From: Cenarchaeum sp.
GTDB lineage: Archaea > Thermoproteota > Nitrososphaeria > Nitrososphaerales > Nitrosopumilaceae
DNA length: 64,000 bases
Assembly: GCA_963692915.1 (NCBI GenBank)
Contig: OY843584.1
Span: 704,001-768,000, forward strand
Reading direction: 5' to 3'
Numbering within the stretch: the stretch's first letter is position 1; the number at the start of each line of letters is the position of its first letter. A program made the translations under genes and the position numbers. Below are positions 1-64,000 of the stretch, piece after piece. The notes below the pieces were generated by a model, which was not told where the DNA came from, did no database searches, and worked only from the letters and a program-made list of their open reading frames with translations.

Positions 1-1
1 T

Positions 2-412
2 TTGAATCAGGCATACAGAAGGCACGTATACACTGTATACACCACGAGAGGGGACAGTCAGGGATTAGAAAGCATGATATCAAAACATGGCGAGTGTTTT
101 CCGTTGACAGAGCCAACATATCCACAATTGTCTACTGCGATGGATGCAATGGGAGATAAAAGCATCATAATAATACGCGAATATGCCAACATTCCAAATT
201 CAATAGTTGCGTCTCTAGAAAAATCATGGGTCGATCTGTTTTTTGAGACAACAAAAAAAGGCATACAGTTCTATAAAAAAGAGCTCGAGATGGTCGAGGC
301 GTTACTAAATTCGGAAATGGCGACCAAAGAGCGCATAATGTCGTGGGCAAAACGGCGCAAGATTGAAACTGTAATTGGCGAATACCTGGAGGTGCAGCAC
401 TGTGAAAGTTGA
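2..412 (+). CDS. Partial (5'-truncated) putative AbiEi-type antitoxin of a type IV toxin-antitoxin pair
   Basis: Open from the window edge; C-terminal 'ASLEKSWVDLFFE' resembles the EKxxxD motif of AbiEi-like proteins; overlaps the AbiEii-like gene; AT-rich. Confidence 0.5.
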   Translation: MNQAYRRHVYTVYTTRGDSQGLESMISKHGECFPLTEPTYPQLSTAMDAMGDKSIIIIREYANIPNSIVASLEKSWVDLFFETTKKGIQFYKKELEMVEALLNSEMATKERIMSWAKRRKIETVIGEYLEVQHCES

Positions 413-1508
413 CAAGTACGATGCATCAACAATCAACAACATTTCCAAGAAGTATGGATTTACGTCCAAATTCAATATTGAAAAATTCATAATGGATTTT
501 TCTATACACAAGCTAATATCAGAAAAAATGGAATGTTGCATACGTGGAGGACTATGTAGTCCGTTTTATGTAAAGACACCCGAATCATGGAGATTAAGCG
601 TGGATATTGACTTATTCATGAAATTATCACATGAAGAAATAACAAAAATGGTTCCTGAAATTTTAATCCAAGCAGGGTTGAGGTGCAAACTACGAAAACC
701 CATAAGAATAAGCAATTTGGTGCAGTTTGACGTGTGGTATAAATCAGCATTACTAAAATTTGATGAAAATAGACGGGTGAAAATAGACATACAGTACAGC
801 ACAGATGTTGATGCATTTGCCCAAATGCTAGATAAAGGACAAAAACCATTCATTGTGGGCATTGATTACGCCATAAAGGCACTCAGACCAGGTTGCTTAA
901 TTGGAGACAAAATACCAGCATTGGCAATAGGCAATATGGGATATACAGACATATCAAAAGCTCCAAAGCAGATACATGACATTGGTTATTTGCTAGACAG
1001 TGTCGGAATAGATGATATTCATGACATATTGTCATCATTTCCAACAATTACACAAGAGAAAATAACACATGATAAATCAGGAACCACGGTCAATGATGCG
1101 ATCAACGCAATTATCGAGTTTTTGCAGAATTTGCTAATGCCGAATGATGAATTATTAGTGAGTAAATCATATTTAAATGATTTTGAAAGATTTAAGGGCG
1201 AATACCTATCAGAAAACCAGACATATGATATAAATGTCATCAAATCAAATATTCTAAAGACGCTTCTGTGTGCGCTATACATCAAAGCAGCAACAGAGTC
1301 GCGCATGAGCAAACAACAAGCATCCACACTGATGAGTGAATCACTAGTCGAATACAACAGGCTATCCGATAGCAAATATTCGACAGATGTGGAAATTATA
1401 CAAGAAACACACAGTAAAAATTTATACAACGTTAAAAAAGAGACTCTTCAAAATTTGCATCTTGTAAAAAGTGTAAACACAGTATGGAATGTAATAAACC
1501 AAGACTAA
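402..1508 (+). CDS. AbiEii/AbiGii-family nucleotidyltransferase toxin
   Basis: Motifs IEK, RGGLC, RLSVDIDL, KIDI, GDKIPAL, KQIHDI typical of AbiEii NTases; likely GTG start at 402 after GGAGGTG; AT-rich. Confidence 0.75.
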   Translation: MKVDKYDASTINNISKKYGFTSKFNIEKFIMDFSIHKLISEKMECCIRGGLCSPFYVKTPESWRLSVDIDLFMKLSHEEITKMVPEILIQAGLRCKLRKPIRISNLVQFDVWYKSALLKFDENRRVKIDIQYSTDVDAFAQMLDKGQKPFIVGIDYAIKALRPGCLIGDKIPALAIGNMGYTDISKAPKQIHDIGYLLDSVGIDDIHDILSSFPTITQEKITHDKSGTTVNDAINAIIEFLQNLLMPNDELLVSKSYLNDFERFKGEYLSENQTYDINVIKSNILKTLLCALYIKAATESRMSKQQASTLMSESLVEYNRLSDSKYSTDVEIIQETHSKNLYNVKKETLQNLHLVKSVNTVWNVINQD

Positions 1509-1790
1509 TGAAATAGTCTATTTAGGAATAACCTGTAAGAGAGTAGACAACATGCCCATGACTTAGATCACGTGCACATGTGCAACACGAACAAGCATTG
1601 GCAATATCGCGCCATGAATCATCCTGCAGAATGTCGCAGGTCGATCCTGTGTGTCACATGCGGCTCATATTCTTGACCTCGCGCCAACAAACGGTGTGTC
1701 GTCCGGCCATATGCCCCTGACGACATCGCGATGCGCGTGCGTGGTATCCACCGCAAAGGCTAAATCTGCACGACGGCGACGCGCAGCACG

Positions 1791-3053
1791 ATGGGCCTGC
1801 CACGGGGAATGAAGGACATAGAGGCCGGCGAGGTGACCGGGATCGAGTCAGTTCGCGCAGCCTTTGCCAGGACGTGCGACCTCTTTGGGTACACGCTAGT
1901 CGAGCCCTCCACGATAGAGTCACTAGAGACGCTAGAGGCAAAGAGCGGGCCGGCAATACGCGACGAGGTCTACCACTTTGAGGACAAGGGCGAGCGCGCC
2001 GTTGCGCTCCGATTCGACATGACAGTCGGCATGACGCGCAACGTGGCAGCACAGAGATCCATGCGCCTGCCTGCGCGAAGAGCCGCCTTTGGAGGCGTGT
2101 GGAGGTATGATGAGCCACAGCGCGGCCGCTATCGCTACTTTCACCAGTGGGACATCGAGGTCTATGGCGCACATGGCGCAGAGGCCGACGCCGAGGTTGC
2201 CGAGTTTACGGTTCGCATGCTAGAGGCGCTAGGCATCCAGGGCGCAACGGTGCAGGTGAGCCACCGCAAGATAGCCGAGTCTCACATACGGCACGTCACA
2301 GGCGGCGCAGGATCCCTCGCGGACATGCTTCGAGCCGTGGACAAGACGCAAAAGAGGCCAGAGGCCGACATCATATCCGAGTACGAGGCCCGCGGCCACA
2401 CGCGCGCGGCCCTAGAGGGCGTCATGCGCCTGGCCCACGCGCGAGGCAGCATCGAGGAGGCCAAAGAGTCCCTCGGCGCCGGCGAGACCGAGGGCTGGGA
2501 CGAGCTGCGCGCCGTCATGGACTCGCTTGCGCGCCGCGGCGTGGAGAACGCTACTGTCAACCTTGGCATCGTGCGTGGGCTTGACTATTACTCGGGAACC
2601 GTCTTTGAGGCATTCGGGCCAGACGGGGGCATTGGCGCGCTCGCCGGCGGCGGGCGCTATGACTCGCTCTCCGAGGCGCTCGGCGGCCCGCCGATGGCAG
2701 CAGCGGGGGCTGCCGGCGGGGTTGAGAGAACCATTCTCGCAATGAGCCCGCAGGACTCTGCGCCAAGGCCGCATGTTGCAGTAGTTCATGTAGGTGACGG
2801 CATGGACGCCGAGGCCGCAGCACTCGCCGCGCGCATTAGGCAACGCGGCATCCCCGCATCGGCGAACCCCGATCCCCGCGCGCTAAAGAGGCAGATTGCC
2901 GCTGCCGAACAGGATGGCGCGCGCGCAGTAGTCATTGTCGCGCCGCGCGAGTGGACAGCCGGAAATGTCGTCGTGCGCGACATGCGCGCGCGTACCGAGT
3001 CGACAGTTCGTGCAGATGATGTTCACGGTGCGCTAAGTGCGGCGCTCAGTTGA
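1791..3053 (+). CDS. hisS: Histidyl-tRNA synthetase
   Basis: PRGMKD, LRFDMT, RYDEPQRGRYRYFHQWDIE, RGLDYYSG, GGGRYD motifs. Confidence 0.97.
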   Translation: MGLPRGMKDIEAGEVTGIESVRAAFARTCDLFGYTLVEPSTIESLETLEAKSGPAIRDEVYHFEDKGERAVALRFDMTVGMTRNVAAQRSMRLPARRAAFGGVWRYDEPQRGRYRYFHQWDIEVYGAHGAEADAEVAEFTVRMLEALGIQGATVQVSHRKIAESHIRHVTGGAGSLADMLRAVDKTQKRPEADIISEYEARGHTRAALEGVMRLAHARGSIEEAKESLGAGETEGWDELRAVMDSLARRGVENATVNLGIVRGLDYYSGTVFEAFGPDGGIGALAGGGRYDSLSEALGGPPMAAAGAAGGVERTILAMSPQDSAPRPHVAVVHVGDGMDAEAAALAARIRQRGIPASANPDPRALKRQIAAAEQDGARAVVIVAPREWTAGNVVVRDMRARTESTVRADDVHGALSAALS

Positions 3054-3711
3054 GAAACGCGCGCGTGAGCATCATTATCTCCGGGCCGCTAGTGTACGTG
3101 CCGGCCATGACGGCCTTGTTGTTCACAAGGAGTCCCGAGGAGACATACGGCACGCCGCCGTTTATCGTCGCAAGCTCTATTCTCACCTTGAGTATCCCGG
3201 ACACAAGCGAGACCTCCTCGTCGCGCGCCTCCGGGTGTATCACTCCCCCTTGCGAGTTGGCCGCCACCATGGCGCCGGCCTGGTGGAATCCCGCTATGCG
3301 CGTCTGAACCGCCTCGACGCCAAGCGCATCGCCTACCGCCGCCGCATCTGCGCGCGGCATCTCTGGCGAGACGACAGCACCGTGCTCATTGGCGCACACG
3401 AGGTTGCCCAGGGCGGTGTATCGCGACTCTAGCAGGATGACCTCCATGCCCGTGGCCGACTCGAGGTGCTCGACCTCTGGTGCCATGGCCGTGGCCGGCA
3501 GGAGGAGCGTCTTGCCTGTGGCGACCATCATGGTCCCCAGGACGCGCGTGCCGGCGACCGAGGAGAGGATCGCCTCCACGCCCAGCTTGCCTGATATGCG
3601 CTCAGTCTTTGCGGGCGAGAACCCCCTGGGGAGAAAGACGTACTCGTCGCACGCCGCAGCGTATATCCCGATATTGGGCCCTCGGTATATGTCATGCTTG
3701 AATATGTCCAT
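3046..3711 (-). CDS. eif6: Translation initiation factor 6 (aIF6)
   Basis: GPNIGIY, GNLVCAN, ATINGG..VSSG, TSGPE motifs; start set at MDIFKHD. Confidence 0.93.
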   Translation of the reverse strand: MDIFKHDIYRGPNIGIYAAACDEYVFLPRGFSPAKTERISGKLGVEAILSSVAGTRVLGTMMVATGKTLLLPATAMAPEVEHLESATGMEVILLESRYTALGNLVCANEHGAVVSPEMPRADAAAVGDALGVEAVQTRIAGFHQAGAMVAANSQGGVIHPEARDEEVSLVSGILKVRIELATINGGVPYVSSGLLVNNKAVMAGTYTSGPEIMMLTRAFLN

Positions 3712-3826
3712 CGGATCGCAGCACGACCCACGCTCCCCCAAAGCGATATTAACGTAGGCACGCGCCTCAAAAACAGCGTTATAATTGGCCGCCCTGAGCC
3801 GTTAGTTGTCACTAAATTTGTCTAGA

Positions 3827-3834
3827 TTTAAATA
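3827..3834 (+). promoter_or_regulatory. Putative TATA box for the ferredoxin gene
   Basis: TTTAAATA ~23 nt before ATG 3857. Confidence 0.5.
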
Positions 3835-3856
3835 ATCATTGGCGGGCGTGCCTGTC

Positions 3857-4390
3857 ATGCCAATCGCGGAGAACTTTCCAGAGGGTCTAAAGCCACTCGG
3901 AAAGATCATGCACTCTGACGGGGAGAACTTCCACTTCATGTGGGGGCCCGGCAGGGGCGACGCGGAGGCGTTCTCCAACGACGAGGTAAAGGCCGCATAC
4001 AAGGCACGCGGCGAAAAGCAGGTTCCGCTCGGGGTGAGTGGCACGATGGTCGCAGTTGACTGGGACTCGTGCGTCGCCGACGGCGCCTGCATCGAGGCGT
4101 GCCCAGTGCAGGTCTTCCAGTGGTACAGAACCGAAAAGGACATCGCCGCCGACAAGGTTGTCGGTGAGACCTTTGAGGGGACAGGAAATTCCGAAAAGGA
4201 GGAGCGCAAGGACTACACCGACAAGGCGGATCCCGTAAGGGAGCACGACTGCATCTGGTGCATGGCCTGCGTGTCTGTCTGCCCCCCAGAGGCAATAAAG
4301 GTGGACCAGTCCAACATGGAGCACCACGAAAAGGCAGCGGGCACATACACAAAGCTCGAGGCCGGCGAGAACCCTCACGCTCACGACTAG
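3857..4390 (+). CDS. Di-cluster Fe-S ferredoxin (Zfx-like, thaumarchaeal type)
   Basis: [12 protein letters not shown] and [12 protein letters not shown] cluster motifs with an N-terminal extension. Confidence 0.88.
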
Positions 4391-4477
4391 CCGTCCACAT
4401 CTGGCCGGTGCATATTTTGGATTCGCCCTCAAGGCTCGTGCCAACAAATTTTATGTGAGTGTTTTTGCGTGCGCTAC

Positions 4478-4561
4478 GCAGAGGTCGCCTAGCCCGGTAG
4501 GGCGCGGGCCTTGAGAGCCTGTGTGCTTTGGCATGCGGGGGTTCAAATCCCCCTCTCTGCG
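4478..4561 (+). tRNA. tRNA-Ser(UGA), intronless, CCA not encoded
   Basis: Acceptor GCAGAGG/TCTCTGC+G; anticodon stem CGGGC/GCCTG with loop CTTGAGA; long variable arm; T-loop GTTCAAATC. Confidence 0.95.
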
Positions 4562-4562
4562 C

Positions 4563-5525
4563 TCACTTTTTAGCTGCAAGCGCGCCTAGCTCATAGAGCA
4601 TGGCAGATAGCTGTATCTCTGGGCTTGCGCCCACAAGGATGCGATAGTCGTACTCGGAGATCGTGCGCACTAGGCTCTCGGCACCCTCAGGGGACGCGCG
4701 GTTTATCGCCGCATTGATCCCGCGCAGGATGTCGGCTCCGGACATGCCATACACTCGCAGCAGCTCGATGACGCGCTCACGCGCCTTTTGGACCTTGCCG
4801 GACAGCACAAGCTTTAGGACATCGTCTAGCTGTGTCGCCTTTGCGATTCCGGCTGCCGACTCGGCGTTGGCCACAGTGACTCCCCCGCCAAGCGATGCGG
4901 CAACCTGCATCGTGTTTATCGCATGGCGCAAGTCGCCTCCCGAGTTCTCATACACTGCCATTATTCCGGCCTCGTCAAACTTTGCGCCCTCCTTTTTTGC
5001 TATCTGCGCGAGGCGCTCCACGATCGCCTTTTCGGGCACCGCCGTAAACCTAAACACCGCACAGCGGCTCTGGATGGGCTCTATTATCCTCGAGAGGTTG
5101 TTGGCTATGATGATAAACCTGCAGTGCTTTGCCGTGTCCTCGATAATCCGGCGCAGCGCAGTCTGCGCATCAGAGGTCATCTCGTCGGCCTCATCAAGTA
5201 TGATGACCTTGAATGGTATGTCTCCCATTCCGGCATATCTAGAGAACGTCTTTACCCTCTCGCGAACCATCGCAATCCCTCGATCGTCTGACGCGTTGAG
5301 CTCAAGCGTATGGTCACGCCACGAGTCGCCAAGGACATTGCGGCACACGCACATGGCCGCAGTAGTCTTGCCGGTTCCCGGCGAGCCGGCAAGGAGCAGG
5401 TGCGGCATCTCGGCGGGCTTTTTTGCGAGTGCGGCAAGGCTGCCGACAGTATCCTTTTGGCCCACAATATCTCCAAGATCCTGCGGGCGGTGCTTTTCTA
5501 CCCACATTACGCCATGGATGGCCAT
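4563..5525 (-). CDS. rfcS: Replication factor C small subunit
   Basis: WVEKHRP, GSPGTGKTT, LELNASDDRG, DEADEM, SRC motifs. Confidence 0.96.
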   Translation of the reverse strand: MAIHGVMWVEKHRPQDLGDIVGQKDTVGSLAALAKKPAEMPHLLLAGSPGTGKTTAAMCVCRNVLGDSWRDHTLELNASDDRGIAMVRERVKTFSRYAGMGDIPFKVIILDEADEMTSDAQTALRRIIEDTAKHCRFIIIANNLSRIIEPIQSRCAVFRFTAVPEKAIVERLAQIAKKEGAKFDEAGIMAVYENSGGDLRHAINTMQVAASLGGGVTVANAESAAGIAKATQLDDVLKLVLSGKVQKARERVIELLRVYGMSGADILRGINAAINRASPEGAESLVRTISEYDYRILVGASPEIQLSAMLYELGALAAKK

Positions 5526-5550
5526 CAGGCGGCGCATGGACCGCCGACTA

Positions 5551-5558
5551 TTTATAAA
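5551..5558. promoter_or_regulatory. Palindromic TATA box between divergent rfcS and GINS-MCM
   Basis: TTTATAAA in the short divergent intergenic region. Confidence 0.5.
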
Positions 5559-5622
5559 CTAGTGCTGACCTGACAAGTTGCATGACGCGCGGGCGGAATT
5601 GCGCAGACGGAGCCGTGTACTG

Positions 5623-6150
5623 ATGGCCAAGTCAACTGAGATATCGGCAGCCCAGGCAGTCGGCAAGACAGGATTTGACCTAGAGGAGGTAAAGGTGACG
5701 TTCACCAAGGACATTGCAACGTCCGTCTCAGGAACCGACATATCTGGCAAGGAAGGCGACGTGCTAAACCTGCCGCGCTGGATTGCGCGCGTCCTCGAGG
5801 ATGACGGCTATGTGAGGATCGACGAGTCGAGCACAGAGCCTGAGCTAAAGCAGGCCATATCAAAGGAGAATGCGCAAGACGACTACCAGCTCGCCAGGCT
5901 GGATGACCACTTTTACATACGCGTAAAGGCGCACATGGAGCGCATACCGCAGCAAAAGCGCGACGAGATGAGCAGTATACTCAACTCGCTTGTGCGCAGC
6001 AGGGTCGCAAAGATAGCGCGCCTTGTCATATCATCAAAGCTCAGCGCCGCCAATGCCGAAAAGCTCACGATCGAGGAGCGTGGGCTCTATGAGCAGATGC
6101 GCAATGCGCACGACGAGTTCGTCGAGCAAGCCACGGGGGGAACGGCATGA
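5623..6150 (+). CDS. GINS complex subunit (Gins23-type)
   Basis: LPRWIA and LDDHFY motifs; directly upstream of MCM with ATGA overlap. Confidence 0.82.
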   Translation: MAKSTEISAAQAVGKTGFDLEEVKVTFTKDIATSVSGTDISGKEGDVLNLPRWIARVLEDDGYVRIDESSTEPELKQAISKENAQDDYQLARLDDHFYIRVKAHMERIPQQKRDEMSSILNSLVRSRVAKIARLVISSKLSAANAEKLTIEERGLYEQMRNAHDEFVEQATGGTA

Positions 6151-8252
6151 GCGAGCAGGTGGCTCCCGAGGAGAAGAGCGCCCCGACGGTTTCGGCCATG
6201 TCTGACATGGCGCGCGACCTCATGCTCACGCACCGTGACCGCGACGGCACGCTCTCGTACGTGAGGCAGATAGACGAAATGCCGTCAAAAAACTCCACGT
6301 ATGCGGTAATTGACTATAATGACCTGGTGACCGAGGACTCCAAGATGACGCGCGTGTTCACCGAGAACGCCGACATGGCACTCGATGCGTTTGCTGCTGC
6401 AATAACCGAGATACTAGGCATAAAGTTCCCCGACTATGCCAAAAAGCACGAGCGTGACATACGCGCGCGAATAGTCAACTATCCATTGCACCGCAGTCTC
6501 CGCAAGATCAACTCGGAGGTGATCAGCAAGATGACAAGCGTGTCCGGAATGGTCGTGAGGTCATCTGAGGTAAAGCCGCACGCGCACGAGATTACATATG
6601 TCTGCCCCGAGGGCCACCCAAACAAGGTCGTCCTCCTCAAGGGCATGAGCGTCTCGCCGCCGCCCAAGTGCACGTTCCAAAAGTGCGACCACCGCGACCT
6701 CGAGGTCGACGAGGCCAAGAGCAGGTTTGTCGACTTTCAGATGATGCGCCTGCAGGATCTCCCCGAGGACATACCGCCCGGCGGCATGCCCGAGTACATT
6801 GACGTGAATGTAAAGCAGGACCTAGTCGACAATGCGCGCCCCGGCGATCGCATCGTGCTGACGGGCATTGTGCGCATAGAGCAGGAGCGCGTGACGGGCA
6901 TCCCGCAGGGCAAGAGCGGCCTCTATAGGTTTCTCATGGACGGCAACAGTGTCGAGTTTCTTGGCGGGCGCGGCTCCAAGGTTTCGCGCACGACAGAGCG
7001 CGAGGCAGTCTCGCCTGAGGAGGAGCGCGAGATACAGCTCCTTGCGCGCGCGCCAGACACGTACGAGCGCCTCGTACAGTCGTTCGCTCCACATATCATG
7101 GGTCACGAGATAATAAAAGAGTCCATACTCCTCCTCATAGTCGGTGCGCTTGAGAGGCGCCTGCCTGACGGCGGCAAGATTCGCGGGGACATCAACGTGT
7201 TCCTTGTGGGCGACCCCGGCACGGCAAAGAGCGCAATGCTAAAGTTCTGCTCGCGGATCGCCCCTAGGGGGCTCTACACGTCAGGGAGGGGATCGACTGC
7301 AGCTGGCCTGACAGCAGCAGTCATACGCGACAACCGTAGCGGCATGATGATGCTAGAGGCCGGCGCAGTGGTCCTCGGCGACCAGGGCCTAGTCTGCATT
7401 GACGAGTTTGACAAGATGAAGCCCGAGGACAGCAGTGCGCTCCATGAGGTCATGGAGCAGCAGTCAGTCAGCGTGGCCAAGGGCGGCATCGTCGCGACGC
7501 TAAACGCGAGATCGTCCATACTTGCGGCGGCAAACCCAATGTACGGCAAGTACGACCCATACAAGAATCTATCCGAGAACGTAAACCTGCCAATTCCGCT
7601 GCTCACTAGGTTTGACCTCATATTTGCCGTGCGGGACACGCCCTCCAAGGAGCGCGATATGAACATCGCGCGCCACATCATAAAACTGCACACGACGAGT
7701 GGGATGCCGGCGAGATCGCTCATAGACCCCGACACGCTCACAAAGTATCTCGCATACGCAAAGCACGGCGATCCACAGCTGACCACAGAGGCCGAGAACA
7801 AGCTCATCGAGTACTATATGAAAATGAGGAACGTAGACTCTGAAGACATGATAACGGTCACCCCCAGGCAGCTCGAGGGCCTAGTGCGCCTCGCGATGGC
7901 GCGCGCGCGCCTCCTCATGAAGCCGCGCGTCGAGGAGGAGGACGCCGAGCGCGCAATATACCTGGTTCAGACCATGCTCCAGGATGTCGGAGTTGATGTC
8001 AACACGGGCAAGGTCGACATGGGGGTCATACACGGCAAGCCGCACAGCGAGATGAGCAAGCTCCAGATATTCATGGACATACTAAAGTCGCTAGAAGGCT
8101 CGCCAAAGGAACCAGTAGAGGAGAAGGCACTAGTTGACGAGCTCATAAAGTCCACAAAGTTCGATGAGGACGAGGCTCGCAAGTATGTCGCAAAGCTGCA
8201 GCGCGAGGGCGTCATCTACGAGTCGCGCACGGGCCACTATAACAGGACATGA
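6147..8252 (+). CDS. mcm: Replicative helicase MCM
   Basis: Zn finger, GDPGTAKS, LEAGAVVL, IDEFDKM, AANP, LTRFD; no intein. Confidence 0.98.
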   Translation: MSEQVAPEEKSAPTVSAMSDMARDLMLTHRDRDGTLSYVRQIDEMPSKNSTYAVIDYNDLVTEDSKMTRVFTENADMALDAFAAAITEILGIKFPDYAKKHERDIRARIVNYPLHRSLRKINSEVISKMTSVSGMVVRSSEVKPHAHEITYVCPEGHPNKVVLLKGMSVSPPPKCTFQKCDHRDLEVDEAKSRFVDFQMMRLQDLPEDIPPGGMPEYIDVNVKQDLVDNARPGDRIVLTGIVRIEQERVTGIPQGKSGLYRFLMDGNSVEFLGGRGSKVSRTTEREAVSPEEEREIQLLARAPDTYERLVQSFAPHIMGHEIIKESILLLIVGALERRLPDGGKIRGDINVFLVGDPGTAKSAMLKFCSRIAPRGLYTSGRGSTAAGLTAAVIRDNRSGMMMLEAGAVVLGDQGLVCIDEFDKMKPEDSSALHEVMEQQSVSVAKGGIVATLNARSSILAAANPMYGKYDPYKNLSENVNLPIPLLTRFDLIFAVRDTPSKERDMNIARHIIKLHTTSGMPARSLIDPDTLTKYLAYAKHGDPQLTTEAENKLIEYYMKMRNVDSEDMITVTPRQLEGLVRLAMARARLLMKPRVEEEDAERAIYLVQTMLQDVGVDVNTGKVDMGVIHGKPHSEMSKLQIFMDILKSLEGSPKEPVEEKALVDELIKSTKFDEDEARKYVAKLQREGVIYESRTGHYNRT

Positions 8253-10399
8253 GGACGACAGGGCTCGGACTGCCCGAGGATGCACGCAAGTTCCTGACTG
8301 ACCAGGGGTTCACAAAGCTCTATCCGCCGCAGGCCGACAGCGTGAAGGCCGGACTCCTCGATGGCAAGAGTGTCCTGGTCTCGGCGCCGACGGCGAGCGG
8401 CAAGACGCTCATTGCGCTAATGGGCATACTCGCGTGCATTGCGCGCGGGGCAGGCAAGGCGATATACCTCAGCCCGCTGCGCGCACTAGCCTCTGAAAAG
8501 CACAAAGAGTTCAAGATGCTCGAGAATACCACAGTCGGCGGGGTCACGCCAAGGGTGGCAGTCTCCACAGGCGACTATGACGCAAGCGATGCGGCCCTGG
8601 GGCGAGCCGACGTCATAGTCCTGACGAACGAGCGCATGGACTCGCTCATGCGGCACAAGCCATCATGGATGGAGAATGTCGGCCTTGTCATATCTGATGA
8701 GATACACCTGATCGGCGATGCCGACCGCGGGCCGGCCCTCGAGATGGCCATATCGCACGCAATATCATCAAGCAGGCCCCCGCAGATACTGGGCCTTAGC
8801 GCGACTGTCTCAAATGCCGACGTTCTTGCAGAGTGGTTGGACGCGAAGCTCGTGAGGAGCACGTGGAGGCCCGTGCCGCTGCGCGAGGGCGTCTATGACG
8901 GCGGGACGGTTCGCATGTTCGACGGCAAGTCCCACGACATTGAGGGCACCGTGCGCGGGCCGGCAGTCGACCTTGGCATAGAGGCCGTGGCCGACGGCGG
9001 GCAGTCCCTAGTCTTTGCCACCACAAGACCCCGATCCGTGTCAATGGCGACAAAGGCTGCCACTGCCGTCGTGCAGATGATACCCAGAAAGAGCAAGGCG
9101 CGCCTTGATGCGGCAGCAGGCCGCATAACTGCCGAGAACGAGCGCACCGAGACGGTAAAGGCCCTAGCCGCACTCGTAAAGCAGGGAGTCGCGTTCCACC
9201 ACGCCGGCCTCAACCAGGGGTGTCGCGACATAGTCGAAGAAGAGTTTCGGGCCGGCTCAATACGCCTCGTCGCCACGACGCCAACGCTGGCCGCCGGAGT
9301 CAACCTGCCGGCGAGGCGCGTCGTCGTCTCATCAGTCATGAGGTTTGACGGCCGGCGCGGCGGCATGTCCCCAATAAGCGTCCTAGAGTACAAGCAGATG
9401 TCCGGCAGGGCCGGAAGGCCACAGTATGACGACCACGGCGAGTCGATAATTGTCGCCGGCCGCATGGGAGCCGACATGGCCGAGGAGTATATCGGGGCAG
9501 AACCCGAGCCAGTAGAGTCACGCATGACAGACGCGCGCGCGATGCGCATACACACATTGGGCCTCCTTGTCATACGCTCGGCGCAGACCAGGGAGATGAT
9601 TACGGAATTTTTCATGAAGACGCTTGCCGGAAAACAGCTCGACGAGGACAGCATTGGGCGCGAGGTCGGCAGTGCGCTGCGCTCCCTAGCAAAGAGCAAG
9701 ATGGTGATCTCAAAGGGCAAGGGCAAAAATGTCAGGCACATTGCGAGCAGCATGGGCGAGCTCGTCTCGAGGCTGTACCTGGATCCCAGCACGGCCACAG
9801 AGTTCCTCGAGCTCCTCGACATGGCATCAACAAGGCGCGACCACACGCTCGGGCTGGTTCACGCAATAGTCGACTGTGGCGAGTTTTACCCAAAGTTTGC
9901 CCCGCGCGAGCGTGACCGCGAGGCCGCCGAGGAGCTCCTCGATGCGCACTCTGAGGAGCTCGTGTGGGTGGTCAGCCCCGATGAGATCTCAAAGTCGACG
10001 CTCGCGCTCCACGCGTGGGTCAGCGAAGAGTCCGAGACGTCCATCGCCGCGGCCCATGGCGTCGAGTCCGGGGACCTGCACCGCATAAGGGAGAGGGCCG
10101 CGTGGATTGCGCACTGCCTCTCGAGGATTGCAATGCACGAGAGGCGCAGGACAATAGCCGAGGAGGCCGAGAACCTGGAACGGCGGATATCGTACGGCAT
10201 ACGCCCCGAGCTTCTCGACCTGGCAAGGCTAAGGGAGGTCGGCAGGGTGCGCGCACGCGACCTGTACAGGGCAGGATACACCGACAGGAAGGCGCTGCGA
10301 GGTGCTGACGTTAAAAAGATCGCAAAGATAAGCAACATGGGCAAAAAGGTCGCCGAGCGCATAATGGCGCAGGTGGACAGGGGGGCGGGCCGGAGTTGA
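8249..10399 (+). CDS. hel308: Ski2-like SF2 helicase Hel308/Hjm
   Basis: APTASGKT, DEIH, GLSAT, FHHAGL, TLAAGVNLPA, QMSGRAGRP; C-terminal VGRVRAR. Confidence 0.93.
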   Translation: MRTTGLGLPEDARKFLTDQGFTKLYPPQADSVKAGLLDGKSVLVSAPTASGKTLIALMGILACIARGAGKAIYLSPLRALASEKHKEFKMLENTTVGGVTPRVAVSTGDYDASDAALGRADVIVLTNERMDSLMRHKPSWMENVGLVISDEIHLIGDADRGPALEMAISHAISSSRPPQILGLSATVSNADVLAEWLDAKLVRSTWRPVPLREGVYDGGTVRMFDGKSHDIEGTVRGPAVDLGIEAVADGGQSLVFATTRPRSVSMATKAATAVVQMIPRKSKARLDAAAGRITAENERTETVKALAALVKQGVAFHHAGLNQGCRDIVEEEFRAGSIRLVATTPTLAAGVNLPARRVVVSSVMRFDGRRGGMSPISVLEYKQMSGRAGRPQYDDHGESIIVAGRMGADMAEEYIGAEPEPVESRMTDARAMRIHTLGLLVIRSAQTREMITEFFMKTLAGKQLDEDSIGREVGSALRSLAKSKMVISKGKGKNVRHIASSMGELVSRLYLDPSTATEFLELLDMASTRRDHTLGLVHAIVDCGEFYPKFAPRERDREAAEELLDAHSEELVWVVSPDEISKSTLALHAWVSEESETSIAAAHGVESGDLHRIRERAAWIAHCLSRIAMHERRRTIAEEAENLERRISYGIRPELLDLARLREVGRVRARDLYRAGYTDRKALRGADVKKIAKISNMGKKVAERIMAQVDRGAGRS

Positions 10400-11391
10400 T
10401 AGAGTATGCGCTCGCCGCACTCCTCGCAGCCGGAGTCGCCGCCGGAGTCACGCTGGGCGCAATGCCGCCGCTCATCGCCGCACTCCGCGCCCGCGGCATG
10501 GTCGTGCCTGATGCGCACAAGGCCGCCGGAACCATGGTCGCGCGTCCGGCCGGACCGGCAATCCTGGGGGGCTTTGTAGCCGGCGAGCTCGTCCTCTATG
10601 CGATATACCCGGCCGACGCGCTAGTTGCTGCCATCCTGGCGACTGCGGTGGCATTTTGCGTCGGCCTGGTCGATGACATGCGCACGATGGGCGGATGGTT
10701 CAAGCCCGTCGCCCTCGTTGCAGCAGCCATCCCCATACTGTTCATCGGCGCATATGACACCGACCTGGCGTTTCCGCTCTTTGGCGAGGTCCACATACCC
10801 GTCCTCTATATCGGCGTCGTCGTCGCGATGATGGTCATAATGGGAAACACGCTAAACTCCATAGACGTCTTCAACGGCGTGGCCAGCGGCGTCATGATCA
10901 TTGCCGGCGTGGCCCTCGGCGTCTCGCTGTGCATCATGGGCCGCCACGAGGCCGCCGCGGCGTGTGCGCCCATAGTCGGCATGTCAGTGGCCCTCTGGCG
11001 CCACCACAGAAACCCGAGCCGCGTGTTTCCCGGTGACTCGGGCGCCCTGGCACTCGGATGCATGTACGGCGCAGTCGCCATATACGGGGGTGTCGAGGTC
11101 ATCGCGGCCATAATACTGCTGCCCGCAATCACAAACTCGTTTCTCTTTCTGTCTAGCATGAGGCGCATAGTCGAGCACAGGGACGTCGCGAGGCCGACGA
11201 GGGTCCTCGATGACCTCAGGCTAGAGGCAACTGACGACTCGAGCGCGCCAGTCACGCTAGTGAGGCTCCTCCTCATGGGCGGACCCATGAGCGAGGCGGC
11301 GATCACGCGCTCCATACTCCGGCTCGCGGCGTTCTCGGCGTGCCTTGGCGTGGCCACAGCGGCAGTCTCGCAGGCGGTGCTGCCCGCATGA
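10396..11391 (+). CDS. UDP-GlcNAc:dolichyl-phosphate GlcNAc-1-P transferase (GT4/MraY-like, AglH-type)
   Basis: GLVDD, NSIDVFNG, VFPGDSG motifs; multiple TM helices. Confidence 0.88.
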   Translation: MIEYALAALLAAGVAAGVTLGAMPPLIAALRARGMVVPDAHKAAGTMVARPAGPAILGGFVAGELVLYAIYPADALVAAILATAVAFCVGLVDDMRTMGGWFKPVALVAAAIPILFIGAYDTDLAFPLFGEVHIPVLYIGVVVAMMVIMGNTLNSIDVFNGVASGVMIIAGVALGVSLCIMGRHEAAAACAPIVGMSVALWRHHRNPSRVFPGDSGALALGCMYGAVAIYGGVEVIAAIILLPAITNSFLFLSSMRRIVEHRDVARPTRVLDDLRLEATDDSSAPVTLVRLLLMGGPMSEAAITRSILRLAAFSACLGVATAAVSQAVLPA

Positions 11392-11612
11392 GGCACGCGC
11401 GCGTGTATGCGCTAGTCATCGGCATGTGGGCACTCATGCTAGCCGGCGGCGGCATTGCAGTCAACGTTCTCGGGCCCATCCACGCTGATGATGACGGTGA
11501 TGAGGCTAGCGTCTCGGCCGCAAAGGCCGCAGTCGCCGTTCTCCTCGTCATCGCGTGGGTCTATGTCCTCTCGAGGGTAAAGTCGCTCATATTTGCGCGG
11601 CGTTCGGCCTAG
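11388..11612 (+). CDS. Small two-TM membrane protein
   Basis: ATGA overlap with the upstream gene; two hydrophobic helices. Confidence 0.65.
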   Translation: MRHARVYALVIGMWALMLAGGGIAVNVLGPIHADDDGDEASVSAAKAAVAVLLVIAWVYVLSRVKSLIFARRSA

Positions 11613-11863
11613 GACGCCACGCGTATCTTGGATGGCAGCAAGTCGCGGTTTTTGCGCACAAAGGCGACGTCTGCGGGGATATCGCGCAGGGTATCAGGGA
11701 GCATCACCGGTATGCCCTCGAGTATCGGGTAAAACCTCGAGCACTTTGTGCAGTACAGTGCGCCCTCGTCGACCTCGTCTCCGGACTCGGAGCACACGTA
11801 AAGCTCGAGTGGCGCATGGTGGTCATCCGGACATGCGAGCACGTCGAGCATCTGGCGCCTCAT
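11609..11863 (-). CDS. Trm112-like methyltransferase activator
   Basis: LDVLACP...LYCTKCSRFYPILEGIPVML signature; start at MRRQML. Confidence 0.9.
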   Translation of the reverse strand: MRRQMLDVLACPDDHHAPLELYVCSESGDEVDEGALYCTKCSRFYPILEGIPVMLPDTLRDIPADVAFVRKNRDLLPSKIRVAS

Positions 11864-12879
11864 CTCTGGTCTAGATACACGGGAGCGCCCGTATTTATGG
11901 ATACGAGCATTGCCTCCATCACGTGCGCAAGCGAGGACGGGTTTGGTGGCGGTGGCGGGTGGACGGCCCATGACTGCCACGCTCCCTGTGAGTGGAGACC
12001 GGCAGGATCGATGCCTGTCTCTAGGCCGACGAGCATGGACGGCAGGTGGCGCATGAGGCCATGGCACCCGAGTTCACCATCCGGATCGCCGTATAGGGTG
12101 GCAGGGTGGACGTGCTCCTCCCCAGGACGGCACATGGGGCAATAGTCCGGACCGGCCATGCCATCATTGTATCGCACGGACATCTTGCCCGAGGAGAGGT
12201 CGGCGTGGTTGAGGCCCATGCCTGTCGCCGTGAGCACGATTTCAGAGTTGGCAAACTCGCGATCGATCGGAAATTGGATGCAGTCCCCAGAGTAGGCCGA
12301 GCCTATGGAGGCAAATGCTGTCCGGTCGCCCTCAAAGCGCATCATTAGCGAGACCGAGTCTCCAAGCCTGCGCTCCTCGCCTTCCTGATCGTCATCATCC
12401 TCCCCACGCGGCGAGCTCGCAAAGACGGCCTGTGGTGCCGAGCCGAGCGCAAACATTGCAATGTCAGCGGACAGCGCACACACTGAACGCATGTCAGGGT
12501 GTGGGCCCATGACAGTCGTGGATATGGCCGCCGAGTCGCGCACGTGGTTGCGCGCGTGGCGCATCACGGGGCTATAGCGCGCAATGTGGCTGCCGCAGCC
12601 GAGCCGCAGGCCGGCCTTTTGCGCGGCCTTTTCTAGGCCCTCCCACTCGTTAGACGCGCAAGAGTTGACGTCATAGACCATGACATGAACGCCGGCGCGC
12701 AAGAGGTCCATGGCGAGTCCTGCGCACGAGTCGCCCACATGTCCAATCACGGCAGCACCGCCCTTGCCTGCGACCTCCAGAATCGCATCTACTGTGGGCT
12801 CGACCGTGCGCGCATATAGTGCCACGGGGAGCGAAGGCCCCTCTAGGTGATCCGGCCACCCGGCAAAGACGAGTGCCAC
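11860..12879 (-). CDS. Highly diverged Gfo/Idh/MocA-like oxidoreductase (possibly inactive)
   Basis: Residual similarity only (LLRAGVHVMV, HIARYSP, D.V.LMMRFEG, VMEAMLVSINTGAPVYL); no GxGxxG or EKP motif. Confidence 0.5.
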   Translation of the reverse strand: MALVFAGWPDHLEGPSLPVALYARTVEPTVDAILEVAGKGGAAVIGHVGDSCAGLAMDLLRAGVHVMVYDVNSCASNEWEGLEKAAQKAGLRLGCGSHIARYSPVMRHARNHVRDSAAISTTVMGPHPDMRSVCALSADIAMFALGSAPQAVFASSPRGEDDDDQEGEERRLGDSVSLMMRFEGDRTAFASIGSAYSGDCIQFPIDREFANSEIVLTATGMGLNHADLSSGKMSVRYNDGMAGPDYCPMCRPGEEHVHPATLYGDPDGELGCHGLMRHLPSMLVGLETGIDPAGLHSQGAWQSWAVHPPPPPNPSSLAHVMEAMLVSINTGAPVYLDQR

Positions 12880-13797
12880 CTAGTACACCGCCGTGAGCCA
12901 CCCTGCACGCGTTTCGTTGCGCCCCATGACGGCATCCTCGTATGCGCGCATGAGTGTCCTCGTCAGCTCACCAGGCTTGCCGTTGCCGACCTTTTTGCCG
13001 TCGATCGACGTGACCGGCGTGACCTCGGCGGCCGTTCCGGTCAGGAAGATCTCGTCGGCAACATAGAGCTCGCTGCGCGCAATGTCGCCGACGCGCGCGC
13101 CGATTCCGGCGTCAGGGGCGAGCTGTAGTATGCAGTCGCGCGTGAGGCCCTCGAGTGCGGACGAGGCGAGCGTCGGCGTGATTAGCTCGCCGTGGCGCAC
13201 GACAAAGATGTTCTCGCCTGGCGCCTCGCTCAAGAACCCACGCGAGTCGAGGAGGATCGCCTCGTCGTATCCGTTGCGGTGGGCCTCCTGCGTTGCGATT
13301 ATCGCGTTGAGATAGTTTCCGCCCGCCTTTGCCATGTGCGGCGTTGAGGCATCAGAGAACTTTTTCCACGACGAGATGCCCGCCGATATTCCCGACGCTG
13401 GAAAGAGCCGGCCTGCCGGAAACGCGTACATTGCCGTGCGAACCGGCGCGCCGGGCGCAATGTCGAGGTTTATCCCATAGTCGCCGACAAAGCAGAACGG
13501 CCTGACATAGCACGACTTTTTGAGTCGGTTCTTGCGGCAGATGCCCGTGACTGCCGAGGCGAGCTCGTCGGCGCTGTGCTTGAGTGACATCGAGTAGAAT
13601 GACGCCGACTCGGCGAGGCGCCTGACGTGGTCGTCGAGGCGCACAACGTTGAGGTTCTTGCCGTTCCAGTATGCGCGGATTCCCTCAAAGACAGACGTCC
13701 CATAGTGGAGCGCGTGTGTCGTGATGGGCACGCGCGCGCCGGCTAGTGGGCAGTATCGGCCGTCAAGCCACGCCGTGGGACACGGGCTGAACTTCAT
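12880..13797 (-). CDS. ilvE: Branched-chain amino acid aminotransferase
   Basis: HALHYGTSVFEGIRAY, AKAGGNY, EAPGENIF, LEGLTR, FLTGTAAEV. Confidence 0.95.
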   Translation of the reverse strand: MKFSPCPTAWLDGRYCPLAGARVPITTHALHYGTSVFEGIRAYWNGKNLNVVRLDDHVRRLAESASFYSMSLKHSADELASAVTGICRKNRLKKSCYVRPFCFVGDYGINLDIAPGAPVRTAMYAFPAGRLFPASGISAGISSWKKFSDASTPHMAKAGGNYLNAIIATQEAHRNGYDEAILLDSRGFLSEAPGENIFVVRHGELITPTLASSALEGLTRDCILQLAPDAGIGARVGDIARSELYVADEIFLTGTAAEVTPVTSIDGKKVGNGKPGELTRTLMRAYEDAVMGRNETRAGWLTAVY

Positions 13798-13943
13798 CGG
13801 GTTGGGCGTGCGCGCATGGAGTAATTAACGTATTTGCGCGAATTTGGGCAGAAGAGCGACTCCCAGACCCCGCGCATAGTGGCCACAGTCGTTCCTGCGA
13901 TCGCCCAAAACGGATATTAATGCGCCCCCTAGCGCGCAGGGCG

Positions 13944-14063
13944 ATGCCAGAGAGGACAATGCCGGTCTGCTGCACCGAGGAGCAACACCGCATAATCACG
14001 GAATACGCCAAGAGACGCGGCATGACTGACGCGTCGCAGGCCGTAGAGTCGTTGCTCGACTAG
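13944..14063 (+). CDS. 39-aa small protein MPERTMPVCCTEEQHRIITEYAKRRGMTDASQAVESLLD (RHH-like)
   Basis: ATG..TAG frame below the ORF-track cutoff; ATATTAAT ~23-30 nt upstream; strand-helix-helix pattern. Confidence 0.6.
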   Translation: MPERTMPVCCTEEQHRIITEYAKRRGMTDASQAVESLLD

Positions 14064-14126
14064 CCCAACGCTTTTTACCCCTAAACGGTGGCGCGAGGCC
14101 ATGAACCCATGGCGTGGTGCGCCCTG

Positions 14127-14537
14127 ATGGGGCTATTTTCAAGAAAGCCAACAGTGTGTGCCGTGTGCGGCAAGGAGACGAGGCACTCGCACAAGCCAAA
14201 GCGCGAGTGGGGCGTGTCAGGCAGGCTGTGCGGCGACTGCCATGTGGAGAAGACAAAGGCGCACTATGACTCGATGACGCAGCAAGCATGTGTCGTGTGC
14301 GGCACCGTAAAGAGAATGCATGACCTCTGGGAGCCGCACTGGAAGTGGGACATGGACGGCCTGCTGTGCAAGTCGTGCTTTGACTCGCATGGCGAGGAGC
14401 ACGAGAAAAAGCGCAACAACTGCTCGCGCTGCGGCGGCAAGATGGGAATCATACGCTACAACCCAAAGCCAAAGTGGAAGATCACCGGCCAGCTATGCCG
14501 GAACTGCTGGGATGTGCAAAAGGCCGAGCTCGGCTAG
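14127..14537 (+). CDS. Triple-repeat Cys-rich zinc-finger protein
   Basis: Three CxxC...PxxxWxxxGxLCxxC repeats. Confidence 0.75.
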   Translation: MGLFSRKPTVCAVCGKETRHSHKPKREWGVSGRLCGDCHVEKTKAHYDSMTQQACVVCGTVKRMHDLWEPHWKWDMDGLLCKSCFDSHGEEHEKKRNNCSRCGGKMGIIRYNPKPKWKITGQLCRNCWDVQKAELG

Positions 14538-14572
14538 CGCGCAGCAGGAATTGAAAGGTGGGCAGTTGTGCC

Positions 14573-14854
14573 CTAGAGTGCACTTATCGACTTTACCACA
14601 GGGGGCCTGTTCTTGACAAAGACGCGAAATCCGCAAATGCACTTTATCTCTGGCAGCCTGTCGAGCTCCTCGGCCGGAGCAGGCGTGTTGCAGCGCAGGC
14701 AAGAGTACATTACGCTGTTGCGCTCAGGCTCGACAGTCTCGGCATCCTCGTCGCCGTCAGTCGACTCGGCGGCTCCCGTTGAGCCAAACGCCGTGTTGGG
14801 CACGAGGGCCGTGTCGGCCTCTGGAGGCGTTGGTGGGACGCTCTCGTCTACCAT
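14573..14854 (-). CDS. rpoP: RNA polymerase subunit P (Rpo12) with acidic N-terminal extension
   Basis: YSCLRC...IKCICGFRVFVKNRPP. Confidence 0.88.
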   Translation of the reverse strand: MVDESVPPTPPEADTALVPNTAFGSTGAAESTDGDEDAETVEPERNSVMYSCLRCNTPAPAEELDRLPEIKCICGFRVFVKNRPPVVKSISAL

Positions 14855-14897
14855 GCCAGAGCCCCCGCACGCGCCAATTTAAGCCGTTCTGCGCGAG

Positions 14898-15212
14898 TCA
14901 CTTTAGCACCAGCTCGATATACACGCCATCGGGCATGTTTAGCCTCATCAGCTGCCTTATCGCCGAGCCCTTGCCATCGGCGCTAATGTCCATGATACGC
15001 CGGTGCATGCGCATCTCCCACTTTTCGTACGTCTCGGTTCCGCTTCCGCACGGGGACTTGCGCGTGTCGATGTGGAGGCGCTTTACGGGCAGCGGTGTCG
15101 GACCCTTTATGCGAACGCCTGTCTTTAGGCCGATTCCGTGGATCTCCTGGCACACAGAATCCAGCTTGGCAAGGTCAGAGCTTGTCAGTTTGACTCGGGC
15201 TGACTGGGCCAA
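14898..15212 (-). CDS. rps10: 30S ribosomal protein S10 (uS10)
   Basis: GPTPLP, RKSPCGSGT, WEMRMHRR; TTG start. Confidence 0.97.
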   Translation of the reverse strand: MAQSARVKLTSSDLAKLDSVCQEIHGIGLKTGVRIKGPTPLPVKRLHIDTRKSPCGSGTETYEKWEMRMHRRIMDISADGKGSAIRQLMRLNMPDGVYIELVLK

Positions 15213-15225
15213 TCAAGCACACCAG

Positions 15226-16524
15226 CTATGGGGTGTGCTCTTCGGTAATCTCTTTCACAATTCCGGCGGCAACCGTCGCGCCCATGTCACGCAGGGCAAA
15301 GCGACCCATCTCGGGATACTCTTTGAACGTCTCTATGGGCGTCGGGCGGACGGGCCTTATCCTCACAATGGCCGAGTCGCCGACCTTTAGGAACTTTGGG
15401 TTCTCCTCGTCAGTCGCGCCCGTGGCGGCGTTTATCTTTGCCTCAAATGACGTTATCGTCGCGGCGACCTGCGCCGTGTGGCAGTGCATGACCGGCGTGT
15501 AGCCAGGTGCGATTGCAGTGGGGTGGTGGATCACTATAATCTGCGCCTTGAACTCTTTTGCGACCTTTGGCGGATCACTCGGAGAGCCCAGCACGTCACC
15601 GCGCTTTATGTCCTTTTTCTCAATTCCGCGAAGGTTGAACCCAATGTTGTCACCAGCCTGCGCCGACTCTAGCTGCTGGTGGTGCGTCTCTATGGACTTT
15701 ATCTCTCCGGCAGCGCCAGATGGCATCACGACGATCTTGTCACCAGGCTTCATCTTGCCCGTCTCGACACGGCCGACGGGAACCGTTCCGACACCCGTGA
15801 TCGTGTAGACGTCCTGGACAGGCACGCGCAGCGGCTTGCTTATCGGCTTCTCCTCGACCTTGAAGTCATCAAAGCACTCTAGGAGCGTCTTGCCCTTGTA
15901 CCATGACATGTTCTCGGACTTTTTGACGAGATTGTCGCCCTTCCAGCCTGAGACGGGTATGAACGGAACATCGTCGAGCTTGTAGCCGACTGACTGGCAG
16001 AGCTTGCCGCCCTTTTCAACGACTGCCTTGTAGGCGTCCTCCTTGTAGTCGACGGCGTCCATCTTGTTGACTGCCACTATGATCTGCTTTACGCCGAGCG
16101 TCTTTAGGAGGAACGCGTGCTCGCGAGCCTGGCCTCCGGCAGCTATTGCCGTGTCCGTCTCACCCTCCTTTGCCGAGAGGACGAGAATCGCACAGTCGGC
16201 CTCTGAAGCGCCGGTGATCATGTTCTTGATAAAGTCCCTGTGACCGGGCGCGTCGATGAGCGTAAAGAAGAACTTTGGCGTCTCGAACTTTTGGAACGCG
16301 AGGTCTATCGTGATGCCCCTCTCCCTCTCGTCCTTTATGTTGTCCATGACCCATGCGTACTTGAAGGTGTCACCCTTGCCCGTCTTTTCGGACTCTTCGG
16401 CGTGCTGCGCTATCGTCCTCTCGTCTACCACGCCCAAATCCATGAGAAAGTGGCCCATCGTGGTGGACTTGCCGTTGTCGATGTGCCCCGTAACTATGAG
16501 GTTCAGGTGTTCCTTGTCAGCCAA
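15226..16524 (-). CDS. tuf: Elongation factor 1-alpha
   Basis: GHIDNGKST, ERERGITID, DAPGHRDF, NKMD, GRFALRDMG; likely TTG start (MADKEHL). Confidence 0.98.
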   Translation of the reverse strand: MADKEHLNLIVTGHIDNGKSTTMGHFLMDLGVVDERTIAQHAEESEKTGKGDTFKYAWVMDNIKDERERGITIDLAFQKFETPKFFFTLIDAPGHRDFIKNMITGASEADCAILVLSAKEGETDTAIAAGGQAREHAFLLKTLGVKQIIVAVNKMDAVDYKEDAYKAVVEKGGKLCQSVGYKLDDVPFIPVSGWKGDNLVKKSENMSWYKGKTLLECFDDFKVEEKPISKPLRVPVQDVYTITGVGTVPVGRVETGKMKPGDKIVVMPSGAAGEIKSIETHHQQLESAQAGDNIGFNLRGIEKKDIKRGDVLGSPSDPPKVAKEFKAQIIVIHHPTAIAPGYTPVMHCHTAQVAATITSFEAKINAATGATDEENPKFLKVGDSAIVRIRPVRPTPIETFKEYPEMGRFALRDMGATVAAGIVKEITEEHTP

Positions 16525-16952
16525 GTGTGACACCCGTCAGAATGGGGGTTTATTACCCTTGTGATGGTCGGCGATATGGCCTGCCATGGCAGGCTAGCCA
16601 CGGCGCGGCATGGCGCGCCGCCGTGGGTCGGCAAGCCCCAGCTTGGGCCAGAACTGCCCATGCAGAGCCCCATATCTCGCACGGGGAGGCAGAGCGAGCC
16701 GGCTAGCGCAAACTCCTCAACAGGACCGCCATGCAGGGCTCCCGTCTCTTGCGTCAAGCGCACGCGGCAGGGCGACAATCACCCGTGGCGTGTCCAGGCG
16801 AAGCCCATGCACAGAACCGCAGATGATGCCCCCCAGGGCAGTCCACAAGCTGTGGGCATGCCCCCACACCACATAACCACTGGAAGGCCAGAAATTGGCC
16901 AACCCGATCAGGCCAACCACAGGCAATAAATACAAAGCGGGTTCAGCCGGAC

Positions 16953-17516
16953 GTGTTGAAAGTAGTCGAGGTAAACACGGAAGAGGCTTTTAGGCACTAC
17001 GGCATTGTCGATCCCAGAGACGAGGACGCGGTACAAGAAAGAATCAAACTGACATGCTCGTTTTTGCACATGCTGCGCAATGAGAATCTGATCATATGCA
17101 AGGCATCTCCGGACATAGCATCACTGAACACGAGAAAGCGAATTCAAAGTATGACGTATTTGGCATTTCGCGTGTTCGATCTTCCGCTTGGTTATTGGTA
17201 CAATTTGTACATATATGGCCCATATTCGGTCACGCTGGCCACTGAATATTACCAAATTCCAAACGTCAGGAAACATGAGGCCATCACCACTAAAGAATGG
17301 CCCAAAATGGACGAGTTTTTGGACTTTGTGAGGAGGCAAGACACAGACTGGCTAGAGGTAGTCACTACACTCCACTACATAGCGGCAAAGGAGAGGATTG
17401 CTGGTGACAAGTTGGTTTCGCGCGTCAGTGACCTCTGTCACGTATTGGGCATCAAGGCAGCGTATGACAAAGTGAACAAGGCAAGTTTTTGGGACAAGGC
17501 AAGATATCTTTTATGA
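16953..17516 (+). CDS. YwgA/Panacea(SocA)-like protein, accessory insert
   Basis: RKRIQSMTY..LGYWYNLYIYGPYS..LA and WLEVVTTLH motifs; lower GC than flanks. Confidence 0.55.
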   Translation: MLKVVEVNTEEAFRHYGIVDPRDEDAVQERIKLTCSFLHMLRNENLIICKASPDIASLNTRKRIQSMTYLAFRVFDLPLGYWYNLYIYGPYSVTLATEYYQIPNVRKHEAITTKEWPKMDEFLDFVRRQDTDWLEVVTTLHYIAAKERIAGDKLVSRVSDLCHVLGIKAAYDKVNKASFWDKARYLL

Positions 17517-17870
17517 AAAGATGCCATTATTGCCGTATGCATATCTGACCACAGCAACTGGCATCACGTGCCCAGGCAAGACAACGCATTACGGGCAAGC
17601 CGAATAGCTCGCCAAACGACTCTACCCAGAGCCCACGTCGTTCGCACCCGGCACCGCGTCGGCCATGCCCTGCCGTCCCATCATCATGCCCACGCACGAG
17701 TTCAGCATAACCCGTCATTCTGGCCAGGTGAGCACCTCGTTGAGTCACTTGCCACAGTTTCCGCCAAGGCGGCAGGAAGCGCGCCCAGGGGGTCGCTGAA
17801 AGATCCGGATACCGCATCTCACGTCCACGGGGCAGAACGACATAAATCAGACGGGATTTGGCGCCCCCGC

Positions 17871-19001
17871 ATGAAGGTCACAGTGTCTGCCATAAAGGCC
17901 GACGTTGGCGGGATCGGAGGCCACACCAGGCCGAGTGATGCGCTCCTCGAGGCGGTTCGCAAGACTGTCGCCGCATCAGACATTCTCCTTGACAGCTATA
18001 TCGGGTACTGTGGAGATGACGTCCACATTGTGATGGCCCACACGCGCGGCACCGACGACACTGACGTGCACGGCCTGGCATGGCGCGCCTTTGAGGCCGG
18101 AACCGAGGTCGCAAGGCGCGAGGGACTCTATGGCGCCGGCCAGGACCTGCTAAAGGACTCGTTCTCTGGAAATGTAAAGGGCATGGGGCCCGGAGCCGCC
18201 GAGATCGAGTTCGAGGAGAGGCCAAATGAGGCATTTGTCGTCTTTGCGGCCGACAAGACCGAGCCCGGCGCGTTCAACTATCCGCTCTATCGCCTCTTTG
18301 CGGACAGCCTCAGCAACACCGGCCTCATCGTCAACAAGTCACTCGCATCAGGCGTTGTCATGGACATCATGGACGTCGAGGAGGGCATGGTGGCCAGCCT
18401 CAGCCTCTGGGAGGACAAGCCGGCCATAGAGGCCGCACTAATGTATCCCGGCAGGTACGTCATCGAGTCTGTTCGCACGCGCGAGGGCGAGCCCATACTC
18501 TCCGCATCAACTGACAGGCTGCACAACATAGCCGGCACGTACGTCGGAAAGGACGATCCCATATGCCTCGTGCGCACGCAAAAGCTCTTTCCGGCAACAG
18601 AGGAGGCCGGCAGCGTCTTTAACAACCCCCACTATGTTGCCGGAAACACTCGCGGCAGCCACAACATGCCGCTCATGCCCGTAAAGCTAAACACGGCGGC
18701 TAGCATCAACTTTTGCATACCCATAGTGTCATCACTCGTGTTTAGCATGCACGATGGCAAGTTCACCGGCCCGTTTGACGGCTTTTCAACGCCGGACTGG
18801 GATTACATTCGCAACATCGCAGTCAGGAAGGCCATGGCTATGCGCAGCCAGGGCTTTATCCATCCGGCCACGCTCGTGCCCTCGGAGCTAGAGTACGCCG
18901 AGGGGTACAAGGCCATAATGGATCGCGTGCGGTCCAGGATGCGCCCCGTTGAGGGCGGCGATGGCGGGGCTAGCAAGGGAACCTATGAGGATCCCGACTA
19001 G
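17871..19001 (+). CDS. fbp: Bifunctional fructose-1,6-bisphosphate aldolase/phosphatase (class V)
   Basis: IKADVGG, GLYGAGQDLL, DKTEPGAFN, YVGKDDP, RGSHNMPLMP. Confidence 0.96.
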   Translation: MKVTVSAIKADVGGIGGHTRPSDALLEAVRKTVAASDILLDSYIGYCGDDVHIVMAHTRGTDDTDVHGLAWRAFEAGTEVARREGLYGAGQDLLKDSFSGNVKGMGPGAAEIEFEERPNEAFVVFAADKTEPGAFNYPLYRLFADSLSNTGLIVNKSLASGVVMDIMDVEEGMVASLSLWEDKPAIEAALMYPGRYVIESVRTREGEPILSASTDRLHNIAGTYVGKDDPICLVRTQKLFPATEEAGSVFNNPHYVAGNTRGSHNMPLMPVKLNTAASINFCIPIVSSLVFSMHDGKFTGPFDGFSTPDWDYIRNIAVRKAMAMRSQGFIHPATLVPSELEYAEGYKAIMDRVRSRMRPVEGGDGGASKGTYEDPD

Positions 19002-19075
19002 TGCCCTGATCGCAGGCGCAGCCCATGGACAAAATGTCGGCAAGGCTTAAAAACAAACTGTCCCATCGTCTTACC

Positions 19076-19471
19076 ATGAGGGGTCTGGGTGTCGCGACGG
19101 TCATCATCTCCGTGCTAGGCGTAGTGGCCTTTGCGCAAACGCTCGTCACGCTCTTTGGAAAGGACATACCCGGCGTGATGATATCCTTCTTCAAGGGAGC
19201 CGAGGAGTTTGTCATGCTCGGCGTCATCTTTGTCTTTGTCCTTGCATGGATGAGGAAGGCACAGCCGCGCCGGCGCAGCGGGCCGTACTCGATAGTCGCC
19301 TTTGACGTCTTTGGCCGCGAGACGCGCGTAGACGGGATTCGCACGTCATTTAGGAGCCGCGATGTCGCGCTAAGCTTTGCGAGGCAGTACAGGCACATGC
19401 ACCCCATGCACAACTTTGCCGTCCTGACGGACGCCAGTGAGGCACGGCGCACGATAATACGCTACGTCTAG
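19076..19471 (+). CDS. Hypothetical membrane protein
   Basis: Two TM helices plus a small basic domain; CTTAAAAA ~25 nt upstream. Confidence 0.7.
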   Translation: MRGLGVATVIISVLGVVAFAQTLVTLFGKDIPGVMISFFKGAEEFVMLGVIFVFVLAWMRKAQPRRRSGPYSIVAFDVFGRETRVDGIRTSFRSRDVALSFARQYRHMHPMHNFAVLTDASEARRTIIRYV

Positions 19472-19529
19472 GGCGCGCGTGGCACTGGGCAGCTAATTTT
19501 TAACCCAAGGGGTCACGCCGCGCCCTGCA

Positions 19530-21299
19530 ATGGAGTTCTCTGTCCTGTCTGACGCCTTTGGCCGCATGGAAAAGACGTCAAAGCGCACAGAGCTCACCGA
19601 GATACTCGTTGGCCTCCTCAAGTCCACGCCGACAGACACTGTTGCCAATGTCGTGTACATGCTGCAGGGAATGCTGCGGCCAGGATTTGACGGCATAGAG
19701 CTCGGCATTGCCGAAAAGTCGGCCATACGCGCCATAGCAAAGTCATCTGGCGCATCGGCCAACGAGGTCGAGCGCGCATACAAGAAAAAGGGCGACCTCG
19801 GCGTTGCCGCATCCGAGATACTCCAAAAAAAGACCCAGTCGACTCTAGCTGCGGCTGACATTACCGTTGAGCGCGTGTACGACACGCTAATGAAGATAGC
19901 AATGTCCGAGGGGGCGCGCTCGCAGGATCTCAAGGTCAGGTATGTCTCGAGCCTGCTCAATGACGCAAATGCGACGGAGGCCAAGTTTATCCTAAAGCTC
20001 CTTTTGGGGACTCTCAGGCTCGGAGTCGCCGGAAACACGATAATGGACGCACTAGCCATAGCGCACACGGGCTCAAAGGACGCGCGTGCCGAGATCGAGG
20101 CGGCATACAACGTGTCAAGTGACCTCGGTGCCGTGGCCGAGGCCGTTGCGCTCTCTGGCATTGATGGCATCAGGGCATTTGAGATCATGGTCCACCGACC
20201 CGTGCGCCCAATGCTCGCCGAGCGCGCAAGGAGCGAGGCCGAGGCGATAAAAAAGATGGGTGAGGAGTGCAGTGCCGAGTACAAGCTAGACGGCGAGCGC
20301 GCGCAGATACACATTGGCGAGGGGCGCGTGAGGGTCTTTTCGCGCAGCAACGAGGAGGTGACTAGGTTCTATCCGGACATTGTAGAGAGGATACCTGACG
20401 TCGTTGGCGCAAGTGAGGCCATACTAGAGGGCGAGGCAGTAGCGATGAACGCTGATCGCACGGAGTTTCTGCCGTTTCAGGAGCTCATGCACAGGCGCAA
20501 AAAGCATGGCGTTGACAGGGCAGTTCTAAAGTATCCAATAAGCGTCAACTTTTTTGATGTCCTGTATGTTGACGGTCAGGGAGTCCTAGACGAGCCGTAT
20601 TCAGAGAGGCGCGCGCGCCTCGAGGGAATCATAAAGCCCGATGATGGCGGGTTTGCGCGGTGCATACCGCGCGAGGTCGTGCGCACCGAGGCGGCGATCG
20701 CAGACTTTGTCGAGGAGAGCATTGCGGCAGGCTGCGAGGGAATAATGCTAAAGAGCCATGACTCACCGTACAAGGCCGGCTCGCGCGGCAGCCACTGGCT
20801 AAAGCTAAAGCGCGAGTACCGAAACGAGCTGGGCGACAGCCTGGACCTTGTCGTCATTGGCGGCTTTTTCGGGAGGGGCAGGCGGACCGGCTCGTACGGC
20901 ACGCTCCTCCTTGCGACATATGATGCCGACAGGGACGTGTTCTCGAGCATATGCAAGGTGGGCACGGGGTTTACTGACGAGGATCTTGACAGGCTGTACC
21001 AGATGCTCTCCCCGCGCGTGACGCTGAGGCGCGATGCGCGAGTCGAGAGCGGCCTGGAGCCTGACGTCTGGTTTGCCCCCGAGGTCGTCATAGAGGTAGT
21101 CGCCTCGGAGATCACGCTCAGCCCGACACACCTGTCGGCCATGGACGCAGTCAAGAAGGGCCATGGCATGGCCCTGCGGTTCCCAAAGTTCACTGGTCGC
21201 ATCCGCGAGGAAAAGTCCGCTGAGGACGCATCTAGCGGCGAGGAGGTCATCACGCTATATCGCGGTCAGGTAAAGTCCGCAGTCCAGGGCGGCGACTAG
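19530..21299 (+). CDS. lig: ATP-dependent DNA ligase
   Basis: EYKLDGERAQIH, EGEAV, EGIMLK, WLKLK, ALRFPKF. Confidence 0.97.
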   Translation: MEFSVLSDAFGRMEKTSKRTELTEILVGLLKSTPTDTVANVVYMLQGMLRPGFDGIELGIAEKSAIRAIAKSSGASANEVERAYKKKGDLGVAASEILQKKTQSTLAAADITVERVYDTLMKIAMSEGARSQDLKVRYVSSLLNDANATEAKFILKLLLGTLRLGVAGNTIMDALAIAHTGSKDARAEIEAAYNVSSDLGAVAEAVALSGIDGIRAFEIMVHRPVRPMLAERARSEAEAIKKMGEECSAEYKLDGERAQIHIGEGRVRVFSRSNEEVTRFYPDIVERIPDVVGASEAILEGEAVAMNADRTEFLPFQELMHRRKKHGVDRAVLKYPISVNFFDVLYVDGQGVLDEPYSERRARLEGIIKPDDGGFARCIPREVVRTEAAIADFVEESIAAGCEGIMLKSHDSPYKAGSRGSHWLKLKREYRNELGDSLDLVVIGGFFGRGRRTGSYGTLLLATYDADRDVFSSICKVGTGFTDEDLDRLYQMLSPRVTLRRDARVESGLEPDVWFAPEVVIEVVASEITLSPTHLSAMDAVKKGHGMALRFPKFTGRIREEKSAEDASSGEEVITLYRGQVKSAVQGGD

Positions 21300-21552
21300 A
21301 GCGCGCAACAGGCAGCACACCACAACGCGCAAGGACGGCACGCGGCAGTCCACAACTTGCCGGTGTGACAGTCATCACGCAGCAACATGCAGAGGGAACA
21401 GCACGGTGCTACCACAAGCGCAACGCATTCCCACACATTCACGCAACACGAAGGAGGAACGTGTGCGCAGGGTTCAGGAAGTGGCAAGGACTGTTTTGGA
21501 TCACACGAGGCATAGTGGACTATAACACATTCCGCAATCTTTTCTTGAAACA

Positions 21553-21933
21553 CTAGGTGGAACTCTCAAGATCATGCAATTTGCTTCGTAGTAATTTTAG
21601 CATATTCGGATCATCCTTATTCATAGCACGGTATAGATCATAGAGGTCGGGTTGGTGTTTTTCCAGATAACGAATGTTGCCAGAAGTCAATAGTCCCACA
21701 TATACATCATTAATTACCATGACATGGTTTGAGAGACCACGAGACCGCATCGTCACTATGAGTCGATGGTTTTCTCGCAATTCATTACACAGTATTCTAG
21801 TCAGACTTTGACGCATATCGCGCGTGTCCCAGTGTTTGCGGGCGAAATAGGCAACTGTGCCAAATACAACAGCCACAAAAATAGGATCGTTTAAAATTCC
21901 CCAAAGGTATTCTAGAATCATAATGATCACCAA
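21553..21933 (-). CDS. Hypothetical protein with N-terminal TM helix (accessory island)
   Basis: 126-aa ORF, AT-rich, overlaps the upstream gene. Confidence 0.6.
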   Translation of the reverse strand: MVIIMILEYLWGILNDPIFVAVVFGTVAYFARKHWDTRDMRQSLTRILCNELRENHRLIVTMRSRGLSNHVMVINDVYVGLLTSGNIRYLEKHQPDLYDLYRAMNKDDPNMLKLLRSKLHDLESST

Positions 21934-22214
21934 TACTGTTCAATAATTTGGGCTATGAGCTTGTCTTTGCTTTCTTCTGACAATAGCTGAACTATCCTTT
22001 TGGGATTTTGTGCAAAAGCAGGACGTTCGTTGAGATCTAGTCTGATGTCCGAGTCAGCCAGATCACGCAATGTAACGGCAAGAGATATGTCTGCATAATG
22101 TCCATAACCAGAAAATTTGTCTTTCATGTTGCTCGGATTGGCAACGCGAGCAGACAGTGAAATGTCGACTTTGTTTGTGTCATAGCCGCTAGCAAGATTT
22201 GCGTCTTTGGCCAT
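21927..22214 (-). CDS. Hypothetical protein (accessory island)
   Basis: ORF from MAKDAN immediately after the upstream stop; AT-rich. Confidence 0.55.
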   Translation of the reverse strand: MAKDANLASGYDTNKVDISLSARVANPSNMKDKFSGYGHYADISLAVTLRDLADSDIRLDLNERPAFAQNPKRIVQLLSEESKDKLIAQIIEQYW

Positions 22215-22215
22215 A

Positions 22216-22728
22216 CTAGCACCTGTCATCAGGAATCAACCCCTCTTTGCAAAGTGCTTTCCACATGGACTGGCACGTATCTTTGTTCACATCTTGTCCT
22301 TGCATTTTTTTCAGCACACGATCAAATATGGCCTGTTTAGACATTTTAGTGGTAATCACAAGCAAGTGTAATGACGAGGCGACTTCCAAACGAACAAGAT
22401 CAGTTGGCCCGTCCATGATGGAACCGATGAATTGGATGCAACGATCCAGCTTTTTTTGTTTGAGAGGGTCTACGAGTCTCACCTTTACACCATCTGGAAT
22501 TTCCCCATGAATCTCGGTCAGCTCGAATCCCGCCCTGGCCAGATTGGTGCAGTATGGCCCACGAAAGTACCAGGAAAACCCATATCCAAGATACACGTCA
22601 AAAGCCTCGATCATGTAGACCAGCTTTTGTAGGCGAAGTCTGTCTTCAAAGGTGTCCATCTTAAAGTCCGAGTGCGGTATGAGCTTTAAGATGTATCCCA
22701 GGACTGGGACGTTTGGCTCGACGATCAT
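22216..22728 (-). CDS. YwgA/Panacea(SocA)-like protein
   Basis: RLRLQKLVY..LGYGFSWYFRGPYC..LA and LEVASSLH motifs. Confidence 0.62.
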   Translation of the reverse strand: MIVEPNVPVLGYILKLIPHSDFKMDTFEDRLRLQKLVYMIEAFDVYLGYGFSWYFRGPYCTNLARAGFELTEIHGEIPDGVKVRLVDPLKQKKLDRCIQFIGSIMDGPTDLVRLEVASSLHLLVITTKMSKQAIFDRVLKKMQGQDVNKDTCQSMWKALCKEGLIPDDRC

Positions 22729-23250
22729 GCGCAGCCTCCCCTAGCGGTTGATGTGCCATGCGCACTATGGCATAGATTATGAATACTCGGCACTCCCATT
22801 ACAGGGTCACAGGGCGGGTGCTGGGATTTAAGCGTTAAGCGGATTCCCGAGAACTGCAGGCGCTCCGCCTAGACTATACCGTCAGGTCACGCACGGCAGA
22901 TGCCATAAAGGCCGTGAAGCTGCCAGGGCACGCACACGGCACAGATGAGGGCAAGCTGGCACCACGGCATGAAGGCACTCAAGGTCCCACACACAGCCTG
23001 TCTAGGCCCCGGACAGACCAATGACCCTGTGGTCCCCAGAACAGACGCATGATGAAGTCACGGTGGGCAGGGTCCCAACTGCTGCCAAGGACTCGCGAAA
23101 ACCACGGCTTTCCCACGGACGCCACACCCCAAGAGCCCACAGGAGCGCCGGCATGATTCACCCTGGCTGCCGATGACACCACGGGCGCTTGAGGGGCACC
23201 CCACCCGTCCGGCAAGGATTTAATTAGCCTCTCCTGCGCGCGTGCGCACG

Positions 23251-23904
23251 TTGTATAGTGGCGAGCTTGAGGTTCAGGCAAAGCGAAAGGCTGTCGCCGT
23301 CCTGCAGGACGAGATAAACCGCATCCTCAACGCCGCACGCGAGCTTGCCGACATGCCCAAGATGATGGCAAAAAAGGACAAGGCGGGCGTAAAGTCGGCC
23401 ATAGAGCAGATATCGGGGATCGAGGAGGAGGTCGAGACGCTGCGCCGCAAGATAACCCGCGAGGTCGCCGATGTGGGCGGCCTCATAATGAACCGCGAGA
23501 ACCTCCTCAACACCGCATACACGATGGACGAGATAGCCGGATATATCACGGGCATCGCATTCAAGCTCTCAAACATAAAGCCGGCAACGCTAAAGGTCGC
23601 AGGCCTAGGAGACGACATCACAAAGCTGATCGAGCTCGTAGTCGACGAGATATACAAGCTCAACGAGGTCATTCGCAGCCTCAGCACAAACACGGCAAAT
23701 GCCATAGAGCACGCGCAGGAGGCCCAGGCCATAGAGCGCGAGATCGACAAAATGTACCGCAACCTGACGATAAAGACGCTTGACGAGATCTCCAACACAA
23801 AGGAGATGCTCCTCATGAAGGACGTCATCGAGGGCATTGAAGAGATGGCCGACAAGTGCCAGCATGTCTCTGACTCGTTCATACTCTTGGCGCTGAGCCT
23901 CTAG
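23251..23904 (+). CDS. DUF47/PhoU-like helical protein
   Basis: Duplicated E..D helical motifs (IEEEVETLRR; IEREIDKMYR; EEMADKC). Confidence 0.8.
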   Translation: MYSGELEVQAKRKAVAVLQDEINRILNAARELADMPKMMAKKDKAGVKSAIEQISGIEEEVETLRRKITREVADVGGLIMNRENLLNTAYTMDEIAGYITGIAFKLSNIKPATLKVAGLGDDITKLIELVVDEIYKLNEVIRSLSTNTANAIEHAQEAQAIEREIDKMYRNLTIKTLDEISNTKEMLLMKDVIEGIEEMADKCQHVSDSFILLALSL

Positions 23905-23905
23905 C

Positions 23906-24442
23906 ATGAGGGCAGAGCTCGTAGACGGCAGGGTTGTCGTGTGGAATCCCGATGATGCAGCCCGCCTCTTTGAGTCCGGCTATTACGGAAAGCCAATAGG
24001 AATTCCAAAGCCAAAGCCCGGCGAGATCAACGTTCCGCTAATACTCGACCTCTTTGAGGCGCGCTATCTCGAGGAGCGCGGACTGATAGCAGTGTACGAG
24101 GGCGCGCGGCGCGTCTCGCGCAAGTCCCTCCTCGGGGCGTGCAGGGACAACCATGCCGGATTTGACACAAAGTATGCAGTCTATACCGACTTTAGGGACA
24201 AGGGATACATTGTTACGACTGGCATAAAGTTTGGGTGTGACTTTGCAGTCTATGAGCGCGGGCCGGGAATAGACCATGCGCCATACCTTGTCCAGGCCCA
24301 TGCGCGCGGTGATGCCATAACGGCGACTGGAACGGTCCTCGCGGGCCGGCTTGCGACGACTGTGCGAAAGCAGTTCATACTGGCAATGCCGGACAGGCGC
24401 GGCGGTGTTGCGCTAGTTGCGCTTGACTGGTGGAAGGCCTAG
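23906..24442 (+). CDS. endA: tRNA-splicing endonuclease, catalytic (alpha) subunit
   Basis: GIKFGCDFAVY, GIDHAPY, RLATTVRK with Tyr/His/Lys triad; YGKPIGIPKPK loop. Confidence 0.93.
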   Translation: MRAELVDGRVVVWNPDDAARLFESGYYGKPIGIPKPKPGEINVPLILDLFEARYLEERGLIAVYEGARRVSRKSLLGACRDNHAGFDTKYAVYTDFRDKGYIVTTGIKFGCDFAVYERGPGIDHAPYLVQAHARGDAITATGTVLAGRLATTVRKQFILAMPDRRGGVALVALDWWKA

Positions 24443-24828
24443 GCTGCCTTTACGTGGCCCGCGATGCGGTCATAGACGTCAAACTCCTCGCGCGTCACGC
24501 CAAACTCGTGCGATGCCCTCCACGCGCCATGAATCCGGACTCCCGAGTCAGTCGGCTCGACGAATATGTCTGCCCCGCTGGTGCCCCTCCTTGCGATCAT
24601 CTCGTTGAGCTCGCCGTCGGCGTTTAGCGTGTCAGCAAGCGCTCCGGCCCCTGACCACCTGACCCCCGTGATGCGCCTTGAGCCACAGTGGCCCTCAGTG
24701 GAGACGACTGTGCGCGCCGCGAGCGTGTGCGAGTCAGGCCCGTCATCACGCCTCACGACATAGTGGGCCTGAAACCTGTCCATTGCGCCCCACGGCATTA
24801 CGCTTGGATCTTGTCCCATCATCATCAC
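24439..24828 (-). CDS. Hypothetical protein
   Basis: Full ORF with host-like codon usage, coupled to the upstream ORF. Confidence 0.65.
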   Translation of the reverse strand: MMMMGQDPSVMPWGAMDRFQAHYVVRRDDGPDSHTLAARTVVSTEGHCGSRRITGVRWSGAGALADTLNADGELNEMIARRGTSGADIFVEPTDSGVRIHGAWRASHEFGVTREEFDVYDRIAGHVKAA

Positions 24829-25061
24829 CCTTTTTGCACGATATGAACCGCGTCAATGTTTGTTCCCGAGACCTCGAGGCTTCCCCTGTTGGTCACCATT
24901 CGCGGCGTGCCAGAAAAGACACGCGAGTAATAGTCACCGCCCTCGACGTCTCCGGAGGCCAGGTCGTTTGGCGTCGACTCGACACCAATGCCGGCCAGCT
25001 TGGAGCAAAACTCCTCTGGGCGCGTCATGCGCACAAACGTGTCAGGCTCGTCGTCATGCAC
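24825..25061 (-). CDS. Hypothetical protein
   Basis: Probable GTG start (VHDDEPDTF); 4-nt stop/start overlap with the next gene. Confidence 0.6.
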   Translation of the reverse strand: MHDDEPDTFVRMTRPEEFCSKLAGIGVESTPNDLASGDVEGGDYYSRVFSGTPRMVTNRGSLEVSGTNIDAVHIVQKG

Positions 25062-25336
25062 GCGCGCACGTGCCCAACCCCCCACAAATAAACATTGACG
25101 ACCCTTCAGGCTCGGGATCGCACGCGCGCCCAAGCCCGCCACAGGGCACTCGCCTGCAGGCACGCATTACCTGGGATGCCCCAGTCGGCGCCCCCGTGGG
25201 TGACCCCGCCCCATGCGGGCTCCCCCCAGGCCGCCGACGCTGGGGGTGCTGCGGGCCAGACCCCCCAGTGCCCCCACCGGCTCCCCTGGAGCCATTTCCC
25301 CCTAGGGCGCACATAGGCGTGATTTGTGAGAAGTGC

Positions 25337-25344
25337 TTTTATAA
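25337..25344 (+). promoter_or_regulatory. Putative TATA box for tbp
   Basis: GAGAAGTGC-TTTTATAA ~23 nt before ATG 25367. Confidence 0.55.
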
Positions 25345-25366
25345 TAGTGTCGGGGGGTTGGCTCTC

Positions 25367-25924
25367 ATGCCGCAGTCAAAGCCAGTGGTAAGCATAGAGA
25401 ACGTCGTGGCCTCAGCCTCTGTCGACCAAAAGATGGACCTCAACGAGATCACAAAACGCTTCCCTGACGTAGAGTACCATCCTGACCAGTTCCCCGGCCT
25501 CGTCTTTAGGCTCACGAGCCCAAAGACGGCGACGCTCATATTCACGTCAGGCAAGATGGTCTGCACCGGCTCCAAATCCGAAGAGATGGCCCGCAAGGCC
25601 GTAAAGACCGTCGTGCAGCAGCTCAGGGCAGGCGGAATTCCAGTTAAAAAGGAGGCAGTCGTCGAGATTCAGAATATAGTCGCGTCGATAAACCTCGGCG
25701 GCAAGATACACCTAGAGGAGGCCGCAAGAACGCTGCCTCGCAGCATGTACGAGCCAGAGCAGTTCCCCGGCCTCATACACCGCATGCTCGACCCAAAGAC
25801 TGTCATACTGCTCTTCTCCTCGGGCAAGCTAGTCTGCACGGGCGCAAAAAAGGAGCCAGACGTGAACAGGGCCGTGAACAACCTGCACGCGCTCCTAGAG
25901 GAAAAGAACCTCATGATATACTGA
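25367..25924 (+). CDS. tbp: TATA-box binding protein
   Basis: Two repeats: ENVVAS..YHPDQFPGLVFR..LIFTSGKMVCTG and QNIVAS..YEPEQFPGL..LFSSGKLVCTG. Confidence 0.98.
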   Translation: MPQSKPVVSIENVVASASVDQKMDLNEITKRFPDVEYHPDQFPGLVFRLTSPKTATLIFTSGKMVCTGSKSEEMARKAVKTVVQQLRAGGIPVKKEAVVEIQNIVASINLGGKIHLEEAARTLPRSMYEPEQFPGLIHRMLDPKTVILLFSSGKLVCTGAKKEPDVNRAVNNLHALLEEKNLMIY

Positions 25925-26022
25925 GTATATAATCTCGTTTTAAATACCAGATATTCCAGGCGTGACGAGTATATAACGGGCACGCAAACCATATTTAACG
26001 CGTTGAGCACACGTAGCCTGCG

Positions 26023-26445
26023 ATGACAAAGATACACTGCGAGTCGGTGATCAATGCCCCGGCCGATGCCGTGTGGGAGATAATATCGGACATAGACTCC
26101 GAGCCTGACCACTGGAAGGGCACAAAGTCGATTAAAAACGTCTCAAGGGAGGGCAACGTGACGACAAGGGAGGTCACGCTTGCCTTTCGCGACAAGGTGT
26201 GCGGCCAGCGTGTCACGCTCGAGCCGCGCAGCACCGTCAGGGCAGAGTTCACCAGCGGGATCGTCAGCGGGACAAAGGTCGTGCATGTGCGCGCCGACGG
26301 CGAGTCGCGCGCAGTCATCGAGGCCACGTGGGACATCGGAATACGCGGCATGATGGCAATGTTTGCGCCAATGCTCGCATCACACGTGAAATCTGGAACT
26401 GAAAAGGCACTAGAGTCCATAAGGCTTGCAGCCGAGTCACGATGA
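26023..26445 (+). CDS. SRPBCC/START-fold (cyclase/dehydrase-like) protein
   Basis: INAPADAVWEIISD...W N-terminal signature. Confidence 0.8.
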   Translation: MTKIHCESVINAPADAVWEIISDIDSEPDHWKGTKSIKNVSREGNVTTREVTLAFRDKVCGQRVTLEPRSTVRAEFTSGIVSGTKVVHVRADGESRAVIEATWDIGIRGMMAMFAPMLASHVKSGTEKALESIRLAAESR

Positions 26446-27656
26446 GCGAGCTTGCCGTCATGGCCGTCCATGCGCTCCTAGCGGCCATAATGTGCGGCGT
26501 GGCCGCCACATGGATATGGCTGATCGTCTGCATGCGCCGCACGTTCACGCAGACCCCGCTCCTCGGCGAGTGCGGCGCGCCGGCAGAGTCACCCCTCGTC
26601 TCGGTCATACTGCCGGCAAGAAACGAGGAGGGCTATATCGACGCGTGCGTCTCGTCGCTGCGCGAGCAGGACTATGCCAACTATGAGGTGATCGCCATAG
26701 ATGACTCGTCCGAGGACGCGACGGCGAGTATCATCGCGCGCCATGCCGCCGAGGACCCAAGGGTTCGCCACGTGAGCGCGCGCGCAAAGCCTGACGGGTG
26801 GGCCGGCAAGAGCTGGGCCTGCTCAGAGGGGTATGCGGCTGCGCGCGGCGAGCTGCTCCTGTTCACCGATGCTGACACCATCCACTCGCGCACGGCAATC
26901 TCGGCGGCAGTGGCCGACCTGACCGGCCTGGGCCTCGATGCGCTGACAGTCATGCCGAGAATGCGCTGCGTGGATCCGTGGGCGAGGGTATCACTGCCGG
27001 TGATATCCGTCTTCCTGCACACGCGCTTTTCGGCCCTAAAGGTCAACAGCGCGTCGAGCACAATGGGCTACTTTTTTGGGAGCTTTTTCATGATGCCGCG
27101 CTCGTCCTATGAGGCCCTGGGCACGCACGGCGCCGTCAGGGGCGAGATAGTCGAGGACGGCGCGCTGGGCCGCCTCGCAAAGGCAGCAGGCATGCGCATA
27201 AGGATGGTTCGCGGCGAGGGCGCAGTCAGCGCAGTCTGGTCACGCGACCTCGGCACGCTCTGGAACGCGCTAAAGCGCCTCATGGTTCCGCTATACCTGC
27301 AGGTGGGCCGGCTCGCAGTCGGCATGCTAGTCGGTGTCGCATTTGTACTGCTAGTGCCCTTTGTGAGCCTTGCATACTCGGCGGTGGCGGCCAGCGCCGG
27401 AGTGGCCGGTGCTGCCGCACTCTTTGGCACATCGCTTGTGGCGTCGATCCTGGCAGGCGTCGGTGCCGCATACGAGACGCGCTTTTTGGGAACGAGGATG
27501 CGCGACGCGCTAGGCTCGCCGCTCGGCGGCCTCATCATAACGCTGGGCCTGCTAGCCGGAATACTCGGGGCGCGCTCTAGGGAGTCAGTCTCCTGGAGGG
27601 GCAGGTCGTATGAGATTAGCCGCATAATGGGCGAGTCAGGCGGGCCATACACGTAG
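26442..27656 (+). CDS. Family 2 glycosyltransferase, membrane-bound
   Basis: PARNEE, DDSSED, GWAGK, FTDAD, IVEDG, WRGR motifs. Confidence 0.88.
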   Translation: MSELAVMAVHALLAAIMCGVAATWIWLIVCMRRTFTQTPLLGECGAPAESPLVSVILPARNEEGYIDACVSSLREQDYANYEVIAIDDSSEDATASIIARHAAEDPRVRHVSARAKPDGWAGKSWACSEGYAAARGELLLFTDADTIHSRTAISAAVADLTGLGLDALTVMPRMRCVDPWARVSLPVISVFLHTRFSALKVNSASSTMGYFFGSFFMMPRSSYEALGTHGAVRGEIVEDGALGRLAKAAGMRIRMVRGEGAVSAVWSRDLGTLWNALKRLMVPLYLQVGRLAVGMLVGVAFVLLVPFVSLAYSAVAASAGVAGAAALFGTSLVASILAGVGAAYETRFLGTRMRDALGSPLGGLIITLGLLAGILGARSRESVSWRGRSYEISRIMGESGGPYT

Positions 27657-27711
27657 GAACCGCGCGTGTGCCGGCAAGACTTTTAGCAATATGCGCGCCA
27701 GACCCAGTGCG

Positions 27712-28902
27712 ATGAGCAGGCTGGAGAGCACCGCTGCCGGAGTCACCGGAGTAGTCATTGTCGCAATAGCCATACTCGTGGCCCTGATCCCGCAGGCCGA
27801 CGTTCCCGTGTCGCCCGCGCCCGGAGAGCTCGGCGTTCCGGCGCCTCCGCGCGCGGTTCCCGAGCCGCGAGTCGTGCCCGTCGAGCCGATCGCGCGCGTG
27901 CCCGGCGGGACGATCGCACTTGAGAGCATATTTGAGCGCGTCGAGGGCGGCGTCGTGAGCGTTCGCGTAATCTCGCCAGACGAGGAGTCCAGGGGTGGCG
28001 GCTCGGGCTCGGGGTTTGTCCATGACGCGCAGGGCCACATCATAACGAATGAGCACGTCGTCGACGAGGGCGGAAAAATCACCGTGACGTTCCTTGACGG
28101 GCGCTCGTACAACGCCGAGATCGTCGGAGTCGACACGTTTACCGACATTGCCGTGATAAAGGCAGATTCAGGTCCGGTGCTCCTGCAGCCACTGCCCATT
28201 GGAGACTCGTCAGTCCTAAGGGTGGGCGAGCCCGTGGCGGCGATAGGAAACCCGTTTGGCCTCTCGGGCTCGATGACATCCGGAATTGTCAGCCAGCTCG
28301 GCAGGCTGCTGCCGGTGCAGGAGAGTGACTTTTCCATTCCCGACATCATACAGACTGACGCGCCAATAAATCCCGGAAACTCTGGCGGGCCGCTCCTAAA
28401 TGCCGGAGGCGAGGTGATTGGCATGAACACTGCAATACAGACAAACACCGGACAGTTTGTCGGGATTGGCTTTGCGATTCCTTCGCAGACCATCTCAAAG
28501 GTCGTTCCGCGCCTCATAACTGACGGCGAGTATCGCCATCCGTGGATCGGCGTCTCGGGAATCGACATATACCCTGACCTTGCGCAGACCCTCGGCCTAG
28601 AGGACTCGCGCGGGTTTTTGATATCGGGTGTTGCCAGGGGAGGGCCGGCTGACAGGGGAGGCCTGCAGGGGAGCAGCGCGATAGTCGAGATCAACGGCGC
28701 GCCCGTCTCTATCGGAGGCGACATCATACTTGCCGTGGACGGCATCGACGTCAGAAAGATAGACGACATACTCATACACCTGCAGCGTGAAAAGGCCGTT
28801 GGCGACTCGATATCGCTCAGGGTCCTGCGTGATGGCGATGAGCGCCTCGTCACGCTCACGCTAGACGAGAGGCCGCGCGTAGAGGACGCGCCCTTGAGAT
28901 AA
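27712..28902 (+). CDS. HtrA/DegP-family serine protease with PDZ domain
   Basis: GSGF, TNEHV, DIAV, QTDAPINPGNSGGPL; N-terminal TM; C-terminal PDZ. Confidence 0.93.
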   Translation: MSRLESTAAGVTGVVIVAIAILVALIPQADVPVSPAPGELGVPAPPRAVPEPRVVPVEPIARVPGGTIALESIFERVEGGVVSVRVISPDEESRGGGSGSGFVHDAQGHIITNEHVVDEGGKITVTFLDGRSYNAEIVGVDTFTDIAVIKADSGPVLLQPLPIGDSSVLRVGEPVAAIGNPFGLSGSMTSGIVSQLGRLLPVQESDFSIPDIIQTDAPINPGNSGGPLLNAGGEVIGMNTAIQTNTGQFVGIGFAIPSQTISKVVPRLITDGEYRHPWIGVSGIDIYPDLAQTLGLEDSRGFLISGVARGGPADRGGLQGSSAIVEINGAPVSIGGDIILAVDGIDVRKIDDILIHLQREKAVGDSISLRVLRDGDERLVTLTLDERPRVEDAPLR

Positions 28903-28914
28903 ATACGGCAGGCA

Positions 28915-30099
28915 TTGGCGAGCGCGACGTTGGCAGGGCCATCGCTTCAGAGCCTAGTCACGGGAGGCGACGTCCCGGAGGCCCTCGGGGTCAGCGACGC
29001 GCTAGAGGCATACGAGGCGGCCATGCTCGACCCGTCAGGGCTAATGGCCACCGCACGCGCCGCGCGCGAGTCCGCAAGGGGCCATATCGTGTCATTCTCC
29101 AAAAAGGCGTTTGTGAGCGTGACGACGCTGTGCCGCGATGTCTGCTCGTACTGTGCGTACAGGTCAGAGCCCGGCGGCGAGGCGTTTATGCCAGAGGGCG
29201 CAGTCAGGGCGCTGCTCGAGAATGCCCGGCGCCACGGCTGCGTCGAGGCGCTCCTCGTTGCCGGCGAGCGGCCAGAGGAGAGGTATGACGAGGCGTCATC
29301 GTGGCTGCGACGCGCCGGCTTTGCGAGCACCGCCGAGTACATTGCGCGCTGCTCCGAGATTGCACTAGAGTGTGGCATGTTCCCGCACACAAATGCCGGC
29401 AACCTGACTAGCGCAGAGCTTGCGCCCTTGCGCGAGACGAATGCGAGTGTCGGCATGATGCTAGAGACGTCAAGTGAGCGCCTCGGCGGGGCCGGCATGC
29501 CGCATCATGGGGCACCAAGCAAGCGGCCTGCGGCCAGGATTCGCGCACTAGAGGACGCCGGACGCGCGGGCATTCCCACGACGACGGGCATACTTGTCGG
29601 GATAGGCGAGACGCCGCTTGAGGCAATAGAGTCGCTAGCAGAGATTGGCAGGATAAGCTCAGAGTACGGGCACATACAGGAGATCATTGTGCAAAACTTT
29701 CAGCCAGAGGACGGCACGGCCATGCGCGCCAACGCGCCGGCAGCGGCCGCACACCACGCGGCAATAGCGGCCATTGCAAGGCTAATGATGCCGTCCATGA
29801 ACGTGCAGGCGCCGCCAAACCTCACGCCGCACACATACTCACAGCTCCTCTCGGCGGGAATAAACGACTGGGGCGGCATATCGCCGGTGACGCCAGACCA
29901 CGTAAACCCCGCATTTGCGTGGCCCGCAATACGCGAAGTCGAGCGCCACACGCTAAAGGCAGGCCTTGGGTTCAGGTGCAGGTTTCCCGCATATCCGGAG
30001 CGCCTCGCGCAGATGCCATCACGCCTGCGCGACATGGCCCGTGAGTGCGATGACGGGGACGGGTATGTGCGCGAGGGGCGCTGGAGGACGGGGCAATGA
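28915..30099 (+). CDS. cofG: FO synthase subunit 1 (radical SAM)
   Basis: CRDVCSYC, PHTNAG, GMMLE, IQEIIVQNF, QAPPNL, NDWGGISPVT. Confidence 0.93.
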   Translation: MASATLAGPSLQSLVTGGDVPEALGVSDALEAYEAAMLDPSGLMATARAARESARGHIVSFSKKAFVSVTTLCRDVCSYCAYRSEPGGEAFMPEGAVRALLENARRHGCVEALLVAGERPEERYDEASSWLRRAGFASTAEYIARCSEIALECGMFPHTNAGNLTSAELAPLRETNASVGMMLETSSERLGGAGMPHHGAPSKRPAARIRALEDAGRAGIPTTTGILVGIGETPLEAIESLAEIGRISSEYGHIQEIIVQNFQPEDGTAMRANAPAAAAHHAAIAAIARLMMPSMNVQAPPNLTPHTYSQLLSAGINDWGGISPVTPDHVNPAFAWPAIREVERHTLKAGLGFRCRFPAYPERLAQMPSRLRDMARECDDGDGYVREGRWRTGQ

Positions 30100-31361
30100 G
30101 CCTCGTTTGCGACACGCTCATCAGGCGCGCAGAGCCTGCCATAGCCGACGTGCTAGAGGGCGTGCTGGCCGGCGAGGAGGTGTCAGCCGAGGAGGGCGCA
30201 CTCTTGTATTCTGCGCGCGGGGCAGACATGCACCTAGTCGGCATGGTCGCCGACGAGCTGCGCCGGCGCGCGTGCGGGGACACCGTGACATATGTCATAA
30301 ACCGCAACATTAACTTTACAAACGTCTGCGTAAAGCGCTGCCTCTTTTGCGCGTTTAGCCGCGACCACCGGACCGAGGAGGGATACATGCTTCCAGTCGA
30401 GGAGGTCGCACGACGCGCCGCCGAGGCCCACGAGATGGGCGCAACAGAGGTCTGCATACAGGCAGGGCTGCCCCCGGACATGGAGCCAGACCTGTACGAG
30501 CGCATATGCGCAGCAGTAAAGCGCGCGGCCCCTGGAATTCACATACATGCGTTCTCGCCCGAGGAGGTTCTTTACGGCGCAACTGCGGCCGGAACCACAG
30601 TCGAGGACTTTGTCATCCGGCTCAAGGACGCCGGAGTCGACACGCTGCCCGGAACGTCAGCAGAGATACTCGACCAGGGCATACGGGACCGCATATCGCC
30701 GGGGAGGATAAGCGTGGAGGACTGGATTCGCGTCATACGCGCCGCGCACCGTGCGGGAATAACGACGACATCAACGATGATGTTTGGCCACGTCGAGGAC
30801 GCCATGGACAGGACGCGCCACATGGCCACAATCAGGGACATACAGCGCGAGACGCGCGGATTCACCGAGTTCGTCCCGCTCAACTTTGTGCACGAGGAGG
30901 CGCCATTGGGTGCTCGCGAGAGCCTTGGCGCGCGCCACGGGGCAGGCGCGCCAGAGATCCTCCTCACGCACGCCATTGCGCGCATAATGCTTGCCGGCCA
31001 CATTGAGAACATACAGATGTCATGGGTAAAGGACGGGCCGATGATGGCGCGCGTCCTGCTCCACTGGGGCGCCAACGACTTTGGCGGCACGCTGATAAAC
31101 GAGAGCATATCGACATCAGCCGGCGCGCGCCACGGCCAGCTCCTCAGGCCCGCGCAGATACGCCAGGCCATACGCGATGCGGGCCGCGTGCCGGCCCAGA
31201 GGCTGACTGACTATACTGTGGCCAAAGAGTACGCGCGCGGCGGGGACACCGAGGAGGGCGCCCTCGATGCCGTCGCCGACGAGTCGCGATTTGGCTCGTA
31301 CGAGGAGCTTGTGAGCATAGACACCTACAGGTACAGGCGTGCGCGCAGGGGAGGCTCCTGA
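30096..31361 (+). CDS. cofH: FO synthase subunit 2 (radical SAM)
   Basis: NRNINFTNVCVKRCLFCAF, HAFSPEE, PGTSAEIL, SWVK, ANDFGGTLINE. Confidence 0.93.
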   Translation: MSLVCDTLIRRAEPAIADVLEGVLAGEEVSAEEGALLYSARGADMHLVGMVADELRRRACGDTVTYVINRNINFTNVCVKRCLFCAFSRDHRTEEGYMLPVEEVARRAAEAHEMGATEVCIQAGLPPDMEPDLYERICAAVKRAAPGIHIHAFSPEEVLYGATAAGTTVEDFVIRLKDAGVDTLPGTSAEILDQGIRDRISPGRISVEDWIRVIRAAHRAGITTTSTMMFGHVEDAMDRTRHMATIRDIQRETRGFTEFVPLNFVHEEAPLGARESLGARHGAGAPEILLTHAIARIMLAGHIENIQMSWVKDGPMMARVLLHWGANDFGGTLINESISTSAGARHGQLLRPAQIRQAIRDAGRVPAQRLTDYTVAKEYARGGDTEEGALDAVADESRFGSYEELVSIDTYRYRRARRGGS

Positions 31362-31452
31362 GCGCCCCACGCGCGCATGGATGCCACTCATAGGCGTATT
31401 ATACCGCAATAGTACGGTACTCTTTTATAGCCCCCAAATCCGCCCCTGACGC

Positions 31453-31635
31453 ATGAGCCAGATGATGCTCCAGCGGTCGCGGCTAGCGCCTGTGCAGAGC
31501 GCAGGCGTCGTCGTGCCATTCGAGTGTGCCGTGTGCGGGCGCGGTCCGGGCGACGGGACTGCGATCACGTCAAGGGCCGAGGCCGGCGTCGAGATGATGC
31601 TGTGCGACTCGCACATTGGCACACGCGGCGCATAG
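31453..31635 (+). CDS. Small zinc-binding hypothetical protein
   Basis: CAVC...CDSH; TTTTATAG upstream. Confidence 0.6.
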   Translation: MSQMMLQRSRLAPVQSAGVVVPFECAVCGRGPGDGTAITSRAEAGVEMMLCDSHIGTRGA

Positions 31636-31690
31636 GCGCAGCCCACGTTTTTTGGCAATGCGCCATGCCCCACCATTTTGCAATGGCAGA

Positions 31691-33391
31691 TTACGCCATC
31701 GGCCGAGTCACCGCGCCGTTGGCAGCCGAGCCGACAAGTGAGGCATACTTTGCGAGGGCACCACGCACATAGTTTGGCCCCGGTGGCCTCCATGACCTGC
31801 GCCGCTCGTCAAGCTCGGCTGCCGGAACGTTGAGCTCAATTGTTCCCCCAGTGATGCTGATCGATATTTCGTCACCGTCGCGAACCAGCGCAATGTTTCC
31901 CCCGACAAAGGCCTCCGGAGCCGCATGGCCAACCATAAATCCGCGTGTCGCACCAGAGAACCTCCCGTCAGTCACCATTGCGACGCGCTCGCCGAGTCCC
32001 TGGCCGGCAAGGGCCGCAGTCACGGCGAGCATCTCGCGCATTCCTGGACCGCCACGCGGACCCTCATACCTGATGACCACAACGTCACCGGCGACAATCT
32101 CGTTTCTCGAGACGGCCTCAAAGGCGTCCTCCTCGCGATCAAACGTGCGTGCGCGGCCGGTAAACTCGGAGATCTTTACGCCAGACGTCTTTACGACTGC
32201 CCCTTCGGGCGCAAGCGAGCCGCGCAGGATCACAGCAGTGCCGCTGGGGTGTATCGGGGAATCCGGTGCGCTCACGACATCCTGAACCGTGTCAATTGCG
32301 ACTGACTCGAGGTTCTCGCGCATCGTCTTGCCCGTGACGGTAAGGCAGTCACCGTTTATGAGCCCGCGCGACATGAGCATCTTTAGCACGTACGGGATGC
32401 CGCCAACCTTGTCGAGATCAAGCATGACGTGGTTGCCGCCGGGCTTCATGTCCGCAATGTGCGGCGTCTTTTTGCGTATGCGCTCAAAGTCGTCATACGA
32501 CACGCCCATGTCAAGCTCGGCAGAGAGCGCAAGGATGTGGAGTATGGCGTTCGTCGAGCCGCCGACGGCGTTGAGCATGGCGATCGCGTTCTCAAAGGCC
32601 TCAAACGTCATGATGTCACTTGGGCGCGTGCCTGACTCGAGGAGGCGCACGCACGCCGAGCCGGCCCTGACGCACACGGCCTCGCGCGCCTCGCCCTCGG
32701 CCGGAGGCGACGCGCTGCCCGGAAGGGCGATTCCGAGCGCCTCGGATATCGAGGCCATCGTGTTGGCAGTAAACATGCCGCCGCACGAGCCGGCGCTCGG
32801 GCATGCGTGATCCTCTATCTCCTTGAGCGACTCGGCCGAGAGCGTGCCGGCGTTGTACGCCCCGACTGCCTCGTACACGTCCTGTATCGTCAGGTTGCGC
32901 TCGTCTAGTATGCCCGGCATTATCGTGCCCCCATAGACAAAGACTGACGGTATGTCAAGGCGGGCCATCGCCATCATTGTGCCCGGAAGGCTCTTGTCGC
33001 ATCCGGCGATTCCGACTAGCGCGTCATACTGGTGTGCGCGAACCATCAGCTCTATCGAGTCGGCAATGACCTCGCGGCTCACAAGCGAGGACTTCATGCC
33101 CTCATGGCCCATCGCAATCCCGTCACTCACTGCGATAGTCGAGAACTCTCGCGGTGTTGCGCCGGCCTCCGAGACGCCGCGCTTTGCGCTCTCGGCGAGT
33201 CGGCCAAGGTGGATGTTGCATGGTGTCGCCTCGTTTCCGGTATGTGACACGCCGACAAAGTGTTTTGAGATGTCTGCGTCATCGAGGCCCATGGCCTTGT
33301 ACATTGCCCTGTGCGGCGCGCGCGCGGCACCCTCCACGACATTGCGGCTCGATATTCCATGCGTTCTCGCAGCCGCCGAGGCGTCAGGCAT
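31691..33391 (-). CDS. ilvD: Dihydroxy-acid dehydratase
   Basis: [51 protein letters not shown]. Confidence 0.97.
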
Positions 33392-33392
33392 G

Positions 33393-33992
33393 TCAGCTCA
33401 GTATCGGCTGGTCATCAAGCCTGGCGAGCTGCTCGGCGAGCCTTTCGTCATCCTCATCACCATAGGATATTAGCACCTTGTCGCCGTCCTCTACGACATA
33501 GTCAGTTATGCCGGGAACAGACTCGCCGTTGATGTAGAACTTTAGCGCAAAGTCCTCATCTGTGCAGAACGTGCGCGACCGGTCAGGGAAGACATAGCAC
33601 TCATCGGTGAGCTCCACGTCAAGGGTCTCAAAGAGGTAGCCCAGCGTCACATTGGCCGCATGGCGATGTATCGTCGTGCCGTCCTGGTTCTCAAAGTGTA
33701 TCCAGTTGTCCTGAACCTGGTACGACTGGCCAGAATACTCAAACCTGTCCCCATGTATGAGCGTGAGTACCGAGGCGTGCTCGTGCTCGCCACCCAGAGG
33801 ACCGGCACCAGGAGGCGAGCCAGGAAGGTTGCCGCCGCTGTCGATAAACGTGATCGCAGCATACGCGACGATCGCGCCGACTGTGGCCAGGACGCCTGCG
33901 GCGATTAGCTGGTTCTTTCTCTTTGCCTTTGTGCGCTTTGCCGCAAAGGTCTCGCGCTTCTCCACGCGCTCGCGGCGTGCTTTTTTGCCCAT
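33393..33992 (-). CDS. Membrane-anchored hypothetical protein with His motifs
   Basis: Basic N-terminus, one TM helix, HEH...IHFE...IHRH. Confidence 0.7.
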
Positions 33993-34346
33993 TCTGCGGC
34001 CACGGGCCAGATCGCCCTAATTAAGCTAAACGCGCGCCCTGCAGCTTGCCATGTGCGCAGAACAGGCCCAAAACGGCCATATCATGGTTTAGACCCCTCG
34101 GCCGGGTTGTCTTGTACGAAAAGTAGTGGACTAGGCAAGAATGATTGCCTGGCGCAGATCCGGGAAGCCCCCTGAGAGCCTACTGGTCCGACAGGCTGCC
34201 GAAATACGCGTTTGAGGTGAAGGGCTCTGGAGCCGGTGAGCCATGTCGCCCATGAAGACGGGCACGAGAAGCTCGAGGGGCGGAGGATGACAGTGAATAG
34301 GTCTGCTTTTGTGCTGAACAGGCCAGCATATGCGTGAGCGTGCGGT

Positions 34347-35297
34347 ATGTCGACGTGTATGGGCACGGCAACGCCGGCCATAGTCGTGATCCGCACCGTC
34401 GCGCTGGGCTCCACCGAGGTCGACTTTGACGAGGCCGTCAGGTTTGGCGACTCGCCGACGGCCGCGCAGCACGCCGAGCACTGGACCGTCATGGAGGGCT
34501 CCAATGGAAGGGCAGTCGATGGAGCCGAAGTGGTCAGGGGCGGGCTGACCGTGCGCCTCTCGCACGCGGAACTCTCGGGTGCGGCATCCATGCCCACCGT
34601 GGCGTACGCGCGGGACGCCGACGATGCGGCGCGCGTGCGGGACTGGGCGACGGCGCCCAACCTCCTGGCCGACGCGCCAGCAGAGGCCGCCGCCGACGGC
34701 CTGCCGCCGCGCGTGACAGACCTGGCAGTGACCGTATCGCGCCCCGGTGAGGCCGACGCGCCAGCGCGCACGTACGCGCGGGCAGGGGACACGGTCACAG
34801 TCACGGCGACGCTGAGCGAGGGCGCCGGCACGACCGACCCCACGATACTCATCGGCGAGAGGAGCTTTGGCATGACGTCGCCGGGCATAGCCAGGCTGTC
34901 CTGGACGCACGCATACGCGGTGCCGGCGACGGACGCCGCGCAGGGCGAGTTTGCGTTCCTCGTCAGCGCGGCAGACGTCGGCGGTAACCCCGTGCGCGCG
35001 GCACACCCCACGTCAGGCGGCGCGTTCATCGACACCGTGCTGCCAACGTTTACGGCGCGCACGCTCGGGGACGGAGCTGTTGGGGTCACCTTCGCCGAGC
35101 CGGTGAGCGGCACTGTGGAGGCCTCCGAGTGGACAGTCATGGGGGCAGCGGCGACCGGCGTGGCCGACTCCACGGACGGCCCGTTCGGCGACTCGCTTGA
35201 GCTCGAGTCGGCCACGGCGTTTGTCCTAGAGCACAAATCCCGGACCGACACGGGCGGCACGCCAGCAGTCGTGTACAGCCCGCGCGCCACATCCTAG
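34347..35297 (+). CDS. Ig-like/surface-protein domain fragment
   Basis: Beta-rich, T/A/V-rich; YARAGDTVTVTAT, DTVLPTF...VTFAEPV; no signal peptide. Confidence 0.5.
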   Translation: MSTCMGTATPAIVVIRTVALGSTEVDFDEAVRFGDSPTAAQHAEHWTVMEGSNGRAVDGAEVVRGGLTVRLSHAELSGAASMPTVAYARDADDAARVRDWATAPNLLADAPAEAAADGLPPRVTDLAVTVSRPGEADAPARTYARAGDTVTVTATLSEGAGTTDPTILIGERSFGMTSPGIARLSWTHAYAVPATDAAQGEFAFLVSAADVGGNPVRAAHPTSGGAFIDTVLPTFTARTLGDGAVGVTFAEPVSGTVEASEWTVMGAAATGVADSTDGPFGDSLELESATAFVLEHKSRTDTGGTPAVVYSPRATS

Positions 35298-35415
35298 CGC
35301 GCCTGCCCAGGGTCGCGTGACCCGCCCATGATCCGCAGCCGCCATCCCCGCCGTGCGCAGTGCCGCGCCCACCCGATCGCCACTGATAATAGGCGGGTCG
35401 GCAGGCACTGCGCGC

Positions 35416-35817
35416 GTGGAGTGCATATTTTGCGACATTGTGGCCAAAAGGCGCCCCGCGCACATGGTATACGAGGACGAGCGCCACGTCGCGTTCCTTG
35501 ACAAGTACCCCATAGACGAGGGCCACACGCTAGTCGTGCCAAGGGAGCACCACGAGAGGATAACGGACATGCGGCCCGATGACGTCGCGGCCCTCTTTGC
35601 CACAGTTCCCGGCGTGGCGAGGACAATGATGGCGGCCACGGACGGCGTGGCGTTCAATATCGCGCAGAACAACGGCAGGGAGGCCATGCAGATAGTCCCG
35701 CACGTGCACGTGCACGTCATTCCCCGCAAGGCCGACAGGAAGGCAGGATGGACAAAGCGCCGCATACCCGAAGACGCCGAGCTTGCCGAGCTCGCAGCGC
35801 GCGCACGCAGTGCCTAG
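35416..35817 (+). CDS. HIT family hydrolase
   Basis: CIFC, GHTLVVP, HVHVHVIP; GTG start. Confidence 0.92.
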   Translation: MECIFCDIVAKRRPAHMVYEDERHVAFLDKYPIDEGHTLVVPREHHERITDMRPDDVAALFATVPGVARTMMAATDGVAFNIAQNNGREAMQIVPHVHVHVIPRKADRKAGWTKRRIPEDAELAELAARARSA

Positions 35818-37097
35818 CGCCCAGAGTGGCCAGGGTTGTAGCGCAGGATCGCCCCAACTCCCCCAAGGCTAGAGAGCATTGCGCCATGCTCGGCGTTCCC
35901 CGAGATCACCTCCACGCGCGATCCCACCTTTGATGCCACAAGTGACGCATAGTCCACGATATCCTGCGAGTGGACCTCCATGTCAGATGACGAGCATGAC
36001 GCGCAGCCTGCCGAGAGGAGCGCAGACTTGCGCGGAATGACTTCGGCCATGCGCACGTGCTCCTCGGCCTCTGCGCCGCACTTGCGGCACTTGGAGGCAA
36101 TGCGGTGCATGTCAATCGTGTCAGTCACAAGGAGCGTCTCGACAATATTGTCGCGCAAGAGCCCGAGAACCTCGTCGAGGCCATAGGCGCCCTTGCCAGA
36201 GTGCGAGTTTATCTCCCTAAACAGCGCAGCGACTGCGGTCTTTTCCTCAACCATCCTAAAGTCGGCGAGCACGTCACTGGACCTCGCAAAGGCCTCTCGC
36301 ACGCCCTCGGCGCCCGCATACGACGTGTCAAGCGTGGAGAGAACCATGTCCTGGAGACGGTACTCGAGATACCCCCCGTTGACAAACTCCTCCTTTGTCG
36401 GGCCTGGACCGGACACGACCAGGCCCCTAATCTTGTAAATGTCGATAAAGTACTCGCGCGTCGTCTCGGCAACTCTGTTGAAATAGTGCGTGAGCTCCTG
36501 CTCGCGCAGCTTTTGGAACCTCTTGGCGGACTGGCCCCCCTGCCTGTGCTTGCCGGCCACGCCGGAGCCCGTCTCGGAGAGGACATCAAGGCGGTCACCA
36601 TGAAGGAGACCCCAGCCGGCGTCCTTTGCGTCTATTGCGAGAAACCCTATGAGGTTTTCGTCCTTTAGCATGTCCTTTAGCAGGTCCACGTGAAAGTGGT
36701 CATCGCACCTGTACAGGTATGTCTTTAGGTCCTTTGGGGGGTCAATCTCGTATGCCTGCACGGTCTCGCTGCCGAGCGGGCCGCCCCCCTCCGGCGGAAG
36801 CGCGCCGCAAAAGATCACAAGGCCGCGTTCGGGTGTCCTCTTGTACAGGCGAAGTCGCTGTATGACCTTGCCGAGTGAGTCGACAACGTGCGTTCGCGTT
36901 ACATCGGACTTTATGTTTGACGCCGTGCCCTGCTCCTCGCGCAGGCCATTGATCACCTCGTGGAGCTGCTTGCCCTTTGGTATGTAGACCGTTATGAGTT
37001 CCGTGCCATGGCCTGACTTGCGGGACAGCTCGTCTAGTGTCTTGCGTATCTTGTACATCTTTACAGAGTCGTGCTTTTCGATGGCGATCTTTGCCAT
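35814..37097 (-). CDS. prf1: Peptide chain release factor aRF1
   Basis: GTELITVY, ASNIKS, YRCDDHF, GGQS, C-terminal Zn ribbon. Confidence 0.96.
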   Translation of the reverse strand: MAKIAIEKHDSVKMYKIRKTLDELSRKSGHGTELITVYIPKGKQLHEVINGLREEQGTASNIKSDVTRTHVVDSLGKVIQRLRLYKRTPERGLVIFCGALPPEGGGPLGSETVQAYEIDPPKDLKTYLYRCDDHFHVDLLKDMLKDENLIGFLAIDAKDAGWGLLHGDRLDVLSETGSGVAGKHRQGGQSAKRFQKLREQELTHYFNRVAETTREYFIDIYKIRGLVVSGPGPTKEEFVNGGYLEYRLQDMVLSTLDTSYAGAEGVREAFARSSDVLADFRMVEEKTAVAALFREINSHSGKGAYGLDEVLGLLRDNIVETLLVTDTIDMHRIASKCRKCGAEAEEHVRMAEVIPRKSALLSAGCASCSSSDMEVHSQDIVDYASLVASKVGSRVEVISGNAEHGAMLSSLGGVGAILRYNPGHSGR

Positions 37098-37157
37098 GTC
37101 ATGCACCACCATGCCCGCCAACGCGTGCCATATGGCAGGGCATAGCCCTGCCCACGG

Positions 37158-37784
37158 TCATAGCTCGTCAAAGACGCGCAAAAACACGTCAAGTGGCTGG
37201 TTGCCACGTATCTTGAACACCTTGTCCCCGTTTGATATCAGGAACGTTGGGGTCGCGTTAATTCCCTTTGACTGGCCGTGCTCATAGACCTCCAACACGC
37301 GCGAATCATGGCGCGACGAGTCAACACACTCGCCAAATGCCCCGGCGTCAAGTCCCGTGTCATCAGCAAAGCGCTTGAGTGACGACGGCGTTATCCAGCC
37401 GGTTCGCTCTCCACCCCAGTTCTCGTATAGCGCGTCATGGTACTCCCAGTACATCCCCTGCTCTCCGGCACAATGCGACGCCGAGGCGGCCATGAGCGAG
37501 TCCGGGCCATTGAGTGGAAAGTCCATAAAGACGAGCTTTGCCCTGCCCGTCTCGACATAGTCGCGCTTTATGATCTCAAGGGACGACCCGTGGAACATCT
37601 GGCAGTTCGTGCACTGATAGTCACCCCACTCCTCTATCGTGATCGGCGCGTCAGGATCGCCGAGCTCCATGATCGCATAGGCTGGCGTAGGCGCAGGCGT
37701 GCCTGTCCCCCCCATCGCCACGGCCGAGTATGCCACGGCCACCACCGCTGCGGCGGCCACGGCGAGCACAAGTGTGCGCCTCAT
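37158..37784 (-). CDS. DsbA-family thiol-disulfide oxidoreductase
   Basis: Signal anchor; GDYQCTNC; GINATPTF. Confidence 0.87.
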   Translation of the reverse strand: MRRTLVLAVAAAAVVAVAYSAVAMGGTGTPAPTPAYAIMELGDPDAPITIEEWGDYQCTNCQMFHGSSLEIIKRDYVETGRAKLVFMDFPLNGPDSLMAASASHCAGEQGMYWEYHDALYENWGGERTGWITPSSLKRFADDTGLDAGAFGECVDSSRHDSRVLEVYEHGQSKGINATPTFLISNGDKVFKIRGNQPLDVFLRVFDEL

Positions 37785-37884
37785 GGTGCGCCATGACCGA
37801 TCTAGGCGTTATAATGTATTGCCCCGCCATGAGTGCCCGGAGGGGCGCAAAATACTTAAATCAACGGCAGGGAGCGTGCGTGTA

Positions 37885-38094
37885 TTGACGCAGGCACAGA
37901 TCGCAGTACCGGCACGGATAGCCCGATCGGCGCTAATCGCGCTGGCCGCAGTCTTTGTCATAGGCGTGTTTGCCATGGGATTTGACCAGGGTCACATCCT
38001 CAGCGTCGTCGAGGGCTCACAAGCCTTTGACACAATGTACCTCCACGAGCTCTCCCACGACGTGAGGCACGCCGCAGGGTTCCCGTGCCACTAG
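37885..38094 (+). CDS. cbtB: Cobalt transporter subunit CbtB
   Basis: TM helix then HELSHDVRHAAGFPCH. Confidence 0.88.
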   Translation: MTQAQIAVPARIARSALIALAAVFVIGVFAMGFDQGHILSVVEGSQAFDTMYLHELSHDVRHAAGFPCH

Positions 38095-38100
38095 CACATC

Positions 38101-38829
38101 ATGCGCTCTGCGAGGTTTATCGCCATAGTGCTCGCATCCGGAGCCATAGCAGGCCTGGTATTTGGCTCGACTAGCTCAATCCTTGCCGGCCCCTACCTCG
38201 AGGGCGCAGTCATGCTCGAGGCGCAGGGAATCGCGCGCGCCGGCGTGCCCAACGAGAACGCGTTCTGGGCAGGATATGCCGAGTACAGGGGCTGGCAGGG
38301 CGGCGGCGCGCTGCTTGCGTCAGTTGTTCTTGGGTGCGCATTTGCGGCCATGTATGGCCTTGTCTACCTGCTCTATGGAAGGCACGTGCCGGGCGCGACG
38401 AATCGTACAAAAGAGTTTGCGCTAGCCGGCGCAATGTGGTTGGCGCTCTATATTGTCCCCCTTGCAAAGTATCCTCCTGGCCTTCCTGGCGACGGGGATC
38501 CCGCAACGCTTGACATGCGAATTGGGCTCCATGTGACCATCGTGCTGATCTCGGGCATCTCGGCCATATGCCTTCATCGAGCCTCGATTGGCGCAAACGG
38601 CATAAAAAAGACCCCGTTTGCTGCCGCATGGGTCGCAATTGTGGTCACAGCCGTTATGCTAATGCCGTCTAGTCCAGACACGGCAACGTCGCCCCAGTCG
38701 TCGATTGACGCGTTTAGGGCAACATCTGCGATTGCCGTGACCGCATACTGGGTGGCGCTTCCGGCCATCTTTGGCGCATTCTGGCGCCGATATGGCCATG
38801 ACGTCCATATGCAAACACCACGCGGGTAG
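38101..38829 (+). CDS. cbtA: Cobalt transporter subunit CbtA
   Basis: Multi-TM; PLAKYPPGLPG; follows cbtB. Confidence 0.82.
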   Translation: MRSARFIAIVLASGAIAGLVFGSTSSILAGPYLEGAVMLEAQGIARAGVPNENAFWAGYAEYRGWQGGGALLASVVLGCAFAAMYGLVYLLYGRHVPGATNRTKEFALAGAMWLALYIVPLAKYPPGLPGDGDPATLDMRIGLHVTIVLISGISAICLHRASIGANGIKKTPFAAAWVAIVVTAVMLMPSSPDTATSPQSSIDAFRATSAIAVTAYWVALPAIFGAFWRRYGHDVHMQTPRG

Positions 38830-38887
38830 AGTGCGCGTGCAAGGTTGTGGATTCTGGTTATAGTTTAAATAATTCTACACTGTCCAC

Positions 38888-39232
38888 ATGAACACAATGG
38901 CAAAGCGCCGCCCAAGCCTGCTGCAGCTCAAAAAGTATGACGTGACGCAAAAGGTCATAGCCGCACTGACCAACGTCGAGTCTCGCGCGATACTCTTTGC
39001 GACCGTAAAGTCCGGAAGAACCGCCCCAGAGCTCTCCGCACGCCTGCGCATACCCCTCAGCACCGTATACAAGAAGATATCAGAGCTCGAGGAGATTGCG
39101 CTCATCGATAGGCAGATCACCTTTAACGAGGCTGGCGGGAGGGTAAAGGTGTGCAAGTCGCGCATAAACGCAGCCGAGATCCGTGTGAGGGGGACAGAGC
39201 CGCGGGTCGTCCTCTCGCAGAACGTGCGCTGA
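38888..39232 (+). CDS. ArsR-like winged-HTH regulator
   Basis: ELSARLRIPLSTVYKKISELEE. Confidence 0.8.
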   Translation: MNTMAKRRPSLLQLKKYDVTQKVIAALTNVESRAILFATVKSGRTAPELSARLRIPLSTVYKKISELEEIALIDRQITFNEAGGRVKVCKSRINAAEIRVRGTEPRVVLSQNVR

Positions 39233-39291
39233 GGCGCCGGCTAGACACGGTTGCGCCATAGGGTTATTTAGCCACGCAAGTGGCTCGCGTC

Positions 39292-40422
39292 ATGGATCGC
39301 CACGGATTTGACGGCGTGGACATACCCCACATGGACATTGGCCCGGAGACCGGAATAGCGGAGCTCGTCGAGGCCTTTGCGCAGAGCGGCTACAACGCAA
39401 GGCAGCTTGGTCGTGCTGCCCACATATGGGGCGAGATGATCCGCGAGGGCGCAACAATATGCCTCACGATGTCTGGCGCAATGTCACCCGTTGGCCATGG
39501 CGGGATCATAAAGTCACTAATCGAGCGCGGGTTTGTGGACTGGATAGTGACCACCGGCGCAAACGTGTACCATGAGGAGCACTTTGCATGGAATCTGCCT
39601 GTGCGCCAGGGTCACGCCGACGTGGACGACATGGTTCTCTATGACAAGGAGATTGTGCGCATACGTGACGTTTTCATAAAGTTCTACGAGACGCTAGAGT
39701 CCCAGGATCAGATAATCCAAAAGATGTTTCACGACAAGTTTACTGACGCGCCGTTCACCACTGCAGAGTTTTGCAATGAGATCGGAAGGGTGAGCTCAGA
39801 GTTTGCTCCGCATCCGGACAAGAGCTTTGTGGTGGCCGCGCACAAGCACGGCGTGCCGCTATACGTGTCCACGCTAAAGGACTCGTCGCTTGCGCTCAAC
39901 CTTGCGGTTCACAGGCTGCGAGGAAAGGAGTACAATCTCGACATTGTGCGCGAGATAATAGAGCAGGCCGCAATTGTGTATGATGCGGACAAGTCCGGCA
40001 TTGTGGAGCTCGGAGGCGGAGTCCCAAAGAACACCGCACAGCAGACCGGCCCTCTCCTAGACCAGATTCTCCGGCGCGGGGACGGCGGGCAGGACTATAT
40101 CATACAGGTGACTGACGCGAGGCCTGACACAGGAGGGCTCTCTGGCGCCACACTGCAGGAGGGCAAGAGCTGGGGAAAGGTCCATGACGCAAACCGCGGA
40201 ATGGCAACCGTGTATGCTGACTCGACGATAGCGTTTCCCATACTTGCGCTCTATGTCATGGCAACGCAAAAGGCGCGAAAGCCGCGCCGCATCTATGACA
40301 GGCTAGGCGAGCTGTACGCGAAGCTAAGCGACGACTATTTTTCTGGAGATGACAGGTATTACGACATCCTAGATGACTCGTACCGCCCCAAGCGCAACAT
40401 GCCGCACGGCAGCCGATCCTAG
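39292..40422 (+). CDS. Deoxyhypusine synthase family protein
   Basis: TTGANVYH, GGGVPKN, GGLSGATLQEGKSWGKV, DSTIAFP. Confidence 0.9.
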   Translation: MDRHGFDGVDIPHMDIGPETGIAELVEAFAQSGYNARQLGRAAHIWGEMIREGATICLTMSGAMSPVGHGGIIKSLIERGFVDWIVTTGANVYHEEHFAWNLPVRQGHADVDDMVLYDKEIVRIRDVFIKFYETLESQDQIIQKMFHDKFTDAPFTTAEFCNEIGRVSSEFAPHPDKSFVVAAHKHGVPLYVSTLKDSSLALNLAVHRLRGKEYNLDIVREIIEQAAIVYDADKSGIVELGGGVPKNTAQQTGPLLDQILRRGDGGQDYIIQVTDARPDTGGLSGATLQEGKSWGKVHDANRGMATVYADSTIAFPILALYVMATQKARKPRRIYDRLGELYAKLSDDYFSGDDRYYDILDDSYRPKRNMPHGSRS

Positions 40423-40631
40423 AACTTGTCGTACCTTGCGCGCTCTAGGGCGCGGTCGTCCTTTGTCTCCTTTTTCCACTCCTTGTAGTGGGTCTTGCAC
40501 AGGACGGCCTTTTTGCCGGACGCAGACAGGCTCAGGCCTGCCTCCTCGACCCTCTTTGTGTTGATGGATCGCGATCCCTCGTCGTCGCACCCGTCGACAT
40601 TGCAGCGCGCCCCCTTTGACACAACTCCCAT
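40419..40631 (-). CDS. Small zinc-binding hypothetical protein
   Basis: MGVVSKGARCNVDGC...LCKTHYKEWKK. Confidence 0.7.
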   Translation of the reverse strand: MGVVSKGARCNVDGCDDEGSRSINTKRVEEAGLSLSASGKKAVLCKTHYKEWKKETKDDRALERARYDKF

Positions 40632-40717
40632 GGGAGGCGCCGCATGGGTAGCCATATTTATAGATGGAATCACCGCTGAATTACCGTTTATAAGGGGAGA
40701 TCCTGCGCAGGGCACGC

Positions 40718-41089
40718 ATGGGCGGAGCCAAGAAAAAGTCATCGGCACAGCAAGAGAAGGCGCAGACTGGCGACTCGGCAAAGGTGTCAGGCAAGAAGGG
40801 CAAAAAGTCCGGCAAGGACAAGGAGGCCACGTCATCCAGGGCAGAGATATCTGTCATACTGCCCGAGGCGCAGGCAGACAAGATAGTCAGGGGCGCCAAG
40901 GCCATAACGGTTCTCGAGCTTGCCAGGCAGGCAGGCGTAAAGGCGTCGGCGGCAAACGCATACCTAGTCAACGCCACCAGGGCAGGCAAGCTCAGAATAG
41001 CCGGCGGGAACAGTGGCCACCGCGTCTATGCGGCGGTGAGCAGTGTGAGCACGTCTCCGGCGGCAAGCGAGCCCAGCTCGTCGGCATAG
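40718..41089 (+). CDS. rps25e: 30S ribosomal protein S25e (eS25)
   Basis: MGGAKKK N-terminus, Lys-rich, AITVLELARQAGVKASAA wHTH. Confidence 0.8.
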   Translation: MGGAKKKSSAQQEKAQTGDSAKVSGKKGKKSGKDKEATSSRAEISVILPEAQADKIVRGAKAITVLELARQAGVKASAANAYLVNATRAGKLRIAGGNSGHRVYAAVSSVSTSPAASEPSSSA

Positions 41090-41415
41090 TCAACCATTCT
41101 GCCCAGCGGCGACATCTCCTGTGCTGGCGCGACGTCTGATGCAACAAAGCAGACGCTTCCGGCCTGCGGATAGAACGCAATGTCCCCACGTCTAAACGTC
41201 CCCCTTGGACGCTCGACGCCGGACTGGAGACCCGTCTCAAGGTAGACGATCGAGGTGCCCAGACGGTGCATGTTGCCCGATATGGGCAGTGAGCGCGCGA
41301 TTAGGCCAACTGTGGCCGGCGAGAGGTGCCTCTTTAGCTCGCAGCGTATACGCACCCCGGAGGAAGACTCGAGGATTAGACGCACAGCAGACGGCGCGGC
41401 GCTCAGCGCAGGCAC
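41026..41415 (-). CDS. Cyclophilin-like fold protein
   Basis: LSPATV..IARSLP, GDIAFYP, CF, PLG. Confidence 0.7.
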   Translation of the reverse strand: MPALSAAPSAVRLILESSSGVRIRCELKRHLSPATVGLIARSLPISGNMHRLGTSIVYLETGLQSGVERPRGTFRRGDIAFYPQAGSVCFVASDVAPAQEMSPLGRMVDYADELGSLAAGDVLTLLTAA

Positions 41416-41518
41416 GCCTCACAAGGGGCGAGATTTTGGGCGTGGGCGCCCATACGGAGTGCCACACGGGCAAGTAATTAGAATGGGATATATAACCGTT
41501 TTTTGACGCTGCGTGTGA

Positions 41519-41998
41519 TTGTCCAGTCAGACTGCTCCGGAGCTTGACCCTAGTGTGGGTACAGAGTCCGAGGAGGACGAGCTCGAACACGTCGAGGACG
41601 CAGGTCTTGCAAAGGCCATAGAGGCATATCGCAAGGCAGCCGGCGAGAATCTCAGTGACGAGCAACGCGCCGAGGTCGAAAAGCGCGTCAGCGAGATGAT
41701 GAGCCGCGAGATTATCGAGGTTGACGAGGCTCACGTTCCCGTCGAGATACCAGTTGAAAAGTCCAAGGTGAGCGTAGGTCCGCCCACGCTGACTAGGTTT
41801 GAAAAGGCTCGCATCATCGGCGCGCGTGCGCTGCAGCTCTCGCTTGGCGCACCACCGTTCATAGACATACCCAGCACAGCCCACACGTCACTCGACATAG
41901 CGATGAAGGAGCTTGAGGGTCGAGTTCTTCCAATAGTCATAAAGCGTGTGCTGCCAAACGGCGACTATCAGAACATACCGCTAGATCACTTTGCCTAG
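41519..41998 (+). CDS. rpoK: RNA polymerase subunit K (Rpo6) with acidic N-terminal extension
   Basis: LTRFEKARIIGARALQLSLGAP...IAMKEL...LPIVIKR. Confidence 0.93.
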   Translation: MSSQTAPELDPSVGTESEEDELEHVEDAGLAKAIEAYRKAAGENLSDEQRAEVEKRVSEMMSREIIEVDEAHVPVEIPVEKSKVSVGPPTLTRFEKARIIGARALQLSLGAPPFIDIPSTAHTSLDIAMKELEGRVLPIVIKRVLPNGDYQNIPLDHFA

Positions 41999-42411
41999 GG
42001 CTGCGCGTCGCCGGCCTTTAGCAGCATACTCTCGCACTCTTTGCATATCTTTTCATCAATGTTGGACTCTAGCTTGTGGTGTATCTCGCATATGAGAAGG
42101 CTAGAGCGCACATAGTTGCACATTCCGATAAACATCGAGAGGCTCGATGGCGTGTATGCCATGTCAGAGGCGAGCTTGTTGCTCAGCTCTGTGAGCATTT
42201 CAGACACGCGATCCTCGGCGAGGAGCTTGTCTATTAGCCGCTTGTCCCCACGCACGCCACGGATATAGTTACTCACGGCAGCCTGTGTAACGCCGAGCAT
42301 TTTTGAGATCTCGTCCTCTCGGATCTTGTGATCCCTTGACAGCTTTTGCGCTAGAATCGCACGAAGGGCAGGTATGAGCGTCTTTGACTCGATCTCTGCA
42401 GGGAGGAGCAC
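41995..42411 (-). CDS. HTH transcriptional regulator with C-terminal Cys/His site
   Basis: LLPAEIE..LIPALR, GVTQAAVSNY, CEIH...CKEC; GTG start. Confidence 0.8.
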   Translation of the reverse strand: MLLPAEIESKTLIPALRAILAQKLSRDHKIREDEISKMLGVTQAAVSNYIRGVRGDKRLIDKLLAEDRVSEMLTELSNKLASDMAYTPSSLSMFIGMCNYVRSSLLICEIHHKLESNIDEKICKECESMLLKAGDAQP

Positions 42412-42468
42412 GTCACGCGTGCCACGCATGAAAGCATTTAAAGTTATCAGCGTGTCTAGCACCGTGCT

Positions 42469-43452
42469 ATGAAAGCGCACACGGGACAGGGCAGGGTGAC
42501 CGAGGTCGCCATGGCCGTACGGGCCGCAGTGACCACGGCCGTCGAGTCGTGTGGACACGGCACGATCGCGCTCTCTGGCGGCCTGGACAGCTCGATCATT
42601 GCCGCGCTGCGCGCCGGCTCGACGTCAACGAGAACCATAAGCGTCATCGCCGGAGACTTTGAGTCACCAGACATGGCGTACGGCCAGGCAATGGCCCGCC
42701 ATGCCGGCCTCGAGCACGAGATTGTCAATGTCAGCACCGTCGAGGCCCTTGACGCAGTTGAGGAGGCCACAAGGGTGCTCGGGACGTACAGCCCCATGGA
42801 GATACGGAGTGCGGCAGTCATCTGCATCGTCCTGCGCGCCGCGTGCCGCTCCGGCGCAGGGCTTGTGATAACCGGTGATGGGGCCGACGAGCTCTTTGCG
42901 GGGTATTCGTTTCTCGCAAGGGCGCCGCGCGCACAGCTCCGTGCGCGCCTCAAGAGGCTGCAGCGAATAATGCACTTTCCCTCAATGAAGATGGCCGAGG
43001 CCATGGACATCAAAATGACCTCGCCGTACCTCGACAGGGGCGTAGTCGAGGTGTCACGCACGGTTCCTGAGGACATGCTTGTCCACGGGGAGGGCGATGC
43101 GCGAGTGGGCAAATGGATACTGCGAAAGGCCTTTGAGCGCGACGTTCCCCACGAGATCGCATGGCGTCAAAAGGTACCAATGTCACGCGGAGCCGGACTC
43201 GACGGCCTGGGCGAGTTTCTAAGCAGGGCAATGTCTGATGGCACGTTTGCCGAGAGAACACGGCGCATACTTGAGGATGACGGAGTGCGCATAAGGGACA
43301 AGGAATCGCTCCATTATTACGAGGTACGCAAAAAGTTCCATGACGTGCCAGTCCACGCTTCTGATGGTGCGCCAGAATGCCCTGACTGCCATTCGGACGT
43401 GAGCGCCAATGACTCGAGGTTTTGCAGGATGTGCGGCAGGTTTCCGCTCTAG
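42469..43452 (+). CDS. Asparagine synthase C-terminal (PP-loop) domain protein with Zn ribbon
   Basis: LSGGLDSS, TGDGADELFAGY, KWILR, CPDC...CRMC. Confidence 0.85.
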   Translation: MKAHTGQGRVTEVAMAVRAAVTTAVESCGHGTIALSGGLDSSIIAALRAGSTSTRTISVIAGDFESPDMAYGQAMARHAGLEHEIVNVSTVEALDAVEEATRVLGTYSPMEIRSAAVICIVLRAACRSGAGLVITGDGADELFAGYSFLARAPRAQLRARLKRLQRIMHFPSMKMAEAMDIKMTSPYLDRGVVEVSRTVPEDMLVHGEGDARVGKWILRKAFERDVPHEIAWRQKVPMSRGAGLDGLGEFLSRAMSDGTFAERTRRILEDDGVRIRDKESLHYYEVRKKFHDVPVHASDGAPECPDCHSDVSANDSRFCRMCGRFPL

Positions 43453-43595
43453 GCTCTCTTGGACCACTTGCGTGGCTTTTTTGCAAAGATCTTCATGCAC
43501 CCGTTGCAGCAGAAATAGTACTTTTTCCCATTATGCTCGTGAACAAGCGCAATTTCCTCGTCTAGCTCTATTCCACACACAGGATCTACCGGCAC
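43449..43595 (-). CDS. YHS/TRASH domain protein
   Basis: DPVCG...YYFCCNGC. Confidence 0.85.
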   Translation of the reverse strand: MPVDPVCGIELDEEIALVHEHNGKKYYFCCNGCMKIFAKKPRKWSKRA

Positions 43596-43864
43596 GTCCC
43601 ACACATGGACAATTTTGCTATTTATAGATATGCTGATTGTCGCCATTACTGACCCACAGGCAAGAGGCAATGCCTTCCTGGCTAGTCATTTACGCGAGTC
43701 AGCATGACCTGCGCTGCAACTGTGCAACCCTGTTAAGTCGGGTATGGTTATATTATGGGATGGGCAAAAGGGCGACGAGCAAGCCATGGAACCCACAGCT
43801 GATCATAAACCCATACGCCATTGTGTGCGCACACTTGTCAGGGCCTGGCCCTAAAGACGGGCGG

Positions 43865-45121
43865 TTGAAATTGGACACGGTATACACTAGCGAGCTAGAC
43901 GGATTTGGGTTCCAGGATCTGTGTGCCAGGATATTCAAAAGGCTGGAATGGGGAGACGTCAAGACATACACCGCGCAGGACAAGGGCAGGGACGTCGGCA
44001 TAGATACGCCGGATGGGCACATAGTCGTAGAGTGCAAGCATCAGCCCGGTTCCACTGTTGGCAGGCCAATAATACAGAAACTCCACTCAGCAACGATATG
44101 GTTTCATGGCATAAAGGGAATTGTTGTCACAACAGGAAGGTTTTCAGACGAGGCCAGGGAGCACGCCAGGGAGCTGTCCAAGAGCATTCCAATAGAACTT
44201 GTTGACTGGCATGAACTCCGCAAGCTGGCACATAGCGCAGGAATCAACATTTACGAAAGCGCCGACAAGATGGTGCCAGTCATATACGGGTACCAGGTAG
44301 ACCATGCGGCGATGCAAAGACGTGTGGTGGAGAGCTTTGACACGTACAAGAGCAGCCCCAGCAGGGCATCGAAACTAGTCAAGATAAATGCGCTGTCGTG
44401 GAACGCCGAGCCCGCATACAGGGTAAAATACGACATTGAAGAGAAATTTGAGACAACGACATACCTGCTAAAAGACCTAAAAGAGCACGGCCAGATCATC
44501 ATGATCGACGGCGCAGGAAAAAAGATGCGCGACAGCGCAAAATACGACTTTGTCAACGTGGCGCCGCTTGTTGACTTTGATGAGATAGTGTCAGGAAAAG
44601 ACTTTTTGCGTGGCACAGACAGCCTCCTAGACCATTTTAGCATTTCGCGGCAGGAGCTCGTCAGGATTGCAGAGGGCATGGTAATTGACGCATATACAGA
44701 AACGATAAGGTACAAGGGCAAGAATAACGTGAGGTATGAGAAACTCTGCGTTCCTGGACGCAAGAGTGTGCGCATTGCAGACATAAAACAGGTCGTAATT
44801 GCCGACTATGACGTCAAGATCGGCATACTGGATCGTGAGATAACGAGACGCGTCATGGACAACACAAAATCGACGATGTTCATTGACGACGGAATCAAGT
44901 GTATAGACTGCTCAAAGAACATCAAGGGCGGCGCGGGTCAGGTCTGCAACACGTGCGGCAACCTCACGCACGCGCGTCGCATGCTTGGGTCATGCGGGTT
45001 TGAGTGCAAGGAGTGCAAAAGGACAATATGCCCCATATGCACAAAGTCATCAAGAAGGCTGCTGTTCTTCAAAAAGAGGCTGTGCGAGCAATGCAGTGCG
45101 GCCCGTGCGTCTGGCACATAG
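43865..45121 (+). CDS. Mrr-like (type IV) restriction endonuclease with C-terminal Zn fingers
   Basis: FQDLCARIF, DKGRD, VECKH, VGRPIIQ, TTGRFS; multiple CxxC; start uncertain. Confidence 0.8.
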   Translation: MKLDTVYTSELDGFGFQDLCARIFKRLEWGDVKTYTAQDKGRDVGIDTPDGHIVVECKHQPGSTVGRPIIQKLHSATIWFHGIKGIVVTTGRFSDEAREHARELSKSIPIELVDWHELRKLAHSAGINIYESADKMVPVIYGYQVDHAAMQRRVVESFDTYKSSPSRASKLVKINALSWNAEPAYRVKYDIEEKFETTTYLLKDLKEHGQIIMIDGAGKKMRDSAKYDFVNVAPLVDFDEIVSGKDFLRGTDSLLDHFSISRQELVRIAEGMVIDAYTETIRYKGKNNVRYEKLCVPGRKSVRIADIKQVVIADYDVKIGILDREITRRVMDNTKSTMFIDDGIKCIDCSKNIKGGAGQVCNTCGNLTHARRMLGSCGFECKECKRTICPICTKSSRRLLFFKKRLCEQCSAARASGT

Positions 45122-45132
45122 TGCCAGGCCGA

Positions 45133-46014
45133 CTACACGACCAGACCCACAACCACTAGCGCTCCGGCGATGCGCCCAAAGAGCACGGTTCTTTGCATGG
45201 CCGGCACGAGGCGCACGGCATCAGAGTGGTGGCGCCGCAGCATTCTGCCCGCAGAGAGCGCCAGCGGCAGGGCGGCAAGTGAGATTGCGCACTCGGGTGG
45301 AAGCGCACCAAGTGAGATCGAGGCGAGAAGTACGACGCCAAACGCGGCCACAAATGCCCAAAAGATCGATGCGGCCGCAGCGCGCCCAACGGTGACGACA
45401 AGAGTTCGCCGTCCGCCGAGGCGGTCGGCGTCATGGTCTGGAAACGACGTGACTAGCAAGACGATCGACGAGAGTATCCCCACGCACACGCCTGCGGCTG
45501 CTGCGGCCTCGCCAATAGCCCCTGTCTGTATGTATGCAGTGCCAATCACTATGAGCGCCCCCTTTGCAGCGACAAAGGCCTCGGCCAGGCCGCTATCGAC
45601 TACCCTTGTGGAGTAAAAGTACACAGATGCCACGGCAAAAGCCAGTATAAGCGCGATTGGCAGCCCGTGCGTGAACACAAAGTACACGCCGGCAGCCACG
45701 CCAAGGCCCATCATGGCCAGGCCCGCGGCCCGAACGGCCCCTGGCGAAAGGGCACCGTCGGTTATAACGCCAGTCCCACCGCTAAACGGCGTCCTCGTCG
45801 TGTGCGCATCGATCCCGCGCCTGTGATCCCAATAGTCATTGAGGAGGTCAACACTTGCGTGAAGCGCAAGGACTCCGGCCAGTGTGAGGATCGCGTCCAC
45901 CACGCTTATTGCATGGCCGCCATGCCAGCTAACGGCAAGGCCTGCTGCAACAGCAATGGCCGAAGCTGCCATAAAGCGTGCTCGTACTGCGCGAAGCCAC
46001 ACCGACACCGTCAT
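45133..46014 (-). CDS. menA: MenA/UbiA-family prenyltransferase
   Basis: NDYWDHRRGID, FSGGTG, PDHDADRLGGRRTL. Confidence 0.82.
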   Translation of the reverse strand: MTVSVWLRAVRARFMAASAIAVAAGLAVSWHGGHAISVVDAILTLAGVLALHASVDLLNDYWDHRRGIDAHTTRTPFSGGTGVITDGALSPGAVRAAGLAMMGLGVAAGVYFVFTHGLPIALILAFAVASVYFYSTRVVDSGLAEAFVAAKGALIVIGTAYIQTGAIGEAAAAAGVCVGILSSIVLLVTSFPDHDADRLGGRRTLVVTVGRAAAASIFWAFVAAFGVVLLASISLGALPPECAISLAALPLALSAGRMLRRHHSDAVRLVPAMQRTVLFGRIAGALVVVGLVV

Positions 46015-46412
46015 ATCAGCGACTCATCGCTCACCGCGAGCGGTTTTCGGTTCCCAAAGCCCGAGTCCTTTTCGTGCCAGAACTTTATCTCCTCTTCGCC
46101 ATATTTCCAGCATAGCCAGACATCGGCATCAAACCTACGTGACGGAAAGTCAATCAGGCCATCATCAATGCCTTTGATCGCAATGCCGGTGTTTTCAAGA
46201 TCTGCAATGGCCGCATAAAACGCGGCGAGTGCAGAGTTTAGCCCCTGCTTGCGAAGCATATACTCGTCGAGTCCAGAGTCCGAGGCGAGTGCCATCTGGA
46301 CTCCCTGTTCTGCGCGCATTACGGCTGTGCGGCACTTTACGATATACTCGTACTTTTTGCTTACTTCCGGAATCGCCGCATTGGCGCTGCTCACCGTATA
46401 GTACTCAAACAC
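46011..46412 (-). CDS. DUF2203 family protein
   Basis: KGIDDGLIDFP...WLCWKYGE..I.FWH..SGF..RKP. Confidence 0.85.
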   Translation of the reverse strand: MFEYYTVSSANAAIPEVSKKYEYIVKCRTAVMRAEQGVQMALASDSGLDEYMLRKQGLNSALAAFYAAIADLENTGIAIKGIDDGLIDFPSRRFDADVWLCWKYGEEEIKFWHEKDSGFGNRKPLAVSDESLI

Positions 46413-46462
46413 AGACGCGCCGACGGAGACGGGCCAATTAAAACCATCGCGACGCACACGCA

Positions 46463-47509
46463 CTAGCGGCGTCGTGCCTTTCGTGGTGCCCTACGCACGG
46501 CCACCTTGCGCGATCCTGCGTGGGTGGCTCCCCGGCGCCGACCAGTCGCCGAGCGCCTTTTCAACCCCCGCGTCCTGCGCGCAGAGACCTTTGATGCCAC
46601 ACGCCTTGCCGGAGGCTTGCGGGCGGCCTTTCTAGGTCGGGCGACCCTGGATGACGCCTTGAGCACACGCGCAGCCTTGGCCCTCTTTGCCGGCCTGCTG
46701 GCGGCCTTTCTGGGTCGGGCGACCCCGGATGACGCCTTGAGCACACGCGCGCCCTTGGCCCTCTTTGCCGGCCTGCGGGCGGCCTTTCTGGGTCGGGCGA
46801 CCCTGGATGACGCATTTACCCTCTTTGAGGCCTTGCGCCCTGCTGACCTTTTCTTTGCAGCTGCGCGCCTCTTCCTCTTGGCTGATGCTGCCATCTCGGC
46901 TCTAATTTTTGCCAGTGTTCGCGATGCTGACTCTTTCTGACGCGATTTGGCGCCGAGCCTCTTTGAGAGCGTATTTGACCTCTTTTTGCCAACAGAGACC
47001 CTGCGCGCAAGCGATGGGCGAGCCTGGCGCTTTTTGCGTATGCGCGAGGAGAGCTGGGTCTTTTCAGACGTAATGGCTGCGATCTCTGCCATTATCTTTT
47101 TGGCCGTTTTTTTGCGAAGGCGTATCTCGTGCTCTAGCTGTGCGATCGTATCAGATATCGAGTTGACGCGCCACATGGCTGAACGGCGCCTGTCCTCATT
47201 TGTCGCTTCGTCGACCTCACGCCGGGCATCACGGTGCGCCTCGCGCTCACGCTCAAGTCGTTCACGGGCGGCATCGATCAGCCTGTTGATGCTGTTTTGC
47301 CGCTCTATTCCTTGTGAAAGTGATGATGAGACGTCAACGAGCGTGTCGTGGGCACCCTGTATGCCACGCTCTATGGCCTGCAGGCCAGACGACGAGCGCC
47401 GTAGCTCGTCATGCTCCTTTTTGAGCTCACGCCTAGTCTTTCGGAGTATTGTGCTAGCATCTGCCTTTTTTTTCTCAAGCTTGGTTGCCAAGTTGACAAG
47501 CGTCCCCAT
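46463..47509 (-). CDS. Coiled-coil protein with a very basic, histone-H1-like repetitive tail
   Basis: Heptad-rich N-terminal part; K/R/A-rich C-terminal tail. Confidence 0.75.
   Translation of the reverse strand: MGTLVNLATKLEKKKADASTILRKTRRELKKEHDELRRSSSGLQAIERGIQGAHDTLVDVSSSLSQGIERQNSINRLIDAARERLEREREAHRDARREVDEATNEDRRRSAMWRVNSISDTIAQLEHEIRLRKKTAKKIMAEIAAITSEKTQLSSRIRKKRQARPSLARRVSVGKKRSNTLSKRLGAKSRQKESASRTLAKIRAEMAASAKRKRRAAAKKRSAGRKASKRVNASSRVARPRKAARRPAKRAKGARVLKASSGVARPRKAASRPAKRAKAARVLKASSRVARPRKAARKPPARRVASKVSARRTRGLKRRSATGRRRGATHAGSRKVAVRRAPRKARRR
46622..46813. repeat. Intragenic tandem repeat, 78-bp unit, ~2.5 copies
   Basis: GGCGGCCTTTCT(A/G)GGTCGGGCGACCC(T/C)GGATGACGC recurs at 46622, 46700 and 46778. 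Confidence 0.9.
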
Positions 47510-47626
47510 TATGTTGTGTGAACAAGGCACATTCGGTTAAGTGACCATTATAACCATGTGTTGACATGTGTGTAAAGAAAGTTAACCGAGAGTGGTCGGA
47601 TCGCAGGGCAGCAAGCAAGCACATGA

Positions 47627-47819
47627 TCGCAGACTGGATCCCAGGAAAACGTCGGGGTATGGACGTGGCAGTGCATAGGCCACAAGACCGGTGCTGTGAA
47701 AGGGCAACACGATGGTTTTCCTGAAGGACCGCCTGCGCCCCCAAGCCGCAGGGGAGACGACCCCGTTCCAAGAGCCATGCTGGATCATGGCGAATCCAGG
47801 CTCCAGCCCAGGTCTGCGA
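47627..47819 (+). ncRNA. Candidate structured non-coding RNA, family unassigned
   Basis: Closing stem TCGCAGAC/GTCTGCGA, 9-bp CAGGAAAAC/GTTTTCCTG, several hairpins; AT-rich promoter-like box at ~47574-47587; strand inferred. Confidence 0.55.
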
Positions 47820-47828
47820 GGCAGGCGC

Positions 47829-48266
47829 CTAGTAGAGCCCCGCGGCCTCTTCCTTGAGGGACTCGGCGCCGCCGTCAGGGTGCTCGGCGGCAATGTGCTT
47901 GTAGAGCGCGAACTTTAGTATCTTGAGGGAGAGGAGCGCACACTTTATGCGAACTGCCTGGAGGTGCTCAAGGCCCAGTTCGGAGAGGAGCTCGCCCTTT
48001 TGGATGGCACGGACGTCCTCTATGCTCTTTCCCTTGGCGAGCTCGGTCAGCACTGACGTGCATGCCATGCAGATCGCACACCCCTGGCCACGGAACTTTA
48101 TGTCCGACAGTTTGCCGTCGGTGAATTTTAGGTCCATGTCAAGGCTGTCGCCACATAGGGGATTGGAGTCATGATGCGTCACGTCAGGGCTGTCGATCTG
48201 TCCAAAATTGAGCGGGTTGCGCGAATAGTCTATTATCATCTCATGGTAGATGTCCGTGCTACTCAA
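47829..48266 (-). CDS. sufU: Fe-S scaffold SufU/IscU
   Basis: NPLCGD, GCAIC, RIKCALL. Confidence 0.9.
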   Translation of the reverse strand: MSSTDIYHEMIIDYSRNPLNFGQIDSPDVTHHDSNPLCGDSLDMDLKFTDGKLSDIKFRGQGCAICMACTSVLTELAKGKSIEDVRAIQKGELLSELGLEHLQAVRIKCALLSLKILKFALYKHIAAEHPDGGAESLKEEAAGLY

Positions 48267-49503
48267 CCTTGAACGTCCTCGCAACCTTGTGAAGTGAGGT
48301 GACTAGCGCATCGATGTCCTCCGTTGTGTTGTACACGTAAAAGCTTGCGCGCGATGTTGCCGCAATCCCTAGCTTTTCCATGAGAACCTGGGCGCAGTGG
48401 TGTCCTGAGCGCATCGCAATTCCGTCACCGTCAACAATTTGCGCCACATCGTGCGGGTGCACGTCGTGAAAGTTGAAGGATATCACGCTGCCGTGCTTTG
48501 AGAGGTCAGGTGTCCCGTACACGCGCAGTCCACGTATTTCTGTCAGCGCACGCATCGCATATTTGGTAAGGGTCGCACCGTGCTCGTGGACACGCTCCAT
48601 TCCAATTCCCTCAAGGTACTTGATCGCCGTGCCAAGCCCAATCACGCCGGCAATGCCCGGCGTGCCGGCCTCAAACTTGTAGGGCACGTCATTCCACGTT
48701 GTCTCCTGCCGATGAACCTCCCGTATCATGTCTCCCCCGCCGTGAAACGGATCCATCGACTCGAGTGTTTCGCGGCGTGCCCACAGAACCCCAATTCCAG
48801 TTGGCGCAAGCATCTTGTGGCCAGAGAACGCGAAAAAGTCGCATCCAAGGGCATCAACGTTGACGCCCATGTGGGGCACGGCCTGCGCACCGTCAATGAG
48901 CGTGCGCACGCCGGCTGCACGGCACATCCTGACAATTGCAGTTGCGTCTGACACTGTCCCGAGCACGTTGGACATTAGGCTGAACGTGACAAGCTTTACG
49001 CGCCCCGTTGCGAGATGGCGCTCGAGATCCGCAAGAATCAGCTCGCCATTGTCATCAATGTTGATGTACTCTAGGCGCGCGCCGCGCTCCTTGGCCAGGA
49101 TCTGCCAGGGCACGATATTGCTGTGGTGCTCGTACTCGGTCGTCACTATAATGTCGCCGGCACCAACGTTGCGGCGGCCCCACGAGTACGCAACGAGGTT
49201 GATCGCCTCAGTCGTCCCGCGAACAAAGACTATCTCGCGCCGGTCAGATGCGCCTATGAACCTAGCCACAGTGTCGCGCACGCCCTCATAGTCAGCAGTG
49301 GCCTCCTCGGCAAGCTCGTACACTGCCCTGTGGATGTTGGCGTTGCCGTTCTCATAGTATGTGCGTATTGCGTCGATCACCTGCTGTGGCTTTTGGCTCG
49401 TCGAGGCGTTGTCAAGGTAGACTAGCGGCTTGCCGCCGCGCACTGTCCTAGACAGTATCGGAAAGTCGCCGCGCACGTCAAGTGTCGCCTGTGCTGACTG
49501 CAT
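48259..49503 (-). CDS. sufS: Cysteine desulfurase SufS
   Basis: YLDNASTSQKP, EHHSN, DGAQ, SGHKM, RSGHHCA. Confidence 0.96.
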   Translation of the reverse strand: MQSAQATLDVRGDFPILSRTVRGGKPLVYLDNASTSQKPQQVIDAIRTYYENGNANIHRAVYELAEEATADYEGVRDTVARFIGASDRREIVFVRGTTEAINLVAYSWGRRNVGAGDIIVTTEYEHHSNIVPWQILAKERGARLEYINIDDNGELILADLERHLATGRVKLVTFSLMSNVLGTVSDATAIVRMCRAAGVRTLIDGAQAVPHMGVNVDALGCDFFAFSGHKMLAPTGIGVLWARRETLESMDPFHGGGDMIREVHRQETTWNDVPYKFEAGTPGIAGVIGLGTAIKYLEGIGMERVHEHGATLTKYAMRALTEIRGLRVYGTPDLSKHGSVISFNFHDVHPHDVAQIVDGDGIAMRSGHHCAQVLMEKLGIAATSRASFYVYNTTEDIDALVTSLHKVARTFKVE

Positions 49504-49504
49504 G

Positions 49505-49834
49505 CTACACCTCGACGTAGACGGCATTCCCGTCTATTCTTGCCGGATACACGCCAAGTGGGCTCTCGGCTGGCGGGTTTAGCGGTATTCCCGTCTCCAT
49601 GTCAAAGACAGAGAGATGGAGTGGGCAGCGCACGCCTGGACTGCCGTGCTGGCCGGCCCCCGGGGCGACGAATCCCGTCGAGAGGTCGGCGTCTGCATGT
49701 GTGCATATGCCATCAGACGCGTACACACGCTCCCCCTCGCGAAGTATAATCAGGCTCTTGCCGCCGCACTTTACTGCGCAAACCTCGCCGTCAGCCGCCT
49801 CGTCAATCCCACATGCCCTGGTCCACGTCGCCAC
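49505..49834 (-). CDS. Rieske-type [2Fe-2S] ferredoxin
   Basis: CTH...CPLH. Confidence 0.88.
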   Translation of the reverse strand: MATWTRACGIDEAADGEVCAVKCGGKSLIILREGERVYASDGICTHADADLSTGFVAPGAGQHGSPGVRCPLHLSVFDMETGIPLNPPAESPLGVYPARIDGNAVYVEV

Positions 49835-49841
49835 CCTGCCA

Positions 49842-51248
49842 TCACCTGTACTTGTAGTGCTGCTCTATCTCGGCGTTCTCGTTGTATCGCGTCTCCTCGA
49901 CTTCGATAAACTTGCGCAGCTCCTCATCACTGTTTATCTTTAGCGCGCGCCCGTCCCACTTTGACTCCACTAGCGAGGCTATCCACGCGCGAACCTCATA
50001 GGACATCTTTCGCGAGAGGGGCTCAAGGAACCCCTCCACTATGATCCTCTCGGCAGCAGCACGGCTCATGCACCGCGCTTGCAGGTAGAACAGCTGCTCC
50101 TCGTCTATCTGTGCCACAGACGCCGAGTGAGTGGCCTTTACGTCATTGGTCTCTATCTCCAGGCCTGGTATGGCATCGGACTTTGCGTCCGGATCAAGGA
50201 GTATAGAGCGGCCCGAGAGGTACGAGTTTGACTTTGCGGCATTCTCGCGTATTCGTATCATTCCCTTGAACAGCGAGCGCGAGCGGTCGCGCAAGATTGA
50301 CTTTTCGGTGACGCGTCCCTCAGTGGATGGCGCATTGTGGTTGATGCACGCCTGTATGTCAAATGACTGCTCGTCGTTCCCAAACGCGACCTCCGAGTCA
50401 GTCACGGCAGCGCCCTGCCCAACGAGGTCATAGTCTATGCGGTATCGCGAGAGCGATGAGCCAAATAGGCCAAGGTACCAGTTCGTCGAGGCATCCTGCT
50501 CCACGCGTGCACGGCGCGTCGAAAAGTTGATCGCGCGCTTGTCCATCATCTGGAGCGTCGTCACGTCAAGGCGTGCGCCAGGCGCGACAGTCGACGTGAG
50601 GAGCTCCATGTGAGCCTGCTCGGCACCTGCGCTGGGCGAGTAGAGCTCCTGCACTATCGACGACCGGCTTGACTTGCCGGCAACTATGACGTTGCGCGAT
50701 ATCGAGGAGGCGCCTCCCTCCGGCAGGCATGAGACCAGGTGTATCGAGCCCTCCAGTGTCGCACTGTCAGGAATATGCACAAACACGCCAGAGTCAAAGG
50801 CGGCCACGTTGAGCGCCGTAAAGCGGTCTTCTGATGCGTCTACGGACTCTAGGGCTGACCTTAGGAGCTCGGGGCTCTCAGAGACGGCGTCAGCTATCGG
50901 CATTACCTTGATGCCTGCAGATGCTAGTGAGTCCGGGATGCTTAGGGCCTCGGTTCGCGAGCCGACCTGCACGACGTATGCCATCCCCGACTTTGACAGC
51001 TCGTCGAGTCGCACCCTGATGGCCTCAGGCACTCCCTGCGGCGTGGCCGTGTCGAGCATGACACTCTCGGGATTCATCCTCTTTGCGTCAGTATAGTGCT
51101 CATAGAGAACCGATGTCTCTAGCGGGAGCGACTTGTATGACTCTAGCGCACCGTGACGCAGCGAGGCCAACCAGTCAGGCTCGCTGCGAGACGAGGAGAC
51201 CCCGTCAACATGTCCGCGATCCACCGTGGAGAGCGCAAGCCTTGACAT
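49842..51248 (-). CDS. sufD: Fe-S assembly protein SufD
   Basis: FKGMI, PGLEIETNDVKATHSASV, LFYLQAR. Confidence 0.88.
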   Translation of the reverse strand: MSRLALSTVDRGHVDGVSSSRSEPDWLASLRHGALESYKSLPLETSVLYEHYTDAKRMNPESVMLDTATPQGVPEAIRVRLDELSKSGMAYVVQVGSRTEALSIPDSLASAGIKVMPIADAVSESPELLRSALESVDASEDRFTALNVAAFDSGVFVHIPDSATLEGSIHLVSCLPEGGASSISRNVIVAGKSSRSSIVQELYSPSAGAEQAHMELLTSTVAPGARLDVTTLQMMDKRAINFSTRRARVEQDASTNWYLGLFGSSLSRYRIDYDLVGQGAAVTDSEVAFGNDEQSFDIQACINHNAPSTEGRVTEKSILRDRSRSLFKGMIRIRENAAKSNSYLSGRSILLDPDAKSDAIPGLEIETNDVKATHSASVAQIDEEQLFYLQARCMSRAAAERIIVEGFLEPLSRKMSYEVRAWIASLVESKWDGRALKINSDEELRKFIEVEETRYNENAEIEQHYKYR

Positions 51249-51284
51249 CTGTCAGATCGCCCCCACACATGGTGCGGACATGGT

Positions 51285-52685
51285 CTAGCCCACCGATCCG
51301 TCCATCTCGAGCTTTATGAGTCGGTTGAGCTCGACGGCATACTCCATGGGGAGCTCCTTTGTGAACGGCTCCATAAACCCGTTGACTATGAGCGAGAGCG
51401 CCTCCTCCTCGGTGAATCCGCGCGTCATGAGGTAGAATATCTGCTCGTCGCCTATCTTGCCGACTGTCGCCTCGTGCGTTATCGTCGCGTCCTCCTGGTC
51501 TATCTCCATGTAGGGGTATGTGTCAGTCTTTGACGTGTCATCAAGGAGCAGCGCATCGCAGCGAACAGTCGACTTTACGCCTGTTGCGCCCTTTGCGACC
51601 TTTAGGAGGCCACGGTACGTGGAGCGCCCATCAAGGCGGCTCACGGACTTTGACGTTATCTTTGATGTCGTCTCGGGTGCGAGGTGAACCATCTTTGCCC
51701 CCGTGTCCTGGTGCTGGCCCTTGCCGGCAAACGCTATCGAGAGCGTCTCGCCATACGCGCGGCGGCCCATGAGGTATATTCCAGGGTACTTCATCGTTAT
51801 CTTGCTGCCAATGTTGCCGTCGATCCACTCGACTGTGGCGCCATCGTAGGCATACGCGCGCTTTGTGACAAGGTTGTACACGTCGCTGCTCCAGTTCTGT
51901 ATGGTCGTGTAGCGAAGCTTTGCGTCCTTTAGCGCGACGAGCTCGACTACTGCAGAGTGAAGTGACTCCGACGAGTATACCGGCGCCGTGCAGCCCTCAA
52001 TATAGTGGACCTCGGCGCCCTCATCGGCGATGATCAGCGTGCGCTCAAACTGGCCAATGTTCTCGGCGTTTATCCTAAAGTAGGCCTGCAGTGGCATGTC
52101 CACCTTGACGCCCGGCGGGATGTAGATGAACGATCCGCCGCTCCACACCGCACTGTTTAGCGCGGCAAACTTGTTGTCCTCGGGGGGGATGATCTTGCCA
52201 AAGTACTTTCTGAGTATCTCGGGCTGCTCCTTGAGCGCAGTGTCCGTGTCAAGGAAGAGTACTCCCTGCTTTGCAAGATCATCGCGAAGGCTGTGGTAGA
52301 CGACCTCTGACTCGTACTGCGCGCCGACGCCGGCAAGGAACTTTTTCTCGGCCTCTGGTATCCCGAGCTTGTTGAACGTGTTCTTTATCTCATCGGGGAC
52401 GTCATCCCAGCTCTTCTCGGCCTTGTCAGAGGCCTTTGCGTAATAGTAGATGTTCTGAAAGTCGATCGTGCTCAGGTCTGCGCCCCATGTTGGCATTGGG
52501 CGCTTCATGAACGCCTCATACGAGCGCAGCCTAAAGTCAAGCATCCACTGCGGCTCGTCCTTCATCTTGCTTATGCTAGTCACGACATCCTTTGAGAGGC
52601 CCTTCTTGCTCAGGTGCACGTACAGATCAGTGGAATCCTTAAAGTCGTACTTGGAGTAGTCCATCTCAAGGGGCTCTGTCGCCAT
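51285..52685 (-). CDS. sufB: Fe-S assembly protein SufB
   Basis: [39 protein letters not shown]. Confidence 0.97.
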
Positions 52686-52738
52686 CGTGGCACATCGTGC
52701 GCCCAATATTATAAATATATAGGGAAAGATAGGCGCAA

Positions 52739-53506
52739 CTAATCCGCCAATGCTGCGATCACAGCATCAAGCGCGCCGGCTACCGTGTGCGTCGAGGCCG
52801 TCGCGTGGCTCAGACCCGCCCTTTCCATCTCCATGGAGGTGAAAGGCCCTATGGCCACAGGCGCCACGGGCGCCACGCCAGAGATCGCAAGGAACGCGCG
52901 AACCGACGAGGCGCTCGTGAATATGGTCGCCGCGATGCGGCCCTTCGCGGCGAGGCGGCCAAACTCGTCCCAGTCACCCCCCTTGCCATCGGGCACGACA
53001 TCGTACATTTGCGTCTCGGTGACGCGCATGCCGATCTTTTCGAGCAAGAGGCGCAAAAATTCCCCCGAGGCCGCACTGCGCGGCATTATCACGCCCCTGC
53101 CGGCGGCGCGCAGGGACGTAAAGAGCTCGCCGAGGCCCACTGACGAGTGGACCGAGGGAACGTGCGAGACGCGGATGCGCTCGGCCTCAACGGCTGCGCG
53201 CGTTTTAGGACCAATTGCCACAACTCCGGCCCCCATTATGGCCTCACGCATCTCGGCTCCAATCGAGGCGGCGCGTGCGGCCTCAAAGAGCGAGCTGACC
53301 GCACGCGAGCTTAGAAACACCACATAGTCTGGATCGTCTTTGCGCAGAGCCTCCAGAAACTCGACTGCCGCGCCGGCCCCACGCGCGACTAGCCGTATCG
53401 TGGGAAGGGCAAGCGGCACGCCACCCCTTGAGCGCACGAGCTCGCAAAACTCCACTGCATCAGCGGGCGCGCGCGTTATGGCAACGGCCGCACCGTTCAG
53501 GCTCAC
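52739..53506 (-). CDS. hemD: Uroporphyrinogen-III synthase
   Basis: VAITR, FLSSRAV, AIGPKT, FTSASSV, AIGPFT; GTG start overlapping the cobA stop. Confidence 0.85.
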
Positions 53507-54243
53507 TTTGTCCCAGTCCTTTCGGCAAGTCCAACGACATGGCCAACGATGATTATTGCGGGTGCGCGAATTCCCTCGCGCGAGACAATGTCGGCAATGT
53601 CGGCAAGCGTTCCCTTTACTGTCACCTGCTTTGGTGTTGTGCCCTCCTGTATCACGGCAACCGGCGTTGCCTGGTCCAGTCCGCCCTCGACGAGACGTGC
53701 GCATATCTGCCGAATGCGCCCAAGTCCCATCATTATCACGATCGTGTCCACAGCACCGGCGAGATCATTCCAGTGGACGGCATCGGTGCCCTTTGTGGGA
53801 TCCTCATGCCCTGTCACAAACGCGACAGAAGAGGACGTGCCACGGTGCGTCAGCGGTATTCCCGCATATGTGGCAGACGCCATGCCCGACGTTATTCCGG
53901 GAACAAGCTCGCACTCGATTCCACGCGCGCGCAAAAACTCGGCCTCCTCCCCGCCACGCCCAAAGATGTTCGGATCGCCGCCCTTGAGGCGCACTACCAT
54001 GCTTCCCCCTGACGCGTGGCGAACCATGGCCTCGTTCGTCGAGTCCTGGTGCGAGGCGTCATCGCCCACCGCGCGCCCAACGTATTCCCTTGTGGCCGAC
54101 TCGCCGGCCATCGCGAGTATCTCGTCGCTGACAAGGCGGTCATAGAGTATGACATCGGCCGTTCGCAGGAGCTCGGCAACCCTGAGCGTGAGGAGTCCTG
54201 GGTCGCCGGGACCGGCTCCAACTAGGTATACCTTGCCGCTCAT
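53503..54243 (-). CDS. cobA: Uroporphyrinogen-III C-methyltransferase
   Basis: VYLVGAGPGDPGLLT, YDRLV, RLKGGDP, PGITS. Confidence 0.95.
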   Translation of the reverse strand: MSGKVYLVGAGPGDPGLLTLRVAELLRTADVILYDRLVSDEILAMAGESATREYVGRAVGDDASHQDSTNEAMVRHASGGSMVVRLKGGDPNIFGRGGEEAEFLRARGIECELVPGITSGMASATYAGIPLTHRGTSSSVAFVTGHEDPTKGTDAVHWNDLAGAVDTIVIMMGLGRIRQICARLVEGGLDQATPVAVIQEGTTPKQVTVKGTLADIADIVSREGIRAPAIIIVGHVVGLAERTGTK

Positions 54244-55178
54244 CTTGTGTTCCACTCGGCGACCTTCTCCCGCCAATTAAATGCAAGGCGCTCAACTCCA
54301 CGCTCGCGCAGAATCGCGCCTGCCAGCCGGCCAACGCCGGCAGCGTCTGCTGCCGAACCGGTCGACTCGGCCTCTATGCGCTCCGAGCCGTCAACGGAGA
54401 AGGCAACTGCACGCATTGTGATGCTGCCTTCAGAGAATGACGCATGGGCGCCCACCGGAAACCTGCACCCCGAGCCTATTTCGCCAGAGAGTGCACGCTC
54501 TGCGTCGGCCTCGGCGCGAGAGCCGGCATCCTCTATTGTGCGCAAGAGTGCCACAGTATGTGCGTCATCGGCGCGCGCTACTAGCGCAAGGGCGCCCTGA
54601 CCCGGCGAGGGCACAAAGGAGTCAAGGCCGAGATCGGTAAACCCAACATCTGCCTCTATTCCAAGGCGTGTGAGTCCGGCTCGCGCGAGAACCACGGCAT
54701 CGAGTTCACCACGCTCCACTAGCGAGACGCGCGTGTCGACGTTTCCGCGCACGGGATTTACGCGCACGTCGGGGCGCGCACGACTCATCTGCACTGCGCG
54801 GCGCAGGCTACTCGTTCCAATCTCAGCACCGCGCCGAAGCGACTCCATTCCCAGTCCACCTTGCGTGACTAGCACGTCACCGGGCATCTCGCGGCGCGGC
54901 ACGCATGCAAGGGTCAGGCCTTCAGGGATCTCCGAGGGCACGTCCTTCATGCTGTGTACGGCAAAGTCAACCTCGCCGAGTGCGACCTTGGCGTCGATCT
55001 CTTTTTCGAATATGCCCTTTTGGTCGATTGCAAAGAGTGGCCGCGCATCAGTGTCCCCGCGCGTGCTTATTGTCTTGATCTCAAACCCCTCGCCCGCATT
55101 TGCTTCTTCGAGCTGGCCGACGACCCAGCGTGTCTGTGCCATCGAGAGTCGGCTTGCGCGCGTGCCGATACGCCTCAG
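54240..55178 (-). CDS. hemC: Hydroxymethylbilane synthase (porphobilinogen deaminase), probable CTG start
   Basis: IGTRASRLSMAQ begins upstream of the ORF-track ATG; VHSMKDVP, GTSSLRR, RGNVDTR, GSGC. Confidence 0.93.
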   Translation of the reverse strand: MRRIGTRASRLSMAQTRWVVGQLEEANAGEGFEIKTISTRGDTDARPLFAIDQKGIFEKEIDAKVALGEVDFAVHSMKDVPSEIPEGLTLACVPRREMPGDVLVTQGGLGMESLRRGAEIGTSSLRRAVQMSRARPDVRVNPVRGNVDTRVSLVERGELDAVVLARAGLTRLGIEADVGFTDLGLDSFVPSPGQGALALVARADDAHTVALLRTIEDAGSRAEADAERALSGEIGSGCRFPVGAHASFSEGSITMRAVAFSVDGSERIEAESTGSAADAAGVGRLAGAILRERGVERLAFNWREKVAEWNTR

Positions 55179-56446
55179 TTCGCGACACCTGCCAGGGACA
55201 CCTCGTATGCGCGTGCGACACGCGAGAGGTCCGCATCAGTGTGCGCCGAGCACAGGAACGAGACCTCAAACTGCGAGGGCGGCACAAATACGCCATTGGC
55301 GCGCAAGAGTTCAGCAAGCCTCGCAAAGCGCACGCGATCAGAGGCCATCGCCGAGGCGCGATCCGTGACTGCAGAGTCTCCAAAAAAGACCTGGAACATC
55401 GAGGAGACCCTGTTTATCGTGTGCGGCACGCCTAGCGAGCCGGCCGAGTCATGAATGCCCGATGTGAGGCGTGCACACGCGCGATCAAGGCGCGAGTACA
55501 TTCGCGCCCCGAGCCGGCGCGCCTGCCTGATTGCCGCAATGGCCGCACTCACGGACACGGGGTTTCCGGCAAACGTGCTTGCCTGATACACCTTGCCATG
55601 GGGCGCAAGTGACTCCATAATGTCGCGGCGCCCGCCGAGGGCCGCTATCGGAAACCCGCCGCCAAGAGCCTTTCCAAGCGTCGTAATGTCTGGCCTCACG
55701 CCATAGTGACCCTGTGCGCCGCCCGGACCCATCCTGTATCCCGTGACAGTCTCGTCAAATATCAGAAGCGCACCATGCGAGCGTGCAATCCTGGCCACGC
55801 GGCGGAGAAATCCCCTTGCCGGCAGCACAAGGCCCATGTTGGCCATGACTGGCTCTATGATAACTGCGGCCACATTGTCTCCCATGACACGCTCGACGGA
55901 CTCGGCATCATTGTACTGTGCAACGAGCGTCTCGCGCGCGGCGGCACCAAGCGAGCCGGCCGAGTCGGTGAGCCCATAGTGCGCAACGCCCGAGCCGGCG
56001 CGAACTAGCGCATAGTCATGCGCGCCATGATAGCACCCGTCAAACTTTACTATCTTGGTGCGCCCCGTGTACCCGCGCGCCAGCCGTATGGCAGCCATTG
56101 TCGCCTCCATGCCCGTGTTGACAAGCCGCACGCGGCGCATCGAGGGGTATCCGCGAGAGATTAGCTCGGCCAGCTCGGTCTCGGCCTCTGTCGGTGCACA
56201 GTAAAGTGTGCCCCGCCGGAGCTGTCCGGAGACTGCTGACATTACTGCGGGGTTTCGGTGGCCAAGCAGCATTGCGCCATACGCGCAGCAGAGATCGACA
56301 TACCTCTTTCCGTCCACGTCCCAGAGTGCCCCTCCGCGAGCGCGCTCGACAAAAAACGGGTACGGGTCATAGTGCCGTATGGGGCTGTTCACCCCGGATG
56401 CCACTGCGCGAAGGGCGCGCGCGTAGAGCTTGGCTGACCTGTCCAT
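55175..56446 (-). CDS. hemL: Glutamate-1-semialdehyde 2,1-aminomutase
   Basis: GVNSP, GCYHGAHD, FDET, TLGKALGGGFP, FAGNP, PPSQFE. Confidence 0.95.
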   Translation of the reverse strand: MDRSAKLYARALRAVASGVNSPIRHYDPYPFFVERARGGALWDVDGKRYVDLCCAYGAMLLGHRNPAVMSAVSGQLRRGTLYCAPTEAETELAELISRGYPSMRRVRLVNTGMEATMAAIRLARGYTGRTKIVKFDGCYHGAHDYALVRAGSGVAHYGLTDSAGSLGAAARETLVAQYNDAESVERVMGDNVAAVIIEPVMANMGLVLPARGFLRRVARIARSHGALLIFDETVTGYRMGPGGAQGHYGVRPDITTLGKALGGGFPIAALGGRRDIMESLAPHGKVYQASTFAGNPVSVSAAIAAIRQARRLGARMYSRLDRACARLTSGIHDSAGSLGVPHTINRVSSMFQVFFGDSAVTDRASAMASDRVRFARLAELLRANGVFVPPSQFEVSFLCSAHTDADLSRVARAYEVSLAGVAN

Positions 56447-56623
56447 TACAGGATGCGCGCGCCCCCGAGTCGCTATATTAGCTTCGGGGTGCGACGAGGA
56501 TGATATTGGCAGTTTGACCATCAAGAACTGACGAGTGTGCGCATGGGCACGTCTTCTGCCCCGTCTAGCAACCTAGTCGTGCTGGCCGATGCCGGTGTCC
56601 ACACTCAGCGCCCAATCTCAGGC

Positions 56624-57406
56624 TCACGCGGTGGCCTCTAGTGTCGCCATCGCCTCATCAACGCTTGCGCTGTCATGGACGATGCTGCGAACCGCACGGA
56701 TCATCGGAACGGGACGCTCAGACTGCCAAATGTTGCGACCCATGTCAACTCCGGCAGCACCTGCGCTGATCGACGAGTGGACGAGCTCTAGTGCCTCACG
56801 CTCTGGCACCTTTGGGCCGCCGGCGACAATTATCGGGACGGGGCATGACTCGACGACCTTTTCAAAGTTCTCGCAGTGGTATGTCTTTACCATGTGAGCG
56901 CCAAACTCGGCTGCAATGCGGCACGCCAGCGAGAGGTAGCGCGCGTCGCGCTTTTCGAGCTCCTTGCCGACTGCCGTCACGGCAAGAACCGGCATGCCAA
57001 CGGGTGCGGCCTCGTCGACGAGCCTGCCAAGTGAGGCCAGCGTCTGATGCTCGTGGCCGGCGCCCACAAATATCGACATTGCCACTGCAGACGCGTTGAG
57101 GCGAACCGCCTCGTCCATACCAGTCGTTATGACCTCGTTGGAGAGGTCGGCTCCTATGATGCTGCTGCCACCAGACACGCGCAGGACGACGGGAACTGCG
57201 CTAGAGGCCGGAACCGACGTGCGCAGGACCCCGCGCGTGAGCATGAGCGAGTCACAATGCTCCACGAGCGGCTCGATGGCCGCAGACGGCCTCTCTAGGC
57301 ACCTAGTAGGACCCATAAAGTAGCCGTGGTCAACTGCGAGCATGACGCCGCGTCCAGTCGAGGGGCGGATTATCCTCGCCATGCGGCTCTCAAGACCCCA
57401 GTCCAT
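56624..57406 (-). CDS. lsrF: LsrF-like class I aldolase/thiolase (DhnA family)
   Basis: MDWGL, LAVDHGYFMGP, AVTAVGK, VKTY, AGGPK, DMGRNIWQ. Confidence 0.8.
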   Translation of the reverse strand: MDWGLESRMARIIRPSTGRGVMLAVDHGYFMGPTRCLERPSAAIEPLVEHCDSLMLTRGVLRTSVPASSAVPVVLRVSGGSSIIGADLSNEVITTGMDEAVRLNASAVAMSIFVGAGHEHQTLASLGRLVDEAAPVGMPVLAVTAVGKELEKRDARYLSLACRIAAEFGAHMVKTYHCENFEKVVESCPVPIIVAGGPKVPEREALELVHSSISAGAAGVDMGRNIWQSERPVPMIRAVRSIVHDSASVDEAMATLEATA

Positions 57407-57439
57407 GGCAGGCACCGCCGTGCGCGCGTATCTTAAGCC

Positions 57440-58456
57440 TTACTCGGTTATGACAATCTTCATCGCCGACTCGCCGCTGCGCGCGCGCTCAAAGGCGGCG
57501 CCTGCCTCGCCGAGCGGGTAGCGGTGCGTGATGAGGCGGTTGACGTCAATGCGCCCGTCTGATATAATGTCCAGGGCCTTGCGCGTGTCCACGTCAGATG
57601 CCGCATAGCTGGAGCGGATCAGTATGCCGCGCGAGTAGAGATCGCCGGCATCAAGCTCAAGTGTCGAGCCGCGCGGGGGCACGCCAAAGACCATAACCGT
57701 CCCGCCGTCACGGGCCATCATCACCGCATCAGCAATTGCGCGCACGTTCCCTGTCGCGACGATTACGGCGTCGGCTCCATTACCCCCTGTTGCCCCACGC
57801 ACGCAGTCAATGCCGAGCTCCGGCCTGACGGCCTCAGTTGCCCCAAGGTCGCGCGCAAATCCCACCCTGTACTCGTTGGTGTCAGTGCAGATCGCCGCAA
57901 TTCCGCGCGAGCGCGCAATCATCGAGTGCATTATTCCAGTCGGCCCACACCCGAGTATTGCCACAGTGTCTCCCTCTGTGCACGGGATCGTCGACCACGC
58001 CCTGATGCAGCATGCCAGCGGCTCTATCATTGCGGCCTGCTCAAATGTCACGTGGTCTGGAAGCCTCAGAACCCCACCACGCGAGACGTTCTGGGCAGGC
58101 ACGGCATAGTGCTCGGCCAAGCCGCACGGCGAGAGGTTTGTGAGCGCGTATTGTGCGCAGAGTGTCTCCTCGCCGCGCATGCAGTGACGGCACGAGCCGC
58201 ACGAAACGTGGTGGTGCGTAAAGACCCTGTCGCCGACGTTGATGTCGGTAACTCCAGAGCCCACTGCGGTGACCGTTCCGGCCGGCTCGTGGCCAAGGCG
58301 CATTGAGGGTTTTGCGTACATGCCATACACCTTTTCGAGGTCAGACCCGCATATGCCACATGCGCGCATACGCACGACGATCCCGCCGTTCTGGGTCTCG
58401 GGCATGTCGGCCTCGCGAACCTCGACGCGCCTCTCACCCACAAACGCCGCCTTCAT
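57440..58456 (-). CDS. Zinc-dependent alcohol/polyol dehydrogenase (MDR)
   Basis: CGICGSD, GHE, CGSCRHC..C, EPLAC, GCGPTG. Confidence 0.9.
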   Translation of the reverse strand: MKAAFVGERRVEVREADMPETQNGGIVVRMRACGICGSDLEKVYGMYAKPSMRLGHEPAGTVTAVGSGVTDINVGDRVFTHHHVSCGSCRHCMRGEETLCAQYALTNLSPCGLAEHYAVPAQNVSRGGVLRLPDHVTFEQAAMIEPLACCIRAWSTIPCTEGDTVAILGCGPTGIMHSMIARSRGIAAICTDTNEYRVGFARDLGATEAVRPELGIDCVRGATGGNGADAVIVATGNVRAIADAVMMARDGGTVMVFGVPPRGSTLELDAGDLYSRGILIRSSYAASDVDTRKALDIISDGRIDVNRLITHRYPLGEAGAAFERARSGESAMKIVITE

Positions 58457-58503
58457 GGATCCATGCGCAGGCACATCCGAATAAAACCCTACCCTGCGAT
58501 ACC

Positions 58504-58797
58504 CTACATTCCAAGTATCTTTTTGAGCATTGCGCGATAGTCGACATCGGCCTTTGTGGCACCGCTCGCCGGAAGCGCAAAGACGAGCGTCTCACGCTCT
58601 GCCCTGAGTCTCGTGATCTCGTCGTCTATTGGTCCGGCAACGTCATCGGCGACTAGGACTAGCCCAACGTCGGGATCTTTGGTTAGCTGCCTGATGCTGT
58701 CAAGTGCGGCCTCGGGCGTCTCGGTGATAGTGCCTTCCACGCCGGCGAGCTGAAAGCTCGTCACAAACGACCTCTTGCCGACAGTCACAATCCTCAC
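58504..58797 (-). CDS. atpF: A/V-type ATP synthase subunit F
   Basis: RIVTVG..FVTSFQLAGV...ILG; GTG start. Confidence 0.85.
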   Translation of the reverse strand: MRIVTVGKRSFVTSFQLAGVEGTITETPEAALDSIRQLTKDPDVGLVLVADDVAGPIDDEITRLRAERETLVFALPASGATKADVDYRAMLKKILGM

Positions 58798-58932
58798 TGT
58801 GTCCGAAGGGCGCCGCACGTTCACATTTAACCCTTTTTTGGGAACCTTGGACGCGTATTGTCCAGGGTTTGCGTACGCTCGCGTGAACGGCGGAAAAGTT
58901 GATAAACCGCCGCATGGAGGCACGTCGCAGAC

Positions 58933-59235
58933 ATGGAAGGCCATGAGATCGACGCGGTGCGCTCTGTATACCTGTTCCTTCATGGCAGGATGGATCTCCA
59001 TGACAAGGCAATGGCGGCCTTGACGAATGCCGGCTTTACGGCATCAAGGGTTCAGCTCGCCGTGCCGACAAAGGTTGGCGAGGTTGGTGACTATATGGCC
59101 ATGACGTGGATGCCGCCAAACCCAGATCACATAAAGATCCAAAAGATAACTGCAGTAAAGGCCGTTGAGGCTCAGGGAATGGAAGGCCTCTGGCGCGGCG
59201 CCGAAAAGGAAGACCTCTTTGATGTGCCCCTCTAG
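58933..59235 (+). CDS. Hypothetical protein
   Basis: 100-aa ORF with host-like codon usage, divergent from atpF. Confidence 0.65.
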   Translation: MEGHEIDAVRSVYLFLHGRMDLHDKAMAALTNAGFTASRVQLAVPTKVGEVGDYMAMTWMPPNPDHIKIQKITAVKAVEAQGMEGLWRGAEKEDLFDVPL

Positions 59236-59609
59236 GCACCGTATCGAGCCACTATCTCCTTTAGCTTGTTGACAATCTCAAACTTGCGTGTGACTGACGT
59301 CTCGGGCTCGACGGTCACAAATATCGTATGCTCTCTCGAGTAGATGACTAGTTGCGTGACGCGCTCGCGCTCCACATGGACAAAGCGAACCTTGCCGAGC
59401 GTATCGTCAAATCCCTCGCGCATGCGCCGCCTCTCGGCAATCTGGTGGCAAAAGTGCTCATCCTCACGCTGCGTGGCAAGTGATGACTTTTCCTCCTTCA
59501 TGATCCCCTCGACTATGTCACCGTCGAGCCCTATTATGCCCACAAAGCGCATCGAGTCATCCATAGCCACGATCTCCTCGGCCATTTGCTGAAGGTCAAT
59601 CTCGGCCAT
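59232..59609 (-). CDS. Roadblock/DUF6659-like thaumarchaeal protein
   Basis: MRFVGII...GKVRFVHVERERV pattern. Confidence 0.65.
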   Translation of the reverse strand: MAEIDLQQMAEEIVAMDDSMRFVGIIGLDGDIVEGIMKEEKSSLATQREDEHFCHQIAERRRMREGFDDTLGKVRFVHVERERVTQLVIYSREHTIFVTVEPETSVTRKFEIVNKLKEIVARYGA

Positions 59610-59638
59610 CGCCCACAGCCGTGCAGAACCCGAATATA

Positions 59639-59896
59639 TTATTTAGTGGCGTGTGTGGTCCAGATGTCACCGAGGAGACCTCGCACAAACGCGTCAAACT
59701 CGTCATCAGAGAACGTGACAGTCTCGCAACCGTCACCAAGAGCAGCTCCCACATGAGCACACTCTGAGCCCCTAAAGTGAAATGACTCGCACGAGCACAC
59801 GCGCATGTCAGGATCAACCCAGTGCTCACCACCACGGCCAACGACGGTGAACACGCGCCGTCCGCTAGGCACAAAGGCGTGAACCTTTGCGCTCAT
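59639..59896 (-). CDS. SWIM zinc-finger protein
   Basis: CSCESF...CAH. Confidence 0.75.
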   Translation of the reverse strand: MSAKVHAFVPSGRRVFTVVGRGGEHWVDPDMRVCSCESFHFRGSECAHVGAALGDGCETVTFSDDEFDAFVRGLLGDIWTTHATK

Positions 59897-59952
59897 GCTG
59901 CTTACCTCCACAAGGGTTTAATCAGATAACTGGCGTATAACCCTACCGTACA

Positions 59953-60714
59953 ATGGCGACAGCGACGGCCGTGGTTCCCGAGGCAGCCCTCTTAGTCGAG
60001 GAGGGTGCCGAACGCACGCTCGCAGTTGCCGACGTGCACGTTGGCTTTGAGGCCATGATGGCCGTCAGGGGAGTGCGCATGAAAAGCGAAGGATCTGCAC
60101 GTGAGATGGCCGAGGCGATTGCGCGCGTTGCCACTAGCGCACGCGCCACACGGATTGCGCTCCTAGGCGACACAAAGGCCGGCACGTCGCGCATAGCAAG
60201 CCAGGAGTGGGACACCGTGCCGGCGTTCCTCTCGCGCCTCGCCGATGCGGCCGAGACTGTGGTCATACCCGGCAACCACGATGCCGGAATTGCGCATCTC
60301 CTGCCTGATGGCGTCTCAATGTCTGCACCATCCGGAATTGTCATCGGTGACACACTCCTTACGCATGGCCACGCCATGCCGTCCGGAAACCTTGGCGGCG
60401 TCTCACGAATTGTCATGGGACATGCGCACCCTGTGGTTCGTGACGCATCATCGGTTCTTGGTGGGCAGCGCGTCTGGGCATCAATGGTCATCGAGCGCGA
60501 CTGCGTCTTTGCATCATACAGGGGAACCCTCGAGGTAACCATAGTGCCATCGTTTAACCGCTATATCGCCGCACCACCGGGGCGCGCAACAGGGCGCGCG
60601 CGCTCACCGATACTCGAGCGCGCGAGGCGCGGGGTCATCTCGGCCAAGGTCATCACGCTTGACGGTGCCATACTTGACGATGGGCCATCAGCGCTCGACG
60701 GTGTCATCTGGTAG
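59953..60714 (+). CDS. Metallophosphoesterase
   Basis: ADVHVG, LGD, GNHD, THGH, GHAHP, PSFN. Confidence 0.88.
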   Translation: MATATAVVPEAALLVEEGAERTLAVADVHVGFEAMMAVRGVRMKSEGSAREMAEAIARVATSARATRIALLGDTKAGTSRIASQEWDTVPAFLSRLADAAETVVIPGNHDAGIAHLLPDGVSMSAPSGIVIGDTLLTHGHAMPSGNLGGVSRIVMGHAHPVVRDASSVLGGQRVWASMVIERDCVFASYRGTLEVTIVPSFNRYIAAPPGRATGRARSPILERARRGVISAKVITLDGAILDDGPSALDGVIW

Positions 60715-63700
60715 AGCGTCATATGGCTCTAGCGCGTGGCGTGTCGTCCTGTTTGAACGGAGCCACTCTAGCGTCTTAACAAACGACTCGGCAAGCTCGG
60801 GGGTTGTAAGAACCGGTATGCCAAGCTCTGTTGCCTTGCGTCGTATCTGGTATTCGTCATAGAGCATGCCGACATATTTTTCCATCGTTGATGTGCTAGG
60901 GATGTTTATGATAAAGCTGATCTTGCGCTCATAAAGAAGATCCGCTATGTTGGGCTTGCGGTCAGGCTCGCTTATCTTGTGAACAGTTCCGACGTCACTC
61001 ATGCGTCCTCGCAAAAACTCGGCTGTGTGCTCTGTTGCGAGTATGTCAAATCCAAGATCTCCAAGGCGTGCGATGGTGCGCATGAGGCGCTCACGGTTGT
61101 GCTCGCCACCGATCGTGACTAGAGCCGTGCCCGAGGCAGGCAGGTTGTATCCCACCGACGTGAGGGCCTTTGAGAGTGCATCATAAAAGCTCGTTCCAAA
61201 GCATGCGGCCTCTCCAGTGGACTGCATCTCGACGCCGAGCACGATGTCGGCCCCATCAAGCTGCATAAAGGAGAACTGCGGGGCCTTTATGCCGTGTGTG
61301 TTGGCCGGCACGCCTGCGCCGGGGAGCGACTCGGGCACGCGGTTTCCGAGTATCGCCGAGGCGGCCATCTCGATCAGGTTTGTTCTTGTGAGCTTTGAGA
61401 CAAACGGCATTGAGCGCGACGCGCGGATGTTGAGCTCGATGACATAGGGCACTCCCTCGTGGATAAGGAACTGGAGGTTAAACGGGCCGCGCACATTAAA
61501 CTCTGGAACGATGCTGCGCGTATAGCCTTCGATCGCCTCGATCGTGCTGGATCCGAGGCGCCATGGCGGTATGCACATCATCGCATCACCCGAGTGGACT
61601 CCCGCACTGTCAATGTGCTCGACTATGGCGCCGATAAAGACGTGCTCGCCATCGCACACGCCATCAACGTCGACCTCCAGAGAGTTGAGCATGAACTTGG
61701 ATATGACAACAGGGTGGTCCGGTGAGAGTGTCGTGGCGTCGCGTATATAGGAGCTCAGCTCACTCTGTGACCAAACCACCCTCATCGCCGCGCCGCTAAG
61801 CACGTACGATGGCCGGACAATTACAGGGTACCCGACGCGCTGCGCGAACGTGCGCGCCTCGTCCATGCTCGAGAACGCCTGCCAGGGCGGCTGCTTTATG
61901 TGGAGCGAGTCAAGTATGCCGCTAAACGTCGAGCGGTTCTCGGCCCTGTCAATGTCAGTTGCCGCTGTGCCGAGTATGTGCACGCCGCGCTCGGCGAGGC
62001 TTGGTGTCAGGTTGTTTGCGGTCTGTCCACCGACGCAGGTGACCGTGCCTCGCGGTGACTCAAAGTCCGATATGTCAAGTATTCGCTCAAGCGTGAGCTC
62101 CTCAAAGTAGAGCCGGTTGCAGATGTCATAGTCAGTCGACACTGTTTCAGGGTTGCAGTTGACCAGGGCGATCTCGGTGTCTGGCTGCGCAAGTCCCCAA
62201 ACCATGTTTACCGTGCCCCAGTCAAACTCGACGCTACTGCCAATGCGGTAGGGGCCGGCACCCAATATGACGATACTGGAGGAATTGCGCGGCGACTCTA
62301 TGTCATCCGAGTCGCCACCGTACGTCATGTAGAGATAGTTAGTCTGGGCAGGCCATTCGGCGGCAAGCGTGTCTATCTGCTTTACGCACGGCACAATTCC
62401 CATGCGCTTTCTCTCCTCGCGGATGCTGTCAGGAGACGAGTTTTGAGCGCGTGCGACTTGCGCATCAGAGAAGCCCAGACGCTTTGCGCGCCGGAGGGAC
62501 TTGGCCTCAAGCGAGTCGCGTCCCAGGCCATCTGCAACGCCGACGATATTGCGCACCTTTTCTACAAACCACTCGTCAATGTATGACAGGCGCGTTATCT
62601 TTTCAGTGTCCATTCCTGCACTGATTGCGCGCGCTACCCAGTAGAGTATCATGTCATCGGGCCTGCGCAGGGCGTGCTCTATGGCCTCCTCATCAGCAGA
62701 CGTCACGTCGTTGCGGTTTAAGACGAGTCCGTCAAGTCCCGTGTCAAGCATGCGTATGGACTTTTGGAGTGCCTCCTCAAACGTACGCCCTATGCCCATG
62801 ACCTCGCCGACTGACTTCATTGTCGGTCCCAAGTTACGCTCGGCGAGCTCAAACTTTGCAAAGTCCCAGCGCGGATGTTTGCAGACGACATAGTCAAGCG
62901 AGGGCTCAAAACACGCAGTAGTCGACTTTGTTATGCGGTTTGCAAGCTCGGGTAGTGAGTATCCAAGGCCGATCTTGGCTGACATGTACGCCAAGGGGTA
63001 TCCCGTGGCCTTGCTCGCAAGAGCCGATGAGCGCGACAGGCGCGGGTTTACCTCAATGGCCGCATGTCGACCCGTACGCGGATCGAGGGCAAACTGGATG
63101 TTGCACTCGCCGATGATCCCCACATGCGACGTTGCTCTCAGTGACGCAGACCGGAGCGTGTGATACTCAGTGTTGTCTATGGTCTGCGATGGGGCAACTA
63201 CAATGTTGTCACCAGTGTGAACTCGCATCGAGAGGACATTCTCCATGTTGCACACGATGACGCTGTTCTTAAGGGAGTCTCGCATGACCTCGTACTCTAT
63301 CTGCTTCCAGTCCCCGACGTACTCCTCTATGAGAACCTGCCCGACGAGGCTTGCGGCCATCCCACGACCCACGATCTCGTGGAGCTCGATCTCGTTGCGT
63401 GCCACACCGCCGCCCTTGCCGCCAAGCGTGTACGCCACACGCACGATAACGGGATAGCCGATCTCGGCGGCGGCCTCGTGCGCTGCCTCAAACGTCGTGA
63501 CCGTGTGGCTGCGCAACATGGGCACGCCACACTCGCGCATCGACTCCTTGAAGAGGCGTCGATCCTCGGTTCGGCGTATCCCGTCGACCTGCGTGCCAAG
63601 GACGCGAACCGAGTACTTTGAGAGCACGCCGGACTCGTCGAGGCCAACGCCACAGTTGAGCGACGTCTGGCCGCCGTAGGCGAGCATGAGCGCATCAGGC

Positions 63701-63965
63701 CTCTCGGACTCGATTATTGACGTCACATACTCGGCGTTGACCGGAAGGAGGTACACGCGATCCGCAAAGCGCGTGTCAGTCTGTATGGTCGCCACGTTTG
63801 GGTTAACAAGGACGCTCTTTACGCCCTCTTCCCTGATCGCCTTTAGGCACTGGCTTCCGGAGTAGTCGAATTGGCGGCCGTTTTGCGGCTCTCGCCGGCT
63901 TCTCCGATCTTTATTGCCCCGCTTCCGAGGACCAGTATCTTACGTGGCGACTCGCGCCTAGCCAG
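60688..63965 (-). CDS. carB: Carbamoyl-phosphate synthase large chain, split as exon1 63891-63965 + exon2 60688-63870; CTG start
   Basis: KILVLGSGAIKIGEAGE | FDYSGSQC..NPNVATIQTD; HTGD, NPRLSRSSALASKATGYP, IGSSVEFD, RPSYVLSG, RASRS; joined frame gives 1085 aa. Confidence 0.95.
63871..63890 (-). other. Putative 20-nt BHB-type intron in carB
   Basis: mRNA GGCG-AG^A-GCCG(CAAAA)CGGC-CGCC-AA^U; removal restores the frame and the conserved motif. Confidence 0.8.
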
Positions 63966-64000
63966 GCGTTACCTCCCCCATAAGGCGCGAGAGCTCGTCA
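63958..64000 (-). CDS. carA: 3' end of an upstream gene, probably carbamoyl-phosphate synthase small chain (partial)
   Basis: ...DELSRLMGEVTPG* overlapping the carB start; identity inferred from position only. Confidence 0.55.
   Translation of the reverse strand, partial: DELSRLMGEVTPG

Follow-up and report, generated by a model that had tools for sequence, protein, structure and literature searches.

A bulge-helix-bulge (BHB) intron in the pre-mRNA of cbf5 in Crenarchaeota was reportedly described by Watanabe in 2002. Yokobori (2009, PMC2738675) likewise treats the BHB intron of crenarchaeal cbf5 pre-mRNA, and a table of that paper puts the number of cbf5 introns at zero in both Cenarchaeum symbiosum and Nitrosopumilus maritimus. 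In Haloferax volcanii, the mRNA of HVO_1309 has a BHB intron in its 5′ UTR (Schwarz 2020, PMC7714728). A passage of this 2020 paper names, besides its own 5′-UTR case, only the intron of cbf5 mRNA, which lies in the coding region, as a BHB intron reported in archaeal messengers.

Here, we describe, within carB of a Cenarchaeum genome, the gene for the carbamoyl-phosphate synthetase large subunit, a 20-nt insert that is real, ancient and probably spliced by EndA. Like the intron of cbf5, it is short, lies inside a coding frame, has a BHB-type fold and occurs in a lineage with hetero-oligomeric EndA. In both cases, the pattern of gain or loss among relatives is patchy, and annotation wrongly records a frameshift in the gene. 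The two introns are nonetheless unrelated. The product of cbf5 is an RNA-modification enzyme (pseudouridine synthase) of Crenarchaeota, whereas that of carB is a metabolic enzyme of the ammonia-oxidiser order; and splicing of cbf5 has been shown by experiment, whereas we infer that of carB. With the BHB introns of archaeal pre-tRNAs, the carB intron shares the 4-bp central helix, the 3-nt bulge, the cut positions and, presumably, the use of EndA and RtcB. It differs from them in that its host is a messenger, its helix partners are codons constrained by the protein, and there is no tRNA body. HVO_1309 resembles carB in that an mRNA serves as substrate of the splicing endonuclease, but its intron is part of an untranslated leader and interrupts no frame, and its EndA is of a different type from that of the carB host. 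We found no description of a carB intron in the full-text literature, a search that had subscription journals outside its scope, so that a prior mention is possible. The carB intron appears to be undescribed, a new member of a kind already known from cbf5, and it would be the second coding-region BHB intron reported in Archaea.

Anatomy of the interrupted carB gene

The window, by which we mean the whole stretch of 64,000 nucleotides that was analysed, belongs to a genome assembled as one contig of 1.64 Mb and 99.86% complete. The preliminary description of this DNA had proposed that a 20-nt insert splits the KIGEAGE/FDYSG motif of carB, that the unspliced frame stops at a TAA (63843-63845), that removal of exactly these 20 nt yields an intact CarB, and that gene callers would truncate the gene. 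The coordinates bear out the first three of these points, and the ORF list fits the fourth. On the minus strand, the order of exon, insert and exon is AAG ATC GGA GAA GCC GGC GAG / AGCCGCAAAACGGCCGCCAA / TTC GAC TAC TCC GGA, with the insert (63890-63871) falling between GEAGE and FDYSG (Table 1). When the insert is retained, the frame of exon 1 reads ...KIGEAGESRKTAANSTTPEASA*, and the TAA is codon 41 counted from the CTG at 63965. The frame of exon 2, which from 63870 reads FDYSGSQCLKAIREEG..., is open as far as 60688. Joining 63965-63891 to 63870-60688 produces 1085 codons and a single terminal stop, the length of 1085 aa presupposing the CTG start. The junction then reads GAIKIGEAGEFDYSGSQC, and the tryptic peptide predicted to cross it is IGEAGEFDYSGSQCLK. 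In the mechanical ORF list, carB appears only as a truncated frame of 1035 aa, as would be expected of an ordinary gene caller.

Profile matches place the interruption near the N-terminus of the protein. Exon 2 aligns with TIGR01369 (CPSase II large subunit) over profile positions 25-1051 of 1052, with a score of 1337 bits; precisely the N-terminal ~24 positions are absent from it. The exon 1 peptide matches PF25596 (CPSase_L_D1, the pre-ATP-grasp domain) at positions 3-20 with an E-value of 0.0015, a match that stays below the cut-off because the peptide is short. Given the parts of the two profiles that they cover, the two pieces are therefore complementary. Exon 1 is also collinear with intronless orthologues.

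Table 1. Features of the carB locus and the EndA gene in the window (positions are those of the window)
Feature	Position	Strand	Details
EndA paralog	23906..24442	+	178 aa; PF02778 and PF01974, TIGR00324; PF01974 match at contig positions 728161-728406
carB exon 2	60688..63870	-	1060 codons and stop; begins TTC GAC TAC (FDYSG...)
Complete structured element	63857..63907	-	Outer helix, central helix, both splice-site loops and inner hairpin, from the minimum-energy fold and RNAalifold
Putative carB intron	63871..63890	-	20 nt; in order, A (third nucleotide of the bulge), hairpin GCCG-CAAAA-CGGC, CGCC (3′ strand of the central helix) and AA, which opens the 3′ bulge; relatives have homologous inserts here; covariation
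carB exon 1	63891..63965	-	25 codons, from CTG 63965-63963 to GAG 63893-63891; peptide LARRESPRKILVLGSGAIKIGEAGE
5′ strand of central helix, GGCG	63893..63896	-	Inside exon 1 codons GGC GAG; pairs with 63876-63873 in the minimum-energy fold
carA 3′ end	63958..64000	-	366 aa in full; TAG 63960-63958; 8-nt overlap with the carB start
GGAGG, Shine-Dalgarno-like	63972..63976	-	6 nt upstream of the carB CTG, within the carA 3′ end

Recurrence and conserved structure of the insert

Inserts are found at this same position in many relatives of the organism. An insert lies between GEAGE and FDYSG in 25 of 30 relatives' loci, with lengths of 17 nt (1 locus), 20 nt (6), 21 nt (14), 22 nt (2), 26 nt (1) and 30 nt (1); the other five have none. 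We also analysed 401 genomes, an even sample of the class in which the tallies include five genomes flagged as unpublished (G250, G158, G341, G300, G378). The pattern GARGCNGGNGAR-N{12,42}-TTYGAYTAYTCNGG is matched by 230 of them, and a reversed control pattern by none. Another 94 have the uninterrupted motif. The remaining 77 match neither and are mostly of other orders; in these, carB was not found with that query or the motif is different. By family, the insert is present in 150 of 223 genomes of the organism's own family, 69 of 78 in f15, 4 of 4 in f4, 3 of 11 in f10 and 1 of 9 in f18, which belongs to another order. Among readable named loci, 55 of 77 have it, including those of Cenarchaeum sp., Ca. 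Nitrosopumilus salarius BD31 (22 nt), Ca. Nitrosotenuis chungbukensis MY2 (21 nt), Nitrosopumilus sp. b1 and two Ca. Nitrosotalea (20 nt in Ca. Nitrosotalea sp. TS); it is absent from Ca. Nitrosopumilus limneticus and from most Nitrosopelagicus records. Within the organism's own genome, a covariance model built on the core of the intron matches carB only (E 9.5e-10, the next match having E 8.55); contrary to the idea of a mobile element, the intron is not a dispersed repeat. Rfam 15 covariance models gave no match at E up to 1 between 63600 and 64000.

The lengths and contents of these inserts bear on whether they are translated. Overall, they range from 17 to 32 nt and include all three classes modulo 3. 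The hallmark of a programmed frameshift, a single length class modulo 3, is not seen: the 56 unique inserts, of 17, 20, 21, 22, 23, 26 and 30 nt, fall into three classes. Every unique insert divisible by three (29 of 29) contains an in-frame stop, and the step from 21 to 22 nt between species of a genus comes from one extra A in the loop. Only removal of the insert, or a ribosomal hop across it, would be indifferent to such change, and we take it from this pattern that the insert is not decoded.

In the minimum-energy fold of 86 nt around the insert, GGCG (63896-63893) pairs with CGCC (63876-63873) to give a 4-bp central helix, next to which lie a 3-nt bulge, AGA (63892-63890), and the hairpin GCCG-CAAAA-CGGC (63889-63877). 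The exons pair with one another as UCGGAG.AG.C with G.CU.CUCCGG (63907-63898 with 63867-63857), a helix that is broken by mismatches. The preliminary description had drawn the same central helix and hairpin, and its view that the outer exon-exon pairing is interrupted, making the motif a relaxed one, agrees with both the minimum-energy fold and the consensus. Its two opposite 3-nt bulges fared less evenly. The 5′ bulge AGA holds, but the 3′ bulge AAU does not, as the consensus has a loop of 5 nt (AAUUC) unpaired on the 3′ side versus 1 nt on the 5′ side, leaving the 3′ splice site without a clean 3-nt bulge. Since the strict 3′ bulge (hBHBh′ form) is lacking and the outer helix is interrupted, the motif is classed as a relaxed form. 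The fold energy of the single sequence is ordinary (z = -1.24; 18 of 200 shuffles at least as stable), and the significance of the structure rests instead on comparative data.

These data come from 42 distinct aligned sequences and 18 proposed pairs, with slid partners and 500 column shuffles as controls. In the 42 sequences, 94.3% of cells are paired, versus 23.5-55.2% when the partners are slid by 1-3 columns, and none of the 500 shuffles equals the observed pairing or covariation score. Double-sided changes occur in four of the five inner-helix pairs. The switches there are between UA (23 sequences) and CG (17), between CG (31) and UA (11), and between GC (33) and AU (6), and one pair of the central helix is CG in 40 sequences and UA in 2. 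The central helix, whose GGCG/CGCC is perfect in the window, pairs in 95.2% of cells across the 42 sequences; at its outermost position, 8 of the 42 lack a pair, as do 10 of 45 in a larger set. The covariation result was the same in a set of 47 sequences that includes 10 of family f15, in which the hairpins are longer (up to 7 bp). RNAalifold, working from the alignment of the 42 sequences only, recovered the same three helices.

The neighbourhood of the predicted cut sites is conserved as well. Between the central helix and the covarying inner helix, the 5′ bulge is A-R-A (A-A-U in 1 of 47 sequences), and the 3-nt spacing on this side is invariant. Alignment columns 37 (A) and 67 (T), which lie at the cut positions, are invariant in the 42 sequences. 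In each bulge, archaeal EndA leaves two nucleotides on the near side of its cut. Cutting two nucleotides past either strand of the central helix leads to an in-frame GAR/TTY junction in 42 of 42 sequences, and the layout of the excised form is identical to that of the 94 uninterrupted genes. The covariation indicates that a BHB-type structure is kept here under selection.

The outer helix presents a different case, with double-sided changes in none of its nine pairs. It lacks covariation because its letters are codons, and its support therefore comes from a contrast at synonymous sites. As a control, the same stretch of 40 nt was compared among 120 distinct loci, of which 95 have the insert and 25 lack it. 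At the paired synonymous sites, GGA is used in 92 of 95 loci with the insert and in 0 of 25 without; GGC in 93 of 95 and 2 of 25, the 2 GGT cases being offset by CAC on the partner strand; GAC in 91 of 95 and 2 of 25; TAC in 93 of 95 and 5 of 25; and TCC in 89 of 95 and 2 of 25. Only a few bases from these, unpaired synonymous sites of the intron-bearing loci are free (GCC 54, GCA 38; GAG 33, GAA 62; TTC 57, TTT 38). Near-fixation of the synonymous sites that take part in pairing is thus confined to loci with the insert.

Splicing machinery and rival explanations

The insert has the shape of a tRNA intron and recurs at the same spot with compensating changes, and it is therefore very probably cut out of the mRNA. 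We put the probability that 63871-63890 is an archaeal BHB intron of carB mRNA, cut by EndA and joined by RtcB, at about 0.88. In the mechanism we propose, exon GGC-G of the pre-mRNA would pair with CGCC at the 3′ end of the intron to form the 4-bp central helix, and the intron hairpin would stack on it. The 5′ cut would sit in the 3-nt bulge (AG^A), and the 3′ cut (AA^U) would fall two nucleotides beyond the central helix, where the interrupted exon-exon helix closes a loop. A two-subunit EndA would cut both sites, and RtcB would ligate the exons to give ...GGC GAG/UUC GAC... Splicing would then be the sole route to the full 1085-aa CarB in the cell. The central claim of the preliminary description, that carB mRNA contains a relaxed BHB intron with each cut placed behind the second nucleotide of its bulge, finds strong support in the recurrence of the insert, its length classes and in-frame stops, the covariation, the codon fixation, the presence of EndA and RtcB and the precise loss in many relatives. 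We infer EndA cleavage, RtcB ligation and splicing in this organism; the gene anatomy, the covariation, the genes for the enzymes and the in-frame product are observed in the genomes themselves.

Both presumed enzymes are encoded in the genome. EndA is represented by two paralogs (178 and 207 aa) that both contain PF02778 and PF01974, and the 178-aa paralog, presumed to be the cutting enzyme, is in the same window as carB, not adjoining it. The match to RtcB has an E-value of 8e-170. Of the 46 tRNA genes, 10 have an intron according to ARAGORN. Among these ten, whose predicted boundaries are too imprecise for a check of the cut rule, only tRNA-Ile(GAU), with 4/4 central pairs, and tRNA-Ser(CGA), with 3/4, fit it at shift 0. 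The tRNA-Ile(GAU) intron of this genome, as placed by ARAGORN at position 37/38, follows the same rule as carB. Thaumarchaeota are described as having an alpha2-beta2 EndA (PMC4090602), and from the literature the two paralogs would be expected to form such an enzyme. The two-subunit type is reported to accept relaxed motifs (PMC5829648, PMC4090602). The frayed outermost central pair and the relaxed 3′ site of carB would fit a two-subunit enzyme of broad specificity.

How else might the interruption be explained? A broken gene or an assembly artefact would agree with the truncated 1035-aa frame of the mechanical ORF call. The locus was matched in 6 public runs from 3 studies, none of them on record as RNA, and contigs of 4 of these runs, one of them possibly the origin of the assembly itself, were aligned. 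Contigs from X1, X2 and X6, covering the three studies, span the 20 nt without a gap, and the comparison of the 4 runs with the locus reported neither an indel nor a joint. Each of the genus's 5 genomes also has the identical 20 nt. Together, these contigs and genomes exclude an assembly artefact, which the preliminary description had named as a point to check. It had also raised the possibility of a second, intact carB, and a search of the genome found none: carB is single-copy, and two further matches are weak ATP-grasp matches only. A broken gene, moreover, would hardly keep exon 2 open for 1060 codons with 1337 bits against TIGR01369, or retain the interruption in 230 sampled genomes with changes that preserve its structure. 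The contigs of three studies, the recurrence in 230 genomes and the covariation refute a pseudogene or assembly artefact, to which we assign a negligible probability. Almost nothing speaks for a second possibility, that the insert is translated by frameshifting or stop read-through, adding ~7 residues to CarB, apart from the presence of a hairpin that could stimulate frameshifting. Close relatives would need +1 and -1 shifts and read-through in turn, given the insert lengths and the stops in 29 of 29 inserts; there is no conserved slippery site; and the extra residues would hit the invariant GEAGE/FDYSG motif. Such recoding is improbable in the extreme.

Two further readings share with EndA splicing a protein that lacks the insert. 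In translational bypass, the insert would stay in the mRNA, and ribosomes would jump over 17-32 nt, from take-off at GAR to landing at TTY. The known example is phage T4 gene 60, where a 50-nt gap is bypassed with the aid of matched take-off and landing codons and an adjacent stop. As in gene 60, the carB frame contains a short non-coding gap with a hairpin at its start; the hairpin is stable and begins right after the would-be take-off codon, where it could be a signal. Bypass, like excision, would also be indifferent to insert length and internal stops. The matched codons and adjacent stop of gene 60 are, however, absent at carB: the codon before TTY is CAA, CAG, TAA, AAA, AAG, CAT or AAT, never GAR, and AGY, not a stop, directly follows the take-off codon. 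Nor does bypass explain the pairing of exon GGCG with the 3′ end of the insert, the constant 5′ spacing of 3 nt, the unchanging A and U where the cuts fall or the constrained exon 2 codons GAC TAC TCC, and we consider it highly implausible. It is also conceivable that the insert is removed from the RNA by a nuclease and ligase, or another activity, other than EndA and RtcB, that would recognise the hairpin, given that the 3′ site lies outside a canonical 3-nt bulge. Against this, the conserved geometry is that of EndA (a helix of 4 bp, a 5′ bulge of 3 nt and symmetric cuts two nucleotides past the helix). Both EndA subunits and RtcB are encoded in the genome, and the two-subunit type of EndA is the one reported to accept relaxed motifs. 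We regard removal by a different enzyme as very unlikely.

Evolutionary history and consequences for carB

The history of the trait was traced on a quick FastTree gene tree of ~220 residues from 128 distinct exon-2 fragments, which left out loci with <600 nt of exon 2, duplicates and metagenome contigs. On this tree, the trait changes 11 times, and a model with a single gain has 14 losses, the 11-14 events being an upper-leaning estimate. Every intronless gene has the exact GEAGE/FDYSG junction. This indicates an old carB intron, one that the majority of families in the ammonia-oxidiser order have in common and that was precisely lost several times. Many independent precise losses imply that the intron is dispensable, which argues against an essential regulatory role. 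An indispensable role in regulation seems unlikely, and the intron is most simply seen as a constitutive passenger, not the switch that the preliminary description had offered as a possibility. One can nevertheless imagine that the share of transcripts spliced by EndA and RtcB sets the output of CarB relative to CarA, which is co-transcribed and translationally coupled, as a checkpoint in place since the ancestor of the ammonia oxidisers. The argument would be that a translating ribosome melts the fold needed for intron removal, while unspliced mRNA ends in a stop, so that the spliced share determines how much CarB is made. We think this improbable; if true, the entry into pyrimidine and arginine synthesis would be tied to tRNA-processing capacity.

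Might the joined form be visible in public data? A scan of public metagenome contigs for the joined motif returned 27 contigs, in 26 of which the junction is readable. Judged by the exon-2 peptide (FDYSGSQA...) and weak DNA similarity, 18 of the 26 are other lineages; the other 8 read FDYSGSQC, and 7 of these were taken as ammonia-oxidiser-like, contig L158 being left out (GC 0.73). One of them, Ga0126318_10386934 (L163), has 9 mismatches in 1232 positions (99.3% identity) to the intron-bearing genome G373 of family f15, and the single gap in the alignment is exactly the 32-nt insert of G373. The next relatives of L163 are all 26-32 nt longer over the same span. As a hint of splicing, this is indirect: L163 may represent a spliced transcript copied into cDNA, or a locus that lost its intron precisely and very recently. 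Another joined contig, L148, is 91-93% identical to genomes of genus g39 that either carry or lack the intron, so close relatives do differ in its presence, and L163 may accordingly be an intronless strain. The genomes nearest to L148 are truly intronless. For joined contigs L172 and L167, the nearest genomes are only 91% and 79% identical, respectively, and all have longer spans. Among proteins of 49-158 aa, a search for the joined N-terminus with the first 90 aa of exon 2 as query found nothing above 81% identity and hence no fragment from this lineage.

The carB intron sits in a core metabolic gene of ammonia-oxidising archaea, which are among the most abundant microbial groups on Earth. 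In intron-bearing genomes (230 of the 401 sampled), ordinary gene callers will give carB as truncated, frameshifted or with an internal stop. Such miscalls distort metabolic reconstructions, for example by suggesting a false auxotrophy for pyrimidines or arginine. The inserts also form a natural series, with lengths of 17-32 nt, relaxed central helices and precise losses, which would provide a system for the study of EndA recognition in the absence of a tRNA body. The same series would suit work on splicing versus coupled translation and on precise intron loss in Archaea.

Finally, we note that the start codon of carB in this genome is CTG. Downstream of the stop at 63971-63969, the frame has no ATG, GTG or TTG before it reaches the KILVLGSG motif of carB. 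A homologous CTG, with a GGAGG-type motif upstream, is found in relatives.

Presence and absence of the carB intron within one genus

Closely related genomes of genus g39 differ in the presence of the carB intron, as seen across 1.2 kb of carA-carB, with G546, G598 and G559 on one side and G561, G527, G271 and G323 on the other. All are 88–93% identical over this span to a single query, the uninterrupted metagenome contig L148. The span measures 1232 nt in the intronless genomes versus 1250–1253 nt in the intron-bearing ones, and the exon letters GGCGAR/GACTACTCC are retained where the intron is missing. These intronless carB genes look like very recent, precise intron losses. Such pairs, with and without the intron, would be suited to testing whether it has any effect.

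Among the other metagenome contigs with an uninterrupted junction, L147 and L166 meet in-frame stops about 12–28 codons into exon 2. These two may represent frameshifted assemblies or decayed copies.

The apparent start codon of carB

Translation of carB appears to begin at a CTG. No in-frame ATG, GTG or TTG is found from the upstream stop (63971-63969) to the conserved KILVLGSG of carB. The CTG occupies the same position as the TTG or ATG of other relatives (LPKNE.../MPKNE...), lies 6 nt downstream of a GGAGG, and gives an 8-nt overlap with the carA stop. CUG would be an unusual initiation codon in archaea. A homologous CTG is seen in eight relatives belonging to other genera (L015, L016, L023, L025, L050, L051, L053 and L054). 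In six of them, the frame from the preceding stop down to the CTG is likewise free of ATG, GTG and TTG. In L023, an in-frame TTG lies upstream; in L054, the stretch read upstream of the CTG holds no stop.

Endonuclease genes, tRNA-Tyr and a bulge variant

The genome encodes two paralogs of the tRNA-intron endonuclease EndA, and one tRNA-Tyr gene of the window is predicted to be interrupted. This gene is absent from the default tRNA scan of the window, and a bulge-helix-bulge check did not confirm the intron boundaries predicted by ARAGORN.

Coordinates of carB-related and tRNA-splicing features
Feature	Window	Genome (G000)	Strand	Remark
EndA paralog	23906-24442		+	~40 kb from carB
Other EndA paralog		287094-287345		
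tRNA-Tyr(GTA)	12040-12229	716040-716229	+	93-nt intron; ARAGORN, intron search on
Apparent carB start codon, CTG	63963-63965		minus	

Across 47 aligned sequences, the first nucleotide of the carB intron is A, with L181 (genome G163, family f15) as the sole exception. There it is U, giving the bulge AAU, and the inner helix is 7 bp.
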